Part shown: piece after piece, positions 1-35,791 of the stretch
Layout of the letters: each line of letters begins with the position of its first letter
How positions within the stretch are numbered: the stretch's first letter is position 1
Virus record (IMG/VR): IMGVR_UViG_2534682162_000012
Reading direction: 5' to 3' (one strand)
Length of the DNA stretch: 35,791 nt
Origin: a virus
Lineage: Duplodnaviria; Heunggongvirae; Uroviricota; Caudoviricetes
Notes under the pieces: model-generated
What the model was told of the DNA's origin: nothing
The model's database searches: none
What the model saw: the letters and a program-made list of their open reading frames with translations, nothing else
Program-made: the position numbers and the translations under genes

Positions 1-561
1 TCAAAAGCCCACAGAACGGGCAGAAGGATCATTAGTTGAAATAAGAGCGTTTACCGAACGACAAGCAGCAGGGAAAGCTACAGGTAATGTTATATCAACT
101 GTTCCAACACTTCCTCCGGTTGGTGAGACAGAAAAACTCCCCCATTGAATAATCATCCCCCCAGGTAATTTCTGGTATCCATTGGCGGTCAATGAGTTAC
201 CAAAGCTGTTCATATCCGGTACCTGATTTTCTCCTGTCCCCACATTCCTCTTTGCCGCTTCTCCCAAACCAAGGTTTTCGAGAGCCGTTTTCACCGTGCC
301 ATCCGATTTGATATCACCAAACGGATTCTTGCGGCTTAACAGCAGCGCACGAAGCGCGGTAAGCAACTGGTCGTTTCGCCCCTTCTCCAGGCTGGCACCG
401 GATGCCTCCACCACGCCACAAAGCTCTTCCTGCAACATGTCAAAGTAGTCATCATCCAGATCGGTGGCAGGCGTGCCGGTCTGGGGGTTACCACGGGTAA
501 AACCGTTCTTACCCGCGCCGAACTTATCCTTCTGCGCGGTTTTCGTGTCTATACGATGCAT
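1..561 (-). CDS. Phage tail fiber protein, N-terminal part (partial; gene continues beyond window start)
   Basis: Minus-strand ORF starting at 561 and running off the window edge; N-terminal sequence resembles the conserved N-domains of enterobacterial side tail fibers; sits directly downstream of the baseplate genes. Confidence 0.6.
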
Positions 562-564
562 GGA

Positions 565-1149
565 TTACTCCGGATATTTAAAAATTACGTAGGTATGCGA
601 CGGGCAGAGTTTGTTAAGCACACATTCGACAACGGTGTCGCCCCAGATACGCAGTGCGGAATCACAGGGATCGCCACATGTCATCCAGGTGGTGTTGGTG
701 GCGGCTGGCATGTTGACCTGCCAGTAATACCGCCATTCAGGCGCGTTCACCGCGTCAGTACAGGCCGATGAGCAGGTGAACGTGCTTTTGTCGTATCGCG
801 TGATGGTGGCATCCGGTCTGCCCAGGGCAGCAAGCTGTGCAAGATAAAAATCCTCGTTGATGCCGCCCGCCAGGTTAACCTTCGCATCCAGCCGTTGCTG
901 ACGCTGGCGAAGGGTCTGTGTCCCTGCGGGAATACATTCATCCGGCAGACCGCACAGACGCTCCCAGCGGTTTATCAGTTCATTGGTGGTGCGCGGATCC
1001 AGCTCCCGCATCAGGGCATCCGCACGCTGATGAACGCGGGTTAATGACGGTGCCGCACCGGCAATCGCCGGATCGCTGGCTGACCACGCCGGACCGGGGG
1101 GCAACAGTGCCGACAACAGACGGATGTAATCATCGTTTGTCACGTCCAT
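565..1149 (-). CDS. Tail/baseplate protein, Mu gp48-like (YmfQ-like, DUF2313)
   Basis: 194-aa ORF in the baseplate-to-fibre position; length and sequence recall E. coli e14 YmfQ / Mu gp48. Start overlaps the stop of the J-like gene (coupled). Confidence 0.6.
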
Positions 1150-2198
1150 GAAATCGTCCCCAGTACCGCCAGTTCATTTTTTGCAATGGAGATATTGTCT
1201 GCCGGTGCAAGCAACTGATGGCTGTATTCCCCGTTCGCACCGGAAATCGCCTCACTGATACGCGATACCTTCAGTTCTCCCTGCGGATAACCATCACGCA
1301 GCAGGAACGAACGCAACTCCGCGGTAATGGCAGCCCGTATTTCCGGTGTGTCCGGCGTCACACGGATATGAAAATCCACCGTATGTGCCACCGGCCTGAA
1401 CACATACAAATCAGAGCCTGCCACCGGGGCCAGTGGCCCGATATGTTGTCTTGCCGCCGTTTCCGTTGATTCTTCCGGAATGGGATTAATCAGGTCACTG
1501 CCGGCAATCATCACACCGACAGTCCCCGTTCCCATCCAGTGTCGGTATGTCCATGCGCGGGTAATGCCGGGCACTTCTTTAGCCCAGACAACATAGTCCC
1601 CGTCAGCCCCGCCCTGAGGCGTCCAGTAATATCGCTCAATGACGCGGGCGCGCCACGTTTCCAGATCTTCAGTATCGAATCCGCCAGTCAGGGTATCTGC
1701 CACACCGGAAGACGGCAGACCATTCACCGGCGTGACCAGGATTAATGACGTACCGTCGTCAGCGTTACCGACCGCACCTGCACTTGAGCAGGCGATCGGC
1801 ACGCGCAGGACACCACCGGAGCTGGTTGCATCGGCAGTTGCCGTGTACTGAACCAGGTCATCGCGTTGAATAACACTCCCGGCGGTCACCTTCAGCCCAT
1901 CGCTGACACCTTCCCAGCGCATATACCCGCTGGCAGCAGTGGCCCCCTTGCGCGGACACCGTTTCATCGCAGCATGTCGCGCCAGCCAGGACTCATCGCA
2001 CAGGTCAGGCAGCATGTTCATTGCCAGATAATCGATGTAACCGTAAACCGTATGCAGCGCCGCCGCATACACCTTTGCCCGCACGTCTTCATCCATGCGC
2101 CGGAGCGTGTCGCTGACGTCCAGCCTGGCGAATAAATCGTTACGGAGCATACTGATATTTTCTGCCAGCGTCGGGCGCTGAAATTCACTATCCGCCAT
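1140..2198 (-). CDS. Baseplate J-like protein (Mu gp47-like)
   Basis: 352-aa ORF; size and position between the gp46-like and gp48-like genes match baseplate J family proteins. Confidence 0.65.
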
Positions 2199-2613
2199 GC
2201 GTTATCGCACTCCACAGATCATCAAAAGAAATCATTACCGGTCCGTCACGACGCCAGAGAGTGATACTGTTACCCAGTTCATTAATCCCGGTGCGGCGGA
2301 TATCCAGATCAATACGGGACACCACGCCGTCATCAGTCATCCATTGCAGGCATTCGCGGATATATCCCCTTACCGTCTGCACCAGCTGATTGGTCAGTTT
2401 GCTGCGCTGAAGCAGCCACAGCCGGGAGCCGTAACGGTCATTCTGTACCGCAGGCCAGGTATCCCCCCACCATCCCATCGGGACGTCGGCGTTGTCATCA
2501 GGCTCCGCCCGCCGCCAGGTAAACAGGGAAATCACCACGGCGCGGGTCAGCGGATCCAGCGGTGCGCTGGCGCAGGTGCGTTTACCGTTCACCGTCAGCC
2601 ACAGTTCCATCAT
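2188..2613 (-). CDS. Baseplate protein, Mu gp46-like
   Basis: 141-aa ORF between the V-like and J-like genes with overlapping start/stop codons; synteny with Mu-type baseplate modules. Confidence 0.5.
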   Translation of the reverse strand: MMELWLTVNGKRTCASAPLDPLTRAVVISLFTWRRAEPDDNADVPMGWWGDTWPAVQNDRYGSRLWLLQRSKLTNQLVQTVRGYIRECLQWMTDDGVVSRIDLDIRRTGINELGNSITLWRRDGPVMISFDDLWSAITHGG

Positions 2614-3158
2614 GCCTCCATCGCTTTATCAGGTTTGTCGGTGTTACTGCCCTGACCGTTCTCTCTGTGACGATGCCCGTTATAGGCAAGCCGCATCGCT
2701 GACATGGTGGTGCCGCCGGAGTCGCACAGGTCTTTCACCTGTCCGGTCACTTCCAGGTCCATTTCAAAACGTGCTCTGGGCGCATTGCGAAACGTGATCG
2801 TTTTACCTGCACCGTCCACCACGATCCCCTCCCGGGTCAGCGTCACGGACTGCCCCTGATCGTCATAGACAGCCACCTCACCCGTCTGCAGCCCTTTCAG
2901 GCGGTAGCGCCGGTCCGACACCGTAACAACCACCGCATGAGAACGGTCGCCATCCGGAAACAACACCACCGCTTCCGCACCGCTGTTTGCCCTTGCGGTA
3001 AAACCGTAGGGTTCAAGATGTTCAACCCCTGCTTTGGGTTCACCGGCAATCAGGGACACATCCACGGTCTGACATTTCGTGGCGGCACTGATGCTTTTCA
3101 CCACTGCCCGCCCAATCAGACCGAGAAGTTGTCGCTGCATGGCTTCAATCGTCCTCAT
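2610..3158 (-). CDS. Baseplate assembly protein V / spike (Mu gp45-like)
   Basis: 182-aa ORF; N-terminal region typical of gpV-family baseplate spike proteins; conserved position. Confidence 0.6.
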   Translation of the reverse strand: MRTIEAMQRQLLGLIGRAVVKSISAATKCQTVDVSLIAGEPKAGVEHLEPYGFTARANSGAEAVVLFPDGDRSHAVVVTVSDRRYRLKGLQTGEVAVYDDQGQSVTLTREGIVVDGAGKTITFRNAPRARFEMDLEVTGQVKDLCDSGGTTMSAMRLAYNGHRHRENGQGSNTDKPDKAMEA

Positions 3159-4237
3159 CAGAACGGGTCCTCCTGTACTCTGGCTTTTTTCTTTTTCCGC
3201 GCGCCGGGGTCTTCGGGTTCAGGCAGATAAGCATCAGGCGGGCCGACACGGATTTCCGTCAGAGTGCCGTTCTGGTCCTGAGTAAACGTGACTTCCGAAA
3301 CAAGCAGTTCGGTATTGTCAAACCCACAGACCGGATCGAAGACAATCACCCGCTGGTTGGGCTGCCACAGCGTACCGTTACCCTGTCGCCAGCCCTGCAC
3401 CACATAGGTGGTTTCGTCCGTTCGCGCCGCCCGTTGTCGGGCTTCAAAGTCAGCACGGGCAATACAGCCTGCCCCCGTAGCCTGCCCTGTCTGCCTGATA
3501 TACATCGGACGGTAACGGGCAATAAATGCGTCCTCTGTGCGGGCCCGCAGCGCGGTGGTGGTGGCCTCACCGAAATCATCGTCGTTTCCGGCACGCTGCC
3601 CCGCCACCTGGTAAACAGAAAACCGCTCCCGGATACTCTTCTCCGTATCGCAGGAAAGGATGTTTTCCCCGAGTACCAGCGCGGTATGTGCCCGCGTTGA
3701 GCCAATACCGCCAATCACCAGCCTGCCGTGCGGGTCGTCGTAAGCCAGCGCCTGCTGCTGACCGAGTATTTTGTTGATCACCTCAATCACCGTTTCACCG
3801 TGATCAGGCTGGACATCAGGAATAACACCCGACGGCGCACCGCTGTTCACCACCTCAATGCCGAAAGGCGCAGCAAGCGCCTGCGCAATCTGTACCAGCG
3901 ATCGTCCGTTAAACTGTGTCGGTTCGGCTGCACAGTCAATCAGGTCAGCGGTCAGACTACGTCCGGCAATACCGGTGCTGACCGAACGGGCATCGTAACG
4001 AACGGGCGTCGCCTCCACCCAGCCGGTGATCACCAGCTCATCACCAATCAGCACTTCCACTTTTGAACCGTTTTTAATGCGCGGCTGAAGCGTGGTAATA
4101 CCCTCATTTCCCGGCCACTGGCGGGTGATCTCCACACTGAAATCCCGCGCCAGTCGTTCAACACCGGCACCGATGCGCACCGATGTCCAGCCATTCCACT
4201 CCCGGCCATTTACCCGTAGCGTGACGTTATCGTTCAT
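3158..4237 (-). CDS. Tail protein, Mu P (gp44)-like baseplate hub
   Basis: 359-aa ORF following the DNA-circularization-like gene, as in Mu N-P-Q order. Confidence 0.55.
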   Translation of the reverse strand: MNDNVTLRVNGREWNGWTSVRIGAGVERLARDFSVEITRQWPGNEGITTLQPRIKNGSKVEVLIGDELVITGWVEATPVRYDARSVSTGIAGRSLTADLIDCAAEPTQFNGRSLVQIAQALAAPFGIEVVNSGAPSGVIPDVQPDHGETVIEVINKILGQQQALAYDDPHGRLVIGGIGSTRAHTALVLGENILSCDTEKSIRERFSVYQVAGQRAGNDDDFGEATTTALRARTEDAFIARYRPMYIRQTGQATGAGCIARADFEARQRAARTDETTYVVQGWRQGNGTLWQPNQRVIVFDPVCGFDNTELLVSEVTFTQDQNGTLTEIRVGPPDAYLPEPEDPGARKKKKARVQEDPF

Positions 4238-5604
4238 TGCACTGGCACCTTCAGAGGGATCACCGGCACAAAGCCGGGATGCGTAATGGCATTACGTCGG
4301 ATAATGTCCGCGTCACGCGCCGCGTTATCAAACCAGGTCGCCGCCAGCACCAGCGCGGGTAAAACCTCATCCGGCGTGCGCTGAATGATCCGTGCAGACT
4401 GTTCAAGGCGCGTGTTGATATCCGCATTCAGATCTGCTTTCACCCGGCGCAGCGCCAGAAACAGCGCATCACTGGTTGTACGGGACAACTCCTTATCAAT
4501 TGCCGTATTCAGTGTGTCGCGAATGTCAGTCAGTTCTTCCCACGTCGGCAGGTCAACCGTGCTTTTCACCGCCGGAGCATTGTTCAGTGCCGGATGCATG
4601 ACGGAAGGCCAGCCAGTGCTCTGCGCGGGTGTTGTTGCCTGCCCCACTGCGGCATTCTGCATCACCGCGGAAGTTGTTGGCGCAGGCAATCGGGTGACGG
4701 CATACGCCGCTTCGCTGATTGCGGTCGTACGAAGGATGCTGGCAACCACGTTACGCTGCTGCGTCGCCGTGGCGGTGGTTTTACTGTCCGTTTTCCAGAC
4801 ACCGCGCGGTTGCAGATCGCTGCCGAGGCTGACACCGGAAAGCGTTTTGATCATGGTGACCAGGTCGCTGGCGTTACCATAAAGGCGTTTCCCGGTACGC
4901 CACATTTTCTGCACCTGCTCAACGAAATTTTTGCCTGACGATGGCGGCGGCAGAAGTACCGAGATATCCCCCTGCAACAGCCTGGCGGCATCCGATACGG
5001 CAGAATCCACCACTTTCATCGCATCAGAAACATACCCCAGCATTGTGCCGGCATTACCGACGACGTCGTTCTGCACAAAATCCGCCACGCCATCGATACT
5101 GAAACCACTGAAGCTGTCACTGATGCAGTCATCCAGTGCAGAACAGGATGACATCAGCGTCTGCGCCGTCGCCGCACCTGAAGTGGGGTAAGAGAGTTCT
5201 CCCGCTTCGACAAACTTCAGGTCAAAGCGGACAATACGCCCTTCACTCTTCGATGTGCTGACCCTAACTTCCCCGTCAACACAGACTTTCAGCTCACCGT
5301 AAGTCGGATGGACAAGCGTGCCGGGACCGGGTTTATTCAGCGCGTCAATCAGGCGATCGCGCTGGTCAAAGCAGTCATCTCCCACCACATAAGCTGTGAT
5401 GGACGGGCGGAAAGTGATTTTCCCCAGGTCTTCGGTATAGGGTTTGTCGCGGTTCGGGTATTCGTGCGTTTCCACACGACGACCGGTTCCCGCACTTTCT
5501 TCTTCAACCTTAAACGGCACACCGCGAAATGACGCGTCCTGAAGTCTGTCTTTCCACGTCATATAAACTCCGTACATAAAAAATCCCACCGGAGTGGGAC
5601 TCAT
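4234..5604 (-). CDS. DNA circularization protein-like tail protein (Mu N/gp43-like)
   Basis: 456-aa ORF immediately downstream of the tape measure; N-terminal region resembles the Mu DNA circulation protein N-domain. Confidence 0.6.
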   Translation of the reverse strand: MSPTPVGFFMYGVYMTWKDRLQDASFRGVPFKVEEESAGTGRRVETHEYPNRDKPYTEDLGKITFRPSITAYVVGDDCFDQRDRLIDALNKPGPGTLVHPTYGELKVCVDGEVRVSTSKSEGRIVRFDLKFVEAGELSYPTSGAATAQTLMSSCSALDDCISDSFSGFSIDGVADFVQNDVVGNAGTMLGYVSDAMKVVDSAVSDAARLLQGDISVLLPPPSSGKNFVEQVQKMWRTGKRLYGNASDLVTMIKTLSGVSLGSDLQPRGVWKTDSKTTATATQQRNVVASILRTTAISEAAYAVTRLPAPTTSAVMQNAAVGQATTPAQSTGWPSVMHPALNNAPAVKSTVDLPTWEELTDIRDTLNTAIDKELSRTTSDALFLALRRVKADLNADINTRLEQSARIIQRTPDEVLPALVLAATWFDNAARDADIIRRNAITHPGFVPVIPLKVPVQ

Positions 5605-5622
5605 TAACAGATTAATTTTTCA

Positions 5623-7458
5623 TTACCTGCCAAAGCGCGTATAGCCAACATCATGGCTGACATCAAAACCGCTGGATCGCGTTTCCATAACCCGCATACC
5701 CGGAGGCGAATTCACAAAAGAGACCTTGATCTCACCATCAACTTTTGGCGCAGAAGCTTTGTTAATCATGAAGGGATTCGGGCCTGTGGCACCGGAGGCG
5801 TTGTTTGACTGAGCCGGATCTACCGCCTGATAAGGTGTGTATCCCCGTGCCGGTATTCCCGTCCCATAAGCATCATAAGCACCCGCGCCCCACTGCGCAG
5901 AGTTAATGGCATCGACCGTGTCACCGGAACTGTCGGTAAACCACTCAATAATTGGCTTCAGTTTGTCCCACATATCCTGAAACCACTTAACAACCGGTCC
6001 CCAGTTATTGATTACCATCCCCAGCGGCGACCAGGCAAAAACCTTCTTCAGAAGCTCCCGGCCAGCCTCAAAATAAGGACCAATGGTTTCCCAGAGCTTC
6101 TTGAAATAAGGTCCGACAACATCCCAGTTAGTGATAATTAATCCCGCAGCCAGGGCTATCGCCGTCGCAATCATGCCAATCGGCGTCATCGACATGATCC
6201 TGCTGACAATACTGATGGCACCGCCAACGCCCATCAATCCCAGTTTCAGAATCGCAAGACCGGCAGCAAGCCCGACGACGCCGCGAATAACCCGGGGATT
6301 TTCATCCGCAAACTTCGTGAATTTTTCCCCCAACTCCCCCAGCCATTGCGTGATATTTTTGGCGTCACCAGAAAATGCGCCGCCAATAGCCGCAAGGCCG
6401 TTAGTTGCGGTCCCCGTCATTGCCTCCCACAGGTTGGACAGCGTACCAAGCTGGGCCTGAACACGTTTATTCAGGCTGGCCTGTTTATTCATCTTCTGCT
6501 GGATCTGATCGTAGCCATCCTTTCCTTTATCGATCAGTGCATTGACCACCTGAAGGGTTTCGGCATCATCACCAAATATTGCCTTAAGTACACCTGTTCG
6601 CTTAACGTCGGTCAGTTTTCGCAGCTTTGCCAGTTGCCTGAACATGTTATCAAGACCGCCAAAACTTCCTTTGCCGTCAGTAAAATCGAGCTGTACCCCG
6701 AGTTTCTGGCGGGCCATGACTTTATTGACGTCCCTGATTTTCTTAACGCTTAATCCGGACTGGATAACTTTTCGCAGGGCATTACCTGCCGACTCCCCGT
6801 TCATCCCCATCTGATCCATCATGACACTGATGGGGGCAAGACTCTGTGCAGCCTGAAGACCGTCCTTGTTCACCATCTTCAGAACAGAGCTGGTTTTAGT
6901 GAAGAATGACAGCATGTTGGTGTCGTCAACGCCCAGATAAAACGCCTTCTGAATTGTGTCGAACAGCCCCATCATGTCTTCTGAGACCGTTCCGGTAGCA
7001 TCCTGCATCTTTGCGGCAAACTCGGCAGCCGCTTCCGGTGTTTTTTTCAGTTGTACCGCAAGATAAGCTGTCGCTTTACCCACACCGCCAAGAATGTTTT
7101 CTGCCGGGATCCCCTGACGCACCAGCATCTGCATCATGTTCTGAAAATCAGCTGTTGTACCGGGTAGCTGGTTACCCAGGCCAATAGCCAGTTTATTGAT
7201 GTCCTGAAAGCGCTTTCCAACCTCGCCGTTCGCATCCATCATGGCGACTTTCAGCCCGGTGGCGGCGTTTTCCTGATCGGCATAAGATTTCAGGGAAAGC
7301 GTCAGACCCGCTGCCAGTCCGCCACCAAGCGCCAGCCCACCCTGTGACGCTTCTTCCGCCTGGCGTTTAAATCCCCGGATTTTCTTTTGCATTTTCGACA
7401 GCGCGGGAGAAAGCCTGTCGACACCGGTGATCAACGCCTTAAGCTCAAATTCAGCCAT
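5623..7458 (-). CDS. Tail tape measure protein
   Basis: 611-aa Gly/Ala-rich protein with a hydrophobic central segment and many K/Q-rich helical stretches; directly follows a frameshifted chaperone pair. Confidence 0.75.
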   Translation of the reverse strand: MAEFELKALITGVDRLSPALSKMQKKIRGFKRQAEEASQGGLALGGGLAAGLTLSLKSYADQENAATGLKVAMMDANGEVGKRFQDINKLAIGLGNQLPGTTADFQNMMQMLVRQGIPAENILGGVGKATAYLAVQLKKTPEAAAEFAAKMQDATGTVSEDMMGLFDTIQKAFYLGVDDTNMLSFFTKTSSVLKMVNKDGLQAAQSLAPISVMMDQMGMNGESAGNALRKVIQSGLSVKKIRDVNKVMARQKLGVQLDFTDGKGSFGGLDNMFRQLAKLRKLTDVKRTGVLKAIFGDDAETLQVVNALIDKGKDGYDQIQQKMNKQASLNKRVQAQLGTLSNLWEAMTGTATNGLAAIGGAFSGDAKNITQWLGELGEKFTKFADENPRVIRGVVGLAAGLAILKLGLMGVGGAISIVSRIMSMTPIGMIATAIALAAGLIITNWDVVGPYFKKLWETIGPYFEAGRELLKKVFAWSPLGMVINNWGPVVKWFQDMWDKLKPIIEWFTDSSGDTVDAINSAQWGAGAYDAYGTGIPARGYTPYQAVDPAQSNNASGATGPNPFMINKASAPKVDGEIKVSFVNSPPGMRVMETRSSGFDVSHDVGYTRFGR

Positions 7459-7618
7459 GTGTGCGTTTCTCCTGCTCTATCCTGTTTGCCTGACTGACCA
7501 GCAAGGGAATTTCACTGATCGGCATATTCAGCAATTCGAAGGGATTAATGCGCCAGTAGCTGGCGCAGTCAAAGAAGCGATCAGTGAGGTATTCAGCCGT
7601 CAGGCCTGGAGGAAAAAA
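7451..7618 (-). CDS. Tail assembly chaperone frameshift extension (GT-like, -1 frame)
   Basis: Overlapping ORF in the -1 frame relative to 7600..7869; slippery heptamer T_TTT_TTC at 7612..7618 (minus strand); extension ends 7 nt inside the tape-measure start. Confidence 0.5.
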   Translation of the reverse strand, partial: FFPPGLTAEYLTDRFFDCASYWRINPFELLNMPISEIPLLVSQANRIEQEKRTHG

Positions 7619-7869
7619 CCAGCCACAAGCCACGCCGCTGCATTCAGGTCTGCCGGAGACATCTGGTCGACAGAGTTTTGCGGCACTTTCGCCAGCCGCA
7701 CAATGTATTTCGATACCACATGCGCCAGAAGTCTGACGGACTCATCCTGATTCATCTGGTAGGGATACCCCAGCTCGCGGACATCTTTCCCGGTGGGCTC
7801 ATCAAACTCCAGTACGGAGAGTGTCTCGCCATGAGCGGTAATCGGTTTCTTTAACTCAAGCTCTTTCAT
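7600..7869 (-). CDS. Tail assembly chaperone (G-like, frame-0 product)
   Basis: 89-aa acidic ORF between tube and tape measure; ends ...GFFLQA with the slippery TTTTTTC spanning its last codons. Confidence 0.6.
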   Translation of the reverse strand: MKELELKKPITAHGETLSVLEFDEPTGKDVRELGYPYQMNQDESVRLLAHVVSKYIVRLAKVPQNSVDQMSPADLNAAAWLVAGFFLQA

Positions 7870-8225
7870 TACTGGTAATCCCCTTCTTCACCGTGGAACT
7901 CAAGATCAACCGTCCCTTCTTCGGCATTATGGTTCGCTTCGCCGTGCAGCCAGGCAGACGACAGTACATAGACCTGACCGTTCGCCAGCTCGGCAGTGAT
8001 GGTCATCTCATCAGACGAGGTGATTTTGCCCACCGGAAAATTCTTCGGCACCTTGAAGGTCCCTTTAACATAAGACGCACGGTGAGTTTCCTTGCGGTCC
8101 ACTGAACCGTCCAGGCCGATGATGTCATCATTGACCGTCCTGTTCATGGGCACCTCAATGCCGCCGGTCAGCGATAGCTGCTGACCGTCAATTTTGAAAT
8201 AACAGGTTCCCCCGATACGGGCCAT
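7869..8225 (-). CDS. Tail tube protein
   Basis: 118-aa ORF immediately downstream of the sheath gene (sheath-tube order of contractile tails). Confidence 0.6.
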   Translation of the reverse strand: MARIGGTCYFKIDGQQLSLTGGIEVPMNRTVNDDIIGLDGSVDRKETHRASYVKGTFKVPKNFPVGKITSSDEMTITAELANGQVYVLSSAWLHGEANHNAEEGTVDLEFHGEEGDYQ

Positions 8226-9721
8226 TATGCAGACTCCTCTGAATACTGAAGACGGAACTGGTTAACCACAGCAAAAACACGCAACTGGTTAACATAGTCA
8301 GGCGGGAACAGCGTGTTCAGGCGGTTCGGATCGCTGGCATCACGCTCCACAACCAGGTACTGCTTAAACAGTTCGTAGTTTTCCACGATCCCCGCACGCT
8401 CAAGCTGACGGTAGGTTGCCAGCAGTTCCCCTTTGATTACCGCCGGGGTGACAATCGCCTGACCGGGACCAAAGCGGGTACCGTCGCTGGCAAGCTTGTG
8501 ACGCCCGTACTTACTGGTAATGACGGATTTCAGTTTGCGCAGTACATACGCACTGGTATGCAGCGTCTCGCTGTCGAGGTAGCTGTTATCCGCAACCCCG
8601 TAAGCATTTTTCCTGTACGTGGTGACATCACGCTGAATGCGCAGCACCCCGCTTTCGACATACGCCGTTGCCACGCCATGAGACAGCAGGGTCTGCTGCT
8701 CGGTCATCGTGAACCGTTTCCCCTTCGGCGCAGGCAGCATACCCACCAGCTCACCGGTCTGCGTGGGACGTGCCGGATCGTTGCGGATAAACACCGCTGC
8801 GCGGGCGGTACGGCTTGCCGCCAGCTCGTCGGCAGGCGTCTGGGTCTCTTTTTCGTACCCCGCCAGGGTGATGTGCTGCTGGTTAAACTGGTCACCTGCG
8901 TTCACCAGTTCTGACAGTGTGCCGGTCTTTGCCGTATACACATGACCATACAGCTGACGCGCATAGCTCCAGCGACCGCTGGTATCGTTCATCTCGGTCA
9001 CCAGCGTGTTAACGGAGGCCGTGTCGTTGAACGGCAGACCGATATAATCAAACGGCTCATCCGCCATTGCAGCCACCGCGCCGGTGAGAACCGGAGCGCC
9101 CGTTCCGGCGGTCCCCGTCGCCACGGCAATCTGTACGCCCGCTGGCAGCACTTCGCCCCCACCGAAGCCGTAGTAATTGAGGCTGACAGGAATTTCATTC
9201 CCGCAAAGCCCCTTATGACGCGCGGTCAGCGTGACAACACCAGCCGAAGATGAAGCTGTAAACGGCAGAGTCGGAACGGCATTGATGGCATCTTTGATAC
9301 TGCTGGCAATCGTCGTGACGTTATCGCCGTTGGTCACCGGTGCCTGCACGCGGGTACGTCCCACATAAACATTCACCGTGCCGGTTTCGGTTGCTGCTCC
9401 GGTCACCGTCAGCGTAACCGTTGCCGCCGCGCCTGTGGCTTCCGGAACGGCAATCACATACAGCTCGCCAAACGGGTCGGTCTGGCGATAAGCCTCGACC
9501 ATACGCGCCAGCTGACTTCCCACACCACAAATCTGGCGTGCATAGTCTGCCGACGGCATCAGCACCAGACTGTTGGCAACAATCTCTGCACCGTTATTGG
9601 CGTGACCAATCAGCAACGATGCCCCGCTGTCCTGTGCAGTATTCGCCGCCGAGTTATCCATTTCCGCATAAAACAGCGGAACCAGCGTATTCGACGGAAT
9701 GGTGTTAAAGCTTATCGTCAT
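8225..9721 (-). CDS. Tail sheath protein
   Basis: 498-aa ORF; size and position typical of contractile tail sheath. Confidence 0.75.
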   Translation of the reverse strand: MTISFNTIPSNTLVPLFYAEMDNSAANTAQDSGASLLIGHANNGAEIVANSLVLMPSADYARQICGVGSQLARMVEAYRQTDPFGELYVIAVPEATGAAATVTLTVTGAATETGTVNVYVGRTRVQAPVTNGDNVTTIASSIKDAINAVPTLPFTASSSAGVVTLTARHKGLCGNEIPVSLNYYGFGGGEVLPAGVQIAVATGTAGTGAPVLTGAVAAMADEPFDYIGLPFNDTASVNTLVTEMNDTSGRWSYARQLYGHVYTAKTGTLSELVNAGDQFNQQHITLAGYEKETQTPADELAASRTARAAVFIRNDPARPTQTGELVGMLPAPKGKRFTMTEQQTLLSHGVATAYVESGVLRIQRDVTTYRKNAYGVADNSYLDSETLHTSAYVLRKLKSVITSKYGRHKLASDGTRFGPGQAIVTPAVIKGELLATYRQLERAGIVENYELFKQYLVVERDASDPNRLNTLFPPDYVNQLRVFAVVNQFRLQYSEESA

Positions 9722-9883
9722 CGGTATTCACCTTTTTATTCACGCGCCGGATATCACCCGCTGCTTCACGGCGCAGCCAGTAGTTGTTCTCGTCAACATT
9801 TCGCCCTTCGGTGGGCAAAAGGTCACCGCGGGCAGGGTCAGGCACTGACCGCCCTTTAACAGGTTTCACAAACATGAAGATTC

Positions 9884-10444
9884 TCAGGAAGGAAGGGTTA
9901 TTTCGGTGTGATGTTCGATATCGCCGTCAGGCCCGTTACCGGGATCGAGATAATCAACATCAATCGCCAGCGTTCGCAGTTCATCCAGACTGTTCAGCTC
10001 ATCCTGCTGGCGGGTATCGTCTTCGGTCAGCTCGCTGATGACCGAAAAATCGAACTGATAAATCAGCTCATGACGATTCAGATCCAGCAGCGTGCCGCCG
10101 TCATAGGTAATCGGGTTACCGCACGCTTCCGGGTTCCAGCCCAGCAAGGCCTTAAAGAGCATCTGCCGGACATCGTCCACCACATCATACGAAGCAAACT
10201 GACCGCGCTCATCACGCCCGTTACTCAGTATGACAACCACGGAGAAGCCCTCTTTCAGCTCCTGCCAGTAGTCGGTCTGGCTTTTGTTTTCTCCCGGAGA
10301 GTCATCACCCGGTACCACATACGCCGCCGGGAGTCTCAGCTTTCCGACCTCCGGCAGATTTTTGAACTGTGCCGCGCCTGCCACCCGGTTTTCAAAATAC
10401 GGGCAGCGGGCACGCAGCGCAGCAATAACAGGCGTCAGTTTCAT
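9884..10444 (-). CDS. Tail completion/neck protein (Mu gp37-like, DUF1834-like)
   Basis: 186-aa ORF between head-completion genes and sheath; synteny. Confidence 0.45.
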   Translation of the reverse strand: MKLTPVIAALRARCPYFENRVAGAAQFKNLPEVGKLRLPAAYVVPGDDSPGENKSQTDYWQELKEGFSVVVILSNGRDERGQFASYDVVDDVRQMLFKALLGWNPEACGNPITYDGGTLLDLNRHELIYQFDFSVISELTEDDTRQQDELNSLDELRTLAIDVDYLDPGNGPDGDIEHHTEITLPS

Positions 10445-10947
10445 CTGCGTCGTCGCTCCGGCTTCAGTGATTTACGTAATTCCCGCGCCAGAAAATAGCG
10501 TGTCCAGCTGCGGTTCTTTTCAAGAGTTTCCACCATAAAGTTATTACGTGGAGCCAGCCGCCAGCCGCTGCCACCGGATGCACCACGATGATGACTACGA
10601 CGACGTTTTGCTCCTCCCCGGACACCAAAAAACAGAAACGCCGGATAGAAGTCACCAGAGATCATCCGGTTCCCCTTCCCGTTGCGCTGGTTAGGGGCAA
10701 TGCGTGTCATAAAACCGGCTCGCTTTTTACTGGCTCTCGGCACCATGTAACCAATCGAACGAGCCAGGCGTCCGGTCTGATAACCGGGGTTTTCACCCGG
10801 TGCCGACCGCGCACGGCGCATCACCAGCCGACGGGCATCACGCATATGACGCTGCCCAATCGTGACAAACGCCCGCCGGACACGGGCGCGGTTAAAGCGC
10901 ATCTCGGCGGGCTGCTGAACATCAACGTGAAAAAAGGGAGTCGCCAT
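10441..10947 (-). CDS. Tail-component protein (HK97 gp10-like)
   Basis: 168-aa basic ORF in the head-tail joining block; synteny-based. Confidence 0.45.
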   Translation of the reverse strand: MATPFFHVDVQQPAEMRFNRARVRRAFVTIGQRHMRDARRLVMRRARSAPGENPGYQTGRLARSIGYMVPRASKKRAGFMTRIAPNQRNGKGNRMISGDFYPAFLFFGVRGGAKRRRSHHRGASGGSGWRLAPRNNFMVETLEKNRSWTRYFLARELRKSLKPERRRR

Positions 10948-11332
10948 TGCTGCCTCCGTGACTCTGCGTAAATTCGCCCAGTTCCGTACACTCCAGCAGC
11001 AGAAAGCGCCGCGCCCCGTTCAGATCGCGCTGACGTTTCACCCGGTACACACTGTCATCACAGACCACCTCATAATCAGCAGTGATCCCGCGGCGGTAGC
11101 GAATGGTGATGTAATGGGTGATGGCATCTCCGGTCTGCGCGGTTTCCTGCCAGGTGGTGGCACTGGTCTGGATAACCTTCGCCCATGCCCGGAACGCAAC
11201 CGGGTATTGAGGCTCCACGCCAAAGTTATCCGCGGGCATATCCACCCGCTGGCGGATCAGGACGCGTTTATTCAGTTCGCCGGGGTCCGGCAGTATGTAG
11301 GTTGCGCTGGTCTGCGCCTGACGAATTTTCAT
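10922..11332 (-). CDS. Head closure / head-tail adaptor protein
   Basis: 136-aa ORF following the gp6-like connector gene; synteny-based. Confidence 0.45.
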   Translation of the reverse strand: MKIRQAQTSATYILPDPGELNKRVLIRQRVDMPADNFGVEPQYPVAFRAWAKVIQTSATTWQETAQTGDAITHYITIRYRRGITADYEVVCDDSVYRVKRQRDLNGARRFLLLECTELGEFTQSHGGSNGDSLFSR

Positions 11333-11652
11333 AGTGGTATAAGGCGATAAGGAGCAACCAACCAGTTAAAACTCATTGGCAACTCCATTTTCTCAACGTC
11401 TGTAACCGTTGAGCGGTTTTCGTAGAAATGGCTGACAAGTAGCAGAAGTGCCAGCTTCACATCATCAGATATCACAAGCCCATCAGGATCATCCGCAGGC
11501 CTGTCATCTGCGGTTGCATACAACTTACGGTTAAGGAAGTTTTCCGTACGACTCTGAGCGGCCTTACCAAGCAGTTCAAGCAACTCATCTTCATCAGAGA
11601 AATCATCATCCAGACGGAGCTGAAGCTTAATCTCTTCCATTTTTAACAGCAT
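11329..11652 (-). CDS. Head-tail connector protein (gp6-like)
   Basis: Start moved to the ATG at 11652 (MLLKMEE...), which has an AGGAGG RBS 5 nt upstream; the longer ORF to 11697 lacks an RBS. Acidic small protein downstream of the capsid gene. Confidence 0.55.
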   Translation of the reverse strand: MLLKMEEIKLQLRLDDDFSDEDELLELLGKAAQSRTENFLNRKLYATADDRPADDPDGLVISDDVKLALLLLVSHFYENRSTVTDVEKMELPMSFNWLVAPYRLIPL

Positions 11653-11684
11653 AAAACCTCCTGTGCCCGCCAGAACGCGGGCAC

Positions 11685-11704
11685 AAAAAAACCGCATTAC
11701 GCGG
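11685..11704 (-). terminator. Weak intrinsic terminator/attenuator downstream of major capsid gene
   Basis: Minus-strand CCGC-GTAAT-GCGG hairpin followed by T7 run, 24 nt after the capsid stop; an adjacent perfect 8-bp palindrome GTGCCCGC/GCGGGCAC lies at 11663..11684. Confidence 0.35.
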
Positions 11705-11730
11705 CGTGCTGTATTACGTAAAAAGACTAA

Positions 11731-12960
11731 TCAACCACCAACGCTACCTTTCCCCACCAGCGCTTTAATGGCAGAGGTGTCTTCCAGGATACAGTCAAAA
11801 CGATGGAAGGCCAGAAAACCGGTCTGATCATATTCCGCGTAACGCTCAACCAGACGTTTAAGAATCATGTATCGCACACGACGGATAATGAAGCGATCAA
11901 AGTCACCACAGAACATGAATTTTTTACCCGCCCCGATATCATCAATTTCCTGATCAATGACATACGGTACATTCAACACTGAAGCAGGTGCCACACCAAC
12001 AATATCCGGCAACCATAAAGGGCGTCCCTGACCGTCTTCCATCTCACTGATCAGTTTCAGCGTATTATCGTTAAACGCCAGGCGGAATTTCGGTCCGCGA
12101 CGATATGCAGGATCAATGCTGTGTTTCAGAGCCAGAATTTCCTGCCACTTCACCGTATTTGCCGCGGCAGTCTGTGTTGTGCCGGTCACAGATGCGACCA
12201 GCCCTTTGGGTTGTTTAGGCGTACCAGCACCAGTTCCCTGAATCAGATAACGGGCTTCACCACGACCAATACGTTCAGCAATGCGACGGGCAAGATAAGC
12301 TTCCATATCGATCGCACTGTCCTGCAGCAACTCATTAGACACACGAATTATTTTCGATGTCATTTTGAGCGCCCCAAGGCTTCCCATACCGAAATCGGTG
12401 TCTTCTTCACCGGCTTCTTCATTTTCGCCCAGCAGAACACCAACTTCGGAAGTACCATCAGCTGTTGCCCACTCCATAGTGCGACCGTCAGAAGTGGTAA
12501 GAATCTGCGCCACACTGGCGATGCCACCGTAGGATTTCATCTTCTCAACAACTTTCGCCAGGAATGTTTCTGGTACGGTATATCCGCCCTTTTCATCCTG
12601 AGCTACGCCCTGGGCACGAAGTTCACGCAACGCCTTTCGTTCTTCTGATGTCAGCTCACTGGCACCGTGACGCATCCACTTATCAAAAACCTGAGCTCGT
12701 TTCTCATCCTGTTGTGGATTGTTTTCCGGATCAAGATTCTGACGCTGCTCTTCCTCATTGCTTTCAATGTACGCCTGATCCTGACGACGCAGTTCTTCTT
12801 CGCGTGCAATTCGTTCATCAAGCGCTTCCAGTTCGGATTTTGCTTTGTTCCACTCAGTGCGCTGCTCTTCCGTCCATGCGTTATCACCAATTTTTTCATT
12901 CAGGGCGCGCATGTCAGTTGCGATAGTATTACGTTTCTGTTTCAGTTCATGCAGTTTCAT
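11731..12960 (-). CDS. Major capsid protein (HK97 fold) with N-terminal coiled-coil delta domain
   Basis: 409-aa ORF; charged coiled-coil-like N-terminal ~100 aa followed by a capsid-like domain; follows protease and portal. Confidence 0.8.
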   Translation of the reverse strand: MKLHELKQKRNTIATDMRALNEKIGDNAWTEEQRTEWNKAKSELEALDERIAREEELRRQDQAYIESNEEEQRQNLDPENNPQQDEKRAQVFDKWMRHGASELTSEERKALRELRAQGVAQDEKGGYTVPETFLAKVVEKMKSYGGIASVAQILTTSDGRTMEWATADGTSEVGVLLGENEEAGEEDTDFGMGSLGALKMTSKIIRVSNELLQDSAIDMEAYLARRIAERIGRGEARYLIQGTGAGTPKQPKGLVASVTGTTQTAAANTVKWQEILALKHSIDPAYRRGPKFRLAFNDNTLKLISEMEDGQGRPLWLPDIVGVAPASVLNVPYVIDQEIDDIGAGKKFMFCGDFDRFIIRRVRYMILKRLVERYAEYDQTGFLAFHRFDCILEDTSAIKALVGKGSVGG

Positions 12961-12970
12961 GATGTTTCCT

Positions 12971-13573
12971 TTACGCGTTAAGAAGGGTCAGGACGCGTTC
13001 ACGCGCCATACGTTGATTAATGGCTTTCTGTAGCGCGCCGCTGTTGCGCGCCTCCTGCCATGCTTTCATGGAGCGAACAGCCGAGTCAGCCTCCTGATAG
13101 GCAGGATATGTCACAGGACTGACATCCAGCAGACGGGAAAAGCGGGTTATCTCGCGAATAACAACCCCGTCCTCATCCTGATACCACTCCTCGCCGTCAC
13201 GGGCGACACGGAAAGCAAAAGATGACTGGTTAATATCTCCACGTTGCATCGGGGCCAGCACCAGATCACGAATGGTCTGTGTCTCCGGAGCCTGGATGTC
13301 ATAGCGCAATCCGCGCTCATCAACTGAAAGATTCAGCGTGCCTGCTGCACTACGCCCAAGAATAAAATTAGGATCGTGGTTAAACAGTGCGCGTACATCA
13401 TCACCAAGCACATCGTCAAAAGCGCCGGGCCGGATGATTTCGCGGAATGAACCAAATATCAGCTCAGAACGACAGTCAAACACCGATCCATAACCGATAA
13501 TGTGCGCAGGGTTATCGTCATGCCGCTCAGCACGCACCTCACCGCTGTAACAACGGATTTCACGGTCATTCAT
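12971..13573 (-). CDS. Prohead protease (HK97 family)
   Basis: Sequence typical of HK97-type prohead proteases; start placed at the ATG at 13573 (MNDREIR...) with a GAGGG RBS, overlapping the portal stop by a few nt. Confidence 0.75.
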   Translation of the reverse strand: MNDREIRCYSGEVRAERHDDNPAHIIGYGSVFDCRSELIFGSFREIIRPGAFDDVLGDDVRALFNHDPNFILGRSAAGTLNLSVDERGLRYDIQAPETQTIRDLVLAPMQRGDINQSSFAFRVARDGEEWYQDEDGVVIREITRFSRLLDVSPVTYPAYQEADSAVRSMKAWQEARNSGALQKAINQRMARERVLTLLNA

Positions 13574-14792
13574 TGGTTTTTCCCTCATCATTTTTTGGGG
13601 GCTTAAAATCTCCTGCCGGGTTAGCAGCATTCACGCTTACCAGCATCTCATCCAGCCCTTCAACCGGATTCATATCCTCGAATGCGCGGGCCTCATTACG
13701 GCTCATCCATCCATCGGTAATAGCGAAGTGATAGAATTGCGCGCGCTCCTGCGGAGTTCCGCGTAAAAGCCCCGTCAGATTGAACCTGACGTAATACCCG
13801 GCGGCTAACTCAGCGCGGGTAAACAAGCGACGGTTAAGCTCCTGCTCCCAGTTCGTCACCCACGGCATCATCGTGTAGCGGACAAACTGAATCGCCTGCG
13901 CAGAAATATTGGAGAAGGTGGCTTTTTCGAGGTCATTAATCATGTGCGCAGGAATATTGAAAATACCGGCAATCATTGAACGGTTCAGTTTCATCATGTC
14001 AATGATCTGAGCGTCAACTGGCGACACAGTCAGTGCCTTGTAATCCAGATCGGCTGGCAGCAGCATGGTTTTGTTTTCCTGGCTGCGTAACGCCTGCGAT
14101 GCCTTCTGCCACTGATCTTTAAGCCAGCCCCAGCTGTCCTTATTGAGTCCGCTTTTAACGGATACTATCCCCGCCGGACGGGCATTACCGCTGAAGAAGC
14201 TTTCTGTGTATTTCTGACCGCTCATCCCCATGCCTATTGTTTCGGCATGTTGCATAATCGGACTCAGCCCCATCTTCTGATTATTACCCAGCGCACGGAT
14301 GTGGATCATATCGTCGGGGCTGATCGCAAACGCCCCATATTCGTTGTACAAACCGTAGGTGTATCGGCCACCAGTATTCATCAGCGTCGTTTCCCACGGC
14401 ATACAGCAATCCAGGGATATGACTTCACCGCGACGATTACGTTTCACCCAGGTATACCCATTCCCCCAGCCAAGGATGTGACGTTGCTTCAGTTCGCGCC
14501 ATTTGTAACTGGTTTGCCAGGTATTGGGCTCATCATGAACCAGATAAAACGCCGGATGATCGCGTGCGGGCTCAACCTTCCCATTGTGCCTGCGCATAAC
14601 ATGCAACGGCATCTGGGCAAGGCTGGAAGACAGGACATAGATACAGGAATACACCGCAGCCAGTTTCATCGCAGTTTCAGGACTGACATAAACGTCTGCC
14701 CGGAACAGCCCATCAGTATCAACGGCATCCCCGGTTATCGGGGTGGAAGGATTCTCCAGTGATTTACTTCTGAACAGAGCATCAAGCAGCAC
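13566..14792 (-). CDS. Portal protein (HK97 family)
   Basis: 408-aa ORF between terminase and protease; apparent GTG start at 14792. Confidence 0.8.
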   Translation of the reverse strand: MLLDALFRSKSLENPSTPITGDAVDTDGLFRADVYVSPETAMKLAAVYSCIYVLSSSLAQMPLHVMRRHNGKVEPARDHPAFYLVHDEPNTWQTSYKWRELKQRHILGWGNGYTWVKRNRRGEVISLDCCMPWETTLMNTGGRYTYGLYNEYGAFAISPDDMIHIRALGNNQKMGLSPIMQHAETIGMGMSGQKYTESFFSGNARPAGIVSVKSGLNKDSWGWLKDQWQKASQALRSQENKTMLLPADLDYKALTVSPVDAQIIDMMKLNRSMIAGIFNIPAHMINDLEKATFSNISAQAIQFVRYTMMPWVTNWEQELNRRLFTRAELAAGYYVRFNLTGLLRGTPQERAQFYHFAITDGWMSRNEARAFEDMNPVEGLDEMLVSVNAANPAGDFKPPKNDEGKTNE

Positions 14793-14943
14793 GCGTCCCC
14801 CTTCTGGCCATAGCCAGTGCGCCCACCAGCAGTAAACCGCCGGACAGCATCAGAGCCGGAGCCATACCAAACTGCAGGTAAAACCCGCACGTAAGCAGGC
14901 CAAAACCAGCCAGCCCGATAACATCAGCAATTAGTGATTTCAT
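14782..14943 (-). CDS. Small hydrophobic protein (52 aa), uncertain
   Basis: Hand translation gives [53 protein letters not shown]; its ATG overlaps the terminase stop (ATGA); no clear RBS. Confidence 0.3.
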
Positions 14944-16673
14944 AGAATTAAGAGAGCATCGTCCGGATCAAGAGATGAGAGGAAATCGTCGGGTTCTTTG
15001 AGCATTGCCCGACCGATCGCCATAATCAGCGCAACCGCACCATCGATTTTGTTTTCCGCCTGCTCCTTGACAGGCTTCACCACATCATCGTTACCCGGAA
15101 TGGTTTTGCCGACCACGTTGCCGATACACCAGGTCATGATGGGATTGCCGTCATGATGAAAGCGCCCCGATTCAATCGCCGCTTCCAGCTCTTTCATCGG
15201 ATCGGACATGTTGGTGTAGTTCTGAATGATGGTGATGGGGTTCAGGTCTTCATCAGCAAGGTCATGCGACAGCCCGGTCGCCCCGAAGGGGTCGATGGGT
15301 GACTCGCTGACCGGGCTGATTTTGTTCGCCGCTTTGGCCTCCTCGAGGATGTAGCGATAATCCACCTCCGCACCAGCGGTAACGGTCAGAACGCCCATTT
15401 CCACCCATTTCTGAAAGCGTTCGGCTGTCCGGCGATCTTCATTTTTCTCGACGCTGTACACCGTGTCATACGGTACCCAGAAGCGCGGAGCCACACTGTA
15501 GTAATGCGTTTTACCGTCAATCTCGCGGGTATAAAGTCGCGCCATGCTGTTCATATCCAGCTTACGCGCCAGGTCAAAGGCCAGAATGCACGGCTGCCCC
15601 TCGAACTGCTCAAGGGTCAGTGATTTATCCTCGCAGCTCTGCCAGCTCACCAGGTTGAAATACGCCGAACGCGCCGACACCCAGATATTGAGGTGTTTTG
15701 TTTTAAAGACGTTTGCCAGACGGGCGTTATTTTTCGCACGCTGCTGCTGACTTAACAAAAATTCGCGATAAACCGACACGCCAATATTTGGATTGGCTTT
15801 TTCCAGCACCTGCGGGTCGGTCCAGTCGTCACCTTCATCAACGGTATAGATGATCCCGAACAGTTCATCGTTGGGTACCGAACCGTTGAGCATCTCGATA
15901 ACTTCCCGCCGCTTGTCGTAGCACGGCCCCTCAATGTTGTACCCGGCGGTGGTGATGGCCCACATCAGTGGCTGACGTCGCGCCCCCATCCCGGTAAGCA
16001 TCGTGGTATAAAGCGCATCGGTGGCGTGCTCGTGATATTCATCCACCACCGCACAGTGGGGTGATGAACCATCACCAGGGTTACCGATCAGCGGTTCAAA
16101 CCGCGCACCATCCTCCGGACGGTTCATGTTTGAGGCGTTAACCTCAATCCCGAACGCTTCCGTCAGCATGGGTGTGCGTTTACACATCAGTCGTGCCGGA
16201 CGAAAGACTTCCCATGCCTGTTTCTCCGTCGTGGCACCGGAATACACTTCCGCGCCGAACTCGTTATCACAGGCAAAACAATACAGGGCAACACCGGCAG
16301 AGATTGCCGATTTGCCGTTCTTACGGGGGATTTCGGTATACACCTCCCGGAAGCGGCGCAGCCGGGAGCCTTTATTGACCCAGCCAAACGCGCAGCAGAT
16401 CACAAAGAGCTGCCACGGCTCCAGCGTGATGGGCATCCGTTTGAATGCCCACTCACCCTTGGTGTGCGGCAACAGCTGAATAAATTTCGCGGCCCGTTCA
16501 GCCAGGTCCTTGTCGAAGCGGTAACGAAACGACTTACTTTTTTCCGCCATCAGGTCATCAAGATGGCGCTGGCAGGCCTGAATCACAAACTGGCAGGCCA
16601 CAATCTTTCCGCGCACGACATCACGGGCATACTGATTGGCTGCATTTACGTTGGGGTAAGATTTCCGGCTCAT
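14940..16673 (-). CDS. Terminase large subunit
   Basis: 577-aa ORF with ATPase N-domain and nuclease C-domain features; upstream of portal; start overlaps the small-subunit stop. Confidence 0.85.
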
Positions 16674-17173
16674 GATTCGATAATTTTCAGAAACGGGTTA
16701 GTGGCTTTCTTCTTCCCCGCCAGGCCAATCAGACGCTGGCGGCTGCTGGGGTCGAGTCCGAGCATTGCCCCCGTGCTGCTCATCTCGGACTCCTGTTCTT
16801 TCTTGGCGGTCAGCTCCGGATTTTTGACCATACCGCCCATTGCACCGGTGATGGTGTTGCCCTGGCTGGCAATATTTTTCACGGCACGTCGCCAGAACTC
16901 ATAGGCTACGCACCACCGCTCAAGCACCGCGAGGTCAGTCACGCACAGCAGGCCCTGACCGCAGAGTTCTTTGGTTGTCAGTTGCCACATGATCGTGGCG
17001 AGAGGGAGATTTTCTTCTGCGAACCACTCCGGTGGCTCAACGCCTTTGATGGGCGTAAAAACAGGTTCATCTTTGTTCAGGGCTCGCTTGCCGGGGTTTC
17101 CGGCTAGCGCCTTGCGCGCCGTTGGCTTGGGGCGACGCCCGGAACGCCCCGCCGTTCCAGCCATATGCGGCAC
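16670..17173 (-). CDS. Terminase small subunit (P27-like)
   Basis: 167-aa basic ORF immediately upstream of and overlapping the large subunit; AGGAG RBS. Confidence 0.6.
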
Positions 17174-17289
17174 TCCTGGTTAAATTTCATTTTTCGCGGG
17201 TATAAAAAAACGATGGGGCGGGCAGTCCGGAAGACGTCAGGTCACAGGGATTTGACCCGCCCCTCCCCACTGGCAGTTGAGAATTATTA

Positions 17290-17640
17290 TCACTTTAGCC
17301 GTTCACGGGCCGTCTTCGCCTTATGACACGGCCAGCACAGGCTCTGCAGATTGCAGTCTGCATCAGTGCCGCCATGCGCTTTAGGGATGATGTGGTCAAC
17401 GGTTTTCGCCTCACGCACCACACCGACACGCAGGCACAACTGACACAGGCCTTTGTCACGCTTGAGCACACGTTCACGGATAACATCCCATTTCGAACCA
17501 TAACCGCGCTGGTGTCGGGACTGGCCTGGCTTGTATTGCTTCCAGCCTTCGCTTTTGTGGCTTTCGCAGTAGCCTGACGGGTCAGTAGTGGTATGGCGGC
17601 AGCCGCGAACACGGCAGGCTTTTGGGGTTCGTTGTGGCAT
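17290..17640 (-). CDS. HNH endonuclease (packaging-associated)
   Basis: C-terminal CxxC...DHIIPKAHGG...N...CWPCH motif; start moved to the internal ATG at 17640 (MPQRTPKACRVRGC...); the N-terminal extension to 17829 is hydrophobic junk in AT-rich DNA. Confidence 0.8.
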   Translation of the reverse strand: MPQRTPKACRVRGCRHTTTDPSGYCESHKSEGWKQYKPGQSRHQRGYGSKWDVIRERVLKRDKGLCQLCLRVGVVREAKTVDHIIPKAHGGTDADCNLQSLCWPCHKAKTARERLK

Positions 17641-17761
17641 TAAAAAACTCGATTTGATGATGTGCATAGGATTCACAAAAAGCTTGCCCCAGCTACCGTT
17701 AAAAATCACAAACTTCCTATCATGCACCACGCCAATAACGGCAATAATTAGGAGCTGTAAA

Positions 17762-17971
17762 ATGAATAATGCAAATAACAAACTTTCAACCTTACCAACA
17801 CAAGAAGATCTGGAATATTTGATTTGCATTGCAGGAGGAGTGTTCGAGGATCTAAGGAATCCTTTTATTTACAAAAATCCAGAGAATATAAGGCGATTGT
17901 TAAACCGAAAAGGGGTTTCTGAAATAGTTCGCCTCTCTTACAGATTCAACAATACACCATCTTGTTACTAA
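17762..17971 (+). CDS. Hypothetical small protein (69 aa), accessory
   Basis: ATG with AGGAG RBS 8 nt upstream; AT-rich by eye; opposite strand to the flanking phage genes. Confidence 0.4.
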   Translation: MNNANNKLSTLPTQEDLEYLICIAGGVFEDLRNPFIYKNPENIRRLLNRKGVSEIVRLSYRFNNTPSCY

Positions 17972-18143
17972 CCAGTGGCAGGCACTTACTAAGTGCCTGC
18001 CTTAACCTGCTATTGCTACCTCTCGGCTACTTCAGCCTTTTCTTTTTACTATACGATTATCATTAACATTTTGATTTATTTTAGTTTATGTGCTTAAGCT
18101 TTGTGTGATAGCTATTACTTTTGTTTATAGAGAGGTATTTCCA

Positions 18144-18485
18144 GTGTCTGACGAAGTAGAATCATTACTCAATACAATGCTTAATTGTGACGCATTTTAT
18201 CATGAAGATGGTAAAGTTAGTGGAATCGCTAAGTTAGCTGTAACCAAAGGATTTGATAGTCTTTCTGCACCGCAAAAGAGGGTATTGCAACCTTTCCTTT
18301 CTCACCCATGTGGTGGTGTTAGAAATCCAGGCGGGCACCATAACGGTTGCTCTAAGGTTATCTCTGGCTATGAGCTAGAAGAAGCTTATAACTTACAAGG
18401 TTACTATGGAGATCTCTTATGTCAAAACTGCCGAGAAGAAAGCGACGGTTATGAAATAGAAAGAGAGAGATTCATGCAGGACTAA
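18144..18485 (+). CDS. Hypothetical Cys/His-rich small protein (113 aa), accessory
   Basis: GTG start with AGAGAGG RBS; contains HPCGG...HHNGC...CQNC, suggesting metal binding; AT-rich by eye. Confidence 0.45.
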   Translation: MSDEVESLLNTMLNCDAFYHEDGKVSGIAKLAVTKGFDSLSAPQKRVLQPFLSHPCGGVRNPGGHHNGCSKVISGYELEEAYNLQGYYGDLLCQNCREESDGYEIERERFMQD

Positions 18486-18661
18486 TCATTAACAGGCACC
18501 CAAAGTGCCTGTTTATAGCCGACTCTTCGAGCTGAAGGACGCCGTTCTCTTCTGATTCAGAATAAGCGACCAGTAGTAGTATACCCAGTAGCGTTTCTTT
18601 CCATCTTCAGCTTCAAATGCAGGGATTTAGTGAAAAGCACCTTTCTTATGATAAAAACTCG

Positions 18662-18919
18662 CTATTGTGAGAATCGTGATTGTTCAATCCGTCTGATGCT
18701 AGCCTTGTCAAGGTTACATTGACCCAACGCCGATAACAGACTAACGTTCAAATCTAGGCTGCCCTCAAAAGTCAGCGGCTCAGGAATAACTGGTTGCGAG
18801 GTTTCAGCGATCAGATTCGTCGGGAGTGGTACTGCCGGAACTTGTACGTAAACTGTCCGCGTACTTCCGCAACCGCTCAGCAGCGGCAGCAGGCACAAGG
18901 CGTGCAGCACAATCATCAT
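18662..18919 (-). CDS. Outer-membrane spanin Rz1-like lipoprotein
   Basis: Alternate frame overlapping the 3' part of the Rz-like gene; start at MMIVLHALCLLPLLSGCGS with lipobox LLSGC; Pro-rich mature region. Confidence 0.6.
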   Translation of the reverse strand: MMIVLHALCLLPLLSGCGSTRTVYVQVPAVPLPTNLIAETSQPVIPEPLTFEGSLDLNVSLLSALGQCNLDKASIRRIEQSRFSQ

Positions 18920-19196
18920 CCGCAACAGCCACTTTGATATCTTTCTGGGTTCTCTGTGACTCCAGTGCGATCTGCTGTTTTGCATGCTGGTTAACCTCTA
19001 TAACTGTATTGACGATTTGCAGTGATTGCAGGACGTTACGGGTAATGGCTGTTGCAGATTCAGCATTTTGTACAGCCTCATCAGCACGTTTCTTTTCGTG
19101 CTGATATTTGCTGTAGTAGTGGTTGGCAGACCAGATGAAAGAACCGATGACAGTAAAGAAGAATGCAGCGATAACCAGCTTATAGCTCAACTTCAT
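18804..19196 (-). CDS. Inner-membrane spanin Rz-like
   Basis: 130-aa ORF with N-terminal TM helix then coiled-coil periplasmic domain; directly downstream of endolysin. Confidence 0.7.
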   Translation of the reverse strand: MKLSYKLVIAAFFFTVIGSFIWSANHYYSKYQHEKKRADEAVQNAESATAITRNVLQSLQIVNTVIEVNQHAKQQIALESQRTQKDIKVAVADDDCAARLVPAAAAERLRKYADSLRTSSGSTTPDESDR

Positions 19197-19656
19197 TTAC
19201 CACCCCACCAGCCTCTTTAAACCGGGAAATCAGGTCACCGATTTTATGTTCATACTGACCGTAACCTGCACCAGGTAACGACGCCCAGATATTGCTGCAA
19301 CGATCGATAGCCTGACGAATATCGCCGCGATCAATCATCGGTAAAGCGCCACGCTCTTTAATCTGCTGTAATGCAACAGCATCCTGGCTTTTAGGAGAGA
19401 AGTCTGTCAGCCCTAACTGCTTGCGGTAAGCATCCCACCAGCGCGAAAGAAGTTGATAACGGCCTGCAGCTGTTGATTTGAGTTTCGGGTTTAGCGTGAC
19501 AAGCTTGCGAGGGTGATCGGAGTAATCAGTGAAGAGTTCTCCACCGACAATAACGTCATAACCGTGGTTACGTGTCGGTTGTCGCCCGTTATCCGTTCCC
19601 TCTGACCATGCCACCATATCCAGGAAAGCTTTACGCTGGGAATTTAGTACCTGCAT
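19180..19656 (-). CDS. Endolysin, lambda R-like lytic transglycosylase
   Basis: 158-aa protein closely matching my recollection of lambda R (NQRKAFLDM.AWSEGTDNGRQ...GRYQLLSRWWDAYRKQLGL). Confidence 0.85.
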   Translation of the reverse strand: MQVLNSQRKAFLDMVAWSEGTDNGRQPTRNHGYDVIVGGELFTDYSDHPRKLVTLNPKLKSTAAGRYQLLSRWWDAYRKQLGLTDFSPKSQDAVALQQIKERGALPMIDRGDIRQAIDRCSNIWASLPGAGYGQYEHKIGDLISRFKEAGGVVNEVEL

Positions 19657-19659
19657 AAA

Positions 19660-19986
19660 TTACTCCTTAGAGCCACCAAACTTATTACCGATTACTCTCA
19701 TTGCAGCCCCACGAATAGCATCGACCCCGATCAGCCCAACGCCGCCACCAATGGCAACAGAAAGAGATTTAGGCCATCCGACATACTCAAGAGCGGATGC
19801 AAAAGTCAGCGTCAGAGCACCACAGAGCAAAATCTCGAGCGTTTTTCGTTTCCAGCCACCACCACCGCCAAAATAGGCAATGCGCAAGCCAGCCATAACG
19901 ATCGACATAATCACTGCGCCCAGCGGTGTGTCTCCACGCCACCAGCTCTGGAACAACTCCAGCCAGGTATTTGGGTTATGAGGCAT
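19660..19986 (-). CDS. Holin (lambda S-like class I, three TM segments)
   Basis: 108-aa ORF with three hydrophobic segments and charged C-terminus, immediately upstream of the endolysin. Confidence 0.7.
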   Translation of the reverse strand: MPHNPNTWLELFQSWWRGDTPLGAVIMSIVMAGLRIAYFGGGGGWKRKTLEILLCGALTLTFASALEYVGWPKSLSVAIGGGVGLIGVDAIRGAAMRVIGNKFGGSKE

Positions 19987-20138
19987 TTGTAGTTATCTCT
20001 CACCTCGCTGATACAGCAGGTGCAAATTGAGGGAACATCATGTACAGCAAATTAGAAGCGGAAACGTCAAAGAAGCCGAACCAATGGATAACTGCGGAAT
20101 AGACCAGGACCAACGAATCCCCAGCCCCAGAAACGACA

Positions 20139-20160
20139 AAACCCGCTCGACGGCGGGTTT
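20139..20160 (-). terminator. Intrinsic terminator upstream of lysis genes (tR'-like)
   Basis: Perfect 8-bp stem AAACCCGC/GCGGGTTT with 6-nt loop, followed on the minus strand by TTTTGTCGTTT. Confidence 0.5.
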
Positions 20161-20205
20161 AAGCTGTGTGGCGAAGTAACCACTCTTAACACGATACAAT
20201 AATTT

Positions 20206-20234
20206 TTGCGTACGCGTTAGCGTTTTTGTAAGAT
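20206..20234 (+). promoter_or_regulatory. Candidate sigma70 promoter for the accessory cassette
   Basis: TTGCGT - 17 nt - TAAGAT located 38 nt upstream of the ATG at 20272. Confidence 0.3.
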
Positions 20235-20271
20235 TAACAAATAAATCGAAAAATCATAATCGGATGATTTC

Positions 20272-21294
20272 ATGGCAAAATTAAATGCTAGCGAAAGACT
20301 CGTTACTCATCATAGTCTGACCATTGACACAAAGTTTAGAACCAAGGCAACACAAGAGGTAAAAGCCCAGTGTATATGTCCTGTTCCGGAAATGTACATG
20401 CTTGCCCCATTGATTGTTAAACAAAAGGGACTCGTTCATTCATATGATTCTGGGAATATTGTAGTTACTCTCCAAGATGTACAACTTTATCCTTTACTTC
20501 CAGATAACTCACCCACGCATATTGTCCTTCTTATTAATAGTGTTGATAAAAATGGAAGTACTACCGTTGTAAAAAATACAAATACTAATGAACGCGTTGA
20601 AATCCAACCAAAATATGAACAAGGTGAAGGCTATGAAGTTTCTACCTATGTTGTCATATCATTAAATGGAAATAAAAGAACCTATGATATGATTTGTACA
20701 TCTACCCCAGGTGTATCTACGGCCCGGTTAAATAGTTTTTTAGACAAAATTCTCTTTGAAGTGGCGAAAGACAATGAAGACTTATTTACCGCAAAACATC
20801 CAACTAACGTTATTTCTGCAACATCAAAAAAAGAAGTAAAAATACGATACAAACCAATATTTGAATTTACAGGAATGTTAGACAAGGAGCTTTTTAATAA
20901 AATAAGCCAAAAAGGATTATCAGATGTCATATTAGTCAAGGATCAATTCGGAACAATTAATGCTCCTGATGTTAATTCACCTTACATTCCGACTGAAAGT
21001 ACATTAAAATTACTTCCAAATCATGGTGACAATGTTATTGGATGGATTAAAAATGTAGCATCTCATTTCAATAAAAAAATGAATGGTGGTTATGATAAAT
21101 TAAAGGTTAAATTCCAAGATCCTGAAACAAATAAACCAAGGCAGGTTGATTTCAAAACCTCAAACATCAATCTTAATAATTTAGAAAAAACATTTATTAA
21201 GAAAAGCATTATCGATAACTTTAATTCGCGCCTGAAGGATTCATATGTTAAAATTGAACTAGAGTTTGTTGTGAAAATGATAGATTTGATGTGA
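20272..21294 (+). CDS. Hypothetical soluble protein (340 aa), accessory cassette gene 1
   Basis: Long ORF in AT-rich DNA on the strand opposite to flanking Q and holin; RBS-like GGATGA upstream; no recognisable catalytic motif. Confidence 0.7.
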   Translation: MAKLNASERLVTHHSLTIDTKFRTKATQEVKAQCICPVPEMYMLAPLIVKQKGLVHSYDSGNIVVTLQDVQLYPLLPDNSPTHIVLLINSVDKNGSTTVVKNTNTNERVEIQPKYEQGEGYEVSTYVVISLNGNKRTYDMICTSTPGVSTARLNSFLDKILFEVAKDNEDLFTAKHPTNVISATSKKEVKIRYKPIFEFTGMLDKELFNKISQKGLSDVILVKDQFGTINAPDVNSPYIPTESTLKLLPNHGDNVIGWIKNVASHFNKKMNGGYDKLKVKFQDPETNKPRQVDFKTSNINLNNLEKTFIKKSIIDNFNSRLKDSYVKIELEFVVKMIDLM

Positions 21295-21301
21295 GGTTAT
21301 T

Positions 21302-21886
21302 ATGCCAATACTTTCAGTTTTCTCTCATCTAGGCAAGCCGTTTGGATATCTTTTTATTAAAGGTATTAGCGGCAAAGCTGCATATGATTGGGTAGCACCA
21401 ATTCTACTTACTTCTATCACAGCAGTACTTTTCATTCTATTAAAAATCCCTGTCAAAGATTTATTTGATGACAATGGTTTCATTAAATCAATCGTTTCAT
21501 TTATCTCTAACCTACCAGGGTTTTATATTGCCGCTCTGGCCGCCATAGCAACTTTCAATAGAGCTGAGATTGATTTACCATTGATTAGCAATGAAAGAAA
21601 TGCCTCTATTGAAATAAAAGTAACAAAAGAAAATGGAAAAGTAGTAAATTCAGAGGAGGTTCTGACCAGACGCTTATTTCTTTGCATGCTATTCTCTTTT
21701 TTAACAGCATTAAGCATTGTTATAATAATACTTAATGCTATATTTTCACCATTAATCAATGTCTATCAAAACAGTATTGTTTTAATGGTTTATACTGTTG
21801 TATTTACTTTCCTCGTTTGGCAACTCTTAGTATCAACTTTCTTTGGATTATATTATCTCGGAAACAGAATTCATATGAATTATTAA
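21302..21886 (+). CDS. Integral membrane protein with four predicted TM helices (194 aa), accessory cassette gene 2
   Basis: Starts 8 nt after gene 1 stop; four hydrophobic segments of about 20 residues each. Confidence 0.7.
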   Translation: MPILSVFSHLGKPFGYLFIKGISGKAAYDWVAPILLTSITAVLFILLKIPVKDLFDDNGFIKSIVSFISNLPGFYIAALAAIATFNRAEIDLPLISNERNASIEIKVTKENGKVVNSEEVLTRRLFLCMLFSFLTALSIVIIILNAIFSPLINVYQNSIVLMVYTVVFTFLVWQLLVSTFFGLYYLGNRIHMNY

Positions 21887-21903
21887 GCCCTACAGGGGCT
21901 TAA
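21883..21903. terminator. Hairpin at the convergent junction of the cassette and Q
   Basis: 8-bp stem TTAAGCCC/GGGCTTAA with 5-nt loop overlapping both stop codons; flanks are A/T-rich but without clean T-runs. Confidence 0.35.
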
Positions 21904-22255
21904 TAATCAACAAAATACCTTCAATCACTCCTATTGCTGCTTGAAGTTGTTTTCTGATTGACCCGTCAGAGCATTTCCGTTTCTTTGCTATTGAACGGAG
22001 TGAAATACCGATAACAAAGTGAGCAATGATCAGTTCATATTCTTCTGGCTTATATTTCCGCAATCGCGCAACACAGCTGTCAATCATGATTCCTTCATCA
22101 TCATCGCATTGTTGGCGTGTTTTCTTTCCATGAGGTAGTAAACCTTTAAACCCTGCAGCAACAGGCTGCCAGTCCACACCACTGTTATCTGCTGCAGCCC
22201 ATGCTCCCCAGCGGTCCAATACTTCATACATATCACGCATCAACCTTCTCCACAA
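21890..22255 (-). CDS. Late-gene antiterminator Q (Phage_antitermQ-type)
   Basis: 121-aa protein with the VLDRWGAWA...AGFKGL motif I recall from Q-family antiterminators of 933W-type phages; positioned upstream of lysis genes. Confidence 0.65.
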   Translation of the reverse strand: MWRRLMRDMYEVLDRWGAWAAADNSGVDWQPVAAGFKGLLPHGKKTRQQCDDDEGIMIDSCVARLRKYKPEEYELIIAHFVIGISLRSIAKKRKCSDGSIRKQLQAAIGVIEGILLIIKPL

Positions 22256-22257
22256 AA

Positions 22258-23253
22258 TCAGGCCAGCACGCCAATTGCCAGCGCACGATCGATAAAACGA
22301 AATATCAGCTCCAGCTGGGAGCCATACTTCTCTTCAAATGCCACGGTATCCGCATGCAGCTCGTCGTGATGCTTTCTGCACAAAGGCAACACAAAGAGAT
22401 CATGCGCTTTTGTACCCATTCCACCCTGACCGTGGCCTATCAGGTGGTGGGGATCATCAGCAGGCTTTCCACAACATGCACACGGCTGCGTCTTAACCCA
22501 GCGCGTGTACTTTTCATTAACCCAGCGGCGACGTTTTGGGCGTAACATAAAAGACTCCGGCGACTCCGGATCCACTTTCAGCGCCAGCACCTTTTTCGCC
22601 TTATCCTGGATGATGCTGGTGGCAGGAACCGAAGGCACAAGGTCACTTTCCCGGGTGACAGACGGCACAACAGGCTTCGGTAATCTCAGTGCCTTACGGG
22701 CTGCACTTTCCGGTAAGGCATCCGCCAGGTCATTACGAATCAGCCACCAGCACAGTTCCGGAATTGTCACAACGTGACTATCATCAAAACCGAGATCACG
22801 GCGCACAACAGATAACACCCAGCGGGCACAGTTATCCGTTGCCATTGATTCCAGCCGTTCCGTGAACTGATCGCGCAGCTGGTTATCGCAGTGCCAGCAC
22901 AGACGAATTGCTCCCGGAGCGTGCCGCATTGTGGTCATGTTCTCGCTGTGCCAGTCGGAATGAAGCCACTGGCAGCCTTTTTCACGAAGTAACCAGCTTT
23001 CAAGACATTCCACGCCACCAGCACGACGGATCACTGCCTCATTGCGGAACACGGCCCGAACGGCAGGATCATCCGCCAGCGGTTGTGATGCCGCCGGAAC
23101 GGCACCACTGGCGAAAGATGAATAACGTTCCGGCTCAGGCTCCAGCAGGACACGCCCCTGCATAAACAGGGGCATCAGCTCTGAACCTGGTCTGAACAAT
23201 ACGATCCCCATACGCGGGGCAATTTCAGGGGTCAGTAGTGCTCTCACAGTCAC
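22258..23253 (-). CDS. DUF968-like prophage protein with C-terminal Cys/His HNH-like motif
   Basis: 331-aa ORF; C-terminal CACCGKP..HHLIGHG...CRKHHDELH; resembles YdfU-type proteins. Confidence 0.55.
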   Translation of the reverse strand: MTVRALLTPEIAPRMGIVLFRPGSELMPLFMQGRVLLEPEPERYSSFASGAVPAASQPLADDPAVRAVFRNEAVIRRAGGVECLESWLLREKGCQWLHSDWHSENMTTMRHAPGAIRLCWHCDNQLRDQFTERLESMATDNCARWVLSVVRRDLGFDDSHVVTIPELCWWLIRNDLADALPESAARKALRLPKPVVPSVTRESDLVPSVPATSIIQDKAKKVLALKVDPESPESFMLRPKRRRWVNEKYTRWVKTQPCACCGKPADDPHHLIGHGQGGMGTKAHDLFVLPLCRKHHDELHADTVAFEEKYGSQLELIFRFIDRALAIGVLA

Positions 23254-23254
23254 C

Positions 23255-24052
23255 TCAATGAACGGTATCGAGCAGCTTTAACAGCTCAGGGAATCGGGAT
23301 TCGAAGAAATGCGGCTGCGTCTCGCGCGGATTTGCAGGACTGGTAATGTTCTTGCCGAACATGCAGCCTTTCGCCGTCAGCGACCAGAATTTTTTGATGT
23401 TGTTAATCGCGGTACGGCTGTATCGTTCGCGTTGTTCAACGATCCCCAGCTTCGCCATCTGGTGATATGCCTGATTAGCTGTCAGGCGGATACCATACTG
23501 TTTCAGCAGTGCACTCAGCGACAGCGTAGGGCGACTTGAGCCATCAGGCGCGTCAGCAGGAGCATCAATGGCATAGCGCGGTGCCAGATTCGGTAAACCA
23601 ACAGCCTCCTGGAGTTTCTGACAGGCACCAAGCACTGAAGAGTTAGACAGGTTTAATTCCCGGCGCATAAAGTCCAGCAGAATCACACCAGCCTGCATCT
23701 TGTCAGCAGCCTGTCCGGATAATTTTTCCGGTGCGCTGGTTACCATATCGAAAGTACGGATCACCTTCAGATGGAATGACGGGCTGATCCACATTGCATA
23801 GGCATACACCAGTTCCTTGCAGACATACGTCCCCTGGTTATTTCCGCCACGAATAACGTTAACTGGCTCTATATTGACCGAGTTGCAAATCTGCAACTCG
23901 CTTATTAAACGTTCAGTTTGCTCATTGCGGAGCCAGAATGCAGGCTTATGCTTATCCAGAGAACCGGCAGCCCTGTGCAGATCGTTCAGGCTGTAACGCC
24001 CATAAGCATCACGACGAACTTCAATACCATCAATGACCATCAGATTATTCAT
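23255..24052 (-). CDS. KilA-N domain protein (antirepressor-like)
   Basis: N-terminal KilA-N-like region (IDGIEVRRDAYGRYSLNDLHRAAG) with a distinct C-terminal domain. Confidence 0.6.
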   Translation of the reverse strand: MNNLMVIDGIEVRRDAYGRYSLNDLHRAAGSLDKHKPAFWLRNEQTERLISELQICNSVNIEPVNVIRGGNNQGTYVCKELVYAYAMWISPSFHLKVIRTFDMVTSAPEKLSGQAADKMQAGVILLDFMRRELNLSNSSVLGACQKLQEAVGLPNLAPRYAIDAPADAPDGSSRPTLSLSALLKQYGIRLTANQAYHQMAKLGIVEQRERYSRTAINNIKKFWSLTAKGCMFGKNITSPANPRETQPHFFESRFPELLKLLDTVH

Positions 24053-24071
24053 ACTTCGTTTCTCCTCTTAA

Positions 24072-24461
24072 TCAGGCGGCTGCACCCGCCGGTTTCTCGT
24101 ACTTACTGATAGTGATCTCGACCTTCCCTTCCGGGATAACCGGTCCCCACTCCACCAACATTCTTTTCACTTGGCTGTCGTCTTCCCACACACCCGCGTG
24201 GGTCAGGGCGTCAAACAGCGCCTTGTTATAGTTGTCCAGATCGCGGATCCGGTTATCCGGAGGAAACAACACGATCTCCACTGAAGCAGGTGCCGACGTT
24301 GGTTTCGGCAGACGACGTAACTGCTCAACTATTGCTGCGCACGCTGCGCTCTGGAATTTTCGCCCCGCCGCGCTTATCAGGCTCTTACCAGCAAACGCCC
24401 CTTTGTTGGGGTGTCGCCAGTACGTGTTCACGCTGGGCGGAAAAGGCAGGATCAGCTTCAT
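24072..24461 (-). CDS. rusA: Holliday junction resolvase RusA-like
   Basis: 129-aa ORF with the characteristic N-terminal PPSVNTYWRH motif and acidic catalytic region (DLDNYNKALFDAL). Confidence 0.8.
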   Translation of the reverse strand: MKLILPFPPSVNTYWRHPNKGAFAGKSLISAAGRKFQSAACAAIVEQLRRLPKPTSAPASVEIVLFPPDNRIRDLDNYNKALFDALTHAGVWEDDSQVKRMLVEWGPVIPEGKVEITISKYEKPAGAAA

Positions 24462-24784
24462 ACTTTCAGGCCCCTCTCATGTAACCAGTGGGTTGCACGC
24501 AGCTTTGCGTTTTCCTCACCGGCAAGCAGTGCGCGGATAATCCCGACCGCCTCGCTGTCGTCGTCCTTCACCGCGGTATGAAGCGTTATCCCCCGGGCCA
24601 CGCCACGCTTTATCGTGATGACGCCTTTTTTCTCCAGTGCACGAAGATGCTCTACCGCTGCATTCACTGAACGGTATCCCAGCATGGTAGCCACCTCCTG
24701 ATTGGTTGGCGGGAAGCCACGTTCTTTCTGGTAAGAAATCAGCATATCCAGCACCTGCTGCTGGCATTGAGTTAACGTCGTCAT
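24458..24784 (-). CDS. LexA DNA-binding-domain homologue lacking the S24 peptidase domain
   Basis: Start at the internal ATG (MTTLTQCQQQVLD...), which overlaps the upstream stop as TAATG; aligns by eye with LexA N-terminal winged helix (PPT..E.A..LG.RS.NAA.EHL.AL..KGVI.I..G..RGI.L). Confidence 0.55.
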   Translation of the reverse strand: MTTLTQCQQQVLDMLISYQKERGFPPTNQEVATMLGYRSVNAAVEHLRALEKKGVITIKRGVARGITLHTAVKDDDSEAVGIIRALLAGEENAKLRATHWLHERGLKV

Positions 24785-25272
24785 TAAGCCCCCACGTAAT
24801 TCCCTGACAGATACCACTCTTCACCCGATGCAGCGCGCTTGCTGCTTTTCCGTAAGCACCGCTCACGACGTGCCAGAAAATTGTTTCGTTCTGGCTGGGA
24901 GTGGCTTTCACGGAATGCCGCCATCCACACGGTTGCAGCACGACGGTATAAGCCCCTTGACTCCAGTTCTTCAGCCTGGCGGGTCAGGCACAAAATCACC
25001 CGTGGATCGTTAGTGCCGACATAGAAATTGCGCACAGGTCTGGTTTCACGAACTGGTTGTGGTTCCGGCTCCAGCGCTCTCTCAGTCAGGCGCGGGAAAT
25101 GTCTGCGTGTATCTCCTTCACAACGGTGAGCCACACGCCCACTCTGACGTAACTTGCTTGCTGACTGCAGAACGCGCTGCCGTGAGTAACCTGCAAAAGC
25201 ATCCGCAATGTCTCCGGAAGTACACCCCGGATGGGCTTCAATGAATTTCTGAACTTCATTCAAAAGACTCAT
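24784..25272 (-). CDS. Hypothetical basic protein (162 aa), replication-region gene
   Basis: ORF between the replication initiator and the LexA-like gene; Arg-rich; no motif recognised. Confidence 0.4.
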   Translation of the reverse strand: MSLLNEVQKFIEAHPGCTSGDIADAFAGYSRQRVLQSASKLRQSGRVAHRCEGDTRRHFPRLTERALEPEPQPVRETRPVRNFYVGTNDPRVILCLTRQAEELESRGLYRRAATVWMAAFRESHSQPERNNFLARRERCLRKSSKRAASGEEWYLSGNYVGA

Positions 25273-25274
25273 GA

Positions 25275-26216
25275 TTACCCCCTGAATCCTGCCGGGATCT
25301 GGCTGTAGTCCACGTTGTCGTAACTGGATTTGAAGTACGGGTCTTCGCGTTTTTCGGTGTACGTGCTTACGGACGGCGATAAGCGCAGGGAAAGCTCATC
25401 CCATTTTTCCCGCAGCTTCGACGGGCTGAGCACGTTACGGCACCAGAACGGATCGCGGCTGACGCGGCTGTACATCTCGCAGATTTGTTTGTGAGTACGA
25501 CCATCCTGCACACACATCAGGCGAATTTCGTTTGCCCAGGCTGTCCAGTTCGGTTCTTTGGGACGAACCACCTCGCCGTCACATTCGGCAGCCAGCTCGT
25601 ACAGGGCGATGATTTTTTTCCAGAGCCACTGTGCGCAGGTCAAATCATCCTGCGTTCCCCACTGGCGCTTTTTAGGGCTGAATACAACCGCATCAGGATG
25701 GCGAGTTAAAAAATCCTGTTCATCCGTCTGCGTGTCCGGTTGCGAAGCGTCCGGACGAGAAGGTTTTTTATCTGACGGATCATGTTTTGATTTTACTGAC
25801 GGATCCCCGCCAGATTCTGACGGGTGAAAACCCGCTTTTTTGCCAGATTTCGACGCATCAAATTTTGACGGGTCAGATTTTGATGCGTCAGATTTTGACG
25901 GGTCAGAATCTGACAGTTGAGAAAATGCCGCTGCCTGAAGCTTCGCAACGTTAAGCTGATAAACATTCGACGCATTGCGGTTACCCTGGCGACGCGCCTT
26001 ACGCGTTAACCAGCCTTCTGCTTCCAGCCGTGCGATAGCCGTTCTGACGGTACTCATCCCCGCGCCAATCTGACGGGCAATGGTTTCAATTGATGGCCAG
26101 CACACACCTTCGTCATTACTGAAATCAGCCAGGCGGGCCATAATTGCCACGCTGGATAATTTCATGCCTGACGCTGCGCAACCATCCCATACATAGCCGG
26201 TTAATTTAGTGCTCAT
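25275..26216 (-). CDS. Replication initiator protein (lambda O-like; N-terminal HTH)
   Basis: 313-aa ORF with an N-terminal HTH-like domain, a central low-complexity SDxSKxD repeat region encoded by the iterons, and a C-terminal domain. Confidence 0.65.
   Translation of the reverse strand: MSTKLTGYVWDGCAASGMKLSSVAIMARLADFSNDEGVCWPSIETIARQIGAGMSTVRTAIARLEAEGWLTRKARRQGNRNASNVYQLNVAKLQAAAFSQLSDSDPSKSDASKSDPSKFDASKSGKKAGFHPSESGGDPSVKSKHDPSDKKPSRPDASQPDTQTDEQDFLTRHPDAVVFSPKKRQWGTQDDLTCAQWLWKKIIALYELAAECDGEVVRPKEPNWTAWANEIRLMCVQDGRTHKQICEMYSRVSRDPFWCRNVLSPSKLREKWDELSLRLSPSVSTYTEKREDPYFKSSYDNVDYSQIPAGFRG
25811..25918. repeat. Origin-like iteron array inside the initiator gene
   Basis: Five contiguous copies of a 15-bp unit (consensus about CAGATTTTGACGGGT) plus an outlying copy at 25811 and TGACGG half-sites from about 25770. 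Confidence 0.6.
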
Positions 26217-26225
26217 GACCGACCT

Positions 26226-26564
26226 CTATTTCCCTGAATTTACGACGAAACTGTTCGAGCGGACTGAAGCACTCATGCTCATAGCCTTCGCGGAGGTAGA
26301 TAACCCGTTGTGTTTCCGGTTCCCAACGAATGACTCTGACGGGCACTCCGTAGTGATCTTTGAACCAGCGGTTAACTTGTCGCAAAGGACTGTCTCCTTC
26401 TGCCGGTTGAAATCACCCACAGCCCACTCTGCAAAGCTGTGGGTTACAATTTCCCTGTCACCTGGTACATTTACTGCATAGCAATACTCCACCTTCGCTT
26501 TTCCACCCGGTACAGGAAGCGCAATCAGTTGCGAGCGACGGTAGTGTGTTGTTAAACTGTTCAT
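26226..26564 (-). CDS. Hypothetical protein (112 aa, YmfM-like)
   Basis: ORF between the regulator block and the initiator; length matches e14 YmfM from memory. Confidence 0.4.
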
Positions 26565-27145
26565 GCGTTAGTTTCTCCACAGTCACGACACGCCACGGCG
26601 CCCGGAGCTGCACACTCGCGGGCGTCATTACTTTCTGAAATGCAAAAGATTTTGTAGACCAGTGCTGCATGCTCCTGCAGCTTCGAAATTGAGAGGTACA
26701 GCTCGTCGTTAATTGCTGTTTTCTCATGCGGTTCCACTACACCGTCTTCGATTGCTGAACGAATCTGTTTTGAATAACTGCCGATCTGTTCAATGACTTC
26801 CAGCAGACGCTGGTTAATATCGGCGTTGTCCACATCCTCGACGTCAGGAAGAGACACAAATACGCCATTTGCAGACTGCGCCACAGCATCAGCAATGAAG
26901 TGAGTGCCACCAGCACGCTGTAAAACCATTGCCCATCCCAGCGGGAAAATCTGATCGCCATCGGCACGAAGGCGGTTAAATAATGCGCTCTCTGTTACAT
27001 CCAGCCAGTCAGCAGCTTCAGCGTAACCCCCCGGCAACGCTGCGATAGTTTTTCTGACAGCTTTCACGTACCACTTAGGCTGTTTTTCTACTTTCCAGTG
27101 ATGCTTACCCACGGCTATCTCCTTAAAACTGTGGTTACTTTTCAT
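26561..27145 (-). CDS. Putative early regulatory protein (YmfL/CII-like)
   Basis: Start chosen at the internal ATG ([17 protein letters not shown]...) directly downstream of the Cro-like gene; function inferred from position only. Confidence 0.4.
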
Positions 27146-27383
27146 CTGATGAATCTTTAATCTTTTGAAAAATATCTGGACGTAATTTTTCTTTTGATAT
27201 GCCAGTGGTCTTTTCAATGAATATCGAGAGCTTTGCAGGGGGACGCTTTTCTCTGTTCAACCAGTTCCAGACATGTTGTTGCTTTACTAAATGACCGCTG
27301 CTGGCTGTGAGCTTCCGAGCCAATTCTGATTGACCACCAGCCAGAGCGATTGCCTCCGATAAGGCTAATTGCTCAGGTGTCAT
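27135..27383 (-). CDS. Cro-like HTH transcriptional regulator
   Basis: 82-aa ORF divergent from the repressor gene with an HTH-like region (ELARKLTASSGHLVKQQHVWNW); AGGAG RBS. Confidence 0.6.
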   Translation of the reverse strand: MTPEQLALSEAIALAGGQSELARKLTASSGHLVKQQHVWNWLNREKRPPAKLSIFIEKTTGISKEKLRPDIFQKIKDSSDEK

Positions 27384-27518
27384 AGCTTTCTCCTTTTTAG
27401 GTAGTTAAGTTGTTACGAGTTGCAAGAATACAACATTAACAACTTTTATCACAACTTTTAGGTGTTGGAAAGCTAAAACATAAAGTTGTAACCTCATCAA
27501 AAAAGAGAGGGATATGTT
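27384..27518. promoter_or_regulatory. OR-like operator/promoter region between cro and cI
   Basis: Heptamers AAGTTGT (27407, 27483) and ACAACTT (27439, 27451) arranged symmetrically as AAGTTGT-N25-ACAACTT-N5-ACAACTT-N25-AAGTTGT. Confidence 0.55.
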
Positions 27519-28205
27519 GTGAAAACACTGGCAGAACGATTAAAGATAGGTAGAGAGAAAGCTGGCATGAGCCAAGCTCAACTAGCTGAAAAAATTGGAC
27601 TTTCACAACAATCTGTAGCCAAAATAGAGAATGGCGAAACTCTACAACCGCGCAAAATTAAAGAAATTGCAAAAGTTTTAGGTGTATCACAAAAGTGGTT
27701 ACAACTTGGTATTGAAGACAACGCATCCATACCTGATCTTGTTGTAAAAGAAGCAGAAAGCACCGCATTAGACCCCGATATTTTCGTAAACATTCCTGTT
27801 TTAGATGTCGAGTTATCGGCAGGTAACGGATGTCTGGCTGAAATAGTTGAATCAGCTATTGACTGGTTTCCGTTAAGAAGAGCAGATTTGAGAAAATCTG
27901 GCGTATGTGCATCTAATGCCAAGATCGTAAAAATATGGGGGAACAGTTTATTACCGGTTCTCAATAATGGAGATCTTGTTGCCGTTGATATTTCTCAAAC
28001 CGTTCCTATTCGTGATGGCGATCTTTATGCCGTACGAGATGGTGTATTGCTAAGGGTTAAAATACTTATCAACTTACCTGACGGTGGCTTGATTCTTAGA
28101 AGCTTCAACAAAGATGAGTACCCAGATGAAATACTCACCTTTGAAGATAGACGAGCCAGAATTCATGTTATAGGTAGGGTATTCTGGTCATCGCGAACTT
28201 GGTAA
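27519..28205 (+). CDS. CI-like repressor (XRE HTH plus S24 LexA-like peptidase domain)
   Basis: GTG start with AAGAGAGGG RBS; N-terminal HTH (MSQAQLAEKIGLSQQSVAKIENGE) and C-terminal S24-like autocleavage domain with Ala-Gly-type cleavage region. Confidence 0.85.
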   Translation: MKTLAERLKIGREKAGMSQAQLAEKIGLSQQSVAKIENGETLQPRKIKEIAKVLGVSQKWLQLGIEDNASIPDLVVKEAESTALDPDIFVNIPVLDVELSAGNGCLAEIVESAIDWFPLRRADLRKSGVCASNAKIVKIWGNSLLPVLNNGDLVAVDISQTVPIRDGDLYAVRDGVLLRVKILINLPDGGLILRSFNKDEYPDEILTFEDRRARIHVIGRVFWSSRTW

Positions 28206-29078
28206 TGCATCGAAAAGCATTTCTTCAGAAATAATTTTAAGTTTTGCACCATTATCATCCCTATAAGATATAGCCTTTTCGATCTTCCTTCCGTGACTTG
28301 AGAATTTCCAATCACGGGAGGAAAGCGTCCCAATTACTAAAAAATCCAACTTTTGAGTAATTCCACTACTGATGTTCCCACCAGCATTTTTAATCAAATT
28401 TTCAACTACGGCTCTCTTTCCTGCAACAAAAGTGCCTGTAAGACAATAGGTTTTACCCTCTAACTCTATCGAAGCCCCTACATCAATAGGCAGCCTGGTC
28501 GCCAAACCATCCACCACCCCACTTTCCAAGTCACATCCTGTGAAGTCTACTAATGCCTTATGTAGAGTTAAACTCTCATCTTCAGTAATAACACCATCTT
28601 TAAGAATTTCCTTTACAAGTGCATAAAGTTTTTTTCCTGGGTAGTTGTTCTTCAAAGCTCCATTTTGCTCAAGCCACCAATTAAGATATCTTATTTCTTC
28701 TTGAGTTAAGTTCCGATCAGCAATTAATCCTTTACATAGTCCATTAAGTAAATGGACATCTACATCCTTGGAGTAAAAATCAATTTCAGGGATATCAAGA
28801 ATTTCCCTCTGTATTTGGAGAAGGCTATTTTTAAGGTCATCACGTTCTTCTGATGTGATTATTCCATCCGCAAGAATATCCGACACCCGTGCTGATAGAC
28901 TTTTTATAACTCCATTATTGATAATCTGCTTTGCTTCAAGTAACCATGTATCTAAGTAAAGAACCTCCTCTTCACGGACAACTCCATCTGCAATGATTCC
29001 ATCAATGATGCTAATCAAGTTAGCAAATAACTTGTCCCGGTTCTGTGTGTAATTAAAAGCGTAAAGCGCGTCTTCCAT
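28188..29078 (-). CDS. Tandem-repeat protein with C-terminal BRCT domain (296 aa), accessory
   Basis: Start at ATG 29078 (MEDALYAF...) with AAGGAGG RBS; four repeats of about 45 aa (DG(V/I)(V/I)..EE...L..WL); C-terminal GKTYCLTGTF...DFLVIG BRCT-like fold; AT-rich by eye; overlaps cI 3' end by 18 nt. Confidence 0.65.
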   Translation of the reverse strand: MEDALYAFNYTQNRDKLFANLISIIDGIIADGVVREEEVLYLDTWLLEAKQIINNGVIKSLSARVSDILADGIITSEERDDLKNSLLQIQREILDIPEIDFYSKDVDVHLLNGLCKGLIADRNLTQEEIRYLNWWLEQNGALKNNYPGKKLYALVKEILKDGVITEDESLTLHKALVDFTGCDLESGVVDGLATRLPIDVGASIELEGKTYCLTGTFVAGKRAVVENLIKNAGGNISSGITQKLDFLVIGTLSSRDWKFSSHGRKIEKAISYRDDNGAKLKIISEEMLFDALPSSR

Positions 29079-29135
29079 ACAACCTCCTTTTTTTGATAAT
29101 CCTTGCACTCCTTGGCTACTCGTTCAAACCACATA

Positions 29136-29200
29136 AAGTTGTTGACAACATTCAAAACCACAACTAAATTACAACTTAAAGGTGTTAAAACAACGAACAG
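29136..29200 (+). promoter_or_regulatory. OL-like operator with pL-like promoter
   Basis: Consensus -35 TTGACA (29142..29147), 17-nt spacer, -10 TAAATT (29165..29170); carries the same AAGTTGT and ACAACTT(A/T)(A/T)AGGTGTT motifs as the cro/cI intergenic region. Confidence 0.5.
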
Positions 29201-29280
29201 GCAGGACGCCCACGAAGTAGCCGCCGGTGGCGTATGAATGACCGGATGATTCGTTAAATACTATGTGTAAGAGAGCGCAA

Positions 29281-29484
29281 ATGAACCGTTATTTCACATG
29301 CTCGTTTTGTGGCGCAAACGAGCTGCAGGCAAAAAAAATCATCGCCAAAGGCGGAAAAGATGAAGTTGCTATCTGCTCTGAGTGCGTAGTCTTGTGTGTC
29401 GGGGCATTAATCAATATCAGCACAACTATTCAGTTCACACCAAATGAGAATGCGCCTTTAGATGCGCGGAAATCTGGAGGTTAA
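29281..29484 (+). CDS. Stand-alone ClpX-type C4 zinc-finger protein (67 aa)
   Basis: FTCSFCGANELQAKKIIAKGGKDEVAICSECVVLCVGAL aligns by eye with the ClpX N-terminal zinc-binding domain ([31 protein letters not shown]); first gene after the pL-like promoter. Confidence 0.6.
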   Translation: MNRYFTCSFCGANELQAKKIIAKGGKDEVAICSECVVLCVGALINISTTIQFTPNENAPLDARKSGG

Positions 29485-29492
29485 AGAACAAA

Positions 29493-29768
29493 ATGAAAGT
29501 CCAGATTTTAAACAATAACTGTGAAGTCGTTTGGTCATACGACATAGCCGCCCCTGTAGATCAGAGCGGCGATAGCTGGACCAATGGGAAACATCAGATT
29601 ATGGCTGGAGTTGTGTTCTCTTTACGCCGTGCTTTGGAACAGGCTGAAGTATTTCCATCAGACCCTGAATGGAAATGGCCTTTTTCTATTTGTCCAAATT
29701 CGGAGAGCACATTTCAGAAAATTGGTCAGAAAGTCGCACTCGAAGAGCATCAGCCAACTGTTTCCTGA
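29493..29768 (+). CDS. Hypothetical protein (91 aa)
   Basis: ATG with GGAGG RBS 9 nt after the zinc-finger gene stop; no recognised motif. Confidence 0.45.
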   Translation: MKVQILNNNCEVVWSYDIAAPVDQSGDSWTNGKHQIMAGVVFSLRRALEQAEVFPSDPEWKWPFSICPNSESTFQKIGQKVALEEHQPTVS

Positions 29769-29931
29769 TTTTTTCAGGTAACTCGTCGGCATCGCAGAAA
29801 CAACAACGCTCGATCATGTTGAAAGCCGATTCGTAGAACTGTTTCTGCTGAGTGTCGCTGAGACAGGAAAAGAGCGACGTTACGATGATTTTATTAATTG
29901 CATTATCAAGTTCTTTTTCATCAAAAGTCAT
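29686..29931 (-). CDS. Hypothetical protein (81 aa), convergent, uncertain
   Basis: ATG with AAGGA RBS; overlaps the 3' end of 29493..29768 by 83 nt, so one of the two may be mis-called. Confidence 0.3.
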   Translation of the reverse strand: MTFDEKELDNAINKIIVTSLFSCLSDTQQKQFYESAFNMIERCCFCDADELPEKIRKQLADALRVRLSDQFSEMCSPNLDK

Positions 29932-30186
29932 TTGATTTTCCTTTTATGTATACGGGCTTAAAAGGATACCACCGAGCCTGAAGTGGTGAAAAGACAGGCA
30001 CATAACAGCTAAGTATTTTCAACCAAAGAGAATCCTTAGCGTTGTGGTGAATGCGGCTCAGCGCACGCGGGTTAAGGTTGAGGCTGACAGTCGACCTTCT
30101 GTGGATACCCACCCGTCTGGTGTGCAACCTTCGCCAGGCACCGGGAGGCACCCGGCACCACAACTTTATGCTGTGTGTAGTCCTGG

Positions 30187-30231
30187 CGGTACCAGTTTGT
30201 ACCCTTGCTTCCGGCTGGTACCGTCCTTTTT
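30187..30231 (+). terminator. Intrinsic terminator-like hairpin in the early-left operon
   Basis: Perfect 9-bp stem CGGTACCAG/CTGGTACCG (30187..30195, 30215..30223) with 19-nt loop, then TCC and TTTTT. Confidence 0.45.
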
Positions 30232-30368
30232 ACAAAACAGAGAAGAGCATCACCGGACGACGGGCTCATAACCCAATCCATCCGGGCGGCTGCTACCGCA
30301 GGTGTTCTTCTCTGTTTTGTGGAGAAACTAATCGGCCTTGCAGGGTCGATATGATGAGGAGCAGCAAA

Positions 30369-30731
30369 ATGGCTAGCGAACGCAGTACTGATGTGCAGGC
30401 ATTTATCGGGGAGCTGGACGGCGGCGTATTTGAAACCAAAATCGGCGCAGTTCTCAGTGAAGTCGCTTCCGGTGTGATGAACACGAAAACCAAAGGTAAG
30501 GTCTCACTCAACCTGGAAATCGAACCATTTGATGAGAACCGTGTGAAAATCAAACACAAACTCTCATATGTTCGCCCGACTAACCGCGGGAAAATTTCCG
30601 AAGAAGACACCACCGAAACGCCGATGTATGTCAATCGCGGTGGTCGCCTGACTATTCTGCAGGAAGACCAGGGACAATTACTGACTCTTGCCGGTGAACC
30701 TGACGGAAAACTCCGCGCAGCAGGTCATTAA
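30369..30731 (+). CDS. Hypothetical protein (120 aa, YfdP-like)
   Basis: Start at ATG 30369 with GAGGAG RBS; the longer upstream ORF runs through GC-rich non-coding-looking sequence. Confidence 0.5.
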   Translation: MASERSTDVQAFIGELDGGVFETKIGAVLSEVASGVMNTKTKGKVSLNLEIEPFDENRVKIKHKLSYVRPTNRGKISEEDTTETPMYVNRGGRLTILQEDQGQLLTLAGEPDGKLRAAGH

Positions 30732-30796
30732 TATCGTTCTTAATTAACTGATTATTTATCTCATCACTGAATATCTTTATATAGTGAGGACTTATT

Positions 30797-31621
30797 ATGT
30801 CTCAGAACTTAGACGCAACCGCAATTAATCAAATCCATGCCCTTATTTCTGCTCAGGGTGTTAATGAAATTATCAGTAAGATTGGTGCCGATGCTGTGGC
30901 ATTGCCTGAGAATTTCCGCATTCATGATCTGGAAAAATTTAATTTAAATCGCTTCCGTTTCCGTGGTGCGCTTTCCACTGCCAGCATCGATGACTTTACC
31001 CGTTATTCTAAAGATCTTGCAGATGAAGGCACCCGCTGCTTTATCGATGCTGATAATATGCGTGCCGTCAGTGTGCTTAACCTGGGTACTATTGATGAAC
31101 CAGGTCACGCAGATAACACCGCCACTCTCAAACTGAAAAAGACAGCACCGTTCTCTGCTCTGTTGTCTGTTAATGGCGAGCGTAACTCCCAGAAATCACT
31201 GGCAGAATGGATTGAAGACTGGGCCGACTACCTTGTGGGCTTTGATGCTAATGGTGACACCATTCAGGCAACAAAAGCGGCTGCGGCGGTCCGTAAAATC
31301 ACGATTGAAGCAAACCAGACCGCTGATTTTGAAGATAATGACTTCAGCGGCAAACGCTCCCTGATGGAGTCTGTCGAAGCGAAGACCAAAGACATTATGC
31401 CAGTGGCATTTGAATTTAAATGCATTCCGTTTGAAGGTCTGAAAGAACGTCCGTTTAAATTACGCCTCAGCATTATCACTGGCGATCGTCCGGTACTGGT
31501 TCTGCGCATTATTCAGCTGGAGGCGGTGCAGGAAGAAATGGCTAACGAATTTCGTGATCTGCTTGTTGAGAAATTCAAGGACAGCAAAGTAGAAACCTTT
31601 ATTGGTACTTTCACCGCCTGA
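30797..31621 (+). CDS. DUF2303-like protein (274 aa, YfdQ-like)
   Basis: Length and N-terminal sequence recall the CPS-53 YfdQ family; RBS GTGAGGA upstream. Confidence 0.6.
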
Positions 31622-31748
31622 TTTCATTACTGCAAATGCCCCTGCGGGGGCATTTATGGAAACGTAATTTACTCAATAATCGCCGGATGGTGAGGGATTC
31701 TTTTTACCAGAATTCAGCGCGGTGCAGCGCATATACGTGGAGAACAAA

Positions 31749-32285
31749 ATGTCATTTATTAAAACTTTTTCCGGGAAGCATTTTTATTATGACAGGATAA
31801 ATAAAGACGACATCGATATTAACGATATCGCGGTTTCCCTTTCAAATATCTGTCGCTTTGCCGGTCATCTTTCGCACTTCTACAGCGTCGCCCAACATGC
31901 GGTTCTTTGCAGCCAGCTGGTGCCGCAGGAATTTGCTTTTGAAGCGTTAATGCATGATGCAACAGAAGCGTATTGCCAGGACATTCCCGCACCACTGAAA
32001 CGCCTTCTTCCTGACTATAAACAAATGGAAGAAAAAATAGACTCCGTAATCCGTGAGAAATACGGATTACCCCCAGTTATGAGTACGCCCGTGAAATATG
32101 CCGATCTCATCATGCTGGCAACCGAACGCCGCGATCTCGGGCTTGATGATGGCTCTTTCTGGCCTGTACTGGAAGGTATCCCGGCAACAGAGATGTTCAA
32201 CGTGATTCCACTGGCACCGGGCCATGCCTACGGGATGTTTATGGAACGCTTTAACGAGTTATCGGAGTTACGCAAATGCGCATGA
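31749..32285 (+). CDS. HD-domain phosphohydrolase (YfdR-like 5'-deoxynucleotidase)
   Basis: Start at ATG 31749 with GGAGA RBS gives 178 aa; HD motif context (HLSHFYSVAQHAVLC...LMHDATEAY). Confidence 0.7.
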   Translation: MSFIKTFSGKHFYYDRINKDDIDINDIAVSLSNICRFAGHLSHFYSVAQHAVLCSQLVPQEFAFEALMHDATEAYCQDIPAPLKRLLPDYKQMEEKIDSVIREKYGLPPVMSTPVKYADLIMLATERRDLGLDDGSFWPVLEGIPATEMFNVIPLAPGHAYGMFMERFNELSELRKCA

Positions 32286-32638
32286 ATGTTTTCGAAATGG
32301 AAGGGTTTCTTCGTGGGAGATGTGTACCGCGAGATCTGAAAGTAAATGAAACAGATTCTGAATACCTGGTGCGTAAATTCGATGCGCTTGAAGCTAAATG
32401 TGCAGCACAGGAAAACAAAGTAATACCAGTGTCAACTGAACTGCCACCAGCAAATGAAAGTGTTTTGTTATTCGATGCTAACGGAGAAGGCTGGCTAATT
32501 GGTTGGCGTTCTCTCTGGTACACCTGGGGACAAAAAGAAACCGGAGAATGGCAGTGGACATTTCAGGTCGGGGACCTTGAAAACGTCAATATCACTCACT
32601 GGGCAGTAATGCCAAAAGCACCGGAGGCTGGAGCATAA
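32276..32638 (+). CDS. Hypothetical protein (120 aa, YfdS-like)
   Basis: ORF overlapping the YfdR-like stop; Trp-rich C-terminus; synteny. Confidence 0.5.
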   Translation: MRMNVFEMEGFLRGRCVPRDLKVNETDSEYLVRKFDALEAKCAAQENKVIPVSTELPPANESVLLFDANGEGWLIGWRSLWYTWGQKETGEWQWTFQVGDLENVNITHWAVMPKAPEAGA

Positions 32639-32943
32639 TGACCACTTTTACCGACAAAGAACTGATTAAAGAAATTAAAGAGCGTATCAGCAGCCTTGAC
32701 GTGCGAGACGATATTGAGCGCCGTGCTTATGAAATCGCACTCCTATCTCTGGAAGTAGAACCAGATGAACGCGAAGCTTATGAATTATTCATGGAAAAGC
32801 GTTTCGGTGACTTAGTAGATCGTCGGAGAGCAAAAAACGGCAATAACGAATACATGGCATGGGATATGACTCTCGGTTGGATCGTCTGGCAGCAACGAGC
32901 TGGTATCCATTTTTCAACAATGTCACAGCAAGAGGTGAAATAA
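32638..32943 (+). CDS. Hypothetical protein (101 aa, YfdT-like)
   Basis: ATG overlaps the upstream stop (ATGA); acidic; synteny. Confidence 0.5.
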   Translation: MTTFTDKELIKEIKERISSLDVRDDIERRAYEIALLSLEVEPDEREAYELFMEKRFGDLVDRRRAKNGNNEYMAWDMTLGWIVWQQRAGIHFSTMSQQEVK

Positions 32944-33293
32944 TGGAGCCATACAGCCTCACACTCGATGAGGCCTGTCATTTTCTCAAGATATCCAGAC
33001 CGACTGCCATTAACTGGATACGCACAGGGCGTCTTCAGGCAACACGCAAAGATCCCACTAAGAATAAATCTCCTTACCTCACAACACGACAAGCCTGCAT
33101 TGCGGCTCTTCAGTCTCCGCTGCATACTGTCCAGGTGAGCGCGGGTGATGGCATAACAGAGGAAAGAAAATGTCACTCTTCCGCAGAAGTGAAATATGGT
33201 ACGCCAGTTTCACATTGCCGAACGGTAAAAGATTTAAACAGTCTCTTGGAACAAAGGACAAAAGGCAGGCGACAGAGCTCCATGACAAGCTAA
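32943..33293 (+). CDS. Excisionase-like HTH protein (AlpA/Xis family)
   Basis: Start at ATG 32943 ([33 protein letters not shown]); immediately upstream of int and overlapping its 5' end by about 120 nt; true C-terminus uncertain. Confidence 0.5.
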
Positions 33294-34333
33294 AGGCTGA
33301 AGCATGGCGGGTCAGCAAACTTGGTGAAATACCTGATATGACGTTTGAGGAAGCGTGTGTCAGGTGGCTCGAAGAGAAAGCACATAAGAAATCACTGGAC
33401 GATGACAAAAGCCGGATCGGATTCTGGCTTCAACATTTCGCAGGGATGCAACTAAGAGACATCACTGAATCAAAAATTTATTCAGCGATGCAGAAAATGA
33501 CAAACCGGCGTCATGAGGAAAACTGGAAACTCAGGGCAGAAGCATGCAGAAAAAAAGGGAAACCTGTTCCAGAATACACGCCAAAACCAGCGTCCGTTGC
33601 AACGAAGGCTACGCATCTTTCATTTATAAAGGCCCTGCTAAGAGCCGCAGAGCGTGAATGGAAAATGCTGGATAAGGCACCAATTCTTAAAGTGCCTCAA
33701 CCGAAGAATAAACGTATCCGCTGGCTGGAGCCTCATGAAGCACAAAGGCTGATTGATGAATGTCCGGAGCCATTAAAGTCTGTTGTTGAATTTGCACTGG
33801 CAACAGGCTTAAGACGCTCGAACATCATCAACCTTGAATGGCAACAAATAGACATGCAGCGCCGGGTGGCATGGATAAACCCGGAAGAGAGTAAATCAAA
33901 CCGCGCAATTGGCGTTGCGCTGAATGATACTGCATGTCGCGTATTGAAAAAACAAATCGGGAATCATCACCGTTGGGTATTTGTATACAAGGAAAGCTGT
34001 ACCAAACCAGACGGAACGAAAGCGCCAACGGTCAGGAAGATGCGGTATGACGCAAACACAGCCTGGAAAGCGGCGCTGAGACGAGCAGGTATTGATGATT
34101 TCAGATTTCACGACTTGAGACACACCTGGGCAAGTTGGCTGGTTCAAGCCGGAGTCCCGTTGTCAGTGTTACAGGAAATGGGAGGCTGGGAGTCTATCGA
34201 AATGGTTCGTCGATATGCTCACCTCGCACCTAATCACCTTACCGAACATGCACGGCAAATAGACTCGATCCTGAACCCATCGGTCCCAAATTTGTCCCAG
34301 TCAAAAAATAAGGAAGGTACTAATGATGTGTAA
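33170..34333 (+). CDS. int: Tyrosine site-specific integrase
   Basis: 387-aa ORF with catalytic R...HDLRHTWAS...RRYAH tyrosine-recombinase signature; ends 15 nt from the tRNA 3' end. Confidence 0.85.
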
Positions 34334-34347
34334 CTTATTGATTTAAA

Positions 34348-34423
34348 TGGTGCCGATAATAGGAGTCGAACCTACGACCTTCGCATTACGAATGCGCTGC
34401 TCTACCAACTGAGCTATATCGGC
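34348..34423 (-). tRNA. thrW: tRNA-Thr (anticodon CGU)
   Basis: 76-nt minus-strand sequence GCCGATATAGCTCAGTTGGTAGAGCAGCGCATTCGTAATGCGAAGGTCGTAGGTTCGACTCCTATTATCGGCACCA with cloverleaf pairing, anticodon loop TT-CGT-AA and 3' CCA. Confidence 0.85.
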
Positions 34424-34537
34424 CCTGAAAGGACATGTTCACGAACGTGAATCACGGTGGACAAGGTTAAAACTAACCGGGCGATGCGTCAATGGCCTTG
34501 TGAATCAAATGGCTACTTTTGCATCACCCGGTTTTAT

Positions 34538-35791
34538 TTACGCACGAATGGTGTAATCACCAATGCCGATCCACTTGTAAGTGGTCAGTGCTTCCAGCCC
34601 CATTGGGCCACGCGCGTGGAGTTTTTGTGTGCTTACCGCCACTTCCGCACCCAGACCAAACTGGCCGCCGTCGGTAAAACGCGTAGAGGCGTTAACGTAA
34701 ACAGCGGACGAATCCACTTCGTTAACAAAACGCTGGGCGTTGCGCATATCGCGGGTCAGGATCGCATCGGAGTGTTGTGTGCCGTGTTCACGAATATGGG
34801 CGATGGCATCGTCAAGATCGCTGACGATTTTGACGTTCAAATCTAATGACAGAAACTCATCGTCATACTCTTCGGCTTTAACAGCAACCACCTTCGCAGG
34901 GCCTGCCTGCAACTGCGCCAGTGCAGCTGCATCTGCGTGTAATGTCACGCCGCTTTCCGCCATTTGTTTGCTTAATGCGGGCAGGAAGCTATCGGCGATG
35001 TTTTTATTCACCAGCAACGTTTCAACCGTATTACATGTGCTCGGACGCTGAGTTTTCGCGTTGACGATCACTTTTAATGCTTCAGCGATCTCTACACTTT
35101 CATCAACGTAAATATGGCATACGCCTATACCACCTGTGATCACCGGGATTGTCGACTGTTCACGGCACAGTTTATGCAAACCAGCGCCACCACGCGGGAT
35201 CAGCATGTCGATGTATTTATCCATACGCAGCATTTCACTGACCAGCGCACGGTCAGGATTATCAATCGCCTGCACGGCACCCGCCGGTAAGCCACAGGAT
35301 TTCAGGGCGTCCTGAATCACCGCCACCGTTGCCGCGTTAGTGCGACAGGTTTCTTTGCCACCACGCAGGATCACCGCATTACCGGTTTTCAGGCACAGCG
35401 AAGCGACATCAACCGTCACGTTCGGGCGCGCTTCATAAATCACGCCAATCACCCCCAGCGGCACGCGACGACGCTCAAGACGCAGGCCGCTGTCCAGTAC
35501 GCTGCCATCGATTACCTGCCCCACCGGATCGGCGAGGTTACACACCTGGCGCACATCATCGGCAATGCCTTTCAGCCGTGCGGGCGTCAGTGCCAGACGG
35601 TCAAGCATCGCTTCGCCAAGGCCATTGGCACGCGCGTCAGCAACATCCTGGGCGTTAGCGTTGAGGATGATTTCGCTTTGTGCTTCCAGTTCATCGGCGA
35701 TTTTTTCCAGCACGCGATTTTTTTCGCGGCTGGAGAGTTGCGCTAATTTATACGAGGCTTGCTTCGCGGCAATGCCCATTTGTTCCAGCAT
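34538..35791 (-). CDS. proA: Gamma-glutamyl phosphate reductase (host gene)
   Basis: 417-aa ORF matching my recollection of enterobacterial ProA ([38 protein letters not shown]...); start codon at the window edge. Confidence 0.9.

Follow-up and report, generated by a model that had tools for sequence, protein, structure and literature searches.

Setting of the variable slot

The stretch of DNA analysed here (35,791 nucleotides, hereafter the window) is an SfI/SfV/e14-like prophage whose integration site adjoins icd; the identical prophage is found in E. coli S19-651 and a few further strains. Between its lysis and packaging genes lies a variable slot with two small genes, ORF-A and ORF-B (Table 1). 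Both run opposite to the flanking late genes, as a preliminary description made from the letters alone had noted and as can be read directly from the sequence. To the left, the HNH gene is followed by a P27-type terS and then by terL. The right border is formed by Rz1 and Rz, which constitute the end of the lysis cassette, and is followed by genes for a GH24 lysozyme and a lambda-family holin.

Table 1. Coordinates of the slot, its two genes and the flanking features in the window.
Feature	Position	Strand	Remarks
SfI-type cos end (right end of virion DNA)	approx. 17205..17225	.	from alignment with the SfI record
HNH endonuclease gene, first of the packaging module	17290..17640	-	Pfam HNH 1.1e-14; PGAP annotation; head-to-head with ORF-A
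Variable cargo slot	17641..18661	.	from HNH start codon to Rz1 stop codon; AT-rich, two antisense cassettes
AGGAG ribosome-binding site of ORF-A	17750..17754	+	7 nt ahead of the ATG; TAGGAG in L006
ORF-A, 69 aa	17762..17971	+	ATG to TAA; PHROG 22590; basic, predicted helical
Perfect 11-bp stem-loop closing the ORF-A cassette	17977..18001	+	inverted repeat I4; RNAfold -21.3 kcal/mol
ORF-B, 113 aa, acidic Cys4 protein	18144..18485	+	GTG to TAA; PHROG 12178; PGAP WP_001361772.1, 'hypothetical protein'
9-bp stem-loop right after the ORF-B stop, putative terminator	18491..18513	+	inverted repeat I7; weak T-run
Rz1 (18662-18985) and Rz (18804-19196) spanin genes	18662..19196	-	Rz1-like LysC; weak DUF2570 match

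The AT-richness described earlier for the DNA between the lysis cassette and the HNH/terminase genes is pronounced, with a GC content of 0.35-0.37 at 17700-18299 against 0.54-0.58 at 15000-17549; over the whole slot the values are 0.35-0.44, between flanks of 0.54-0.58. Among 5426 complete E. coli genomes, 5 contain the whole 1-kb segment and 242 match its HNH edge; at the DNA level, the segment is found in none of the isolated phages. The same slot is occupied in SfI by a gene for a DUF6979 protein and in E. coli DA33137 by a gene for a DUF2441 protein. The slot therefore shows two of the hallmarks of a moron, i.e. presence or absence at a fixed site among similar phages and deviating base composition (GC 0.35-0.41 vs 0.54-0.58). 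Its position and orientation are the same as those of lambda bor, and related prophages carry other genes there, which bears out the earlier comparison with the bor site.

The SfI genome record, which according to its authors terminates at the cos site (PMC3636060), has a right end that aligns with the window up to ~17215. A cos at this point places the cargo segment about 0.5-1.3 kb inside the right (cos) end, and therefore ORF-A and ORF-B, which are transcribed inward, at 0.55-1.27 kb from this end of the virion DNA.

Scans for a consensus sigma-70 promoter upstream of ORF-A or ORF-B, including a relaxed one, yielded no convincing candidate, and an Rfam search of 17100-18800 returned no RNA family. 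The hairpins located 3' of the two genes are stable, but their T-runs are weak; the one that follows ORF-B has an RNAfold energy of -14.5 to -18.8 kcal/mol (z = -2.9).

The same prophage contains other islands. A second AT-rich segment with genes on the + strand is found at 20272-21880 of the window, between the Q antiterminator and the holin gene, and comprises a 340-aa ORF (20272-21294) followed by a 194-aa ORF (equivalent to L001:23703-24287 in the S19-651 copy). The two products match the two components of PDC-M53, a candidate defence system in PADLOC (1.6e-32 for A and 1.8e-54 for B), and both are 'hypothetical' in PGAP. An OB-fold gene (L001:7399-7845), located on the opposite strand amid the tail genes, looks like another moron. 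The annotation lists the major capsid gene of the S19-651 prophage (L001:14157-15362, NZ_CP075852.1) as a pseudogene containing an internal stop codon, and this prophage copy may therefore be defective.

ORF-A and ORF-B as separate genes

Both ORFs are genes and not chance open frames, since the frames are conserved elsewhere under purifying selection; the conservation in related prophages, whose absence the preliminary description had named as refuting evidence, is thus present for both. Its statement that neither product is recognisable also holds, as neither ORF-A nor ORF-B matches a named family. The profile searches and structure prediction that it had proposed gave a confident model without a fold match for ORF-B and a weak model for ORF-A.

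ORF-A matches PHROG 22590 (1e-40), while searches against Pfam, NCBIfam and PADLOC gave no match. The protein is mildly basic (pI 8.7), and its AlphaFold2 model is predicted to be helical, with a low-confidence pLDDT of 64 that is too weak for use. Its sequences form only two clusters, and scans of viral and metagenome contigs for further relatives with degenerate patterns recovered only the same prophage. The only diverged homologue, at 67% identity, is found in the related locus L006, where it is also head-to-head with an HNH gene. DNA similarity between L006 and the window extends from HNH through ORF-A and ends directly past the ORF-A hairpin, which is itself kept in L006. The second gene of the slot in L006 (1022-1543, +) codes for an XRE-type HTH protein of 173 aa; upstream of this gene, at 930-990, the palindrome TTCCTGTCAGGAA occurs twice, and the two copies resemble operators through which the XRE-type protein would regulate itself.

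A reading in which ORF-A is no gene, and the conserved DNA upstream of HNH is instead a regulatory or structural DNA or RNA element, could draw on the omission of ORF-A from the PGAP annotation of NZ_CP075852, on its mere two sequence clusters, on the poor model and on a longer ORF that overlaps it on the opposite strand. We consider it very improbable. The frame is open and the strong AGGAG ribosome-binding site, correctly recognised from the start, is kept in the 67%-identical homologue; substitutions between the two sequences fall on codon positions 1, 2 and 3 in the numbers 15, 11 and 24, and the dN/dS for this pair, the one available, is 0.33. Within the invariant peptide IYKNPENIRRLLNR.GVSEIV the differences are mostly synonymous, with one conservative K-to-R replacement. 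The PHROG match, combined with the lack of an Rfam match, points in the same direction. Judged from its conserved frame, ORF-A is a real gene omitted by PGAP, encoding a rare, small, basic, helical protein tied to the HNH lineage of the window. With low confidence, we suggest that it may bind DNA.

For ORF-B, the GTG at 18144 was taken as the start rather than the mechanical one at 18090, because all homologues begin at the 18144 position. Nearly all members of the family are single-domain proteins of ~110 aa, which form 12 clusters at 90% identity and about 67 at 50%. They are found in Enterobacterales, Pseudomonas, Vibrio, Marinobacter, Halomonas and Ferrimonas, as well as in a few MAGs from outside Gammaproteobacteria. 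The dN/dS values are 0.03-0.07 for well-diverged pairs and 0.18-0.27 in two close, little-diverged pairs. All 63 distinct sequences are acidic, with a pI of about 4.1-5.25 and a net charge of -7 to -17 (median -12).

The Cys/His cluster pointed out earlier in ORF-B (HPCGG...HHNGC...CQNC) is present, but only its cysteines are a family feature: invariance is complete for C56 and C93 and almost complete for C69 and C96 (C-x12-C-x23-C-x2-C), while the histidines are not conserved. The AlphaFold2 model of ORF-B (pLDDT 91.6, pTM 0.80) comprises three N-terminal helices, a short beta pair on which C56 and C69 are located and, at the C-terminus, a long helix starting with C93xxC96. As modelled, ORF-B is a soluble, cytoplasmic protein with a predicted helical fold braced by four cysteines.

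Neither fold nor homology searches of ORF-B against PDB, BFVD, Pfam, NCBIfam and PADLOC gave a match, PHROGs returned families of unknown function only, a Pfam search with 48 family members found no significant family, and a profile search against PDB sequences yielded only a non-significant LIM-like cysteine pattern. A search for WP_001361772 in the literature library consulted found no paper. Several candidate relationships were discarded. The profile search also retrieved a 3172-aa astacin-containing protein (P0062), probably through a spurious match to repeats. A homologue from Citrobacter amalonaticus (P0107) is named 'HNH endonuclease' in one UniRef entry, but it has neither an HNH profile match nor a conserved catalytic histidine; for ORF-B as well, an HNH or beta-beta-alpha-metal nuclease, even a degenerate one, was rejected since there is no HNH profile match and no conserved catalytic His. 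Kinship with DksA/TraR was dismissed, as there is only one CxxC and zf-dskA_traR is matched by 0 of the 48 members.

It had been proposed that the two genes may form a toxin-antitoxin-like pair. As one functional module, be it toxin-antitoxin-like or an effector with its immunity protein, they would be expected to stay together; they are indeed adjacent on the same strand and co-travel in the E. coli lineage, where the exact sequences of ORF-A and ORF-B are found on 335 and 380 contigs, respectively. This proposal was not upheld, and we regard a joint module as most improbable. The gap between the genes is 172 nt and contains the strong ORF-A hairpin, i.e. the tight, co-occurring operon of type II systems is not seen, and neither protein has a Pfam, NCBIfam or PADLOC match to a known toxin or antitoxin family. 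PADLOC-DB 2.0 (E <= 0.1) gave no defence-system match for either protein. Each gene is found without the other: in L006 ORF-A is followed by the unrelated XRE-type gene and not by ORF-B, ORF-B occurs without ORF-A in about 70 further viral or prophage loci, and members of the ORF-B family are single-gene integron cassettes. The toxin-antitoxin reading is therefore unsupported, because of the gap with its hairpin, the solitary occurrences and the lack of toxin-antitoxin or defence profiles. The host-interaction role suggested as an alternative to it may still apply. From their arrangement and distribution, ORF-A and ORF-B are two unrelated cassettes in a variable slot and not a pair, probably acquired separately and separately transcribed.

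Distribution of the ORF-B family

Gene calls in the related loci were made with a simple longest-ORF routine. In Klebsiella prophages an ORF-B with 77% identity is the only gene between the HNH gene and the spanin genes, and the prophage copies are typically the sole gene on their strand: of 92 distinct contexts, 46 have both larger neighbours on the opposite strand and 70 have the 5' neighbour there. The gene that faces the 5' end of ORF-B is the first packaging gene, namely a Terminase_2 terS in 31 of 85 contexts, a phage metallopeptidase gene followed by a DUF2280 terS in 11 of 85, and HNH in others; on the 3' side there are spanin or other late genes. In L012, L030 and L082 ORF-B is inserted between terS and terL. 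The GC content of ORF-B is below that of its flanks in 66 of 78 loci, and a hairpin with z < -2 follows its stop codon in 32 of 62 distinct loci, many with T-runs. Among isolated phages the family is represented in a single record out of 50,697.

In the Terminase_2 group (L035-L071) the start codons of terS and ORF-B are 27 nt apart in head-to-head orientation. This spacing requires the ORF-B promoter to be within terS, and any ORF-B transcript is antisense to the terS ribosome-binding site, so that, as far as the sequences indicate, lysogenic and late transcription could interfere with each other.

In 57 loci ORF-B is adjoined by phrog_6581, a small late-strand gene that is far commoner than ORF-B (at least 543 IMG/VR viral loci). 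It is highly conserved, ~65-71 aa long (e.g. L058:5390-5605 and L015:5372-5599, both on the - strand), and in many enterobacterial prophages it is the last late-strand gene before packaging, whatever the terminase type; the window has no copy of it. A survey of the slot in the best 80 of the at least 543 phrog_6581 loci shows that in most of these relatives phrog_6581 is separated from the packaging gene by 7-34 nt, and that in a minority ORF-B or other antisense genes of unknown identity lie between the two. An immunity partnership of phrog_6581 with ORF-B was rejected: ORF-B is missing from 69 of the 80 loci retrieved, and there phrog_6581 usually sits right against the packaging gene. Other antisense cargo in the same slot encodes proteins of 87, 145, 74, 192, ~180 and ~178 aa (L130, L136, L152, L170, L172, L187, L193), and a stretch RNKRSH in the ~180-aa protein of L187 resembles, by eye, the HEPN Rx4-6H motif. 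The alternative cargo genes have no Pfam match, and the content of the slot therefore gives no functional hint. By this comparison the junction of phrog_6581 with the packaging gene is an insertion hotspot, and so, in several prophage lineages, is the junction of Rz with HNH or terS in general. Alternatively, the persistent neighbourhood of ORF-B and terminase genes could reflect a packaging-related role instead of a hotspot.

The family is also present on 36 plasmids, 32 of which are conjugative and carry it in their accessory regions. On ~30 IncX1 conjugative plasmids the homologue WP_052921317.1 lies just upstream (380 nt) of a gene for an 'Abi family protein', on the same strand (e.g. pHP2, NZ_MH121702.1, loci 8989-9327 and 9706-10680); this may be a functional pairing or a single inherited arrangement. 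On an IncU plasmid the ORF-B homologue follows a gene for a large HTH protein, and on a plasmid of Pseudomonas a RelE/antidote pair precedes it.

Integron cassettes were recognised by GTTRRRY upstream, an attC (RYYYAAC...GTTRRRY) downstream and IntI within reach. The homologues in L103, L105 and L107-L110 have this structure, and IntI is adjacent in L107, in the order IntI, attI (GTTAGGC), ORF-B homologue and a 63-bp attC (GCCTAAC...GTTAGGC); the integrase matches IntI4 (PDB 2A3V) at 5e-93. The same GTTAGGC/GCCTAAC flanks are found in the five other loci. The ORF-B of the window was rejected as an attC-flanked cassette, there being no complementary core sites around it.

Judged from these contexts, the ORF-B family is single-gene cargo of prophages, conjugative plasmids and integrons. 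ORF-B functions on its own, since no other gene accompanies it in integron cassettes or in solitary prophage inserts, and its occurrence in all three types of elements means that it must do so in many hosts.

Proposed role of ORF-B and comparison with known systems

Overall, we lean slightly towards the explanation that ORF-A and ORF-B are two independent morons and that ORF-B acts alone, by protein binding, in conflicts between mobile elements and their hosts. The slot would have acquired two unrelated single-gene cassettes in the orientation classic for morons, antisense to the late operon, and ORF-B would be expressed in the lysogen from a weak promoter of its own. Its four cysteines would hold a structural metal, probably zinc. 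Uniform acidity makes protein binding more likely than DNA binding, and ORF-B would thus be a stand-alone inhibitor or modulator, a role that fits the range of carriers and the plasmid neighbours (Abi and toxin-antitoxin genes). Among the possible roles we would place superinfection exclusion or defence at the top, then counter-defence and then modulation of host physiology. A more specific version, in which PHROG 12178 represents a one-gene system for defence or counter-defence with an unseen four-cysteine fold, protecting its carrier by binding and blocking a conserved protein of competing phages or, alternatively, a protein of host defence, is proposed only tentatively and is rather less probable than its opposite.

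Among the alternatives, a role at the leading end of the entering DNA seems unlikely. The right end of lambda-type cos phages, packaged last, is the first to enter the cell, so that with cos at ~17215 the inward-pointing ORF-A and ORF-B could belong to the first 1.3 kb to arrive and be made first as counter-defence or takeover proteins; ORF-B is small and acidic, resembling known DNA-mimic anti-restriction proteins, and its family is common to phages and conjugative plasmids. However, lambda bor, although placed and oriented alike, is a moron expressed in the lysogen, on the IncX1 plasmid ORF-B belongs to the maintenance or accessory region beside the Abi gene and not to an obvious leading region, counter-defence is hard to reconcile with a sedentary integron cassette, and the promoter scans upstream of both genes found nothing. 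We also find it improbable that ORF-B is a DNA-binding transcription regulator of the zinc-finger or HTH type, acting on genes of the phage or the host, given the strong acidity of the whole family, the lack of significant HTH or zinc-finger matches in its 48 members and a visual reading across lineages in which no conserved operator was recognised upstream of ORF-B.

Still less probable is a function in the packaging or late-gene control of its own phage, e.g. by binding terminase or through an antisense mRNA on the terS start. The head-to-head position that ORF-B takes to the first packaging gene in the majority of prophage contexts, the 27-nt start gap of the Terminase_2 group, where ORF-B mRNA must overlap the terS ribosome-binding site, and the order terS-ORF-B-terL in three loci would all agree with it. 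On the other hand, ORF-B is absent and the slot empty in most close relatives, its neighbours belong to at least four unrelated types of packaging genes, and it is nearly absent from isolated phages; such a role is unlikely because the slots are empty in relatives and copies reside on conjugative plasmids and integrons, which have no packaging genes.

Morons in a bor-like slot are already known, and both families are catalogued as PHROGs without function. What appears to be new is the independence of the two genes, the sharing of ORF-B by prophages, plasmids and integrons, and the confident model with no fold match in the databases searched. For annotation, this means that ORF-A and ORF-B should not be handled as a pair. 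Prophage slots, plasmid accessory regions and integron cassettes are recurrent sources of new defence and counter-defence genes, and if the proposed role is true, ORF-B would be a one-gene system absent from present defence catalogues. Strong purifying selection and the confident, unmatched model make it a cheap and well-defined candidate for phage challenge.

Of the known small four-cysteine proteins, those of the TraR/DksA type are likewise acidic and carried by conjugative plasmids and lambdoid phages, and act by binding RNA polymerase; they have two CxxC pairs, whereas ORF-B has one and no fold match. LIM domains, which are protein-binding modules, show weak matches to the C-terminal half of ORF-B (C69...C93xxC96, with CxxC at the N-terminus of a helix), none of them significant (E = 0.07 in PDB; 0.008 in Pfam, for 2 of 48 members), and the likeness is one of cysteine spacing only. 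Lambda bor, which is expressed in the lysogen, resembles ORF-A and ORF-B in its location between Rz/Rz1 and cos, its antisense orientation to the late operon and its nature of optional cargo of deviating base composition. Its product, in contrast, is an outer-membrane lipoprotein with a serum-resistance phenotype, while those of ORF-A and ORF-B are soluble and cytoplasmic and are unrelated to it in sequence. TerI of the Listeria comK prophages is encoded by a small antisense gene in the lytic module that is transcribed in lysogeny, at a locus where unrelated small genes alternate, and it blocks packaging by invading phages (bioRxiv 10.1101/2025.02.27.640495). It is a 65-aa protein from the early module of a Gram-positive phage that needs two self-immunity genes (bioRxiv 10.1101/2025.02.27.640495), whereas ORF-B has no sequence similarity to it and no immunity partner was found; a TerI-like packaging block by ORF-B would be a functional analogy only. 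Finally, some integron cassettes without assigned function encode phage defence (bioRxiv 10.1101/2024.07.02.601719). The ORF-B of the window, with its prophage location and no attC-like flanks, is unlike such cassettes, but its homologues share their organisation, i.e. a single promoterless gene with GTTAGGC upstream and an attC starting with GCCTAAC downstream.

Follow-up and report, generated by a model that had tools for sequence, protein, structure and literature searches.

In phage lambda, rexA and rexB lie beside cI in the immunity region and are co-transcribed with it; in the published description of RexA, a dimerisation domain is inserted into a globular domain and splits it (PMC11077077). 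Rex-like pairs are also known from actinobacteriophages (Sbash gp30/31, CarolAnn gp44/43 and Butters gp30/31), in which highly divergent soluble and membrane proteins of temperate phages exclude heterotypic phages (PMC11077077, PMC12894663); what they share with the cassette analysed here is this concept. The roles are swapped in Butters gp30/31, where the effector is the soluble protein, and architecture alone therefore does not fix mechanism. Another pair, RexABpp (PP_5643/PP_5644), is carried by prophage P1 of Pseudomonas putida (Rosendahl et al., Sci Rep 2026, PMC12894663). Protection against specific phages requires both rexABpp genes, deletion of either one sensitises cells, RexApp binds DNA, and overproduction of RexApp causes a RexBpp-dependent growth arrest and membrane permeabilisation with no phage present (PMC12894663). 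Suppressors of this effect in rexBpp are W25stop, F35L, L55P, an insertion at T103, S145N, G153stop and Y181H (PMC12894663). For the complexes, a clamp-like RexApp dimer that has a basic groove and a RexBpp ring around a central pore are reported. A RexApp-RexBpp interaction was not detected by two-hybrid analysis, and the membrane damage was confined to a subpopulation, with growth arrest and not clear death as the outcome (PMC12894663). Given the lack of two-hybrid contact and the restriction of damage to a subpopulation, activation of the membrane protein by the soluble one is a proposal even for RexABpp.

We analysed a 35,791-nucleotide stretch of Caudoviricetes DNA (IMG/VR record IMGVR_UViG_2534682162_000012; hereafter the window) that contains a two-gene cassette encoding protein A (340 aa) and protein B (194 aa) in its list of open reading frames (Table 1). 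The cassette DNA is 99.3% identical to that of Shigella phage SfII, in which the genes for A and B are SfII_50 and SfII_49, each labelled "hypothetical protein". The two genes are spaced by 7 nt, and the GAGG ribosome-binding site of B contains the TGA stop codon of A, 7 nt before the ATG of B. All neighbouring genes are on the minus strand (Q and a DUF968/HNH protein to the right; holin S, lysozyme and Rz to the left), and 3 nt separate the stop codons of B and Q. The GC content is 0.29-0.33 over positions 20600-21950, compared with 0.50-0.59 in both flanks. These features bear out an earlier reading of the sequence (the first-pass annotation), which had described an AT-rich pair of tightly linked genes lying antisense between Q and the holin and closed by a hairpin at its 3' end. 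Its premise that Q and the lysis genes are normally adjacent did not survive the comparison with related prophages that it had proposed: in this Q lineage the two are often apart, because the slot between them is commonly filled with other cargo.

Table 1. Features of the cassette and its junctions (coordinates are positions in the window; a dot marks features given without a strand)
Feature	Coordinates	Strand	Evidence or remarks
Gene A, 38.4 kDa soluble protein, pI 8.9	20272..21294	+	PDC-M53A family; predicted RexA/RdgC-like fold
Gene B, predicted inner-membrane protein	21302..21886	+	PDC-M53B; ORF, PADLOC, 682 clusters, motifs, AF2
Antiterminator Q, right edge of cargo slot	21890..22255	-	PF06530 8.7e-45; SfII annotation Q
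Holin S, first late gene left of slot	19660..19986	-	PF05106 6.6e-25; SfII annotation
Conserved junction block directly 5' of cargo	20161..20234	.	Alignment of carriers; predicted function
TTGCGT, 17-nt spacer, TAAGAT	20206-20211 and 20229-20234	+	Motif in junction block
Intrinsic-terminator-like hairpin and T-run, tR'-like, downstream of block	20139..20160	- (phage late strand)	Terminator scan
Hairpin with perfect 12-bp stem over the convergent stop codons of B and Q	21876..21909	.	Fold -16.8 kcal/mol, z -4.79

A PADLOC search, which the first-pass annotation had suggested, assigned both proteins over their full length to components of PDC-M53. Protein B matched profile PDLC04699 at 1.8e-54 (residues 6-193 on profile positions 2-187 of 188), and protein A matched PDLC04696 at 1.6e-32 (residues 7-340 on profile positions 4-318 of 320) as well as the other four PDC-M53A models at 1e-13 to 1e-15; PADLOC (PADLOC-DB v2.0.0, 2023) would thus call the cassette PDC-M53. 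Entries of the PDC-x type are unpublished candidate systems (PMC11811056), and PDC-M53 itself is a computational candidate without mechanism or name that is not mentioned under that designation in the literature we searched. The view that the cassette is an undescribed system must consequently be abandoned, since it is already catalogued as PDC-M53 and a Pseudomonas member has been shown to be anti-phage. Neither protein gave a match above threshold in Pfam or NCBIfam, and both belong to PHROGs families of unknown function. A hit of B to Fijivirus_P9-2 (E 2e-4) was rejected, as it fell below the gathering score, occurred in 6 of 33 members and reflects similarity of hydrophobic segments.

The B family is much wider and better conserved than the A family. 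Homologues of B formed 682 clusters, with a range that includes Vibrio, Shewanella, Aeromonas, Halomonas and Chromobacterium; those of A formed 30 clusters from Enterobacterales alone in a word-indexed search, and an exhaustive profile search recovered 270 representatives at 50% identity, of which all but a few measure 310-345 aa. Near-invariant motifs of B are LPGFYIAALAAIATF, TRR.FL..F.FLTA.S and WQ....F.GLYYLG.R.H; the invariant motifs LPGFYIAALAA, RR..L..F..L.A.S and GLYYLG are common to 32 diverse B homologues. We scanned one genome per species with B-family patterns and obtained 65 loci from Gamma-, Beta- and Alphaproteobacteria and a few other groups. An A-family reading frame lies directly upstream of B on the same strand at 60 of these loci; two more have A remnants or A fragments at a contig edge, two are too truncated to judge, and only one (L052) has B with no detectable A. 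Identity to the cassette proteins was higher for B than for A in all 44 comparable loci (medians of 37% and 23%), as would be expected if A were a sensor that diversifies and B an effector under constraint.

Within Escherichia coli, the cassette is present in 9 of 5,426 complete genomes, each time beside Q. Salmonella prophages carry an 81-84% identical pair in the same slot next to a different holin and lysozyme, and in Chromobacterium the family occurs in an integrase/AlpA/DUF927 island that is P4-satellite-like. Other neighbourhoods contain phage repressors, lambda P, ArdC, TniQ and IS66, or defence genes (type IIG restriction-modification, SspH, MADS, SoFic and DrmMII). The first-pass annotation had treated occurrence of the pair in non-mobile chromosomal contexts as a point against a defence role; the settings include prophages, satellite-like islands and defence-rich sites, although some Shewanella carriers adjoin ordinary chromosomal genes. 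This distribution is typical of a mobile defence system.

We compared the family with RexABpp through the gene ends encoded by the published primers (Suppl. Table 2, PMC12894663), which give MHRTATFV.../...RLMV* for PP_5643 and MLIGQLANP.../...LYYLGYKLQE* for PP_5644. A locus of Pseudomonas sp. 286 (L030), retrieved by the B-family motifs alone, encodes an A protein that reads MHRTATFVDIK.../...ALMV and a B protein that reads MLISQLTKP.../...GLYYLGYKLQE, and at several loci in Pseudomonas the primers align where the genes should begin and end. The B protein of L030 also shares, in register, five of the seven residues at which rexBpp mutations were found. One of these seven positions, Y181, falls on the second tyrosine in the invariant motif GLYYLG, and its equivalent in the cassette is Y185 of B. 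PADLOC identified the L030 proteins as PDC-M53A (1.5e-149) and PDC-M53B (4.8e-71), and the sizes of RexABpp (~330 aa and at least 181 aa) fit PDC-M53 and not lambda Rex (279 and 144 aa). The primer-encoded termini, the sizes and the mutation positions together indicate that RexABpp belongs to the same family as PDC-M53.

The cassette stands at some distance from this Pseudomonas branch. Its B protein is 38% identical to that of L030, the closest Pseudomonas relative (E 3.8e-31), while A is less than 25% identical to the RexApp-like subfamily, gave no BLASTP match to it and is connected to it by profiles alone (L030 A against a profile built from enterobacterial A sequences only: hmmsearch 3.4e-12; hhalign 87% over 286 columns). 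From the termini, the sizes, the mutation residues and the L030 profiles, we conclude that the SfII cassette is a divergent member of the RexABpp/PDC-M53 family. Because A is so different from RexApp, the trigger and target range of RexABpp are not transferable to the cassette, and the phages that it responds to and acts on need not be the same. The two also differ in setting: RexABpp is found downstream of a cI-like repressor in P. putida, whereas in prophages of Shigella and E. coli the cassette is bounded by Q on one side and by the late promoter and lysis genes on the other.

In contrast, we found no sequence relationship with lambda Rex, in agreement with the first-pass annotation, which had drawn a parallel to RexA/RexB while disclaiming sequence similarity. 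At E<=10, Pfam RexA gave no match to A or to 45 sequences of its family, the B family likewise had no match to Pfam RexB, and neither A nor B matched the PADLOC RexA and RexB models, which do detect the lambda proteins (RexA 9e-110). Profile-profile comparison by hhalign gave 1.1-1.3% for A with RexA, the 1.3% being for a 198-sequence A alignment with an enlarged RexA alignment (P 0.04), and 0.7% for B with a 16-sequence RexB alignment. The best local alignment of B with RexB, LPGFYIAALAAIATF with YAGTMIAILIAALTF, had P 0.08 and was dismissed as not significant. The authors of the P. putida study reported an HHpred value of 98% for PP_5643 against RexA (PMC12894663). Our hhalign profiles, which did not reproduce that value, were built without secondary-structure terms and with a shallow RexA alignment, and the published match may therefore still hold.

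The parallel to lambda Rex is instead one of architecture and of the predicted fold of A. The AlphaFold2 (AF2) model of A (pLDDT 78.8, pTM 0.72) has an N-terminal beta-rich domain at ~9-172, a beta/alpha domain at ~192-314 and a C-terminal helix, in an order that is co-linear with the split globular and dimerisation domains described for RexA. Among viral models, Foldseek matched this structure to RdgC proteins of phages at E 2e-3 and to three other, uncharacterised phage proteins at E 1e-8 to 1e-10, and on the basis of the model A is predicted to have a RexA/RdgC-like fold. At the sequence level, A is not similar to RdgC, a stand-alone housekeeping or phage recombination modulator that has no membrane partner, and an A-family profile had no HMMER match among PDB sequences. 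The model of B (pLDDT 88.2, pTM 0.84) comprises an N-terminal helix and four long helices at 25-46, 60-84 (kinked at LPGF), 123-154 and 158-189, with a beta-hairpin in the TM2-TM3 loop and basic residues flanking this loop. It thus agrees with the four transmembrane segments proposed earlier and predicts that B is a four-TM inner-membrane protein. Of the two structure searches proposed in the first-pass annotation, that with A was productive, whereas that with B had no significant match among viral models.

Several features set the cassette apart from lambda Rex, A being 60 residues longer than RexA and B, with its beta-hairpin loop, 50 residues longer than RexB; the cassette is placed antisense between Q and the late region, outside the immunity region and not co-transcribed with cI. 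Thus, the earlier parallel holds for architecture, extends to the predicted fold of A and fails for sequence membership and genomic position, and the evidence can support a statement that the cassette works like lambda Rex rather than that it is a member of that family. Kiwa, in which the four-TM protein KwaA is paired with KwaB, offers no alternative assignment, as neither the DUF4868 of KwaB nor the KwaA-then-KwaB gene order is found in the cassette.

To the left of gene A, ~65-93 nt at positions 20138-20230 recur with 94-98% conservation in Stx phages and in 358 of 5,426 E. coli genomes, and the majority of these 358 genomes do not have the cassette. When five carriers that hold three unrelated cargos are aligned, homology spans CCACTCTTAACAC...TTTTTGCGTACGCGTTA and stops exactly at a -10-like TAnnnT hexamer, 17 nt past TTGCGT; the leader beyond the hexamer differs for each cargo. 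This hexamer reads TAAGAT, TATATT, TAAACT or TAGTAT among the carriers, and it persists in position despite sequence divergence. The promoter-like element that the first-pass annotation read in TTGCGT-N17-TAAGAT is present as a motif, and its position is conserved in all five carriers; as a promoter it is a weak match to the consensus (7 of 12 positions) and it is absent from the output of our consensus promoter scan, which supported no junction promoter and whose yield was no higher than in shuffled sequences.

The canonical late-control layout is Q, PR', pause and terminator (bioRxiv 10.1101/651190). The succession of junction block and minus-strand hairpin fits this layout, which is why we regard the block as probably carrying the phage late promoter and Q-utilisation site on the minus strand; it possibly also holds a divergent promoter for the cargo. 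In a Salmonella carrier, the position of the minus-strand hairpin is taken by another hairpin and T-run, unlike it in sequence. At the other end, the hairpin over the stop codons of B and Q is kept in the Salmonella carrier and partly in Enterobacter carriers, and is a candidate bidirectional terminator that would insulate the cassette from Q. A precedent for coupling cargo expression to Q and late transcription is the Tai system of phi80, whose expression falls once Q drives late transcription (PMC11364771).

Taken with the analogy to the anti-phage Pseudomonas member, these analyses make it likely that the cassette is a prophage-carried, Rex-type two-component abortive-infection or exclusion system of the PDC-M53 family. 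The earlier proposal of an exclusion or defence system is thus supported in part, and its claim to an undescribed one does not stand. We propose that A is the sensor and DNA-binding component and that B is the membrane-damaging effector. By inference from RexABpp and lambda Rex, A would be a cytoplasmic, probably dimeric protein that is activated by infection and switches on B, which would be an oligomeric protein of the inner membrane. B would then permeabilise or depolarise the membrane, halting growth and aborting the cycle of the superinfecting phage. The pair is probably expressed in the lysogen from its own promoter, antisense to and insulated from the late operon; more speculatively, this promoter may overlap the late promoter region and be shut off upon induction.

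Lambda RexB has been reported to protect proteins from proteolysis. A role of this kind, in which B modulates lysis timing or shields phage or antitoxin proteins while A biases the switch between lysogeny and lysis by binding DNA as lambda RexA does, is an improbable account of the whole cassette in our estimation. Lambda RexA acts on the bistable switch without RexB, and exclusion needs no DNA binding by RexA (PMC11077077); the position of the cassette between Q and the lysis genes, abutting a late-promoter-like block, would suit a regulator of the prophage's own cycle. Yet the pair runs antisense to the late operon, from which hairpins would insulate it, the holins and lysozymes differ among carriers, and the family is also found near a repressor in P. 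putida P1, in a satellite-like island and in non-phage defence neighbourhoods. That deletion of either gene sensitises P. putida to phages (PMC12894663) likewise points away from a life-cycle function.

Many prophage morons of the size of B are injection blockers, and B is itself small, highly conserved and predicted to reside in the inner membrane. The cassette might then act by superinfection exclusion at the envelope: B would block DNA entry at the inner membrane in the manner of Sie or Imm and leave the cell unharmed, A would assist or regulate it, infection would not be abortive, and the growth arrest without clear death seen for RexABpp (PMC12894663) could be read in this light. We consider this unlikely to about the same degree, since injection blockers are usually single genes, whereas here a cytoplasmic protein with a DNA-binding type of fold is strictly co-inherited. 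Moreover, when RexApp is overproduced, RexBpp becomes toxic and the membrane leaks even in the absence of phage (PMC12894663), which argues for a triggered effector and not a passive block. Least probable of all, and in our view very unlikely, is a function outside defence, either as a membrane transporter or stress factor that works with a cytoplasmic protein or as an addiction (toxin-antitoxin-like) module that stabilises the prophage. Such a function would be compatible with the lack of catalytic or known functional domains in Pfam and NCBIfam searches and with the toxicity of mis-regulated B (PMC12894663), which recalls addiction modules, and deletions in P. putida P1 did promote prophage loss, albeit not specifically at the rexABpp locus (PMC12894663). 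Against it, the family is listed as defence candidate PDC-M53, defence systems and mobile elements abound around its loci, and one member has a direct anti-phage phenotype (PMC12894663). An exclusion or abortive-infection role thus remains our preferred reading.

The same slot between Q and the junction block holds other antisense cargo in other E. coli genomes. One such pair, a 343-aa soluble protein with a 179-aa multi-TM protein, occurs in 13-14 genomes, among them an O157:H7 Stx2 prophage, and another, of 286 aa and 182 aa (multi-TM), occurs in 219 genomes or 4% of complete E. coli genomes. These alternative pairs have no sequence relationship to the A, B, RexA and RexB profiles or to each other and no match in PADLOC or Pfam. 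A tentative interpretation, which we think possible but rather doubtful, is that the slot is a dedicated site of cargo exchange in which the ~65-nt promoter-bearing block drives interchangeable sensor and effector modules. Each module would pair a ~300-aa soluble protein with a ~180-aa multi-TM protein, and PDC-M53 would be one of at least three such modules.

We conclude that the cassette is correctly read as Rex-like, that its kind is already known and that this copy is new and divergent. The assignment connects three descriptions, PADLOC PDC-M53, RexABpp and lambda Rex (the last by predicted fold only), and provides a probable function for SfII_49 and SfII_50 of the serotype-converting phage SfII and for the related genes in prophages of E. 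coli and Salmonella. As the family spans Alpha-, Beta- and Gammaproteobacteria, RexABpp is widespread and not a Pseudomonas curiosity. Prophage modules of this type can limit the host range of phages, which matters where Shigella and STEC are typed or are targets of phage therapy. If the cargo promoter overlaps pR'/Q, a built-in switch could silence a suicide module on the prophage's own lytic induction. The newer lead is the cargo hotspot with its two uncharacterised pairs of the same architecture, which is a place to seek more exclusion systems, including one inside an Stx2 prophage. If all of the pairs found in this slot are extremely divergent Rex-like abortive-infection systems, Rex as now known would be a small visible part of a large superfamily that evolves fast.

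The slot bounded by the antiterminator gene Q and a conserved block of ~65-93 nt is a cargo hotspot, which we found to hold three types of gene pair. One is the PDC-M53 pair (A, the proposed sensor, and B, the proposed inner-membrane effector), the second encodes a 343-aa soluble and a 179-aa multi-TM protein (13-14 of 5,426 E. coli genomes, with an O157:H7 Stx2 prophage among its carriers), and the third encodes a 286-aa protein and a 182-aa multi-TM protein (219 of the 5,426). All three lie antisense to the late genes and share an architecture of a soluble plus a small membrane protein; we found no sequence kinship among them, and neither the second nor the third pair has a PADLOC or Pfam entry. 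As ~116 of 358 block-bearing genomes contain none of these pairs, we conclude that further cargo types probably exist in this slot.

In the block itself, at 20161-20234 of the window, ACGC occurs three times with a spacing of 6 nt (minus strand ACGCTA ACGCGT ACGCAA), and a terminator lies downstream of the block on that strand. In carriers of unrelated cargo, homology stops exactly at a -10-like TAnnnT hexamer, 17 nt past TTGCGT. We propose that the block, taking both strands together, may combine a putative cargo promoter with a putative late promoter (pR'/Q-binding), arranged back to back.

Coordinates of the hotspot and of genes discussed in the text
Feature	Locus	Position	Strand or setting
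Hotspot	window	20138-20234 (conserved block)	
Hotspot	L105	2501-4166	
Hotspot	L106	2501-4166	
Hotspot	L003	2046-3603	
Hotspot	L002	3634-4560	
AT-rich stretch	window	about 17600-18500	downstream of Rz genes
131-aa Cys/His-rich ORF	window	18090-18485	+; opposite strand to lysis genes
357-aa RelA_SpoT-domain protein	L098	19342-20415	cassette-bearing Salmonella prophage
357-aa RelA_SpoT-domain protein	L099	13947-15020	cassette-bearing Salmonella prophage
Full-length B-family gene	L052	9926-10537	Pinirhizobacter soli
Ion_trans_2 + 267-aa genes	L103	10629-13027	Chromobacterium; same strand as A-B, immediately 3'
Ion_trans_2 + 267-aa genes	L104	4231-6629	Chromobacterium; same strand as A-B, immediately 3'

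The window has a second AT-rich stretch (GC 0.36-0.42). It carries the Cys/His-rich ORF, which has no match in Pfam or PADLOC and may be another moron. In the two Salmonella prophages, the RelA_SpoT-domain gene is located past the repressor region; these cassette-bearing phages may thereby have a second gene for defence or a toxin, of the alarmone type (toxSAS-like).

The P. soli locus is the sole species locus with a full-length B gene and no A-family gene detectable in the 1.3 kb upstream; here B may have exchanged its sensor for another, or may have no partner at all. In both Chromobacterium loci, an integrase/AlpA/DUF927 island carries the A-B pair together with genes for a potassium-channel-type (Ion_trans_2) protein of 507 aa and a second protein of 267 aa, and the latter two genes may form an extended or adjacent membrane-acting module.

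Follow-up and report, generated by a model that had tools for sequence, protein, structure and literature searches.

The window, the whole 35,791-nt stretch analysed here, is an SfII/SfIV-like lambdoid prophage of the thrW integration site. The prophage end is marked by an integrase gene, tRNA-Thr(CGT) and a host gene of the aldehyde-dehydrogenase family, and therefore the window covers the entire early region, int to Q. The early genes are read from the minus strand in the order Cro/YdaS-like, YmfL/CII-like, a phrog_1170 gene, the replication initiator, PerC/YfdN-like, a LexA-DNA-binding-domain-only protein, RusA, KilA-N, DUF968 and Q. The initiator gene thus follows the cro- and cII-like genes in the rightward early operon, as in lambda. 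It is 99% identical to its counterparts in the isolated phages SfII, SfIV and PhiR49_1, and the 4.3 kb around it have matches in thousands of E. coli genomes. The genes and protein domains of the locus are as follows.

24784-25272, minus strand: 162-aa neighbour, a PerC/YfdN-family transcriptional activator (Pfam PerC, 7.8e-9; phrog_1324 'transcriptional activator', 7.9e-78)
25275-26216, minus strand: replication initiator gene, 313 aa (open reading frame; phrog_391 'replication initiation O-like', E 1.1e-134)
25278-25304, minus strand: DnaT-like C-terminal peptide SQIPAGFRG, predicted to be disordered (pLDDT < 50)
25386-25709, minus strand: C-terminal domain (about aa 170-277), homologue of the lambda O C-domain (BLASTP E 2e-25)
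25926-26216, minus strand: N-terminal winged-helix domain (aa 1-97), presumed iteron reader (Pfam HTH_36, 4.3e-11)
27519-28205, plus strand: cI-like repressor, divergent from the minus-strand early genes
33170-34333: integrase, marking the prophage end
34348-34423: tRNA-Thr(CGT), marking the prophage end

An earlier note on this DNA had called the gene product an O-like initiator, a description that held for the C-terminal domain and not for the N-terminal one. BLASTP against lambda O gave an E value of 2e-25 over aa 70-277, tblastn with lambda O matched 26009-25386 (E 4.8e-23), and phrog_2357 and phrog_277 were common to the C-domain and lambda O. The AF2 model showed a helical C-domain core (pLDDT 80-90) for which no significant solved structural relative was found, and a Pfam search with the C-terminal 155 aa returned no match. 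In contrast, the N-domain is a winged helix of the HTH_36 type and gave no above-threshold match to Pfam Phage_rep_O (PF04492). Its weaker Pfam matches were GntR, DnaD_N and RP-C, with HTH_29 also listed, and its link to lambda O was remote only, through phrog_678 and phrog_345, which match both. Sequence searches of the initiator against the PDB yielded weak MarR-type HTH matches at best.

The 15-bp repeat array and its conservation

The stretch of the gene that encodes the linker between the two domains contains the following features, with repeat sequences given for the coding (minus) strand.

25734-25925: DNA-level constraint zone encoding aa 98-161, proposed as the origin (entropy contrast and mosaic junctions)
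25902-25916: iteron u0, CTGTCAGATTCTGAC
25887-25901: iteron u1, CCGTCAAAATCTGAC
25872-25886: iteron u2, GCATCAAAATCTGAC
25857-25871: iteron u3, CCGTCAAAATTTGAT
25842-25856: iteron u4, GCGTCGAAATCTGGC
25824-25841: u4-u5 spacer, 18 bp
25809-25823: outlying iteron u5 with a near-palindromic core, CCGTCAGAATCTGGC
25791-25805: half-site repeat, 15 bp, GATCCGTCAGTAAAA
25767-25781: half-site repeat, 15 bp, GATCCGTCAGATAAA
25757-25796: candidate unwinding element, the least stable 40-mer of the gene (67.5% A+T; nearest-neighbour stability profile)

The five contiguous copies, the outlier and the half-sites that the earlier note had reported inside the initiator gene were located at 25842-25916, 25809-25823 and 25767-25805, respectively; the register used there (CAGATTTTGACGGGT, plus strand, 25844-25918) describes the same array with an offset of 2 nt. 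The contiguous iterons u0-u4 have the coding-strand consensus NNN TCA AAA TCT GAC and are translated, within the initiator reading frame, as LSDSD-PSKSD-ASKSD-PSKFD-ASKSG, in agreement with the repetitive SDxSKxD-type linker proposed earlier. Their conserved core is the 11-bp palindrome TCAGAWTCTGA, which u0 extends to a perfect 13-bp palindrome (GTCAGATTCTGAC), and the six units with a palindromic core lie at nt 301-408 of the initiator gene. The two half-site repeats are 24 bp apart, each with a GATC, the half-site CCGTCAG and an A-run.

Tandem Repeats Finder, the check suggested in the earlier note, scored 25844-25907 at 86 for a period of 15 (4.3 copies) and at 100 for a period of 30 (2.1 copies), whereas 200 dinucleotide-preserving shuffles of the window gave no score above 66. 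No other direct-repeat family in the 35.8-kb window reaches three copies. When one mismatch was allowed, matches to the core TCARAWTCTGA were seen at five array sites and at one site elsewhere in the window, or 12 strand-matches in all where 2.7 were expected; none of 100 shuffles had as many. The repeats are real and non-random. The 30-bp super-period, which reflects alternating CCG/GCA spacers, was given no weight because it is not general among relatives.

To compare relatives, we used 80 loci carrying this N-domain at 58-100% identity, taken from one-genome-per-species bacterial assemblies and including Escherichia/Shigella, Citrobacter, Kosakonia, Kluyvera, Buttiauxella, Yersinia, Providencia, Proteus, Pantoea, Erwinia and Rahnella, among others; the codon alignment comprised 75 distinct homologous genes from various Enterobacterales. 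A similar array of 3-9 units was present at the same place in all complete genes of the sample (75 relatives). In the N-domain (aa 1-97), the amino-acid entropy was 0.67 bits and that of codon positions 1, 2 and 3 was 0.55, 0.35 and 1.45; third positions were near saturation, and most conserved residues used four to six synonymous codons. In the linker (aa 98-161), the amino-acid entropy was 1.30 and the corresponding codon-position values were 0.67, 0.62 and 0.84, so that conservation was similar at all three positions, with a third-position entropy significantly lower than that of the N-domain (Mann-Whitney p = 1e-10). Six-fold and four-fold degenerate codons of the linker were essentially fixed (TCA 1.00, TCT 1.00, GTA 1.00, CCG 0.91), as was GAT (1.00), and the normal coding pattern resumed at about aa 162. 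Inside each unit, the 12 core bases were constant and the 3-bp spacer was free to vary, whatever the codon position. The codons of u5 were near-invariant (GAA 1.00, TCT 0.97, CCG 0.82), with its Ser codon replaced by a Pro codon (CCA 0.97) in about half of the 75 homologues, and the half-site repeats were fixed at synonymous sites as GAT CCG TCA and GAT CCA TCA.

The amino acids of the linker are thus variable and yet its codons are fixed, which therefore points to selection on the nucleotide sequence of 25734-25925. The contrast is conservative, because misalignment caused by copy number could only raise entropy, and a recent sweep is ruled out because the first and second positions of the linker are more diverged than those of the N-domain. 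Judged from the codon alignment, the linker is conserved as DNA and not as a peptide. If the linker were nothing more than a low-complexity coding sequence prone to slippage, (SDxSK)n, and had no role as DNA, this would account for copy-number changes in multiples of 15 bp, as slippage predicts, and for a Ser/Asp/Lys-rich peptide that resembles many flexible linkers. We find this reading scarcely credible, since it is contradicted by the DNA-level constraint in the codon alignment: synonymous positions are more conserved than those of the flanking domain whereas amino acids are less so, and in lineages with saturated silent sites in the N-domain, one Ser position keeps TCA and the other TCT. 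The replacements tolerated in the units (K to E/N/D, S to F/P, D to E/V) also preserve the DNA core, and unrelated initiator families have quite different repeats and peptides at the same place.

Such constraint proves a function of the DNA or RNA, not an origin specifically. Instead of protein-binding DNA sites, it could reflect a second gene that overlaps this one, or an RNA element such as a structured RNA or antisense transcript. Alternative frames are indeed open across the array (ORFs 25787-25954, plus strand, and 25793-25975, minus strand), which is trivial because the repeat unit is stop-free, and the single strand folds far more stably than its shuffled versions (z = -5.1), which is expected because the units are palindromic. 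A hairpin (CGGGT/ACCCG, 25821-25834) that overlaps the u4-u5 spacer looks like a terminator on the plus strand, but its arms are only partly conserved in relatives. Moreover, the freely varying triplet would alter the amino acids of an antisense ORF, and no Rfam family matches the region. We therefore hold an overlapping gene or RNA element to be very unlikely, and protein-binding DNA sites remain the preferred explanation of the constraint.

The A+T-rich 40-mer at 25757-25796, which transcription reaches directly after the iterons, is modest (95th percentile of the window) and overlaps the two half-site repeats, where two GATC sites are found in 55/75 homologues.

Exchange of the N-domain together with its repeats

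Comparison with other phages revealed two independent mosaics, which frame the module. Phage mEp460_4F5 shares 25277-25774 of the window at 97% identity, has an unrelated N-domain and none of these cores, and carries its own 23-bp dyad repeats with an A+T-rich 12-mer triplet. Phage phiNP shares 25738-26215 and has a different C-domain, so that the junctions fall at 25774 (mEp460_4F5) and 25738 (phiNP). Among 80 IMG/VR loci with a nearly identical C-domain, the 76 with this N-domain contained 5-8 cores, and the two with the mEp460 N-domain contained none. These sequences show the N-domain and the repeats to be co-inherited as one exchangeable specificity module.

Initiator genes of other families have other dyad-symmetric repeats in the equivalent place, three copies of GGGGCAGGAGCTGCCC in F451 and four copies of TGGTGCAGGAGATTCACTAGG in ST64B. 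The same repeat tool recovered the four annotated lambda iterons at the equivalent place in gene O (nt 349-433). The phiP27-like subgroup, whose N-domains are more diverged (58-63% identity), retains the core with flanks that shift symmetrically from G..C to T..A; this shift with N-domain divergence, seen for 20 cores in 9 loci, is suggestive only.

Between near-identical phages the number of whole units varies, and the protein accordingly has 308, 313, 318 or 323 aa. The Stx phages 933W and P27 have six-iteron origins and longer O proteins (PMC7466680). Extra iterons lengthen the initiator in 933W/P27 and here (308-323 aa) because the origin, which here is a predicted one, lies inside the gene. 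Those phages differ from the present module in that their O and P genes are of the lambda type and their iterons, also lambda-like, have been examined by EMSA and footprinting, whereas the iterons described here are predicted from sequence.

Helicase loading and the DnaT-like tail

The earlier note had seen no P- or DnaC-type loader near the initiator gene, and none was found anywhere in the window: tblastn detected no homologue of lambda P, DnaC, DnaB or primase-helicase in its whole length (E > 0.2). The suggestion that the 162-aa neighbour might load the helicase had to be dropped. Nothing marks this protein as a loader, because it is a PerC/YfdN-family transcriptional activator, and it has no similarity to lambda P, DnaC or DnaB. 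According to a 2025 survey, 34 of 314 lambdoid phages encode an O homologue only; their mode of replication is not understood, and none of them has been studied experimentally (PMC12315714). The module described here resembles these 'O-only' modules in having a single O homologue and no helicase or loader, and phage LLS can be likened to it by its description there; we found no description of an O-only origin or of a DnaT-like tail in the survey text consulted.

The initiator ends in SQIPAGFRG, which is identical in 8/9 positions to the extreme C-terminus of host DnaT, SQIPPGFRG, and matches the terminal peptide of the DnaT motif ...(D)VN.(V/I)SEPD..IPPGFRG. Close C-domain homologues end in ...QRCVNHISEPDTEIPPGFRG or ...SRDVNAISEPDNTIPEGFRG. 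The likeness to E. coli DnaT thus lies in the extreme C-terminal peptide, and relatives of the initiator match DnaT over 20-30 residues: the homologues P0033 and P0071 are identical to it at 14/20 and 19/30 positions (E 6e-8 and 2e-8). No similarity to the N-terminal oligomerisation domain of DnaT or to its three-helix ssDNA-binding C-domain was found by sequence or fold, and so the database name 'primosomal protein I' of these phage proteins derives solely from the tail.

At least three unrelated C-domains are followed by the tail, which occurs with six or more types of N-domain. In relatives that share the present N-domain, all 41 tail-bearing genes had no downstream loader, all seven genes with a downstream P- or DnaC-type loader had no tail, and 27 had neither, carrying instead a different extension of about 50 aa. 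The rule that a tail means no loader gene, which holds in these 41/41, fails in the wider exact-tail scan of IMG/VR, where 3 of 25 tail-bearing genes are directly followed by a close DnaC homologue in the order of host dnaT-dnaC. The rule was therefore recast: the tail would work with a DnaC-type loader, host or phage-borne. Our hypothesis is that a DnaC-type loader, or the primosome, docks on the tail peptide. In its general form, which we put forward tentatively and with rather more doubt than conviction, the IPxGFRG tail may be a motif, portable between proteins, that docks with the host DnaB-DnaC loading machinery or another primosome component, grafted by phages onto at least six unrelated initiator N-domain types and dispensing with a lambda-P-type loader. 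How DnaT recruits DnaB/DnaC was left open in the accessible parts of DnaT structural papers (PMC13377028; 2026 preprimosome structures), and we found no discussion of the DnaT terminal peptide in those parts.

A candidate replication origin inside the initiator gene

The earlier note had read the repeats as lambda-like origin iterons. The present data support this reading, because the linker is conserved as DNA, the repeats are co-inherited with the N-domain and the C-domain is a lambda O homologue; the recovery of the lambda iterons by the same tool is consistent with it, and the adjoining A+T-rich stretch is modest. We thus consider it probable that 25734-25925 is the replication origin of the SfII/SfIV-type lambdoid prophage, lying inside its own initiator gene like lambda ori in gene O.

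The repeats might instead be binding sites of the initiator or another protein for regulation (autoregulation, transcriptional roadblock, copy control or incompatibility), with the true origin elsewhere. The constraint by itself shows only that the DNA matters, plasmid iterons also serve copy control, and the window contains 10 copies of the half-site octamer CCGTCAGA (0.94 expected), of which five lie outside the gene region. However, the window holds no other repeat cluster with at least three copies. Two further copies of CCGTCAGA, at 26043 and 26069 in the N-domain coding region, are probably non-functional because their silent sites are unconserved in relatives. In addition, the position between the N- and C-domains, the adjoining if modest A+T-rich stretch and the modular inheritance with the N-domain fit the layout of the lambda origin. 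A purely regulatory role, with the origin at another place, is therefore improbable in our judgment.

If 25734-25925 is the origin, it shares much with lambda ori and O. In both, the coding sequence of the linker that joins a DNA-binding N-domain to a recruitment C-domain contains direct repeats of dyad symmetry with an A-rich centre, an A+T-rich stretch follows the repeats (modest here, 67.5% A+T), and the N-domain and repeats form one exchangeable specificity module. The C-domains are truly homologous (E 2e-25), and that of lambda binds lambda P. There are also differences. The units here are 15 bp and head-to-tail, whereas those of lambda are about 18-20 bp at 20-24-bp spacing; the repeats of lambda, F451, ST64B and mEp460_4F5 together measure about 18-23 bp, mostly at 20-24-bp spacing, unlike the contiguous 15-bp units. 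The core is TCAGAWTCTGA here and TCCCTCAAAACGAGGGA in lambda, and the N-domain is of the HTH_36 type and not Pfam Phage_rep_O. No P gene is present, the downstream gene being PerC-like, and the protein has a DnaT-like C-terminal tail whereas lambda O ends in ...TDWIYGVDL. The locus is accordingly a likely new member of the lambda-type class with the origin inside the initiator gene, set apart by 15-bp head-to-tail palindromic iterons, a non-lambda N-domain and the lack of a phage-encoded loader.

Plasmid Rep initiators (pSC101 RepA, R6K pi and F RepE) are also winged-helix proteins with direct-repeat sites beside an A+T-rich region and host helicase loading, as proposed here. Plasmid iterons, however, are intergenic and about 17-22 bp long, whereas those here are intragenic and 15 bp long, and Pfam and PDB sequence searches of the initiator found no homology to plasmid Rep initiators beyond a generic HTH.

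A working model can be drawn from these features. Judging by gene order, derepression would lead to rightward early transcription and synthesis of the 313-aa initiator. Its N-terminal winged-helix domain, probably as a dimer, would bind the TCAGAWTCTGA cores, spaced every 15 bp in the five contiguous units and present once more in the outlier, together with the two half-sites. Adjacent 13-bp palindromes could not, however, all hold dimers on one helix face. The nucleoprotein complex would then destabilise the A+T-rich, GATC-containing stretch at about 25757-25805. In the last and weakest step, the lambda-O-type C-domain and the disordered DnaT-like tail may bring in host DnaB through the host DnaC loader or the primosome; host DnaB/DnaC recruitment is proposed because the phage encodes no P, DnaC or DnaB.

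The records of SfII, SfIV and PhiR49_1 carry no origin annotation. The SfIV genome paper and the Stx 'Eru' replication-unit paper do not mention an origin of this module, and we found none described for it in the literature checked. The analysis offers a concrete candidate origin, some 190 bp long, together with a consensus for its predicted binding sites. The replication module concerned is common among prophages of Escherichia, Shigella and many other Enterobacterales, SfII and SfIV, which convert the serotype of Shigella, included. It is of the 'O-only' class, whose replication the 2025 survey calls not understood (PMC12315714). If the tail is indeed a docking motif, it would explain how 'O-only' lambdoid phages replicate and would point to the part of DnaT that recruits DnaB/DnaC in replication restart. 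The DnaT-like tail may thereby illuminate how DnaT hands DnaB/DnaC to the restart site, a step left open by the 2026 preprimosome structures as far as their accessible text goes (PMC13377028).

The DnaT-like tail of the initiator and its alternatives

The 313-aa initiator and the host DnaT share a nonapeptide, which forms the extreme C-terminus of DnaT.

25278-25304 (-), DnaT-like tail SQIPAGFRG at the end of the initiator

This tail is predicted to be disordered. In relatives (homologues P0033 and P0071) the DnaT similarity spans 20-30 residues with an E-value of about 1e-8, and a DnaT-like tail is borne by several unrelated phage initiator types (relative loci L172-L198). At three IMG/VR loci (L186, L189 and L190), the tail-bearing initiator gene is immediately followed on its 3' side by a close DnaC homologue (E-values 1e-81 to 1e-42), the same gene order as in host dnaT-dnaC; L001 (2239-3518) also belongs to this observation.

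Of the relatives, 27 that share this N-domain and these iterons have no DnaT-like tail and no detectable helicase loader gene of the P or DnaC type; they include L021, L027, L029, L044, L046, L050, L056, L059, L061, L065-L076, L081 and L082. In most of the 27 (e.g. L021, L056 and L075) the tail is replaced by a different C-terminal extension of ~50 aa with the pattern ...ERDxAFxR...KPRNR...WxxIW...AA.

Neighbouring genes and integration site

Two further genes and the prophage end lie in the window.

24458-24817 (-), 119-aa protein with a LexA DNA-binding domain and without an S24 peptidase domain
28188-29108 (-), 306-aa protein, N-part helical and repetitive, BRCT domain at the C-terminus
33170-35791, prophage end, in the order integrase, tRNA-Thr(CGT), host aldehyde-dehydrogenase-family gene
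34348-34423, tRNA-Thr(CGT), between the integrase and aldehyde-dehydrogenase-family genes

The called start of the LexA-domain gene lies inside the PerC-like gene, whose last 34 nt are thereby shared. The BRCT-protein gene adjoins the cI-like repressor gene, beside which accessory or exclusion genes are typical. The prophage is integrated at thrW, the usual site for SfII/SfIV/SfV-type phages.

Iteron half-sites, features of the proposed origin and iteron number

The window holds 10 copies of the octamer CCGTCAGA, an iteron half-site (positions 3256, 7732, 12485, 13772, 21963, 25771, 25816, 26043, 26069 and 26335), where 0.94 would be expected; 0 of 100 shuffles reached that count. Half of these copies lie in late genes, far from the origin, and comparison of the flanks of these five revealed nothing further alike.

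The proposed origin holds other features.

25778 and 25802, two GATC (Dam) sites 24 bp apart in its A+T-rich part
25821-25834 (+), hairpin resembling a terminator, then a T-run, on the antisense strand of the initiator gene

Both GATC sites are kept in most relatives. In many related phages a Dam methylase gene lies a short way downstream; none is present there in the window or in SfIV. The hairpin, which is only partially conserved, falls in the 18-bp spacer that separates iteron u4 from u5.

Phages nearly identical to that of the window (L107, L116, L118, L119, L156 and L163; IMG/VR) differ from it by -1, +1 or +2 iteron units, with initiators of 308, 318 or 323 aa, which indicates that natural populations are polymorphic for iteron number.

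Follow-up and report, generated by a model that had tools for sequence, protein, structure and literature searches.

Probable right and left operators of a lambda-type switch, built on a 15-bp dyad, in an SfV/CPS-53-like Escherichia coli prophage

Short repeated words occur in two intergenic regions of this prophage, one between a cro-like gene and cI and the other upstream of the early-left operon. The question that they raise is whether both regions carry the operators of one repressor, and what that would mean for the BRCT-domain gene that lies between them. We analysed a window of 35,791 nt (the whole stretch of DNA under study), in which our gene calls agree with those of a preliminary description of the same DNA (Table 1). 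The cro-like gene and cI are divergent with 135 bp between them, as in lambdoid phages. We consider it likely that the two clusters of repeats are the right (OR) and left (OL) operators in an SfV/CPS-53-like E. coli prophage whose lysis/lysogeny switch is of the lambda type, with a 434-like CI acting on 15-bp dyads. As predicted from its sequence, the switch is an ordinary one of the textbook kind, and it is the immunity type that is new.

The recurring unit and its statistics

The preliminary description had reported AAGTTGT/ACAACTT heptamers in both regions, a longer ACAACTT..AGGTGTT block, and a symmetric AAGTTGT-N25-ACAACTT-N5-ACAACTT-N25-AAGTTGT array in OR. A motif search of both regions recovered the heptamers in OR and OL, and the spacing of the array was exactly as described. 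There are 14 heptamers in the window against 4.97 expected, far above chance (0/100 shuffles reach 14), and six of them lie in the two intergenic regions, at 27407(-), 27439(+), 27451(+), 27483(-), 29136(-) and 29171(+). The longer block was found at 27448-27466 and 29168-29186 (84% alike over 19 nt), and an exact 12-mer, ACATAAAGTTGT, is common to 27478 and 29131. While the spacing of the OR array held, its dyad symmetry did not: the orientations run < > > <, which rules out a single large palindrome. The heptamer was likewise not borne out as the functional unit. The unit that recurs symmetrically is a 15-bp dyad, ACAACTT-N-AAGTTGT, and by our reading of the sequence the N25-N5-N25 array combines two full dyads with two orphan half-sites.

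The dyad is strongly over-represented. With up to two mismatches, 5 sites were found in the window where 0.16 were expected, and with up to three mismatches 7 sites where 1.61 were expected. When the spacing of ACAAC...GTTGT pairs was analysed without prior assumption, the pairs were commonest at a total length of 15 bp, and there were none of 14 bp; pairs of 15 bp occur at 20 per kb in the operator regions versus 0.29 per kb in the background. A position weight matrix (PWM) built from relatives only was then scored over 35,777 window positions. Its four highest scores in the whole window (19.4-22.1 bits) are the four full dyads U4, U5, U6 and U9 of Table 1, whose second halves score 7.4-10.1 bits and are themselves conserved. 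Outside the operator clusters and a site at 30160 shared with SfV, the best score was 10.8 bits. That fifth good dyad (30160-30174, ACAACTTTATGCTGT) was rejected as an operator, as the identical 15-mer is present in the heteroimmune Shigella phage SfV, inside a shared STnc100-like element. Motif-like words within cI, at 27671-27685 (10.8 bits) and 27693-27707, were also set aside; they are conserved coding sequence, and one pair is wrongly oriented.

Predicted control regions at OR and OL

Start sites were guessed at 7 nt past the -10 element; the predicted positions are close to 27501 for PRM and 29092 for the BRCT gene, which would be used in the lysogen, and close to 27418 for PR and 29177 for PL, which would be used upon induction. 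The consensus TTGACA-N17-TAAATT promoter described earlier at OL was recovered with 10/12 positions matched, as the best promoter-like site within 27000-29600; its hexamers are conserved in relatives and its spacer is variable. PR, PRM and the BRCT-gene promoter all fall below the scan threshold of 9/12 in the window, and their proposed identities come from conservation in relatives. Relatives carry TTGTGA-N18-TATAAT in the place of the window's putative PR. For PRM, TTGGA(A/T) and TAnnnT are conserved in 11/11 relatives with a spacer of 18-19 nt. At the candidate BRCT-gene promoter, TTGATT-N17-AAnnAT is retained in 12/12 sequences compared, with a spacer that is free to vary and, in most, a TG upstream of the -10.

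Table 1. Genes, promoters and candidate operator sites of the immunity region (PR, PRM and the BRCT-gene promoter are inferred)
Feature	Position	Strand	Remarks
cro-like gene, 82 aa	27135..27383	-	first gene of early-right operon; YdaS-type HTH
U1, orphan half-site AAGTTGT	27407..27413	-	about +12 from putative PR start
PR (putative)	27425..27454	-	-35 TTGTGA (27454-27449), 18-nt spacer, -10 TATTCT (27430-27425)
U2, half-site ACAACAT	27430..27444	+	lambda OR1 position; centre at -19 of PR
U3, orphan half-site ACAACTT	27439..27445	+	in PR spacer; direct repeat, 12 bp from U4
U4, full dyad ACAACTTTTAGGTGT	27451..27465	+	OR2 equivalent; 2 mismatches; PWM rank 3
PRM (putative)	27465..27494	+	-35 TTGGAA (27465-27470), 18-nt spacer, -10 TAACCT (27489-27494)
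U5, full dyad AAAACATAAAGTTGT	27475..27489	+	OR3 equivalent; 2 mismatches; PWM rank 2
cI repressor gene, 228 aa	27519..28205	+	Pfam HTH_3 1.4e-15, Peptidase_S24 6e-15
BRCT-domain gene, 296 aa	28188..29078	-	convergent with cI; 3' ends overlap by 18 bp
BRCT-gene promoter (putative)	29099..29127	-	-35 TTGAAC (29127-29122), 17-nt spacer ending TGc, -10 AAGGAT (29104-29099)
U6, full dyad ACCACATAAAGTTGT	29128..29142	+	distal OL; PWM rank 4
PL, early-left promoter TTGACA-N17-TAAATT	29142..29170	+	10/12 positions matched
U8, orphan half-site ACAACTA	29160..29166	+	abuts PL -10
U9, full dyad ACAACTTAAAGGTGT	29171..29185	+	proximal OL; 1 mismatch; PWM rank 1

OR consists of two full dyads and three conserved half-sites over the predicted PR and PRM, where a classical lambdoid OR has three full sites. 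U4, which is kept in all relatives, is centred at -40 from PR and -43 from PRM; U5, also conserved, is centred at -19 of PRM, 24 bp from U4, and the two divergent start sites are 83 bp apart. The half-sites hold their positions relative to U4, with GTTGT at -38 in 10/11 relatives (U1) and ACAAC at -21 in 7/11 (U2) and at -12 in 9/11 (U3). What counts against an operator reading is that the PR core has half-sites only, with partner halves that score negative. The halves of the 15-mer at U1 score 12.0 and -14.0 bits, and the partner half, which extends over the cro ribosome-binding site, shows no conservation; those at U2 score 10.2 and -9.6 bits, the second half being poor. No third full dyad was found over PR when other spacings were tried, and no GTTGT follows the PR-side copies of ACAAC before 27483.

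At OL, the dyads at 29128 and 29171 bracket TTGACA-N17-TAAATT and form a second cluster of the same operator, as expected of a lambdoid phage. U9 is centred on the PL start site (+1). U6 is centred at -42 from PL and at -43 from the BRCT-gene promoter, which it abuts in a PRM-like geometry, and these divergent start sites are 85 bp apart. An ACAAC is found at +32 relative to U6 in 9/11 relatives (U8). A further word, U7 (29145, ACAACAT), was dropped as a site as it is not conserved among relatives.

Based on this arrangement, we predict that a CI dimer binds the 15-bp dyads, consensus ACAACTT-N-AAGTTGT. Bound to the dyad at 27451, which overlaps the PR -35 and abuts the PRM -35, it would repress PR and probably stimulate PRM, whose cI transcript is predicted to have a leader that carries a Shine-Dalgarno sequence. 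The dyad at 27475, over PRM, would turn PRM off at high repressor levels. The conserved half-sites at 27407, 27430 and 27439 over the PR core probably aid repression of PR, or serve Cro. On the left, the dyad at 29171 would place repressor on the PL start site, and the dyad at 29128 separates the PL -35 from that of the candidate BRCT-gene promoter, the two facing away from each other; OL therefore appears to be built as a second PR/PRM unit. An operator at about -42 that touches a weak -35, the mark of a PRM-type promoter, is seen at both PRM and the BRCT-gene promoter (both -43, with guessed starts), and activation of either by repressor occupancy is predicted from this geometry. A dyad centred at about -42 from PL could in principle have other effects on PL.

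Repressor type, the BRCT gene and alternative explanations

CI has an HTH_3 domain (residues 8-57) and a putative self-cleaving Peptidase_S24 domain (residues 94-222), with the full-length profile matched. Its best solved relative is the N-terminal domain of the 434 repressor (E 4.2e-13, ungapped alignment), with Q28, Q29, S30 and R43 kept. Q28 and Q29 are the 434 residues that recognise ACA within the half-site ACAA. The residue aligned with Gln33 is Lys in this CI (SQQSVAKIENG vs TQQSIEQLENG), and the operators are not the 14-bp ACAA-N6-TTGT of the 434 type. With its spacing of 15 bp versus 14 bp in 434, and Lys at residue 33, the Gln-Gln-Ser contact model is for this CI only an analogy. As far as can be judged from sequence, CI works like the 434 repressor but without 434 specificity. 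The cro-like protein (Pfam PF15943, E 7.8e-15; phrog_35 'transcriptional repressor'; RefSeq label 'transcriptional regulator') has a helix 3 that starts KQQ, and gave only a marginal match to solved structures (Cro protein 3bd1, E 0.084).

Conservation was examined in 11 non-redundant loci from about ten genera, with CI 58-85% identical. The absence of the motifs from phages with the same repressor had been named as the result that would speak against shared operators; the dyads are kept in 11/11 relatives at nearly constant offsets from the start of cI (close to -68 and -44 for OR, and close to +1609 and +1652 for OL), and in 11/11 loci the distal and proximal OL dyads begin 43 bp from each other. 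Positions 1 and 5 of the half-site are invariant in 96/96 halves, and flanks and promoter spacers diverge around the fixed dyads. At U9 the variant half lies on the opposite side in 4 relatives (ACACCTTAAAGTTGT); U6 is near-perfect in Proteus and Providencia (ACAACATAAAGTTGT) and takes a symmetrically changed form in Pantoea (ACCACTTAAAGTGGT).

The operators are also specific to the immunity type. Although kept in the 11 relatives of this cI, they are gone from heteroimmune SfV, whose DNA is homologous from window position 29183-29194 on, just past the proximal OL dyad. The motif is likewise absent at a locus with a 43%-identical cI and a different recognition helix. A 50%-identical cI with the helix SQQAINK (loci L014 and L015) keeps ACAACGTTATGTTGT upstream, with ACAAC-N5-GTTGT dyads, yet a BRCT gene and a YdaS-type cro are both missing from its neighbourhood. 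Dyad statistics, fixed positions, co-occurrence with repressor type and promoter overlap all argue for the proposal that the shared motif provides the OR and OL operators of one repressor type. A search of the phage database found no close relative of the immunity region, a 65-bp PL leader being the sole match, and a literature search for the motif returned nothing relevant. Presumably the phage is heteroimmune to sequenced phages, since its CI is at most 44.5% identical to that of any of them. The prophage type itself occurs in 48 of 5,426 complete E. coli genomes (about 1%) and in at least ten enterobacterial genera.

The BRCT gene is found with this cI in all of the relatives. Its product has a duplicated helical region at the N-terminus and a BRCT fold at the C-terminus, as in the family of phrog_3989 ('unknown function') and orf2 of Vibrio phage K139, and it weakly matches the PADLOC candidate PDC-S48. 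The K139 orf2 product is a full-length homologue (33% identity, E 3e-48), encoded directly after an unrelated cI. A literature search on BRCT genes in immunity regions, BRCT anti-phage systems and the function of K139 orf2 yielded nothing relevant. The suggestion that the gene sits inside the repressor-controlled interval holds for its location between cI and OL, but the gene is on the strand opposite to cI and PL and has its own putative promoter. Taken together, these analyses suggest that the left control region probably also drives the conserved BRCT gene, which is probably expressed in the lysogen with the help of CI.

Several other explanations of the repeats deserve consideration. The heptamer array could itself be the operator, its 7-bp words at N25-N5-N25 being bound by monomers or a large oligomer and the dyads being incidental. 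The four exact heptamers do occur at that spacing, pentamers at -38, -12, 0 and +38 are kept in 9/11 relatives, and orphan half-sites without a partner are clearly present; this reading is nonetheless unlikely, given an array without dyad symmetry, second halves that are conserved at all four full dyads, variant halves that swap sides or change symmetrically, an assumption-free spacing peak at 15 bp, and an OL that lacks the N25-N5-N25 arrangement. We think it similarly improbable that some other product of the module, be it Cro alone, the BRCT protein or the CII-like YmfL, is the main binder in place of CI. In known lambdoid phages Cro shares the operators of CI and does not replace CI there, and the L014 and L015 dyads, which lie upstream of cI without an adjacent BRCT gene or YdaS-type cro, point the same way, as do the 434-like QQS helix of CI, which fits an ACA-type half-site, and K139, which has a BRCT homologue without the motif. 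This is to be set against the finding that cro, cI and the BRCT gene occur together with the motif in nearly all relatives, the KQQ at the start of the Cro recognition helix, and the ability of RFC1/LigA-type BRCT domains to bind DNA (such structures were among the matches listed). Comparative data do not tell whether CI or Cro is the binder, since cI and cro are found together in every relative except one. That the repeats have no protein-binding role, being promoter look-alikes or leftovers of an intergenic duplication, is hardly credible: the dyads persist down to a CI identity of 58%, with neighbouring bases outside the promoters randomised, changes that are symmetric or swap sides leave the dyad intact, and the motif switches with repressor type in otherwise homologous phages. 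This stands despite the overlap of parts of the motif with promoter hexamers (TTGT in the PR -35; GTTGT then TGACA at PL) and a 20-nt arm common to OR and OL that could reflect duplication.

We can speculate, with some doubt, that OL is a second bidirectional switch, in which CI on 29128-29142 would act both ways, repressing PL jointly with the proximal dyad and activating the PRM-like BRCT-gene promoter. On this view cI and the BRCT gene would make up a two-gene lysogeny module, conserved from E. coli to Proteus and echoed by cI-orf2 of the unrelated phage K139, and the BRCT protein would have its role in the lysogen, perhaps as a sensor of DNA ends or DNA damage that tunes induction or blocks superinfecting phage. 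It is quite conceivable, if short of probable, that the BRCT-gene promoter is instead independent of CI or repressed by it, the distal dyad serving only cooperative PL repression with the proximal one. Activation is a prediction from geometry only, an extended -10 (TGn) could free the promoter from any need for an activator, and the 43 bp between the OL dyads, about four helical turns and exact in all relatives, would suit cooperative pairing across PL. Against this reading, the -35 lies right next to the dyad in a geometry that matches the predicted PRM to within 1 bp, the two arms (repeat I5) are 75% alike over 20 nt, and the K139 homologue lies in that record's annotated lysogenic operon. 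The slot between cI and OL also houses the lysogen-expressed rexAB in lambda.

These results predict an operator, and hence an immunity specificity, for a prophage type that, judged by comparison with the phage database, has no isolated phage representative. They point to a natural 15-bp variant of 434 recognition, with Gln-Gln-Ser kept and Gln33 changed to Lys, that would be useful for studying the evolution of spacing and specificity. They also tie a conserved, uncharacterised BRCT gene, probably under OL control, to repressor genes in two unrelated phage groups.

Comparison with known immunity regions

The immunity region of 434 comprises cI and cro with OR1-3 and OL1-3, made of 14-bp operators ACAA-N6-TTGT. 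The present region resembles it in a half-site that begins with ACAA, in the clustering of the same word on both sides of cI, in the S24 C-terminal domain, and in a CI N-terminal domain whose closest solved relative is that of 434, with Gln-Gln-Ser and the loop Arg retained. It departs from 434 in its 15-bp dyad, in a longer half-site (ACAACTT, with C5 invariant), in the Lys at residue 33 of the helix, in an OR of two full dyads and half-sites in place of three full sites, and in a Cro of the YdaS type rather than a 434-Cro paralogue. In lambda, OR2 lies at about -41/-42 from both promoters, whose starts are 82 bp apart. The prophage is similar to lambda in having its central operator about 40 bp upstream of both divergent starts, an operator over PRM at -19, and an OR1-equivalent position at -19 of PR. 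However, its operators are unrelated in sequence and length to the 17-bp operators of lambda, only a half-site occupies the OR1 position, and the predicted cI mRNA is leadered, whereas the lambda transcript is leaderless.

A non-essential gene between cI and OL is a feature shared with lambda rexAB, 434 hex and the cI-orf2-glo-int region of K139; one report describes 434 Hex as made in lysogens from the PRM transcript (PMC3564112). Unlike all three, the BRCT gene here is inverted and convergent with cI, with its own putative promoter sharing an OL operator, and the CI of K139 is unrelated to this CI. Shigella phage SfV and its relatives SfII, ST64B and mEp460 belong to the same genome type but to another immunity. 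SfV differs in its CI, which is a different protein, in its operators of GTAC-type repeats and in having no BRCT gene. The SfV group has in common with this prophage the arrangement cro - operators - cI - PL - early-left genes, and, as in this SfV group, a nearly identical PL leader of 60-70 bp directly follows OL.

A 15-bp dyad at both operator regions

Our analysis identifies the window as an E. coli prophage whose gene type is that of SfV/CPS-53. Of 5,426 complete E. coli genomes, 48 carry the 2.2 kb at 27100-29300 at 99.5-100% identity. RefSeq labels across it are YmfL, transcriptional regulator, XRE-family regulator, BRCT domain-containing protein and ClpX-type zinc-finger protein, and our own gene calls match this annotation. 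A preliminary description had claimed that an AAGTTGT/ACAACTT operator motif is shared by OR, the right operator region between cro and cI, and OL, the left operator region upstream of the early-left genes. All of the sequence features it described were found. The heptamer is enriched (14 copies versus 4.97 expected; 14 was reached by no shuffle), and six of these copies lie in the two intergenic regions with exactly the spacing described. The longer ACAACTT(T/A)(T/A)AGGTGTT block is common to 27451 and 29171, and TTGACA-N17-TAAATT at 29142-29170 is the top sigma-70-like site of the region. An exact 12-mer, ACATAAAGTTGT, is also common to 27478 and 29131.

Each of the four best heptamers is paired with a weaker inverted partner, thus forming a 15-bp dyad with the consensus ACAACTT-N-AAGTTGT: U4 and U5 at OR, U6 (distal) and U9 (proximal) at OL. 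Seven dyads were observed at ≤3 mismatches (1.61 expected) and five at ≤2 (0.16 expected). When ACAAC and GTTGT pairs with up to one mismatch were counted at any spacing across the operator regions of 11 loci, a sharp peak stood at 15 bp total length, with 20 per kb versus 0.29 per kb in the remainder of these loci; a second peak at 18 bp is a product of overlapping GTTGTTG/GTGTTGG strings. When all 15-mers of the window were scored with a weight matrix made from relatives only, window excluded, U4, U5, U6 and U9 took ranks 1-4 (19.4-22.1 bits), followed by a site at 30160 (16.3 bits), with all others at ≤10.8 bits. These statistics support the dyad, not the single heptamer, as the real unit.

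Genes, full dyads and inferred promoters of the operator interval
Feature	Coordinates	Strand	Sequence or description	In relatives
cro-like gene	27135-27383	-	YdaS-type HTH	
U4 dyad	27451-27465		ACAACTTTTAGGTGT	
U5 dyad	27475-27489		AAAACATAAAGTTGT	
cI	27519-28205	+	HTH_3 and Peptidase_S24 domains	
BRCT-domain gene	28188-29078	-	convergent with cI, 18 bp overlap	
U6 dyad	29128-29142		ACCACATAAAGTTGT	
U9 dyad	29171-29185		ACAACTTAAAGGTGT	
Early-left genes	from 29263	+	gene calls	
PR (early-right promoter, inferred)			TTGTGA-18-TATTCT	TATAAT in most
PRM (cI promoter, inferred)			TTGGAA-18-TAACCT	TAnnnT in 11/11
BRCT-gene promoter (inferred)			TTGAAC-17-AAGGAT, TGc before -10	TTGATT-17-AAnnAT in all

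Conservation of the dyad and its likely partner

The CI homologues make up one graded family, with identity falling from 93% to ~58%, in Escherichia, Salmonella, Citrobacter, Klebsiella, Kluyvera, Serratia, Hafnia, Cronobacter, Yersinia, Morganella, Proteus, Providencia and Pantoea. In the 11 non-redundant loci fetched for comparison, the gene order cro - cI - BRCT is invariant and the genes beyond it vary. The dyads lie at about -68, -44, +1609 and +1652 from the cI start; the OL pair is always 43 bp apart and the OR pair 24-25 bp. In MAFFT alignments the spacers were randomised and the dyads and promoter hexamers kept, as in a classical footprint. Among 96 half-sites, positions 1 (A) and 5 (C) are invariant, positions 2, 3 and 7 are kept at 86-88%, and the centre base is A or T. 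In U9 the variant half occupies the right side in the window (ACAACTTAAAGGTGT) but the left side in four relatives (ACACCTTAAAGTTGT), and U6 of the Pantoea locus is altered symmetrically in both halves (ACCACTTAAAGTGGT); these changes point to recognition of a dyad and not mere sequence inheritance. U6 is a near-perfect ACAACATAAAGTTGT in Proteus and Providencia. One record labelled Pseudomonas lundensis (JAWQUI010000002.1) carries the cro-cI-BRCT module with an OR almost identical to that of Serratia plymuthica, which hints at contamination, a wrong label or recent transfer.

Among solved structures, the closest relative of CI is the phage 434 repressor N-terminal domain (E 4.2e-13, ungapped alignment). 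The CI recognition helix, SQQSVAKIENG, aligns with TQQSIEQLENG of 434, and the loop Arg is likewise common to both. Gln28 and Gln29 of 434 are said, in work of Anderson, Ptashne and Harrison (1987) and of Aggarwal et al. (1988), to read the ACA of the half-site ACAA; a half-site starting ACAA would thus be expected for the CI helix. Unlike in 434, Gln33 is replaced by Lys, the half-site extends to the invariant C5 and the dyad measures 15 bp instead of 14 bp. CI therefore appears 434-like in action, without 434 specificity. The likely recognition helix of the YdaS-type Cro, at residues ~33-45, is KQQHVWNWLNR (KQQQVWNWL in relatives); its Gln-Gln start is common to CI and 434 Cro/CI, although Cro and CI are otherwise unrelated. 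This KQQ start fits a Cro that reads the same word. Against solved structures, Cro gave a single, marginal match, to an all-alpha Cro.

More distant loci bear on which protein goes with the dyad. The dyad is absent where cI is 43% identical and its recognition helix differs (AQSSIWK), whereas a 50%-identical cI with the helix SQQAINK keeps ACAACGTTATGTTGT upstream. The latter lies beside a Q-like gene and a RecQ gene, without a BRCT gene or a YdaS-type cro, and is the strongest evidence available for a link of the dyad to CI and not to Cro or the BRCT protein. DNA comparison with 50,697 phage records found no sharing of the immunity region; the sole match was 60-70 bp from 29183-29194, directly after U9, and identity to the closest phage CI is 44.5%. 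In SfV, the layout and the stretch downstream of U9 are the same, but CI is unrelated and the repeats differ. Taken together, the statistics, the phylogenetic footprinting, the co-variation with repressor type and the homology to a structurally understood repressor support the operator interpretation, and the sites on both sides of cI would be operators of a new immunity specificity in a textbook kind of system. Literature searches found no description of an ACAACTT-N-AAGTTGT operator, nor a function for the BRCT family.

Other motif-like sites were set aside as operators. The site at 30160-30174 is identical in SfV and lies within a shared STnc100-like element, and is therefore not immunity-specific. 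This element, a match to Rfam STnc100 (a gammaproteobacterial sRNA) at 30019-30234 (+; 39.5 bits, gathering score 47, E 3.3e-06), lies in the gap between early-left genes. ACAACAT at 29145 is not conserved. The cI stretch coding for KVLGVSQKWLQLG (27668-27707) holds AAAAGTTTTAGGTGT (10.8 bits) and AAGTGGT-T-ACAACTT; such words may be chance within a conserved coding stretch.

Promoter geometry and half-sites

The scan tool passes only PL, the early-left promoter; PR, PRM and the BRCT promoter were inferred from hexamers fixed amid variable spacers. With start sites assumed 7 nt downstream of the -10, on which all distances depend, the centre of U4 falls at -40 relative to PR and -43 relative to PRM, that of U5 at -19 relative to PRM, and that of half-site U2 at -19 relative to PR. 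At OL, the centre of U9 falls on +1 of PL, and that of U6 at -42 relative to PL and -43 relative to the BRCT promoter. The divergent starts would be separated by 83 bp at OR and by 85 bp at OL. In lambda, OR2 is centred about -41/-42 from PR and PRM, OR1 and OR3 near -17 to -19, with 82 bp between the starts; OR would therefore be a lambda-like switch in geometry. We infer that OL repeats the central part of this switch, with the BRCT promoter in the PRM position. Over 20 nt, the PRM-like arms at 27451-27470 and 29123-29142 match at 75%, and the two leaders have ATCAAAAAA(G)AG(A)GG in common.

Only two full dyads lie at OR. Over the PR core there are single half-sites, U1 (27407), U2 (27430) and U3 (27439), kept in 10/11, 7/11 and 9/11 relatives, whose partner halves score negative in the weight matrix; a fourth, U8 (29160), abuts the PL -10 in 9/11 relatives. 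These half-sites are far too frequent and too conserved for chance. CI dimers, each anchored on one good half, may fill them cooperatively, and centre-to-centre distances of 21 and 31 bp would set such dimers on one helix face. Alternatively, they may be sites preferred by Cro.

The PL leader GAACAGGCAGGACGCCCACGAAGTAGCCGCCGGTGGCGTATGAATGACCGGATGATTCG (29195-29253, +) begins directly after the proximal OL dyad and is 85-98% identical in heteroimmune phages (SfV, SfII, SfIV, ST64B, mEp460, Yersinia YeP1-3 and Citrobacter phiNP). The leader forms a 5-bp stem with a loop of 12 nt, enclosed by an outer CGAA/UUCG stem; covariation is seen at two stem pairs (GC/CG/UA and UA/AU/GC). No Rfam family matched 29195-29253; a role as a nut/put-like element, or as a leader RNA element of another kind, is possible.

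The BRCT gene between the operators

The BRCT gene lies on the strand opposite to both cI and PL, and is therefore outside the early-left operon and not co-transcribed with cI. The coding ends of cI and the BRCT gene overlap at 28188-28205 (by 9-18 bp in relatives, Pantoea excepted). No strong terminator was found there, so their transcripts should read antisense into each other. Within the N-terminal region of the BRCT protein, residues 6-100 and 103-200 duplicate one another; a helix-pair motif, (A/K)DG-x-(I/V)-x3-E-x3-L, occurs there four times, and this region has no Pfam match. Shorter homologues, covering the C-terminal 60%, lie close to integrase genes in Pseudomonas phages.

The gene sits beside this type of cI in all relatives, to as low as 58% identity; it is also found beside a Pantoea cI with a different C-terminal part. 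A full-length homologue (33% identity, E 3e-48) is orf2 of the P2-like Vibrio phage K139 (L022, 3453-4358), directly after a cI whose product is unrelated to the window CI; the K139 record annotates a promoter and start site of a lysogenic operon, cI-orf2-glo-int. Based on the conserved pairing with cI, the K139 operon and the promoter geometry, the BRCT gene is most likely expressed in the lysogen, possibly helped by CI at U6. We put forward the PRM-like OL promoter and the conserved cI-BRCT pairing as a hypothesis, drawn from geometry and conservation only, and consider it more interesting than the operator itself. In lambda and 434, the slot of the BRCT gene holds rexAB and hex, respectively (PMC3564112).

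Follow-up and report, generated by a model that had tools for sequence, protein, structure and literature searches.

A helical-repeat and BRCT-domain protein encoded in the immunity region of an E. coli prophage, with a possible role in superinfection exclusion by lysogens

The immunity region of an E. coli prophage contains a gene, located between the cI repressor and the OL/PL side, for a 296-aa protein in which duplicated helical repeats are followed by a C-terminal BRCT domain. Here we report, from a 35,791-nt stretch of viral DNA (the window) and its relatives, that this architecture is conserved, that the gene is linked to cI and preceded by a distinct promoter footprint, and that the protein is homologous both to the Vibrio phage protein K139 Orf2 and to the portion of the defence candidate PDC-S48 that lies outside its nuclease. 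We tentatively propose, with a confidence just short of even, that it is an accessory of the immunity cassette, made in lysogens and most likely directed against incoming or competing phage DNA, whether as superinfection exclusion or as defence. The original prediction had suggested a lysogen-expressed sensor or exclusion factor, and of the readings considered this is the one best supported by the homology to K139 Orf2, the genomic context and the promoter geometry.

The coding sequence occupies 28188..29078 on the minus strand, stop codon included. While the longest mechanical open reading frame reaches a GTG further upstream (28188..29108), the true start is the ATG at 29078, 4 nt past a Shine-Dalgarno sequence AAGGAGG (29083..29089, minus strand) that is kept by 12 of 13 diverged variants and is one base off in L076; PGAP calls the identical 891-nt CDS (WP_000389078.1, “BRCT domain-containing protein”). 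The cI repressor (27519..28205, plus strand; HTH_3 and Peptidase_S24 domains) is convergent with this gene, and the two meet tail-to-tail with 18 nt in common (28188-28205). Both the ribosome-binding site and this overlap were found where they had been predicted, and so was the placement between cI and OL/PL, the slot that rexAB fills in lambda. The gene had also been described as AT-rich, which holds relative to the window (G+C 0.38 versus 0.505) but does not set it apart: cI (0.40) and cro (0.42) are just as AT-rich, and the composition thus belongs to the entire immunity cassette and not to the BRCT gene alone.

The protein consists of two four-helix bundles, built from four helix hairpins of about 45 aa, a flexible linker and the BRCT domain. 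The first bundle (residues 2-94; 28797..29075, minus strand) comprises repeat units 1 and 2, both of which contain the motif [AK]DG-x-[IV]-x(3)-E; the second (residues 104-180; 28539..28769, minus strand), comprising units 3 and 4, is a duplicate of the first, and is followed by a linker of low confidence (residues 183-194; 28497..28532, minus strand; pLDDT < 50). Profile-profile comparison with hhalign matched residues 8-100 to residues 101-195 with 97.9% probability (E 3.6e-13), sub-units 1 to 3 and 2 to 4 with 95-96%, and 1 to 2 and 1 to 4 with 80-87%. On the strength of these scores the four tandem repeats of the original prediction are real, and they are arranged as a duplicated pair of hairpins. 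The DG-x-[IV]-x(3)-E hairpins are reminiscent of TerB or SHOCT helical motifs, but the repeats gave neither an above-threshold profile match nor a specific fold match to either. Weak profile matches between the repeats and the neighbouring CII/YmfL protein were set aside, as pairwise comparison was not significant (E 0.41). Neither an enzymatic nor a membrane domain is present in the window protein, and no effector adjoins its gene in the prophage; both points count against an exclusion role.

The BRCT domain (residues 205-291; 28206..28466, minus strand) takes the BRCT alpha/beta fold and scores 29 bits against the Pfam model PF00533 over residues 206-290, above the gathering threshold of 21.3, so that the domain search proposed with the original prediction agrees with it; a Pfam search of the full protein found no other domain. 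Its closest solved relatives by sequence in the PDB are RFC1 and Rad4/TopBP1-type BRCT domains, its nearest NCBIfam sequence matches are the C-termini of LigA or of Pol III epsilon-BRCT proteins, and its best viral structural matches, among structure models, are the BRCT domains of NAD-ligases. Residues T214-G215, R222 and R255 align to the TG...R...K positions of RFC1, which we take to be its 5'-phosphate contacts, and are invariant or at least 90% conserved among relatives down to about 32% identity. The original prediction had stressed BRCT domains as binders of phosphorylated partners. Because DNA-binding BRCT domains, those of RFC1 and NAD-ligases, are among its nearest relatives in sequence, a DNA end or nick is at least as likely a ligand as a phosphoprotein. 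The likeness to RFC1 (p140) and LigA extends only over the domain of about 85 residues, and the window protein has neither the clamp-loader nor the ligase catalytic module of these proteins. An identity as NAD-dependent DNA ligase or Pol III epsilon was rejected, since only the BRCT stretch matches those models, at 20-30 bits against cut-offs of 369-1051; the adenylation, OB-fold, zinc-finger and HhH domains of LigA are absent, the LigA match being confined to residues ~175-255, at 20-28 bits.

In 80 of 80 related viral contigs the gene lies tail-to-tail with the cI-cro pair. The original prediction took it to be functional and named a lack of transcription combined with frameshifted homologues in related prophages as evidence that would speak against this; the gene is intact at 78 of the 80 loci. 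Non-synonymous divergence stands at 0.14-0.25 where synonymous sites have reached saturation, and the promoter and ribosome-binding site are conserved as well, all of which supports a functional gene and led us to reject a chance open reading frame or a pseudogene. The L032 copy carries an internal stop, which shifts its codon alignment with L005 and makes the dN/dS value for that pair unreliable. Two words of the original prediction were not supported by the comparison. It had called the gene a moron, yet in the E. coli prophage lineage it is a constant component of the cI-cro cassette, not variable cargo; and it had thought BRCT domains unusual in phage immunity regions, yet the family recurs in such regions of prophages, both P2-like and lambdoid, from Vibrio, Aeromonas, Oceanimonas and many Enterobacterales. 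We also note that the gene is tied to one immunity type and is not hotspot cargo, which we count against an exclusion role.

Upstream of the start we identified a probable weak promoter, missed by a simple consensus scan, of the form TTGAnn-17-TGnAAGGAT. Its inferred -35 element TTGAAC (29122..29127, minus strand) lies 17 nt from a putative extended -10 element TGcAAGGAT (29099..29107, minus strand), and across 13 variants the key positions (TTGA of the -35; TG, -11A and -7T of the -10) are invariant while the spacers vary. A PL-like promoter, TTGACA-17-TAAATT (29142..29170, plus strand), diverges from the BRCT gene and is flanked by two operator-like sites, the PL-distal ACAACTTTATGTGGT on the minus strand (29128..29142), which directly adjoins the BRCT promoter at its -35 and overlaps the -35 of PL, and the PL-proximal ACAACTTAAAGGTGT (29171..29185). 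The heptamer AAGTTGT flanks the PL-like promoter, with two copies at 29136-29177 and four between cI and cro, and its total in the window is 14, where 4.9 would be expected. The order of operator, -35, spacer, -10 and leader upstream of cI (27450..27510, plus strand) is mirrored upstream of the BRCT gene: the two 61-nt regions share 36 of 60 ungapped identities in the same register, a match that is unique within the window and was reached by none of 5000 shuffles. This mirrored layout suggests that the BRCT gene may be expressed in lysogens in a CI-compatible or CI-activated manner. In the other lambdoid subfamily about 170 nt separate the BRCT gene from the operator upstream of it, which shows that the PRM-like geometry does not hold throughout; this and the weakness of the promoter count against our proposal. 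A conserved block downstream of PL was considered as a structured RNA and rejected (fold z-score 0.09; no Rfam match there).

The window protein matches PHROG 3989 over positions 2-295 of 296 (E 1.5e-128) and the K139 Orf2 protein at 33% identity and 95% coverage (tblastn, E 1e-38). Orf2 (NP_536630.1; kp3 of phage Kappa) is of similar length (301 aa against 296) and has the same two repeat pairs and BRCT domain, and both genes adjoin cI in an immunity region. K139 is P2-like, and its orf2 runs in the same direction as cI within a mapped lysogenic operon, cI-orf2-glo-int, which is transcribed from PL and has glo and int downstream of orf2; the window gene, in contrast, is convergent with cI, has its own promoter at OL and is not co-transcribed with the repressor. 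A review cites K139 Orf2 for superinfection immunity. In a literature search on BRCT proteins in prophages, defence and superinfection, K139 was the only experimental case for the family, and no experiment on an enterobacterial member was found.

A search against PADLOC returned PDC-S48 (model PDLC05027) as the sole match, aligned at model positions 239-377 (E 2.4e-7), and no sequence relationship to RexAB or to other repressor-linked exclusion genes. The shared portion is one repeat pair plus the BRCT domain, and K139 Orf2 aligns likewise. PDC-S48 proteins, unlike the window protein, bear an N-terminal DEDDh 3'-5' exonuclease. Family members that possess this domain cover model positions 1-260; for P0198, P0250 and P0209, which are among them, the match begins at positions 1-8 and reaches 164-295. 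PDC-S48 is a computational defence candidate only; our literature search found no paper naming it.

The wider family, about 390 protein clusters at E <= 1e-30 in Gammaproteobacteria and beyond, occurs in several contexts. In P2-like prophages of Aeromonas and Oceanimonas and in a metagenome prophage (L101) the gene directly follows cI, which in one such prophage is of the 186 type and has no S24 domain, and the genes that come after it are of defence type (GmrSD_N+HEPN, AIPR, TIR). The gene following it in the Aeromonas prophages was considered as a K+ channel homologue and rejected for want of homology. Two further lambdoid prophages (one of Oceanimonas smirnovii, one on a read-assembly contig) have the gene convergent with the cI operon and adjoining OL. 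Some relatives are fused to a DEDDh exonuclease, the architecture of PDC-S48, and others have as their neighbour a stand-alone RNase_T gene, a thermonuclease, a K+ channel or AbiEi/AbiEii; channel neighbours are confined to two distant relatives, and one relative is placed in an exonuclease/SMC-like/helicase/channel operon away from any repressor. Several gammaproteobacterial genomes carry family members in a conserved chromosomal synteny that is not mobile, and in Photobacterium there is a lone chromosomal gene. Relatives are often named “NAD-dependent DNA ligase” in databases.

The position of the gene invites comparison with lambda RexAB, 434 Hex, 933W Stk, P22 SieB and BTP1 BstA, repressor-linked exclusion genes in the same slot between cI and OL/PL. 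Expression in the lysogen is presumably common to the window gene and the RexAB-type genes. The rexAB and hex genes are co-transcribed with cI from PRM, whereas the window gene lies on the opposite strand; and RexAB is a pair of genes, one encoding a membrane channel, whereas the window protein is single and soluble and has no membrane component in the prophage. The K+ channel beside some distant BRCT relatives recalls the pairing of RexA sensor and RexB channel.

A role against phage DNA could work as follows. CI bound at OL would turn PL off, and the weak back-to-back BRCT promoter would stay free or be stimulated, since the operator borders on its -35 in the way that OR2 borders on PRM in lambda. 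A BRCT domain of the RFC1/NAD-ligase type would recognise 5'-phosphorylated DNA ends or nicks, such as would be exposed by injected linear or cos genomes and not by an integrated prophage, and the N-terminal bundles would mediate oligomerisation or draw in a partner. The ends would then be capped and circularisation or ligation blocked, or a nuclease or other effector would be brought in. Expression in the lysogen, a ligand of this kind and an exclusion phenotype are predictions of this scheme.

The invariable linkage to cI-cro, with divergence broadly parallel to that of the repressor, a promoter built like that of cI at a shared operator, and an S24 autocleaving repressor would also suit a regulator of the lysis-lysogeny switch, one that senses DNA damage or ends and tunes CI stability, RecA-dependent induction or the establishment of lysogeny with no action on other phages. 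A 2026 preprint on Roseobacter prophages read cassettes with cI and BRCT-domain genes as DNA-damage modules, by interpretation only, and this too agrees with such a regulator. We nevertheless think it unlikely: the family is also found behind the 186-type CI, which lacks S24, and, away from any repressor, beside AbiE, in the exonuclease/SMC-like/helicase/channel operon and in chromosomal synteny. Moreover, co-divergence with cI is not strict, since in L076 and L077 the BRCT gene is 71-72% identical and the paired cI just 50-57%, and physical linkage in a recombination cassette could explain co-inheritance with no need of functional coupling.

The non-mobile synteny of some members argues for a cellular role in DNA metabolism, perhaps borrowed by phages, and together with the Photobacterium gene, the relatives fused to DEDDh exonuclease and LigA-type HhH+BRCT modules and the frequent ligase name it is consistent with a repair or replication accessory, for instance an adaptor that binds nicks or ends on behalf of a host ligase, polymerase or exonuclease and serves the DNA metabolism of host or prophage rather than defence. 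We consider this quite unlikely for the window protein, which has no catalytic domain and matches ligase and Pol III epsilon models over the BRCT stretch alone, whose gene sits in an immunity cassette with a cI-like promoter and not among replication genes, and whose homologue Orf2 is linked to superinfection immunity by the review. A role at the RNA level, in which convergent transcription across the overlap makes cI and the BRCT gene a mutual antisense interference switch and the protein is secondary, is very improbable. Nearly all variants do overlap by 9-18 nt, leaving no space for a terminator between the genes (L077 differs, with about 190 nt separating the two), and the minus-strand RNA has a 15-bp hairpin within the cI 3' end; but strong conservation of the protein extends along its whole length, down to 30% identity, and the gene is co-directional with cI in P2-like phages. 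Conserved terminator hairpins near the overlap were also rejected, as the cI-sense hairpin (28285-28324) lacks covariation and the minus-strand hairpin (28109-28143) is disrupted by uncompensated changes in L052.

Returning to action against phage DNA, a broader and rather doubtful extension is that the repeat-plus-BRCT unit may be a portable module for sensing foreign DNA ends or nicks, with interchangeable effectors (a fused or neighbouring DEDDh exonuclease, a thermonuclease, or a K+ channel paired with it in RexAB-like fashion). In the enterobacterial cassette it would be effector-free, repressor-activated from a second PRM-like promoter at OL, and would exclude cos or linear phages by capping ends in competition with host LigA.

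The current annotation of the gene is a domain name only. The window protein can now be seen as the smallest form of a module common to the PADLOC candidate PDC-S48. If our proposal is true, a single-gene function that is widespread in prophages could be tested directly in E. coli, a eukaryote-style BRCT reader of DNA ends would be linked to phage exclusion, and the prophage would provide a second case in which a PRM-like promoter, positioned by the repressor, drives a gene expressed in lysogens.

The BRCT-domain gene and the repressor gene cI form a cassette of fixed arrangement. The open reading frame ends at 28188 on the minus strand and by a mechanical call begins at GTG 29108; ATG 29078 is the start in the NCBI annotation of 48 complete E. 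coli genomes, in which the 1.9-kb region is at least 99.4% identical and the product is named 'BRCT domain-containing protein' (WP_000389078.1). The prophage is integrated at tRNA-Thr beside proA. As the original prediction had it, the gene lies between cI and an OL-like operator, converges on cI with an 18-nt tail-to-tail overlap and carries the Shine-Dalgarno sequence AAGGAGG; the overlap is at 28188-28205, and the AAGGAGG (29083-29089, minus strand) stands 4 nt before the ATG. cI itself (27519-28205, plus strand) encodes a lambda-type repressor with HTH_3 and Peptidase_S24 domains, and beyond it lie a YdaS/Cro-like gene and a CP76/CII-like gene (ymfL). On the other side, a PL-like sigma-70 promoter (TTGACA-17-TAAATT, 29142-29170, plus strand) is directed away from the BRCT gene and is bordered by the heptamer AAGTTGT, of which four more copies occur in the cI-cro interval and 14 in all in the window (4.9 expected; 14 reached by no shuffle). 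The gene is thus flanked by cI on one side and by an OL/PL-like control region on the other, in the slot held in lambda by rexAB, although in the opposite orientation here. The gene is indeed AT-rich (G+C 0.38, against 0.505 for the window), as had been remarked; since cI (0.40) and cro (0.42) are similar, this composition belongs to the whole cassette and is not a trait of the gene alone.

All 80 IMG/VR loci of this lineage have the gene converging on a cI homologue, with cro next in line, and the PL-side flank is variable. BRCT and cI identities run roughly in parallel (100/100, 92/93, 83/85, 76/81 and 69/72%), with the exception of two loci (L076 and L077) in which a 71-72% BRCT gene accompanies a 50-57% cI. 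Frameshifted homologues in related prophages, in combination with a lack of transcription, had been named as a sign against the prediction; the gene is intact in 78 of the 80 loci, and the only other copies, two of the 92% variant (L032, 2237-3124, and L033), share an interruption of the BRCT domain by a nonsense codon at residue 242.

A strict consensus scan of the minus strand found no promoter for the BRCT gene. An alignment of the sequence upstream of the gene in 13 variants (protein identity to that of the window 69-100%) brought out invariant blocks, separated by variable spacers. Both OL operator-like sites and the PL hexamers are invariant, as is a -35-like TTGAnn (29127-29122, minus strand); exactly 17 nt past it stands a -10-like TGnAAGGAT (29107-29099, minus strand) in which the TG, -11A and -7T are invariant and less critical positions vary, followed by an invariant AAAAAAGGAGG and then the ATG. 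Judged by this conservation, the TTGAnn-17-TGnAAGGAT block is the footprint of a putative weak extended -10 promoter with a predicted start near 29092. An operator-like site, ACAACTTTATGTGGT (29142-29128), abuts its -35 with a centre near -43, just as lambda OR2 is placed at PRM. Independently of this, the 61-nt stretches ahead of the BRCT gene (29084-29144, minus strand) and ahead of cI (27450-27510, plus strand) are paralogous in layout, with 36/60 ungapped identities in the same register of operator, -35, spacer, -10 and AUCAAAAAA-GAGG leader, a match that is unique in the window and was reached by 0 of 5000 shuffles. They differ in the spacer, where only the cI copy contains one more operator-like site, AAAACATAAAGTTGT. 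From these sequence features we infer a second PRM-like promoter, placed back-to-back with PL, that would drive the gene in the lysogen and that CI would leave free or stimulate.

The cI-BRCT overlap leaves no space for an intergenic terminator. A 15-bp hairpin in the minus-strand RNA (28109-28143; region fold z -3.17), followed by UUGUUGAA, lies inside the cI 3' coding region, 45-80 nt beyond the BRCT stop codon; its four G-U pairs make it stronger on the BRCT-sense RNA, and it could terminate that transcript. Candidate hairpins near the overlap had no covariation support, and this one has two uncompensated stem changes in a related locus (L052). Just past PL, a 68-nt block (29189-29256) is 85-98% identical in SfV, SfII, SfIV, ST64B, mEp460, Yersinia YeP1-3 and others, with no annotation over it in most of the matching records; in SfV it comes directly after cI and a terminator, without an intervening gene. 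The block gave no significant RNA fold (z 0.09) and no Rfam match; a mosaic recombination boundary or a PL leader is the probable explanation. Further along, 30019-30234 (plus strand) matches STnc100 (RF02076), a gammaproteobacterial sRNA family, over the full model length at 39.5 bits (E 2.6e-6), short of the 47 bits set as gathering score.

The proposed BRCT domain was borne out by Pfam (residues 206-290, 29 bits, threshold 21.3); matches to NCBIfam ligase and Pol III epsilon models are confined to the same stretch and fall far under cut-offs. A PDB search with a profile of 23 homologues returned the RFC1 BRCT (E 5e-5) and Rad4 BRCTs. In an AlphaFold2 model (pLDDT 83.5, 42-sequence alignment) residues 2-94 and 104-180 are helical, 183-194 form a disordered linker and 205-291 make up a BRCT alpha/beta unit. 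The two halves of the N-terminal repeat region are mutually homologous (hhalign 97.9%, E 3.6e-13) and each contains two helix hairpins with a DG-x-[IV]-x(3)-E motif, so that the four ~45-aa repeats originally described are real and are arranged as two duplicated pairs. In relatives down to ~32% identity, T214-G215, R222 and R255 vary little or not at all; they align to the TG...R...K positions of the RFC1 BRCT, which in RFC1 are reported to contact a DNA 5'-phosphate. One motif-bearing hairpin (residues 58-92, window 28803-28905) gave weak profile matches to YmfL/CII-type regulators (NCBIfam NF041471, 1.6e-4; PHROG 6499, 6e-5), one of which is encoded 1 kb from the BRCT gene (26561-27112); direct pairwise comparison with this neighbour was not significant (E 0.41).

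The family is large. A word-indexed search found 354 relatives, the best 120 of them at 68-100% identity; the genera include Escherichia, Kluyvera, Citrobacter, Serratia, Klebsiella, Enterobacter, Salmonella, Cronobacter and Plesiomonas, and nearly all the proteins have 292-300 aa. In an exhaustive profile search the number of cluster representatives was 392 at E <= 1e-30 and 2,053 at E <= 1e-10. Members occur as ~295-aa proteins, as ~210-aa forms with a single repeat pair and BRCT, and as longer fusions that have a DEDDh exonuclease at the N-terminus or, at the C-terminus, a LigA-like HhH and second BRCT domain. The sole PADLOC match is the defence candidate PDC-S48, whose model, as scanning of the fusion proteins showed, is DEDDh exonuclease, repeat and BRCT; our protein corresponds to this architecture minus the nuclease. 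PHROG 3989 covers our protein in full (E 1.5e-128). Among deposited phages, only Vibrio phage K139, with its Orf2, and the kin of that protein provide full-length relatives (33% identity, 95% coverage); shorter ones are encoded by Pseudomonas phages and one Sulfurimonas phage.

K139 has the order cI-orf2-glo-int within a mapped PL lysogenic operon, and the layout of repressor, BRCT gene, cargo and int recurs in P2-like prophages of Aeromonas, Oceanimonas (GmrSD_N and HEPN genes after the BRCT gene) and a metagenome (186-type CI; K+ channel, AIPR and TIR genes). Two more lambdoid prophages, in Oceanimonas smirnovii and a read-assembly contig, combine a cI operon and cargo with a convergent BRCT gene, upstream of which lie copies of each prophage's own operator sequence. 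In Sulfurimonas phage SNW-1 a thermonuclease gene follows the short-form relative, and in Shewanella, outside prophages, a relative adjoins AbiEi/AbiEii. Three loci (L090, 1-5588; L091; L092) have an operon of DUF4011-family helicase (1980 aa), SMC-like AAA_23 ATPase (871 aa), DEDDh RNase_T (210 aa), BRCT-family gene and K+ channel. It is carried by an integrative element that also encodes an integrase and an HTH-Peptidase_M78 regulator, and it looks like an undescribed multigene defence system. Its channel (L090, 4887-5588) and that of the metagenome prophage above (L101, 5483-6190) are small, have a TVGYGD filter and are 57% identical; the two mobile contexts differ, and the BRCT-family gene beside the channel is co-directional in one and convergent in the other, a pairing that recalls the RexA sensor and RexB channel. 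Other members occupy conserved non-mobile synteny in gammaproteobacterial genomes, and one stands alone in Photobacterium. Five such loci (L094, L097-L100; 32-35% identical), from several genome and metagenome assemblies, one labelled Gammaproteobacteria, share a neighbourhood of thiolase, UGSC, a 480-aa unknown, BRCT, ABA4-like and Band_7 genes, which hints that some of the family have a cellular role.

We tentatively favour, at a little short of an even chance, the view that the protein is a lysogen-expressed exclusion or defence factor reading DNA ends or nicks, because it is homologous to K139 Orf2 and related to PDC-S48, its family lies in the lysogeny module of two unrelated phage types and has defence genes as neighbours, and the module is recurrently paired with a nuclease or K+ channel. 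K139 Orf2 is cited for superinfection immunity in a secondary source; the abstract of Nesper et al. 1999 reportedly agrees. Injected cos or linear genomes expose ends and an integrated prophage none, so that an end-reading mechanism would not harm the prophage itself; for a specific mechanism, end-capping or competition with LigA, our confidence is considerably lower. Modulation of lysis-lysogeny or induction, put forward in a Roseobacter prophage preprint as a proposal without a test, seems unlikely to us, and a DNA-repair or replication adaptor, for which the chromosomal family members speak, slightly more so; that the gene acts mainly through antisense or transcriptional interference we regard as highly improbable.

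The original prediction holds as an observation and in part only as an interpretation. With the gene already annotated by domain name and the family already existing as K139 Orf2 and PHROG 3989, it does not represent a new kind; the new elements are the fixed convergent cI-BRCT cassette, the predicted promoter mimicking that of cI, the PDC-S48 link and the swappable effector neighbours. The gene offers a tractable way, in E. coli, into the mechanism of this family.

What the first reader, a model, noticed from the sequence alone, without database searches (positions are those of the whole stretch)
29281..29484. Stand-alone ClpX-type zinc-finger protein as first gene of the early-left operon
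The 67-aa product carries the CSFCG...K.IA.....ICxECVxLC signature of the ClpX N-terminal zinc-binding domain but none of the AAA+ ATPase body. That domain mediates ClpX recognition of adaptors and of certain phage substrates (lambda O, MuA). A phage-encoded free copy could act as a decoy that titrates substrates or adaptors away from ClpXP, for example stabilising this phage's O-like initiator. It sits first after the pL-like promoter, so it would be among the earliest proteins made.
Basis: partly seen in the sequence, partly recalled or inferred. Interest (0 to 1): 0.7.

Follow-up and report, generated by a model that had tools for sequence, protein, structure and literature searches.

The report
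Phage-encoded free ClpX zinc-finger domain
A temperate phage makes, as its first early protein, a 67-residue stand-alone copy of the zinc-finger domain the host ClpX protease uses to recognise some of its substrates; the domain assignment is solid and already in databases, but the idea that it acts as a decoy is plausible and untested.

Summary
ORF 29281-29484 (+) encodes a 67-aa protein that passes Pfam's curated threshold for zf-C4_ClpX. Its family profile matches only ClpX N-domains among solved structures, and its AlphaFold model superposes on the E. coli ClpX zinc-binding domain (TM 0.79-0.84). It has no AAA+ body, and residues 52-67 are a disordered, variable tail. The core is under strong purifying selection.

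The positional claim also holds. A TTGACA-17-TAAATT promoter flanked by two copies of the cI operator lies upstream. In 78 of 80 related viral contigs, and in every other enterobacterial locus examined, the gene is the first one after a cI-type repressor gene, alongside several different immunity types.

NCBI already names the protein "ClpX C4-type zinc finger protein". No functional study was found. It is optional cargo: 98 of 5,426 complete E. coli genomes carry it.

The decoy idea has in-vitro precedent, since free E. coli ZBD blocks RssB-dependent sigma-S turnover, and a phage precedent in lambda RexB. The peptide-binding groove is only partly conserved, and the suggested client (a lambda-O-like initiator) is not supported. 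Verdict: ordinary at domain level, moderately interesting and testable as a candidate ClpXP modulator.

In passing I found a covariation-supported structured RNA in the 5' leader that matches no Rfam family.

The parts
27519..28205 (+). cI-type repressor gene (HTH_3 + Peptidase_S24), which defines the immunity region. The ZBD gene lies downstream on the same strand.
   Evidence: Pfam HTH_3 1.4e-15 and Peptidase_S24 6e-15; PHROG 4 transcriptional repressor.
29128..29142 (.). Operator-like site (OL, inverted copy of ACAACTTWWAGGTGT) abutting the -35 hexamer.
   Evidence: 13 matches in the window against 2.3 expected. They cluster in the cI/cro intergenic region (27451-27465, 27475-27489) and around this promoter. 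See, families D1/D3.
29142..29170 (+). pL-like sigma-70 promoter, TTGACA-17 nt-TAAATT.
   Evidence: 10 of 12 consensus positions, the best promoter-like site in 27000-30900.
29171..29185 (.). Second operator copy (ACAACTTAAAGGTGT, exact match to the motif), immediately downstream of the -10 hexamer.
29190..29260 (+). Conserved structured RNA in the 5' leader of the pL transcript. It has an outer helix, a small invariant hairpin, and an inner helix with a conserved 12-nt loop. It belongs to the operon, not to the ZBD gene.
   Evidence: Covariance model R1 scores 91.2 bits. On 28 sequences, 11 of 14 pairs show compensatory changes and 94% of cells are paired, against 22-41% when partners are slid. 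No Rfam family matches.
29269..29275 (+). Shine-Dalgarno-like AAGAGAG, 5 nt before the ATG.
   Evidence: Read from the sequence. Orthologues carry AGGAG or GGGAG at the same place.
29281..29484 (+). CDS of the 67-aa stand-alone ClpX-type zinc-finger protein (stop codon included).
29290..29415 (+). Zinc-finger core, residues 4-45. Zinc ligands are C7 and C10 (29299-29310) and C32 and C35 (29374-29385). Groove residues Y4, F5, F9 and A22 are conserved. The KGGKDE hairpin is 3 residues longer than in ClpX.
   Evidence: Alignments. Residue roles are taken from PMC8808172 and PMC7804408.
29434..29481 (+). Variable C-terminal tail (residues 52-67), predicted disordered.
   Evidence: pLDDT below 50. 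The same holds in an 86-aa homologue. Tails differ in length and sequence among homologues, and some are fused to other small domains.
29493..29768 (+). Next gene of the operon (91 aa, PHROG 3195, unknown function). A GGAGG at 29476-29480 lies inside the last ZBD codons.
   Evidence: This gene is not a constant partner: other loci carry different neighbours, and in some contigs it is itself the first gene after the leader.

Best explanation
The gene encodes a small zinc-binding protein: a ClpX-N-domain-type treble-clef finger, probably dimeric like the ClpX domain, followed by a roughly 16-residue flexible tail. It is optional cargo placed first in the cI-repressed leftward early operon of SfV/e14-like temperate phages. 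It is therefore silent in the lysogen and made within minutes of infection or induction.

Most likely it acts as a free ClpX N-domain. It would bind, through the conserved hydrophobic groove, peptide motifs that normally dock on the N-domains of the host ClpX hexamer. These motifs include adaptor tails of the SspB/RssB type and cryptic N-domain degrons in substrates such as replication or transposition proteins and antitoxins. By competing for them it would transiently spare a subset of ClpXP clients while leaving N-domain-independent (ssrA-type) degradation intact. This is functionally analogous to lambda CIII against FtsH or lambda RexB against ClpXP.

Shown here: domain identity, fold, selection, promoter and operator context, conserved position.
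Inferred: zinc binding, dimerisation, peptide binding, competition with ClpX, and the identity of the protected client, which remains unknown.
For: Homology and fold place it with the ClpX N-domain and nothing else. Groove positions known to matter in E. coli ClpX are retained or conservatively replaced across the family: F17->F9 invariant, A30->A22 invariant, L12/L13->Y4/F5 aromatic, and the hydrophobic helix face V41/L43/C44/I48->V36/L38/C39/L43 (residue roles from PMC8808172 and PMC7804408).

Free E. coli ZBD in trans inhibits RssB-dependent sigma-S degradation (PMC7226468), so the mechanism is physically feasible. Lambda RexB, encoded in the equivalent part of the immunity region, inhibits ClpX- and ClpA-dependent proteolysis of lambda O, Phd and MazE (PMC11077077).

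The early, repressor-controlled expression slot is conserved across several immunity types. Distant stand-alone ZBDs also sit in phage early or immunity regions. One lies next to the repressor of a Mu-like prophage in Oleidesulfovibrio, and Mu biology is ClpX N-domain dependent. A target as universal as ClpX fits such a spread. Strong purifying selection acts on the finger while the tail is free to vary.
Against: No binding or degradation data exist. H23, which is important for SspB and MqsA recognition in E. coli ClpX, is replaced by L/M/Q/R. I47 (Houry numbering I46) is A/T/V/K. The beta-hairpin that pairs with the SspB tail is 3 residues longer. Identity to host ClpX ZBD is only 36-40%. A pure mimic would be expected to track the host domain more closely.

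The variable tails, and natural fusions to other small phage domains (P0020, P0013), hint that the finger may be a carrier module for something else. ZBD modules also occur in many non-ClpX proteins: tandem arrays, a protein that continues into about 330 further residues after two fingers, and proteins next to ECF sigma factors. The fold is therefore not tied to ClpXP by necessity. The gene is dispensable, since most phages with the same operon lack it.
Confidence: 0.4

Rival explanations
1. The protein acts on ClpX itself rather than on its clients. It could heterodimerise with, or dock onto, the N-domains of the ClpX hexamer. It would then either poison adaptor docking or work as a trans-acting receptor, using its variable C-terminal tail or a fused domain to bring a chosen protein (a host defence factor, or the phage repressor) to ClpXP.
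For: ClpX N-domains are obligate dimers, and the hydrophobic helix face is conserved in the phage protein (for the dimer). Tails are variable and sometimes replaced by whole domains that also exist as separate first genes of the same operon (P0020 versus the L163 ORF; P0013 and relatives). This is the pattern expected of a constant docking module carrying exchangeable target-recognition parts.
Against: Isolated ZBD dimers are stable, so exchange with ClpX-tethered domains is not obviously favoured (inference). The tails are predicted disordered and carry no confident motif. Many family members have almost no tail (P0011, 57 aa).
Confidence: 0.2
2. ClpX-independent function. The ZBD fold would serve as a generic small dimerisation and peptide-binding module that acts on a phage or host regulator, for example modulating cI, Cro or the YmfL/CP76-type CII during the lysis-lysogeny decision.
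For: The gene is always adjacent to the immunity region. It co-occurs with a CP76/YmfL-type cII in 55/57 distinct ZBD loci, against 38/81 leader-bearing loci without ZBD, and also in the Enterobacter, Salmonella and L005 loci. ZBD modules occur in many proteins unrelated to ClpX. S24-family proteins such as UmuD are known to carry ZBD-binding motifs (own knowledge, not tested here).
Against: The co-occurrence is confounded by phylogeny, because the ZBD loci are close relatives from E. coli and Salmonella. The same ZBD allele travels with several unrelated cI types, which argues against a repressor-specific partner. The prototype CP76 CII (phage 186) is degraded by FtsH and RseP, and the paper reporting this makes no mention of ClpX or ClpP (PMC7708051).
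Confidence: 0.25
3. It is a nucleic-acid-binding zinc-finger regulator of the Ogr/Delta or Com type, controlling transcription or translation of phage genes.
For: It is small, has four Cys and is encoded by a phage. One source even labels a cluster member 'transcription elongation factor Elf1'.
Against: No Pfam or PHROG match to Ogr/Delta, Com or Elf1 families was found; the only curated match is zf-C4_ClpX. Structural neighbours beyond ClpX ZBD have probability 0.18 or less. The core carries balanced charge rather than a basic surface (sequence).
Confidence: 0.05
4. It is a decaying remnant or a spurious ORF without function.
For: The gene is dispensable, and roughly a tenth of the E. coli copies listed differ in length by 1 nt and are not annotated.
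Against: pN is 0.12-0.30 against synonymous differences of 0.43-1.0 (saturated in 14 of 15 comparisons) across six orthologues. Core residues are invariant across Escherichia, Salmonella, Citrobacter and Enterobacter. The position and the ribosome-binding site are conserved.
Confidence: 0.02

Closest known systems
[quoted passage not shown]
   Same: The CxxC...CxxC treble-clef fold is the same. CSFCG, the (K/R)-hydrophobic-hydrophobic-A strand and the ICxECVxLC helix are conserved. The model superposes at 1.4-1.9 A.
   Different: It is not attached to an AAA+ ATPase. The hairpin has a 3-residue insertion (KGGKDE). H23 is not conserved. Identity is 36-40%. It carries its own variable tail.
Isolated E. 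coli ClpX ZBD used in trans in vitro (Micevski et al. 2020, PMC7226468; Wojtyra/Thibault/Houry work cited in PMC7804408)
   Same: Both are a free ZBD without the ATPase. The laboratory construct competitively inhibits RssB-mediated sigma-S degradation, which is the activity proposed for the phage protein.
   Different: The laboratory construct has the host's own sequence. The phage protein is a diverged natural gene whose ligands are unknown.
Phage-encoded inhibitors of host AAA+ proteases: lambda CIII (FtsH), lambda RexB (ClpXP/ClpAP); T4 PinA and T7 Gp4.5 (Lon), the last two from own knowledge
   Same: All are small phage proteins. CIII is also in the pL operon, and RexB is also in the immunity region next to pL. 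RexB spares lambda O, Phd and MazE from Clp proteolysis (PMC11077077; PMC1838920 listed).
   Different: There is no sequence or fold relationship. CIII is an amphipathic helix and itself an FtsH substrate. RexB is a membrane protein. Neither is a copy of a protease domain.
ClpC2 of Mycobacterium tuberculosis, a partial homologue of the ClpC1 N-terminal domain (PMC10030653, listed)
   Same: It is a stand-alone copy of the N-terminal recognition domain of a Clp ATPase that acts as a decoy, there for the antibiotic cyclomarin A.
   Different: It is a cellular gene from a different domain family (Clp_N repeat, not a zinc finger), and its ligand is different.
Stand-alone and tandem zf-C4_ClpX proteins of bacteria and metagenomes
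   Same: The domain is the same. There are 632 representative clusters at E<=1e-3 and 2,496 clusters at E<=1e-5. PGAP names them 'ClpX C4-type zinc finger protein'. None had a described function in the papers searched.
   Different: Many are tandem (2-4, and up to about 37 repeats) or chromosomal, for example next to an ECF sigma factor. The window's subfamily has a single finger, is phage-borne and is fixed at the head of the early-left operon.

Membership tests
[quoted passage not shown] | Profile score above the curated gathering threshold | tested here: met
   41.4 bits against 27, E=1.3e-10. The family profile hits only ClpX chains in the PDB.
Pfam PF06689 zf-C4_ClpX | Four Cys zinc ligands in two CxxC knuckles | tested here: met
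   C7/C10 and C32/C35 are invariant across the family alignments apart from a few degenerate members. The spacing is 3 residues longer than in ClpX.
Pfam PF06689 zf-C4_ClpX | Treble-clef beta-hairpin plus C-terminal helix fold, as in 1OVX/2DS5 | tested here: met
   The AF2 core has pLDDT 80-94. The Foldseek top seven hits are all ClpX ZBD, TM 0.79-0.84, rmsd 1.4-1.9 A. This is a prediction, not an experiment.
Pfam PF06689 zf-C4_ClpX | Zinc binding and homodimerisation | not testable with these tools
   The hydrophobic helix face is conserved.
Functional ClpX N-domain (adaptor and substrate docking) | Peptide-binding groove residues L12, L13, F17, H23, A30, I47 (Met-1 numbering) | tested here: inconclusive
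   F17->F9 and A30->A22 are invariant. L12/L13->Y4/F5 stays hydrophobic. H23->L15 is not kept. I47->A42 is variable. The hairpin is 3 aa longer.
ClpX AAA+ unfoldase | AAA+ ATPase module, pore loops, IGF loops | tested here: not met
   The protein is 67 aa and ends 22 residues after the finger. No AAA+ hit was found.
Phage protease inhibitors (lambda CIII, RexB) | Sequence or profile similarity to those families | tested here: not met
   The only matches are PHROGs 5259 and 20296 (unknown function), 12435 ('protease', weak) and 6797. There is no CIII or RexB family hit.
Phage protease inhibitors (functional class) | Early expression from a repressor-controlled promoter | tested here: met
   Promoter plus two operators upstream. 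The position is conserved. The evidence is sequence-based and there are no expression data.
Phage protease inhibitors (functional class) | Inhibition of a host protease | not testable with these tools
   This needs ClpXP degradation assays.
Anti-phage defence proteins (PADLOC) | Match to a defence-system model | tested here: not met
   No PADLOC hit for the ZBD protein.
HK022 put antiterminator RNA (considered for the leader element) | Sequence and structure similarity to putL/putR | tested here: not met
   Covariance model R1 finds no match in HK022 22000-32000 at E<=10. Only the position and size (about 70 nt, just after pL; PMC9378689) are alike.

The most novel reading that the evidence does not exclude
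Phage-type stand-alone ZBDs would be an old, dedicated family of ClpXP reprogrammers rather than passive decoys. Members run from enterobacterial lambdoid phages to a Mu-like prophage of a Desulfovibrio relative. In this reading the constant finger docks on, or exchanges into, the N-domain layer of host ClpX, and the exchangeable tail or fused domain selects a host or phage protein. Candidates are a defence factor, an antitoxin or the repressor, to be degraded or shielded. That would give the phage a programmable handle on the host's main regulatory protease in the first minutes of infection.
Probability: 0.12. Interest if true: 0.8.

Novelty: new variant of a known kind. Interest (0 to 1): 0.5.

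Why it matters
ClpXP controls sigma-S, cell-division proteins, SOS mutagenesis factors, several antitoxins, and the replication or transposition proteins of lambda and Mu, largely through the N-domain. A natural, phage-made free N-domain would be the first example of a virus copying the substrate-recognition module of a host AAA+ protease in order to tune it. It would also give a simple genetic tool for switching off only N-domain-dependent ClpXP proteolysis.

The gene is short, found in about 2% of complete E. coli genomes and in Salmonella, Enterobacter and Citrobacter prophages. It sits in a well-defined regulatory slot, so the hypothesis is cheap to test. If it turns out to be ClpX-independent, it still marks an unexplored family of hundreds to thousands of small zinc-finger proteins.

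Tried and rejected
- **Tail docking.** An AF2 run on an 86-aa homologue with the clearest C-terminal motif (IDISFPDAP) asked whether the tail docks on the groove. The tail stayed disordered, with pLDDT below 50, so it gave no support either way.
- **Structural papers.** The primary papers on ZBD-peptide complexes (PubMed 17258768 and 22360725, and one PMC id recalled from memory) are not held. Residue roles were taken from PMC8808172 and PMC7804408 instead.
- **Lambda-O-like client.** The replication protein is HTH_36-type and gave no Phage_rep_O hit. Its N-terminus does not resemble the lambda O N-motif (the motif is recalled from own knowledge).
- **CP76/YmfL-type CII as the protected client.** Co-occurrence is strong but confounded by phylogeny. 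The prototype 186 CII is degraded by FtsH and RseP. Rejected as the leading idea.
- **Constant gene partner.** The downstream neighbour varies, so there is none.
- **Defence role.** There is no PADLOC hit, and the gene sits behind a repressed promoter.
- **Leader RNA as an HK022 put homologue.** The covariance-model search was negative. Single-sequence folding was uninformative (z = -0.04), although covariation is strong.
- **Wasted scan.** One viral-contig scan used a mis-spaced pattern and returned nothing. It was repeated correctly.

Full report
**What the window is.** The window is an SfV/CPS-53-like temperate prophage.
- It is integrated next to a tRNA gene (34351-34423, -) and host proA.
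- A near-identical E. coli locus is annotated by PGAP with integrase, tRNA-Thr, proA and proB.
- The best phage match is Shigella phage SfV: 99.4% identity over 58% of a 5.5-kb query.
- The immunity region holds a cI-type repressor (27519-28205, +; HTH_3 + Peptidase_S24) and a divergent YdaS-type cro (27135-27383, -).
- Beyond cro lie a CP76/YmfL-type cII and an HTH_36-type replication protein.
- The phage's leftward early operon therefore runs on the + strand of the window.

**Observation check.** ORF 29281-29484 (+) is present as described. Three things support the 29281 start over the in-frame 29263 ATG:
- an AAGAGAG ribosome-binding site 5 nt upstream;
- the conserved MN(N/S/R)Y N-terminus of orthologues;
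- PGAP's identical 204-nt CDS, WP_001083098.1, already named "ClpX C4-type zinc finger protein".

The domain evidence is as follows.
- Pfam zf-C4_ClpX scores 41.4 bits against a curated cut-off of 27, E=1.3e-10.
- PHROGs places the protein in families of unknown function.
- Against PDB sequences, the single protein and a 17-member family profile hit only ClpX, always in the N-domain, with E down to 1e-10.
- AlphaFold2 gives a confident core and a disordered tail from residue 52.
- The seven best Foldseek PDB hits are all ClpX zinc-binding domains: TM 0.79-0.84 normalised to the target, rmsd 1.4-1.9 A, 36-40% identity. The next hit has probability 0.16.
- There is no AAA+ module.
- Across six orthologues from E. 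coli, Salmonella phages, Enterobacter and metagenomes, non-synonymous differences in the core are 0.12-0.30. Synonymous differences are 0.43-1.0 and saturated (>=0.65) in 14 of the 15 comparisons. The gene is real and its protein is constrained.

**Position.**
- The best sigma-70-like site in 27000-30900 is TTGACA-17-TAAATT at 29142-29170.
- It is bracketed by two copies of a 15-nt motif, ACAACTTWWAGGTGT, at 29128-29142 and 29171-29185.
- The motif's other good copies lie in the cI/cro intergenic region. The window has 13 matches against 2.3 expected. This is the signature of a cI-repressed pL.
- A 306-aa BRCT-domain gene on the opposite strand (28188-29108) is inserted between cI and this promoter.

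Elsewhere the arrangement is simpler and conserved.
- In Salmonella phages 118970_sal3 and F1055, in Enterobacter genomes and in metagenomic contigs, the ZBD gene is the first gene downstream of the S24 repressor gene on the same strand, 150-420 bp away. The cI and cro types differ among these loci.
- In three of these immunity types, operator-like repeats shared with their own cro-cI intergenic region lie just upstream of the ZBD gene.
- Of 80 IMG/VR loci encoding close relatives, 78 have a cI-type gene upstream on the same strand. The other two are cut by the contig end. The same 100%-identical ZBD allele occurs with at least five distinct cI types.
- "First gene of the early-left operon" is therefore well supported at sequence level. 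No expression data were available.

**Distribution.**
- The gene is optional cargo: 98 of 5,426 complete E. coli genomes, a few of them frameshifted.
- It is in only 4 of 50,697 deposited phage records.
- 287 IMG/VR stretches encode a relative.
- SfV itself has a different small gene in the slot.
- Among 107 leader-bearing viral contigs with a callable first ORF, only 6 start with a ZBD. The rest start with dozens of unrelated small genes, including the window's second gene.
- More widely, stand-alone and tandem ClpX-type fingers are very common: 632 representative clusters at E<=1e-3 and 2,496 clusters at E<=1e-5.
- Some are chromosomal, for example a tandem pair beside an ECF sigma factor. 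Others are followed by a long non-ZBD region.
- Two distant single-finger members are again in phage control regions. One lies immediately after the repressor gene of a Mu-like prophage in Oleidesulfovibrio. The other lies in the cro operon of an unrelated temperate phage.

**Mechanism.** Nothing here measures function, so this section is inference.

Points in favour of a decoy:
- Isolated E. coli ZBD added in trans inhibits RssB-mediated sigma-S degradation (PMC7226468).
- The hydrophobic pocket around F16/I46 (Houry numbering) is the common docking site of lambda O, trigger factor, SspB and RssB (PMC7804408).
- L12, L13 and H23 are needed for recognition of the MqsA degron, at a site that overlaps the SspB site (PMC8808172).
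- Lambda RexB, encoded in the corresponding part of the immunity region, blocks ClpX- and ClpA-dependent degradation of lambda O, Phd and MazE (PMC11077077).
- Mapping these residues onto the family shows F invariant, A30 invariant, L12/L13 replaced by aromatic or aliphatic residues, and the hydrophobic helix face retained.

Points against a simple mimic:
- H23 is replaced.
- I46/47 is variable.
- The hairpin whose strands pair with the SspB tail is three residues longer in every family member than in any ClpX in the PDB.
- Identity to host ClpX is modest.

My best explanation is a free N-domain that competes for a subset of N-domain ligands early in infection (confidence 0.4). The identity of the spared client is open. 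Candidates are antitoxins, phage replication or regulatory proteins, and RssB/sigma-S.

Rivals:
- Direct docking on ClpX with the variable tail as a targeting part (0.2). This is prompted by natural fusions such as P0020, whose C-terminal domain exists as a separate first gene in another contig.
- A ClpX-independent role on phage regulators (0.25).
- A nucleic-acid-binding finger (0.05).
- A remnant (0.02, contradicted).

The replication protein is not of the lambda O family. The ZBD gene is absent from closely related phages that share most of this region. I also examined the CP76/YmfL-type cII.
- It co-occurs with the ZBD gene in 55 of 57 distinct loci, against 38 of 81 leader-bearing loci without ZBD.
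- It is also present in the more distant Enterobacter and L005 loci.
- The comparison is confounded by relatedness.
- The prototype of that family, 186 CII, is degraded by FtsH and RseP, and ClpX and ClpP are not mentioned in that paper (PMC7708051).
- I do not adopt it.

**Literature.** Ten full-text searches of the held library found no paper describing a function for a phage-encoded or stand-alone ClpX-type finger. The exact annotation phrase occurs once, in an unrelated preprint. The library lacks most subscription journals, so this absence is not proof.

**Found in passing: a structured RNA in the pL leader.** Aligning the regions upstream of ZBD genes showed a roughly 67-nt block, window 29190-29257. 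It is about 95% conserved among loci whose ZBD coding sequences are saturated at synonymous sites.
- The block occurs in 53 deposited phage genomes, among them SfV, SfII, SfIV, ST64B, ZF40, YeP1, SEN34 and mEp237.
- In the temperate phages inspected it lies between the repressor gene and the first leftward gene. It also occurs upstream of early genes in a T5-like Providencia phage.
- On 28 diverse copies, a three-helix structure has 11 of 14 pairs with compensatory changes. 94% of cells are paired, against 22-41% when partners are slid, and 0 of 500 shuffles reach the observed covariation.
- The unpaired stretches GCCCACGAAGUAGC, GGCNNANGAA (mostly GGCRUAYGAA) and AUNA (mostly GAUGA) are invariant or nearly so.
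- No Rfam 15 family matches.
- A covariance model built from it finds one copy in the window and one in SfV, and none in HK022.
- Size and position resemble HK022 putL (PMC9378689), and an intrinsic terminator-like hairpin lies inside the operon near 30190-30234. A cis-acting antiterminator is therefore a reasonable guess, but it is untested.
- The element is independent of the ZBD gene.

**Verdict.**
- The domain call and the positional claim are right.
- The decoy idea is reasonable, has real precedent and is cheap to test, but it is unproven.
- The protein family is already named in databases. The novelty lies only in the possible function: a phage copy of a protease's recognition domain.

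Noticed in passing
window 29190-29260 (+): A roughly 67-nt conserved structured RNA lies in the 5' leader of the pL transcript. It has two covarying helices plus an invariant small hairpin and invariant single-stranded stretches. It is present in 53 phage records and at least 120 IMG/VR contigs, between the repressor gene and the first leftward gene in the temperate phages inspected. No Rfam family matches, and it is not detectably related to HK022 put. It may be a cis-acting antiterminator.
   Followed up: yes
window 30019-30234 (+): There is a sub-threshold match to Rfam STnc100 (39.5 bits against a gathering score of 47, E=2.6e-6). It ends in a terminator-like hairpin plus a U-run, inside the early-left operon between the PHROG 3195 gene and yfdP. 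An extra operator-like site lies within it at 30160-30174.
   Followed up: no
window 28188-29108 (-): A 306-aa BRCT-domain protein (PHROG 3989, unknown function) is inserted on the opposite strand between cI and pL, the classic slot for prophage morons or defence genes. It has a weak match to the PADLOC candidate system PDC-S48 (E=2.7e-7). It is present in only about a quarter of the ZBD loci sampled.
   Followed up: partly
window 29493-29768 (+) and 29686-29931 (-): Two convergent ORFs overlap by 83 nt, and both have strong PHROG matches (3195, E=4e-65; 3311, E=1e-55). PGAP annotates only the + strand one in the near-identical E. coli locus.
   Followed up: no
L013 5001-5198 (Oleidesulfovibrio contig JBKEBF010000007.1): A 65-aa stand-alone ZBD with the same hairpin insertion sits 76 nt after the repressor gene of a Mu-like prophage, divergent from the Ner-MuA-MuB operon. 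It may be co-transcribed with the repressor. Mu transposition and Mu repressor turnover are ClpX-dependent (own knowledge).
   Followed up: partly
proteins P0016, P0024, P0043, P0148, P0220; locus L015: ClpX-type fingers occur as tandem arrays of 2-4, with one 2,505-aa protein showing 37 matched stretches. Two fingers also precede about 330 residues of non-ZBD sequence in a 465-aa protein. A tandem pair lies next to an ECF sigma-factor gene.
   Followed up: no
P0020 (L008 1301-1666) versus the first ORF after the leader in L163: The C-terminal 60-70 residues of a 121-aa ZBD protein are homologous to a separate small protein that is the first pL gene in another viral contig. This is a natural domain fusion and split, suggesting the two parts work together.
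   Followed up: no
E. coli genomes, hits H52-H53 and H61-H67: About a tenth of the E. coli copies of the ZBD gene listed are 203 or 205 nt instead of 204 and are left unannotated, so they are probably frameshifted. One plasmid copy (P0008) has a scrambled first zinc knuckle.
   Followed up: no
window 26561-27112 (-) and homologues (L010 2335-2889): The YmfL/CP76-type cII has a conserved Cys-rich C-terminus ([16 protein letters not shown]). It accompanies the ZBD gene in 55 of 57 distinct loci, against 38 of 81 without ZBD. The comparison is confounded by relatedness.
   Followed up: partly

What the first reader, a model, noticed from the sequence alone, without database searches (positions are those of the whole stretch)
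30187..30320. Terminator-like hairpin followed by a 15-bp perfect inverted repeat in the early-left leader
A perfect 9-bp stem (CGGTACCAG/CTGGTACCG) followed by TTTTT lies downstream of the first two early-left genes. Immediately after it, ACAAAACAGAGAAGA (30232..30246) and its exact reverse complement TCTTCTCTGTTTTGT (30306..30320) flank 59 nt of GC-rich sequence ending about 50 nt before the next gene's RBS. A 15-bp perfect repeat is unlikely by chance. The pair could form a long RNA stem controlling downstream gene expression (antitermination or processing) or a DNA-level protein site. No Arg-rich N-like antiterminator is obvious in the operon, which makes an RNA-based mechanism worth testing.
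Basis: seen in the sequence. Interest (0 to 1): 0.55.

Follow-up and report, generated by a model that had tools for sequence, protein, structure and literature searches.

The report
tRNA-like RNA after a DicF-type terminator
The hairpin is the terminator of a DicF/STnc100-type prophage small RNA, and the 15-bp inverted repeat closes a conserved, apparently undescribed tRNA-like RNA with a loop copying the initiator-tRNA anticodon arm; its function is untested.

Summary
Both observations are real. The window is an SfV-like lambdoid prophage.

**Hairpin (30185-30225 plus U5).** It is the 3' stem-loop and terminator of a divergent STnc100-like RNA (30019-30234; Rfam 39.5 bits, gathering score 47). 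It is also homologous to the DicF terminator hairpin.

**Inverted repeat (30232-30320).** It is the longest in the window and closes a three-way-junction RNA.
- In 53 distinct relatives, 95.7% of base-pair cells pair and 11 pairs carry compensatory changes.
- G·U pairs and model scores place the RNA on the + strand.
- The inner arm carries CGGGCUCAUAACCC, identical to the E. coli tRNA-fMet anticodon arm.
- Relatives in Klebsiella-type phages are 70-71 nt units that end tRNA arrays downstream of Q. 68 of 70 are followed by RCCA.
- Neither Rfam, ARAGORN nor my literature searches recognise the element.

**Most likely mechanism (inferred).** The 20-24 bp helix is an RNase III site that sets off a small tRNA-mimic RNA and the yfdP mRNA 5' end. 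This is by analogy with the RNase III-dependent 190-nt DicF species in the Qin prophage.

A separate conserved module just after P_L is the better candidate.

The parts
30019..30164 (+). Multi-helix domain of an STnc100-like prophage RNA. Its closing helix is GUUGUGGUG (30041-30049) with CACCACAAC (30156-30164).
   Evidence: Rfam STnc100 scores 39.5 bits, E = 4.6e-7, over 30019-30234, below the gathering score of 47. Helix I9 is reported and the fold. Window 30043-30070 is 26/28 identical to the dicF-dicB spacer of Qin. In relative L091 the same closing helix is the acceptor stem of a tRNA-model match.
30165..30231 (+). Single-stranded linker plus DicF-like 3' stem-loop and intrinsic terminator. 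The stem is 30185-30195 with 30215-30225 and the U-run is 30227-30231.
   Evidence: Sequence read. It matches the end of the STnc100 model. Local alignment to DicF scores 30, against 14.3 ± 2.2 (maximum 21) for shuffles. Rfam DicF gives 15.7 bits here and 29.1 bits in relative L091. A hairpin plus T-run is kept at this position with different stems in relatives.
30232..30320 (+). tRNA-like three-way-junction RNA (class A).
   Evidence: Fold. In 53 distinct relatives 95.7% of cells pair and 11 pairs have changes on both sides; 0 of 500 shuffles reach this, and slid controls give 42-49%. Model R1 scores 112.9 bits on + against 42.3 on -. No Rfam family matches.
30253..30285 (+). Long inner arm, an anticodon-arm mimic. 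The lower stem is CCGGA/UCCGG. An internal loop follows (GAC / AAUCC). The upper stem is GGG 30262-30264 with CCC 30272-30274. The 7-nt loop CUCAUAA lies at 30265-30271.
   Evidence: The 14-mer CGGGCUCAUAACCC is identical to the E. coli metZ tRNA-fMet anticodon arm. The lower stem covaries, GC:29 and AU:17 at columns 30-54. The arm is kept in classes A, B and C while the other helices change.
30286..30299 (+). Short second hairpin (GCGG-CUGCUA-CCGC), stacked beside the outer helix where a T arm would be.
   Evidence: Three of its 4 pairs show changes on both sides. Its length and sequence vary from 14 to about 40 nt among relatives.
30321..30348 (+). Conserved GGAGAAAC motif plus a small hairpin (CGGCC-UUGCAG-GGUCG, 30333-30348) in the leader just before the yfdP ribosome-binding site.
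   Evidence: The GUGGAG(A/U)A..AAC motif and a hairpin with a UGCAG-type loop recur upstream of yfdP in many genera. This includes loci that lack the inverted repeat, such as Buttiauxella and Limnobaculum.
30369..30731 (+). yfdP (SfV orf32), the first gene downstream of the elements. Its Shine-Dalgarno sequence GAGGAG lies at 30356-30361.
   Evidence: ORF list, SfV annotation and RefSeq naming. Pfam finds no domain.

Best explanation
The finding covers two adjacent RNA modules in the untranslated leader of the early-left (P_L) operon of an SfV-like lambdoid prophage.

**Module 1, the hairpin.** It is the 3' stem-loop and Rho-independent terminator of a DicF/STnc100-type prophage small RNA. This RNA has a folded, tRNA-derived-looking domain (30041-30164), then a linker and terminator hairpin (30165-30231).

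**Module 2, the inverted repeat.** It is the closing helix of a conserved three-way-junction RNA that looks like a tRNA without a D arm.
- A long outer helix stands in place of the acceptor stem.
- A long arm ends in a 7-nt loop, CUCAUAA, on three G-C pairs. This copies the initiator-tRNA anticodon arm.
- A short variable hairpin stands in place of the T arm.

**Proposed mechanism (inferred, not shown).** Transcripts that read through the terminator fold this element. RNase III cuts its 20-24 bp helix. The cut separates the upstream sRNA part from the yfdP mRNA and releases a compact tRNA-mimic RNA.

In related phages the same core sits at the end of tRNA arrays with an RCCA tail. There it would be matured by the tRNA-processing enzymes instead.

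The anticodon-arm mimic is the part held constant, so I take it to be the functional end, read by some factor that recognises a CAU anticodon loop. That factor is unknown.
For: **Shown: the hairpin belongs to an sRNA.**
- STnc100 model match ending exactly at the hairpin and U-run.
- Homology of the hairpin to DicF and a DicF model match in relative L091.
- The Qin dicBF leader holds the same modules, with 26/28 identity in the STnc100-like domain.

**Shown: the repeat is a conserved RNA helix on the + strand.**
- 95.7% of cells paired and 11 pairs with double changes, with 0 of 500 shuffles reaching this.
- Slid controls give 42-49% pairing.
- G·U pairs tolerated only on the + strand, and 112.9 versus 42.3 bits for the two strands.

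**Shown: distribution and context.**
- The same fold is predicted for classes A, B and C.
- The element lies upstream of yfdP in prophages of many genera found through the protein, not the RNA.
- The region is present in 2779 of 5426 complete E. coli genomes.
- The element also precedes rdgC or xisE, so it is not tied to one gene.

**Shown: tRNA-like character.**
- Class B copies are 70-71 nt and follow the preceding tRNA's CCA by a 6-nt spacer. 68 of 70 distinct contexts end in RCCA, although the sequence beyond differs.
- 14-nt identity to the tRNA-fMet anticodon arm.

**Inferred: RNase III.**
- The helix meets the roughly 22-nt size used as the minimum RNase III target.
- In Qin, the 190-nt DicF species depends on RNase III for its 5' end. 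By size, that end (1553 - 190 + 1 = 1364) falls in the 3' arm (1356-1375) of a roughly 20-bp helix next to the STnc100-like domain.
Against: - No transcript-end or cleavage data exist for this element.
- The Qin helix is only an analogue. Model R1 gives 18.9 bits and plain alignment is not above shuffles. It also lies upstream of the sRNA, not downstream.
- RNase III alone does not explain why the anticodon-arm mimic is the most conserved part.
- The mimic is lost or changed in some relatives that keep the long helix: e14, Scandinavium and Providencia.
- My first collection of relatives was seeded with the core sequence, so its invariance there is partly circular. The yfdP-anchored set corrects this only in part: CUCAU is kept in 15 of 16.
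- The window copy has no CCA tail and its outer helix is far longer than an acceptor stem. It cannot be an ordinary RNase P or aminoacylation substrate.
- STnc100 and DicF model scores are below their gathering thresholds.
Confidence: 0.45

Rival explanations
1. RNA-based antitermination. The long stem modifies RNA polymerase or masks the terminator, so that transcription reaches yfdP.
For: No N-like protein is evident in the leader. The ORFs there are a ClpX-type zinc-finger protein and two proteins without domains. Terminators lie between P_L and yfdP in all relatives, so some read-through mechanism is needed.
Against: The element is transcribed after the terminator it would have to suppress. 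It lies about 1 kb from P_L. It also occurs at the end of tRNA arrays, with a CCA tail, where no such role applies. A different module directly after P_L (29189-29258) has the position, size and covariation expected of a put-like antiterminator.
Confidence: 0.07
2. A second, tandem intrinsic terminator. The branched hairpin is followed by the U-rich GUUUUGU, with the matching A-tract upstream, so it backs up the first terminator and may act in both directions.
For: In the window, the base of the helix is ACAAAAC/GUUUUGU next to a stable stem. Tandem terminators are common after sRNA genes (my own knowledge).
Against: In most relatives the tract is GUUGUGU, with only isolated U residues. No U-run follows the helix; GGAG does. 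A 75-nt three-way junction is not a terminator hairpin. Class B and C relatives have GC-rich outer helices and no U-tract.
Confidence: 0.07
3. A decaying tRNA pseudogene or recombination scar. It would be a remnant of a phage tRNA array kept only as a stretch of shared sequence at mosaic joints, with no function of its own.
For: Homology blocks among phages begin at 30184 and end near 30345. The neighbouring STnc100-like domain also looks tRNA-derived. Cryptic prophages carry degraded copies.
Against: Compensatory changes in three helices are not expected of a decaying remnant. Three classes have unrelated outer helices around the same arm. The RCCA tail of class B is kept in 68 of 70 contexts. 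The element is present across many genera.
Confidence: 0.1
4. A cis-acting translational or stability element specific for yfdP, for example a 5' structure that protects the mRNA or controls access to its ribosome-binding site.
For: It lies 48 nt upstream of the yfdP start and is found there in many genera.
Against: The same element precedes rdgC, xisE (e14) or a holin, or ends a tRNA array. The GGAGAAAC motif and small hairpin nearer the start codon persist where the repeat is absent, so they are the better candidates for gene-specific control.
Confidence: 0.12
5. A DNA-level site: a cruciform, a protein-binding palindrome, or a single-strand initiation signal.
For: It is a perfect 15-bp inverted repeat in DNA.
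Against: G·U pairs (for example GU:16 at columns 20-105 and UG:47 at 23-102) would be A·C mismatches on the other strand. The model scores 113 against 42 bits for the two strands. The arm sequences are entirely replaced in classes B and C while pairing is kept. The 59-nt spacer is itself structured and conserved.
Confidence: 0.04

Closest known systems
[quoted passage not shown]
   Same: The operon position is the same: an untranslated leader downstream of the repressed early promoter. The window hairpin aligns with the DicF 3' stem-loop and terminator. Qin carries STnc100-like domains next to DicF, one of them 26/28 identical to the window over 28 nt. A roughly 20-bp helix flanks them, and the 190-nt DicF species needs RNase III while the 53-nt species needs RNase E.
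   Different: The DicF covariance model scores only 15.7 bits here against a gathering score of 48. The 5' and loop sequences that DicF uses for pairing differ. In Qin the long helix lies upstream of the sRNA and has no clear anticodon-arm mimic. The two helices are not demonstrably homologous.
STnc100 (Rfam RF02076) and PasD prophage sRNAs
   Same: It has the same overall architecture: a closing helix, the CACCGGGAGGCACCCGG hairpin, and a terminal hairpin with a U-run. It is prophage-borne. A 2026 preprint describes STnc100 and PasD as related, prophage-encoded sRNAs.
   Different: The score is below threshold (39.5 against 47). Canonical STnc100 and PasD lie near Q, stx and the late region, not in the P_L leader. 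None of the papers read mentions the tRNA-like element next to it.
tRNA-like stable RNAs of phages: the species 1 and 2 RNAs at the end of the T4 tRNA cluster, and the P1/P7 C4 and P4 CI RNAs matured by RNase P (from my own knowledge, not checked here)
   Same: These are small phage RNAs with an acceptor-like helix formed by the 5' and 3' ends. Some sit at the end of a tRNA cluster and are matured by tRNA-processing enzymes. Class B relatives fit this picture.
   Different: The Rfam scan of the region, which includes the C4 family, found nothing relevant. No sequence in the phage is complementary to the loop on a transcribed strand, unlike C4 and CI, which act on nearby targets. The window copy has a 20-bp helix and no CCA.
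Initiator tRNA (tRNA-fMet) anticodon stem-loop
   Same: 14 contiguous nucleotides are identical, including the 7-nt loop CUCAUAA and the three G-C pairs typical of initiator tRNA.
   Different: The two lower pairs of the anticodon stem are replaced by a conserved internal loop. There is no D arm and no T loop. tRNA models do not match. Positions 37 and 38 vary in relatives, as CUCAUUC and CUCAUUA.
RNase III processing hairpins in phage leaders, such as the lambda N leader and the T7 early sites (from my own knowledge)
   Same: It is a roughly two-turn RNA helix in an untranslated phage leader between functional units. About half of the relatives have a central mismatch that splits the helix into about 10 + 9 bp (columns 15-110).
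   Different: Cleavage has not been shown. The helix caps a conserved branched structure rather than a simple loop.
HK022 put antiterminator RNA
   Same: It would be a cis-acting structured RNA in a lambdoid phage that seems to lack an N protein.
   Different: put lies directly after the promoter and acts on downstream terminators, whereas this element lies after the terminator. There is no sequence similarity to putL. The P_L-proximal module at 29189-29258 resembles put in position and size, but its similarity to put is also unproven.

Membership tests
STnc100 (Rfam RF02076) | Covariance-model score at or above the gathering score (47 bits) | tested here: not met
   39.5 bits, E = 4.6e-7, full-length match to model positions 1-206 at 30019-30234. 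Relatives L004 and L062 also fall below the gathering score.
STnc100 (Rfam RF02076) | Architecture: closing helix, internal hairpins including CACCGGGAGGCACCCGG, and a terminal hairpin with a U-run | tested here: met
   The alignment shows these blocks matched at high posterior probability. The fold agrees.
STnc100 (Rfam RF02076) | Expressed, Hfq-associated, trans-acting sRNA | not testable with these tools
   No expression data for this locus are available here.
DicF (Rfam RF00039) | Covariance-model score at or above the gathering score (48 bits) | tested here: not met
   15.7 bits, E = 1.3, at 30172-30226. Relative L091 gives 29.1 bits, E = 4.4e-4.
DicF (Rfam RF00039) | Sequence homology of the 3' stem-loop and terminator, and location in an early-left-type prophage operon next to an STnc100-like domain | tested here: met
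   Alignment score of 30 against a shuffled mean of 14.3, sd 2.2, maximum 21. The Qin layout is read.
DicF (Rfam RF00039) | Pairing regions for ftsZ and other DicF targets | not tested
   The 5' part and the loop differ from DicF by eye. No target prediction was run.
Rho-independent terminator | G+C-rich stem directly followed by a U-run | tested here: met
   11-bp stem at 30185-30195 with 30215-30225, then UUUUU at 30227-30231.
Rho-independent terminator | Short loop (3-8 nt in the scan used) | tested here: not met
   The loop is 19 nt, so the site was not listed by the scan. The DicF and STnc100 terminal hairpins also have larger loops.
Rho-independent terminator | Termination activity | not testable with these tools
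   A hairpin plus T-run is kept at this position with different stems in relatives, which is indirect support.
tRNA | Recognised by tRNA models (Rfam RF00005, ARAGORN) | tested here: not met
   Nothing is found at 30232-30320. Class B relatives are also not recognised.
tRNA | 7-nt anticodon loop with U33 on a stem | tested here: met
   The loop is CUCAUAA on GGG/CCC, with 14 nt identical to metZ tRNA-fMet.
tRNA | 7-bp acceptor stem with discriminator base and CCA | tested here: not met
   The window copy has a 20-bp helix followed by GGAG. Class B relatives have 6 bp plus RCCA in 68 of 70 contexts.
tRNA | D arm and T loop | tested here: not met
   Only one nucleotide links the outer helix to the long arm. 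The second hairpin has a variable 4-9 nt loop with no T-loop consensus.
RNase III processing site | Double-stranded RNA of about two helical turns (at least about 20-22 bp) | tested here: met
   20 pairs, extendable to 24. The size criterion is quoted.
RNase III processing site | RNase III-dependent cleavage | not testable with these tools
   There is only an analogy: the 190-nt DicF species needs RNase III, and by size its 5' end falls in a roughly 20-bp helix of the Qin leader.
HK022 put-type antiterminator | Roughly 70-nt two-stem RNA just downstream of the early promoter, acting on downstream terminators | tested here: not met
   The element lies about 1.05 kb downstream of the P_L-like promoter (29142-29170) and after the terminator.
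Lambda-type nut site with N protein | boxA and boxB RNA plus an arginine-rich N protein in the operon | tested here: inconclusive
   No N-like ORF is seen among the leader ORFs. The small hairpin at 30333-30348 has a conserved UGCAG-type loop, but no partner protein is known.
C4 / CI antisense RNAs (Rfam RF01695) | Model match, and loop complementarity to a target in the same phage | tested here: not met
   No Rfam match. The only near-complement in the window (19971-19984) lies opposite the transcribed strand of the gene there.

The most novel reading that the evidence does not exclude
Lambdoid phages of Enterobacterales carry a so far undescribed family of D-arm-less tRNA mimics that display an initiator-type CAU anticodon arm. 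Copies in the late-operon leader would be matured like tRNAs, using their RCCA tail. Copies in the early-left leader would be cut out of a long helix by RNase III. The released RNA would act in trans as a decoy or ligand for something that reads that anticodon loop. Candidates are an anticodon-loop nuclease of the VapC type that cuts tRNA-fMet, methionyl-tRNA synthetase, lysidine synthetase, or the ribosomal P site. Together with the tRNA-derived STnc100/DicF-type domains beside it, this would make these phage leaders arrays of repurposed tRNA genes.
Probability: 0.15. Interest if true: 0.8.

Novelty: new variant of a known kind. Interest (0 to 1): 0.6.

Why it matters
**Scale.** The region is present in about half of all complete E. 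coli genomes and in prophages of many other enteric genera. It is either unannotated or covered by doubtful ORFs, such as ymfH in K-12 e14 and older upstream-extended versions of yfdP.

**What it would add.**
- A new structured RNA family for Rfam.
- Removal of spurious protein annotations.
- A view of these phage leaders as chains of RNA modules (an sRNA, its terminator, a processing helix and a tRNA mimic) rather than empty spacers.

**If the mimic has a partner.** It would be a new way for phages to interact with the host translation or tRNA-targeting machinery.

**The DicF link.** It gives a concrete, testable model: RNase III and RNase E processing of read-through transcripts.

Tried and rejected
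1. **Antisense target in cis.** I searched the window for the complement of the conserved loop with up to 3 mismatches. The only near match (19971-19984) is on the non-transcribed strand of a minus-strand gene, so I treat it as chance.
2. **Kissing or pairing with neighbouring RNAs.** I checked this by eye against the STnc100-like domain and the loop of the P_L-proximal module. I saw no consistent or covarying complementarity.
3. **put homology.** Neither the element nor the P_L-proximal module shows sequence similarity to HK022 putL. King et al. 2011 could not be read, and the put alignment in Hwang et al. is only an image.
4. **Known RNA families.** Permissive Rfam scans gave only noise for the element, such as hairpin ribozyme and microRNA models. 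The CUGAUGA string in class B is not part of a hammerhead core.
5. **Coding potential.** The 49-aa ORF at 30205-30354 and the 226-aa upstream extension of yfdP overlap the element. Relatives differ in length by numbers that are not multiples of three (97, 98, 99, 100, 101, 120, 124 nt), and substitutions follow base pairing.
6. **Published RNase III data.**
   - K-12 CPS-53 has lost the element, so the 'yfdP' entry in Gordon et al. is irrelevant.
   - The other data set has no supplements held.
7. **Homology between the Qin long helix and class A.** It is not established, so I use the Qin helix only as an analogy.
8. **boxA-like UGCUCUU in the 3' arm.** It is base-paired and is not conserved in the window copy (GUUCUU), so I dropped it.
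Full report
**Setting**

The window is an SfV-like lambdoid prophage.
- Region 29900-30420 is 99.8% identical to Shigella phage SfV.
- A tRNA-Thr(CGU) gene lies at 34348-34423 next to int and xis.

On the + strand the order is as follows:
- a LexA-type repressor (27519-28205);
- a minus-strand BRCT-domain gene;
- a strong sigma-70-like promoter (TTGACA-17-TAAATT, 29142-29170) that I take as P_L;
- two small ORFs, one of them a ClpX-type zinc finger;
- a minus-strand 81-aa ORF;
- about 440 nt without convincing coding sequence;
- yfdP (30369), yfdQ (DUF2303) and yfdR.

The finding lies in that non-coding stretch.

**Checking the observation**

- The 9-bp stem extends to 11 bp (30185-30195 with 30215-30225) and is followed by UUUUU.
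- The 15-bp repeat is perfect. As RNA it extends to 20 pairs, and to 24 with wobble pairs between the terminator's U-run and GGAG.
- It is the longest inverted repeat within 150 nt in the whole window.
- The stretch folds far better than shuffled sequence, z = -6.7.

**The hairpin belongs to a small RNA**

- A permissive Rfam scan places a full-length STnc100 match at 30019-30234, ending exactly at the hairpin and U-run. The score is 39.5 bits, E = 4.6e-7, below the curated threshold of 47.
- The same scan gives a weak DicF match on the hairpin (15.7 bits). In a relative from a viral contig, the equivalent hairpin scores 29.1 bits.
- A direct alignment of the window hairpin with DicF from the Qin prophage scores 30. 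Shuffled sequence gives 14.3 ± 2.2, maximum 21.

The Qin dicBF leader turns out to be built from the same pieces:
- a long helix;
- an STnc100-like folded domain;
- DicF with its terminator;
- a second STnc100-like domain, 26/28 identical to window 30043-30070;
- then dicB.

It is not a formal member of either Rfam family, because both scores are below threshold.

In relatives the hairpin's sequence varies widely, but a hairpin plus T-run is almost always present at this position. That argues for a working terminator.

**The inverted repeat closes a conserved branched RNA**

BLAST against phage genomes showed two things. First, many phages share only the stretch from 30184 onward, or only up to about 30345. 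Second, some Klebsiella phages match just the inner 50 nt, right after annotated tRNA genes.

I collected relatives in two ways:
- with an exact-pattern scan of viral contigs;
- independently of the RNA sequence, by finding yfdP homologues in one genome per species and looking upstream.

In 53 distinct early-left ('class A') sequences (alignment A1), the proposed structure behaves as follows:
- It is paired in 95.7% of cells, against 42-49% when partners are slid by 1-3 columns.
- 11 of 34 pairs have changes on both sides, and no shuffle out of 500 reaches this.
- Examples in the outer helix are CG:27/AU:20, GC:37/CG:16, AU:46/GC:6 and AU:41/GC:10. The inner arm shows GC:29/AU:17.
- Several pairs are G·U in many sequences, which would be A·C mismatches on the other strand.

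A covariance model built from this alignment scores about 110 bits on the + strand and about 42 on the - strand. The element is therefore an RNA read from the + strand. It is not a DNA palindrome and not a chance repeat.

**Shape**

The outer helix encloses two hairpins.
- **First hairpin.** It is long: a 5-7 bp lower stem, a conserved internal loop (GAC opposite AAUCC), three G-C pairs, and the 7-nt loop CUCAUAA. The 14 nucleotides CGGGCUCAUAACCC are identical to the anticodon arm of E. coli initiator tRNA.
- **Second hairpin.** It is short and variable in length and sequence, and its stem covaries.
- **Overall.** One nucleotide links the outer helix to the long arm, and the second hairpin abuts the long arm. 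This is the layout of a tRNA whose D arm is missing: outer helix for the acceptor stem, long arm for the stacked D and anticodon stems, short hairpin for the T arm.

**Three classes**

- **Class A** is the window's type. It lies in the early-left leader just after a terminator, with a 20-bp A/C-rich versus G/U-rich outer helix.
  - It precedes yfdP in Escherichia, Shigella, Salmonella (ST64B), Citrobacter, Klebsiella, Kosakonia, Leclercia, Phytobacter, Mangrovibacter, Enterobacter, Atlantibacter and others.
  - Elsewhere it precedes rdgC, or xisE in K-12 e14, where it is hidden under the annotated ORF ymfH.
  - The region is found in 2779 of 5426 complete E. coli genomes.
- **Class B** lies downstream of the Q antiterminator in Klebsiella-type lambdoid phages, as the last unit of a tRNA array.
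  - It starts 6 nt after the CCA of the preceding tRNA and is 70-71 nt long.
  - It has a 6-bp GGCCUG/CAGGCC outer helix.
  - In 68 of 70 distinct contexts it is followed by GCCA or ACCA, although at least ten different sequences follow that.
  - This is what a gene matured by the tRNA-processing machinery looks like. Even so, ARAGORN and the Rfam tRNA model do not recognise it, even at E up to 10.
- **Class C** has a GGCCC/GGGCC helix and lies upstream of a holin-like gene. Its long-arm stem shows further compensatory changes, CUGUCU/GGGCAG against CUACCU/GGGUAG.

STnc100-like domains also occur a short distance downstream of class B copies, so the two RNA modules travel together in both operons.

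**What is conserved**

The outer helix and second hairpin change freely as long as they pair. The long arm's top is nearly constant.

Part of that constancy is built into my pattern searches. In the yfdP-anchored set, which is free of that bias, CUCAU is kept in 15 of 16 copies. Positions 37 and 38 vary (CUCAUUC in Mangrovibacter and others, CUCAUUA in ST64B), and the G-C stem shrinks to two pairs in some.

The mimic is lost in e14 (UUAAUAA loop), in Scandinavium, and in Providencia. Providencia keeps only a long plain hairpin in the same place. The first two are from cryptic or divergent prophages.

So there appear to be two constrained features: the long helix, and a CAU anticodon-like loop.

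**Mechanism**

The following is inferred, not shown.

The helix is long enough for RNase III. A minimum of about 22 nt of duplex is the criterion quoted. It also sits between two functional units of an untranslated phage leader.

The nearest experimental system is Qin:
- DicF is made from the polycistronic dicBF transcript.
- The 53-nt form needs RNase E.
- The 190-nt form disappears without RNase III, and primer extension puts its 5' end at an RNase III cut.
- Counting 190 nt back from the DicF 3' end (L262 position 1553) gives about 1364. That lies inside the 3' arm (1356-1375) of a roughly 20-bp helix directly upstream of the STnc100-like domain.

I therefore propose that read-through transcripts in the window are cut in the 30232-30320 helix.
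- This would define a longer form of the upstream sRNA.
- It would create the 5' end of the yfdP mRNA near the conserved GUGGAGAAAC.
- It would free the branched core as a small RNA.
- In class B the same core would be released by RNase P and 3' trimming instead.

The weak points are clear:
- The Qin helix is upstream, not downstream, of the sRNA.
- Its match to my model is only 18.9 bits, and ordinary alignment is not significant.
- No cleavage data exist for class A.

Processing alone also does not explain the conserved anticodon-arm mimic. I take the mimic to be the part that some CAU-reading factor recognises, and I could not identify that factor. No complementary target exists on a transcribed strand in the phage.

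**The antitermination idea**

The element is a poor candidate, because it follows the terminator and lies about 1 kb from the promoter. The question behind the idea is still sound. All these phages have one or more terminators between P_L and the first early-left gene, and no N-like protein is evident.

While collecting relatives I found a 66-nt module that always starts about 10-15 nt after the transcription start of very different P_L promoters and operators (window 29189-29258).
- It has sharp homology boundaries on both sides.
- It has a hairpin with strong covariation: GC:19/CG:16/UA:4, GC:29/CG:8/AU:2 and UA:18/GC:12/AU:8.
- It has a closing stem that switches between A-U and G-C.
- It occurs in phages of Escherichia, Salmonella, Yersinia, Pectobacterium, Pantoea, Providencia and Aeromonas.
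- It has no Rfam match and no sequence similarity to HK022 putL.
- Its position and size are those of putL.

This module is the better place to test RNA-based antitermination.

**A wider pattern**

In two relatives, the position of the STnc100-like domain is occupied by a sequence that matches the tRNA model at 40-44 bits. It has intact D and T arms and a 68-nt insert in the anticodon arm. Its acceptor stem UGUGGUG/CACCACA is the same helix that closes the STnc100-like domain in the window. T-arm-like hairpins (GGUUCGAUUCC) also litter the leaders of phiNP-type phages. These leaders may therefore have evolved from tRNA arrays.

**Comparison with what is known, and novelty**

- The hairpin and its RNA are new, sub-threshold relatives of known sRNA families (DicF, STnc100/PasD).
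- The tRNA-like element matches no Rfam 15 family. It is not annotated in any phage or RefSeq record I looked at. It did not turn up in my literature searches.
- The 2026 preprint on Pas sRNAs, which surveys structured RNAs around STnc100, does not mention yfdP, DicF or RNase III; its single occurrence of 'tRNA-like' was not among the passages shown.
- tRNA-like phage RNAs and RNase III hairpins are known kinds of element. A D-arm-less mimic with an initiator-type anticodon arm, in two genomic guises, is a new variant of them.

**Scores**

The structural conclusions are firm. The mechanism is a reasoned guess, at 0.45 for the combined statement. I score interest at 0.6. The family is widespread, unannotated and structurally distinctive, and it can be tested directly. 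Its function is unknown, and part of the finding (the terminator) is ordinary.

Noticed in passing
window 29189-29258 (+), just downstream of the promoter at 29142-29170: A 66-nt module starts about 10-15 nt after the start site of many unrelated P_L promoters in phages of at least nine genera. Its hairpin covaries strongly and its closing stem switches between A-U and G-C. It has no Rfam match and no sequence similarity to HK022 putL. It is a candidate put-like cis antiterminator for operons that contain terminators but no N gene.
   Followed up: partly
L091 1800-1925 and L109 1077-1203; window 30041-30164: In two relatives the place of the STnc100-like domain is taken by a tRNA-model match (40-44 bits). 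It has intact D and T arms and a 68-nt insert in the anticodon arm. Its acceptor stem is the same GUUGUGGUG/CACCACAAC helix that closes the STnc100-like domain here. STnc100-type RNAs may therefore be tRNA-derived.
   Followed up: partly
window 30321-30348: A GUGGAG(A/U)A..AAC motif and a small hairpin with a UGCAG-type loop lie between the repeat and the yfdP ribosome-binding site. They are conserved upstream of yfdP even in genera that lack the inverted repeat. Their function is unknown; a protein-binding or translational operator site is possible.
   Followed up: no
L128 2545-2856 (E. coli K-12 e14 prophage, gene ymfH): The annotated ORF ymfH lies entirely over the STnc100-like RNA, the DicF-like terminator and a decayed copy of the tRNA-like element. 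It is probably not a real protein gene.
   Followed up: partly
L262 1286-1720 (Qin prophage, ydfC-dicF-dicB): DicF is flanked on both sides by STnc100-like folded domains, and a roughly 20-bp helix lies just upstream. By size, the RNase III-made 5' end of the 190-nt DicF species falls in the 3' arm of that helix. The arm overlaps the 5' strand of the next domain's closing helix, so the two structures may be alternatives.
   Followed up: partly
window 25811-25912: A cluster of inverted and direct GACGGGTCAGATTTTGA-type repeats looks like replication-origin iterons. In K-12 CPS-53 the same repeats are fused directly upstream of yfdP, which shows a deletion that removed the whole leader there.
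   Followed up: no
window 28188-29108 (-): A 306-aa protein with a C-terminal BRCT domain is encoded on the opposite strand between the repressor gene and P_L. In SfV itself the cI gene occupies this position, so this window carries a different immunity region and an inserted accessory gene.
   Followed up: no
window 19971-19984 (+): TTGGGTTATGAGGC is a one-mismatch complement of the conserved loop. It lies on the strand opposite to the gene that starts at 19986, so I judged it to be coincidence.
   Followed up: yes
L023 3747-3825: An isrJ-family match (59.8 bits, above the gathering score) lies just upstream of the tRNA array that ends with a class B element in a Klebsiella-type phage contig. 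It is one more small RNA in the same late leader.
   Followed up: no
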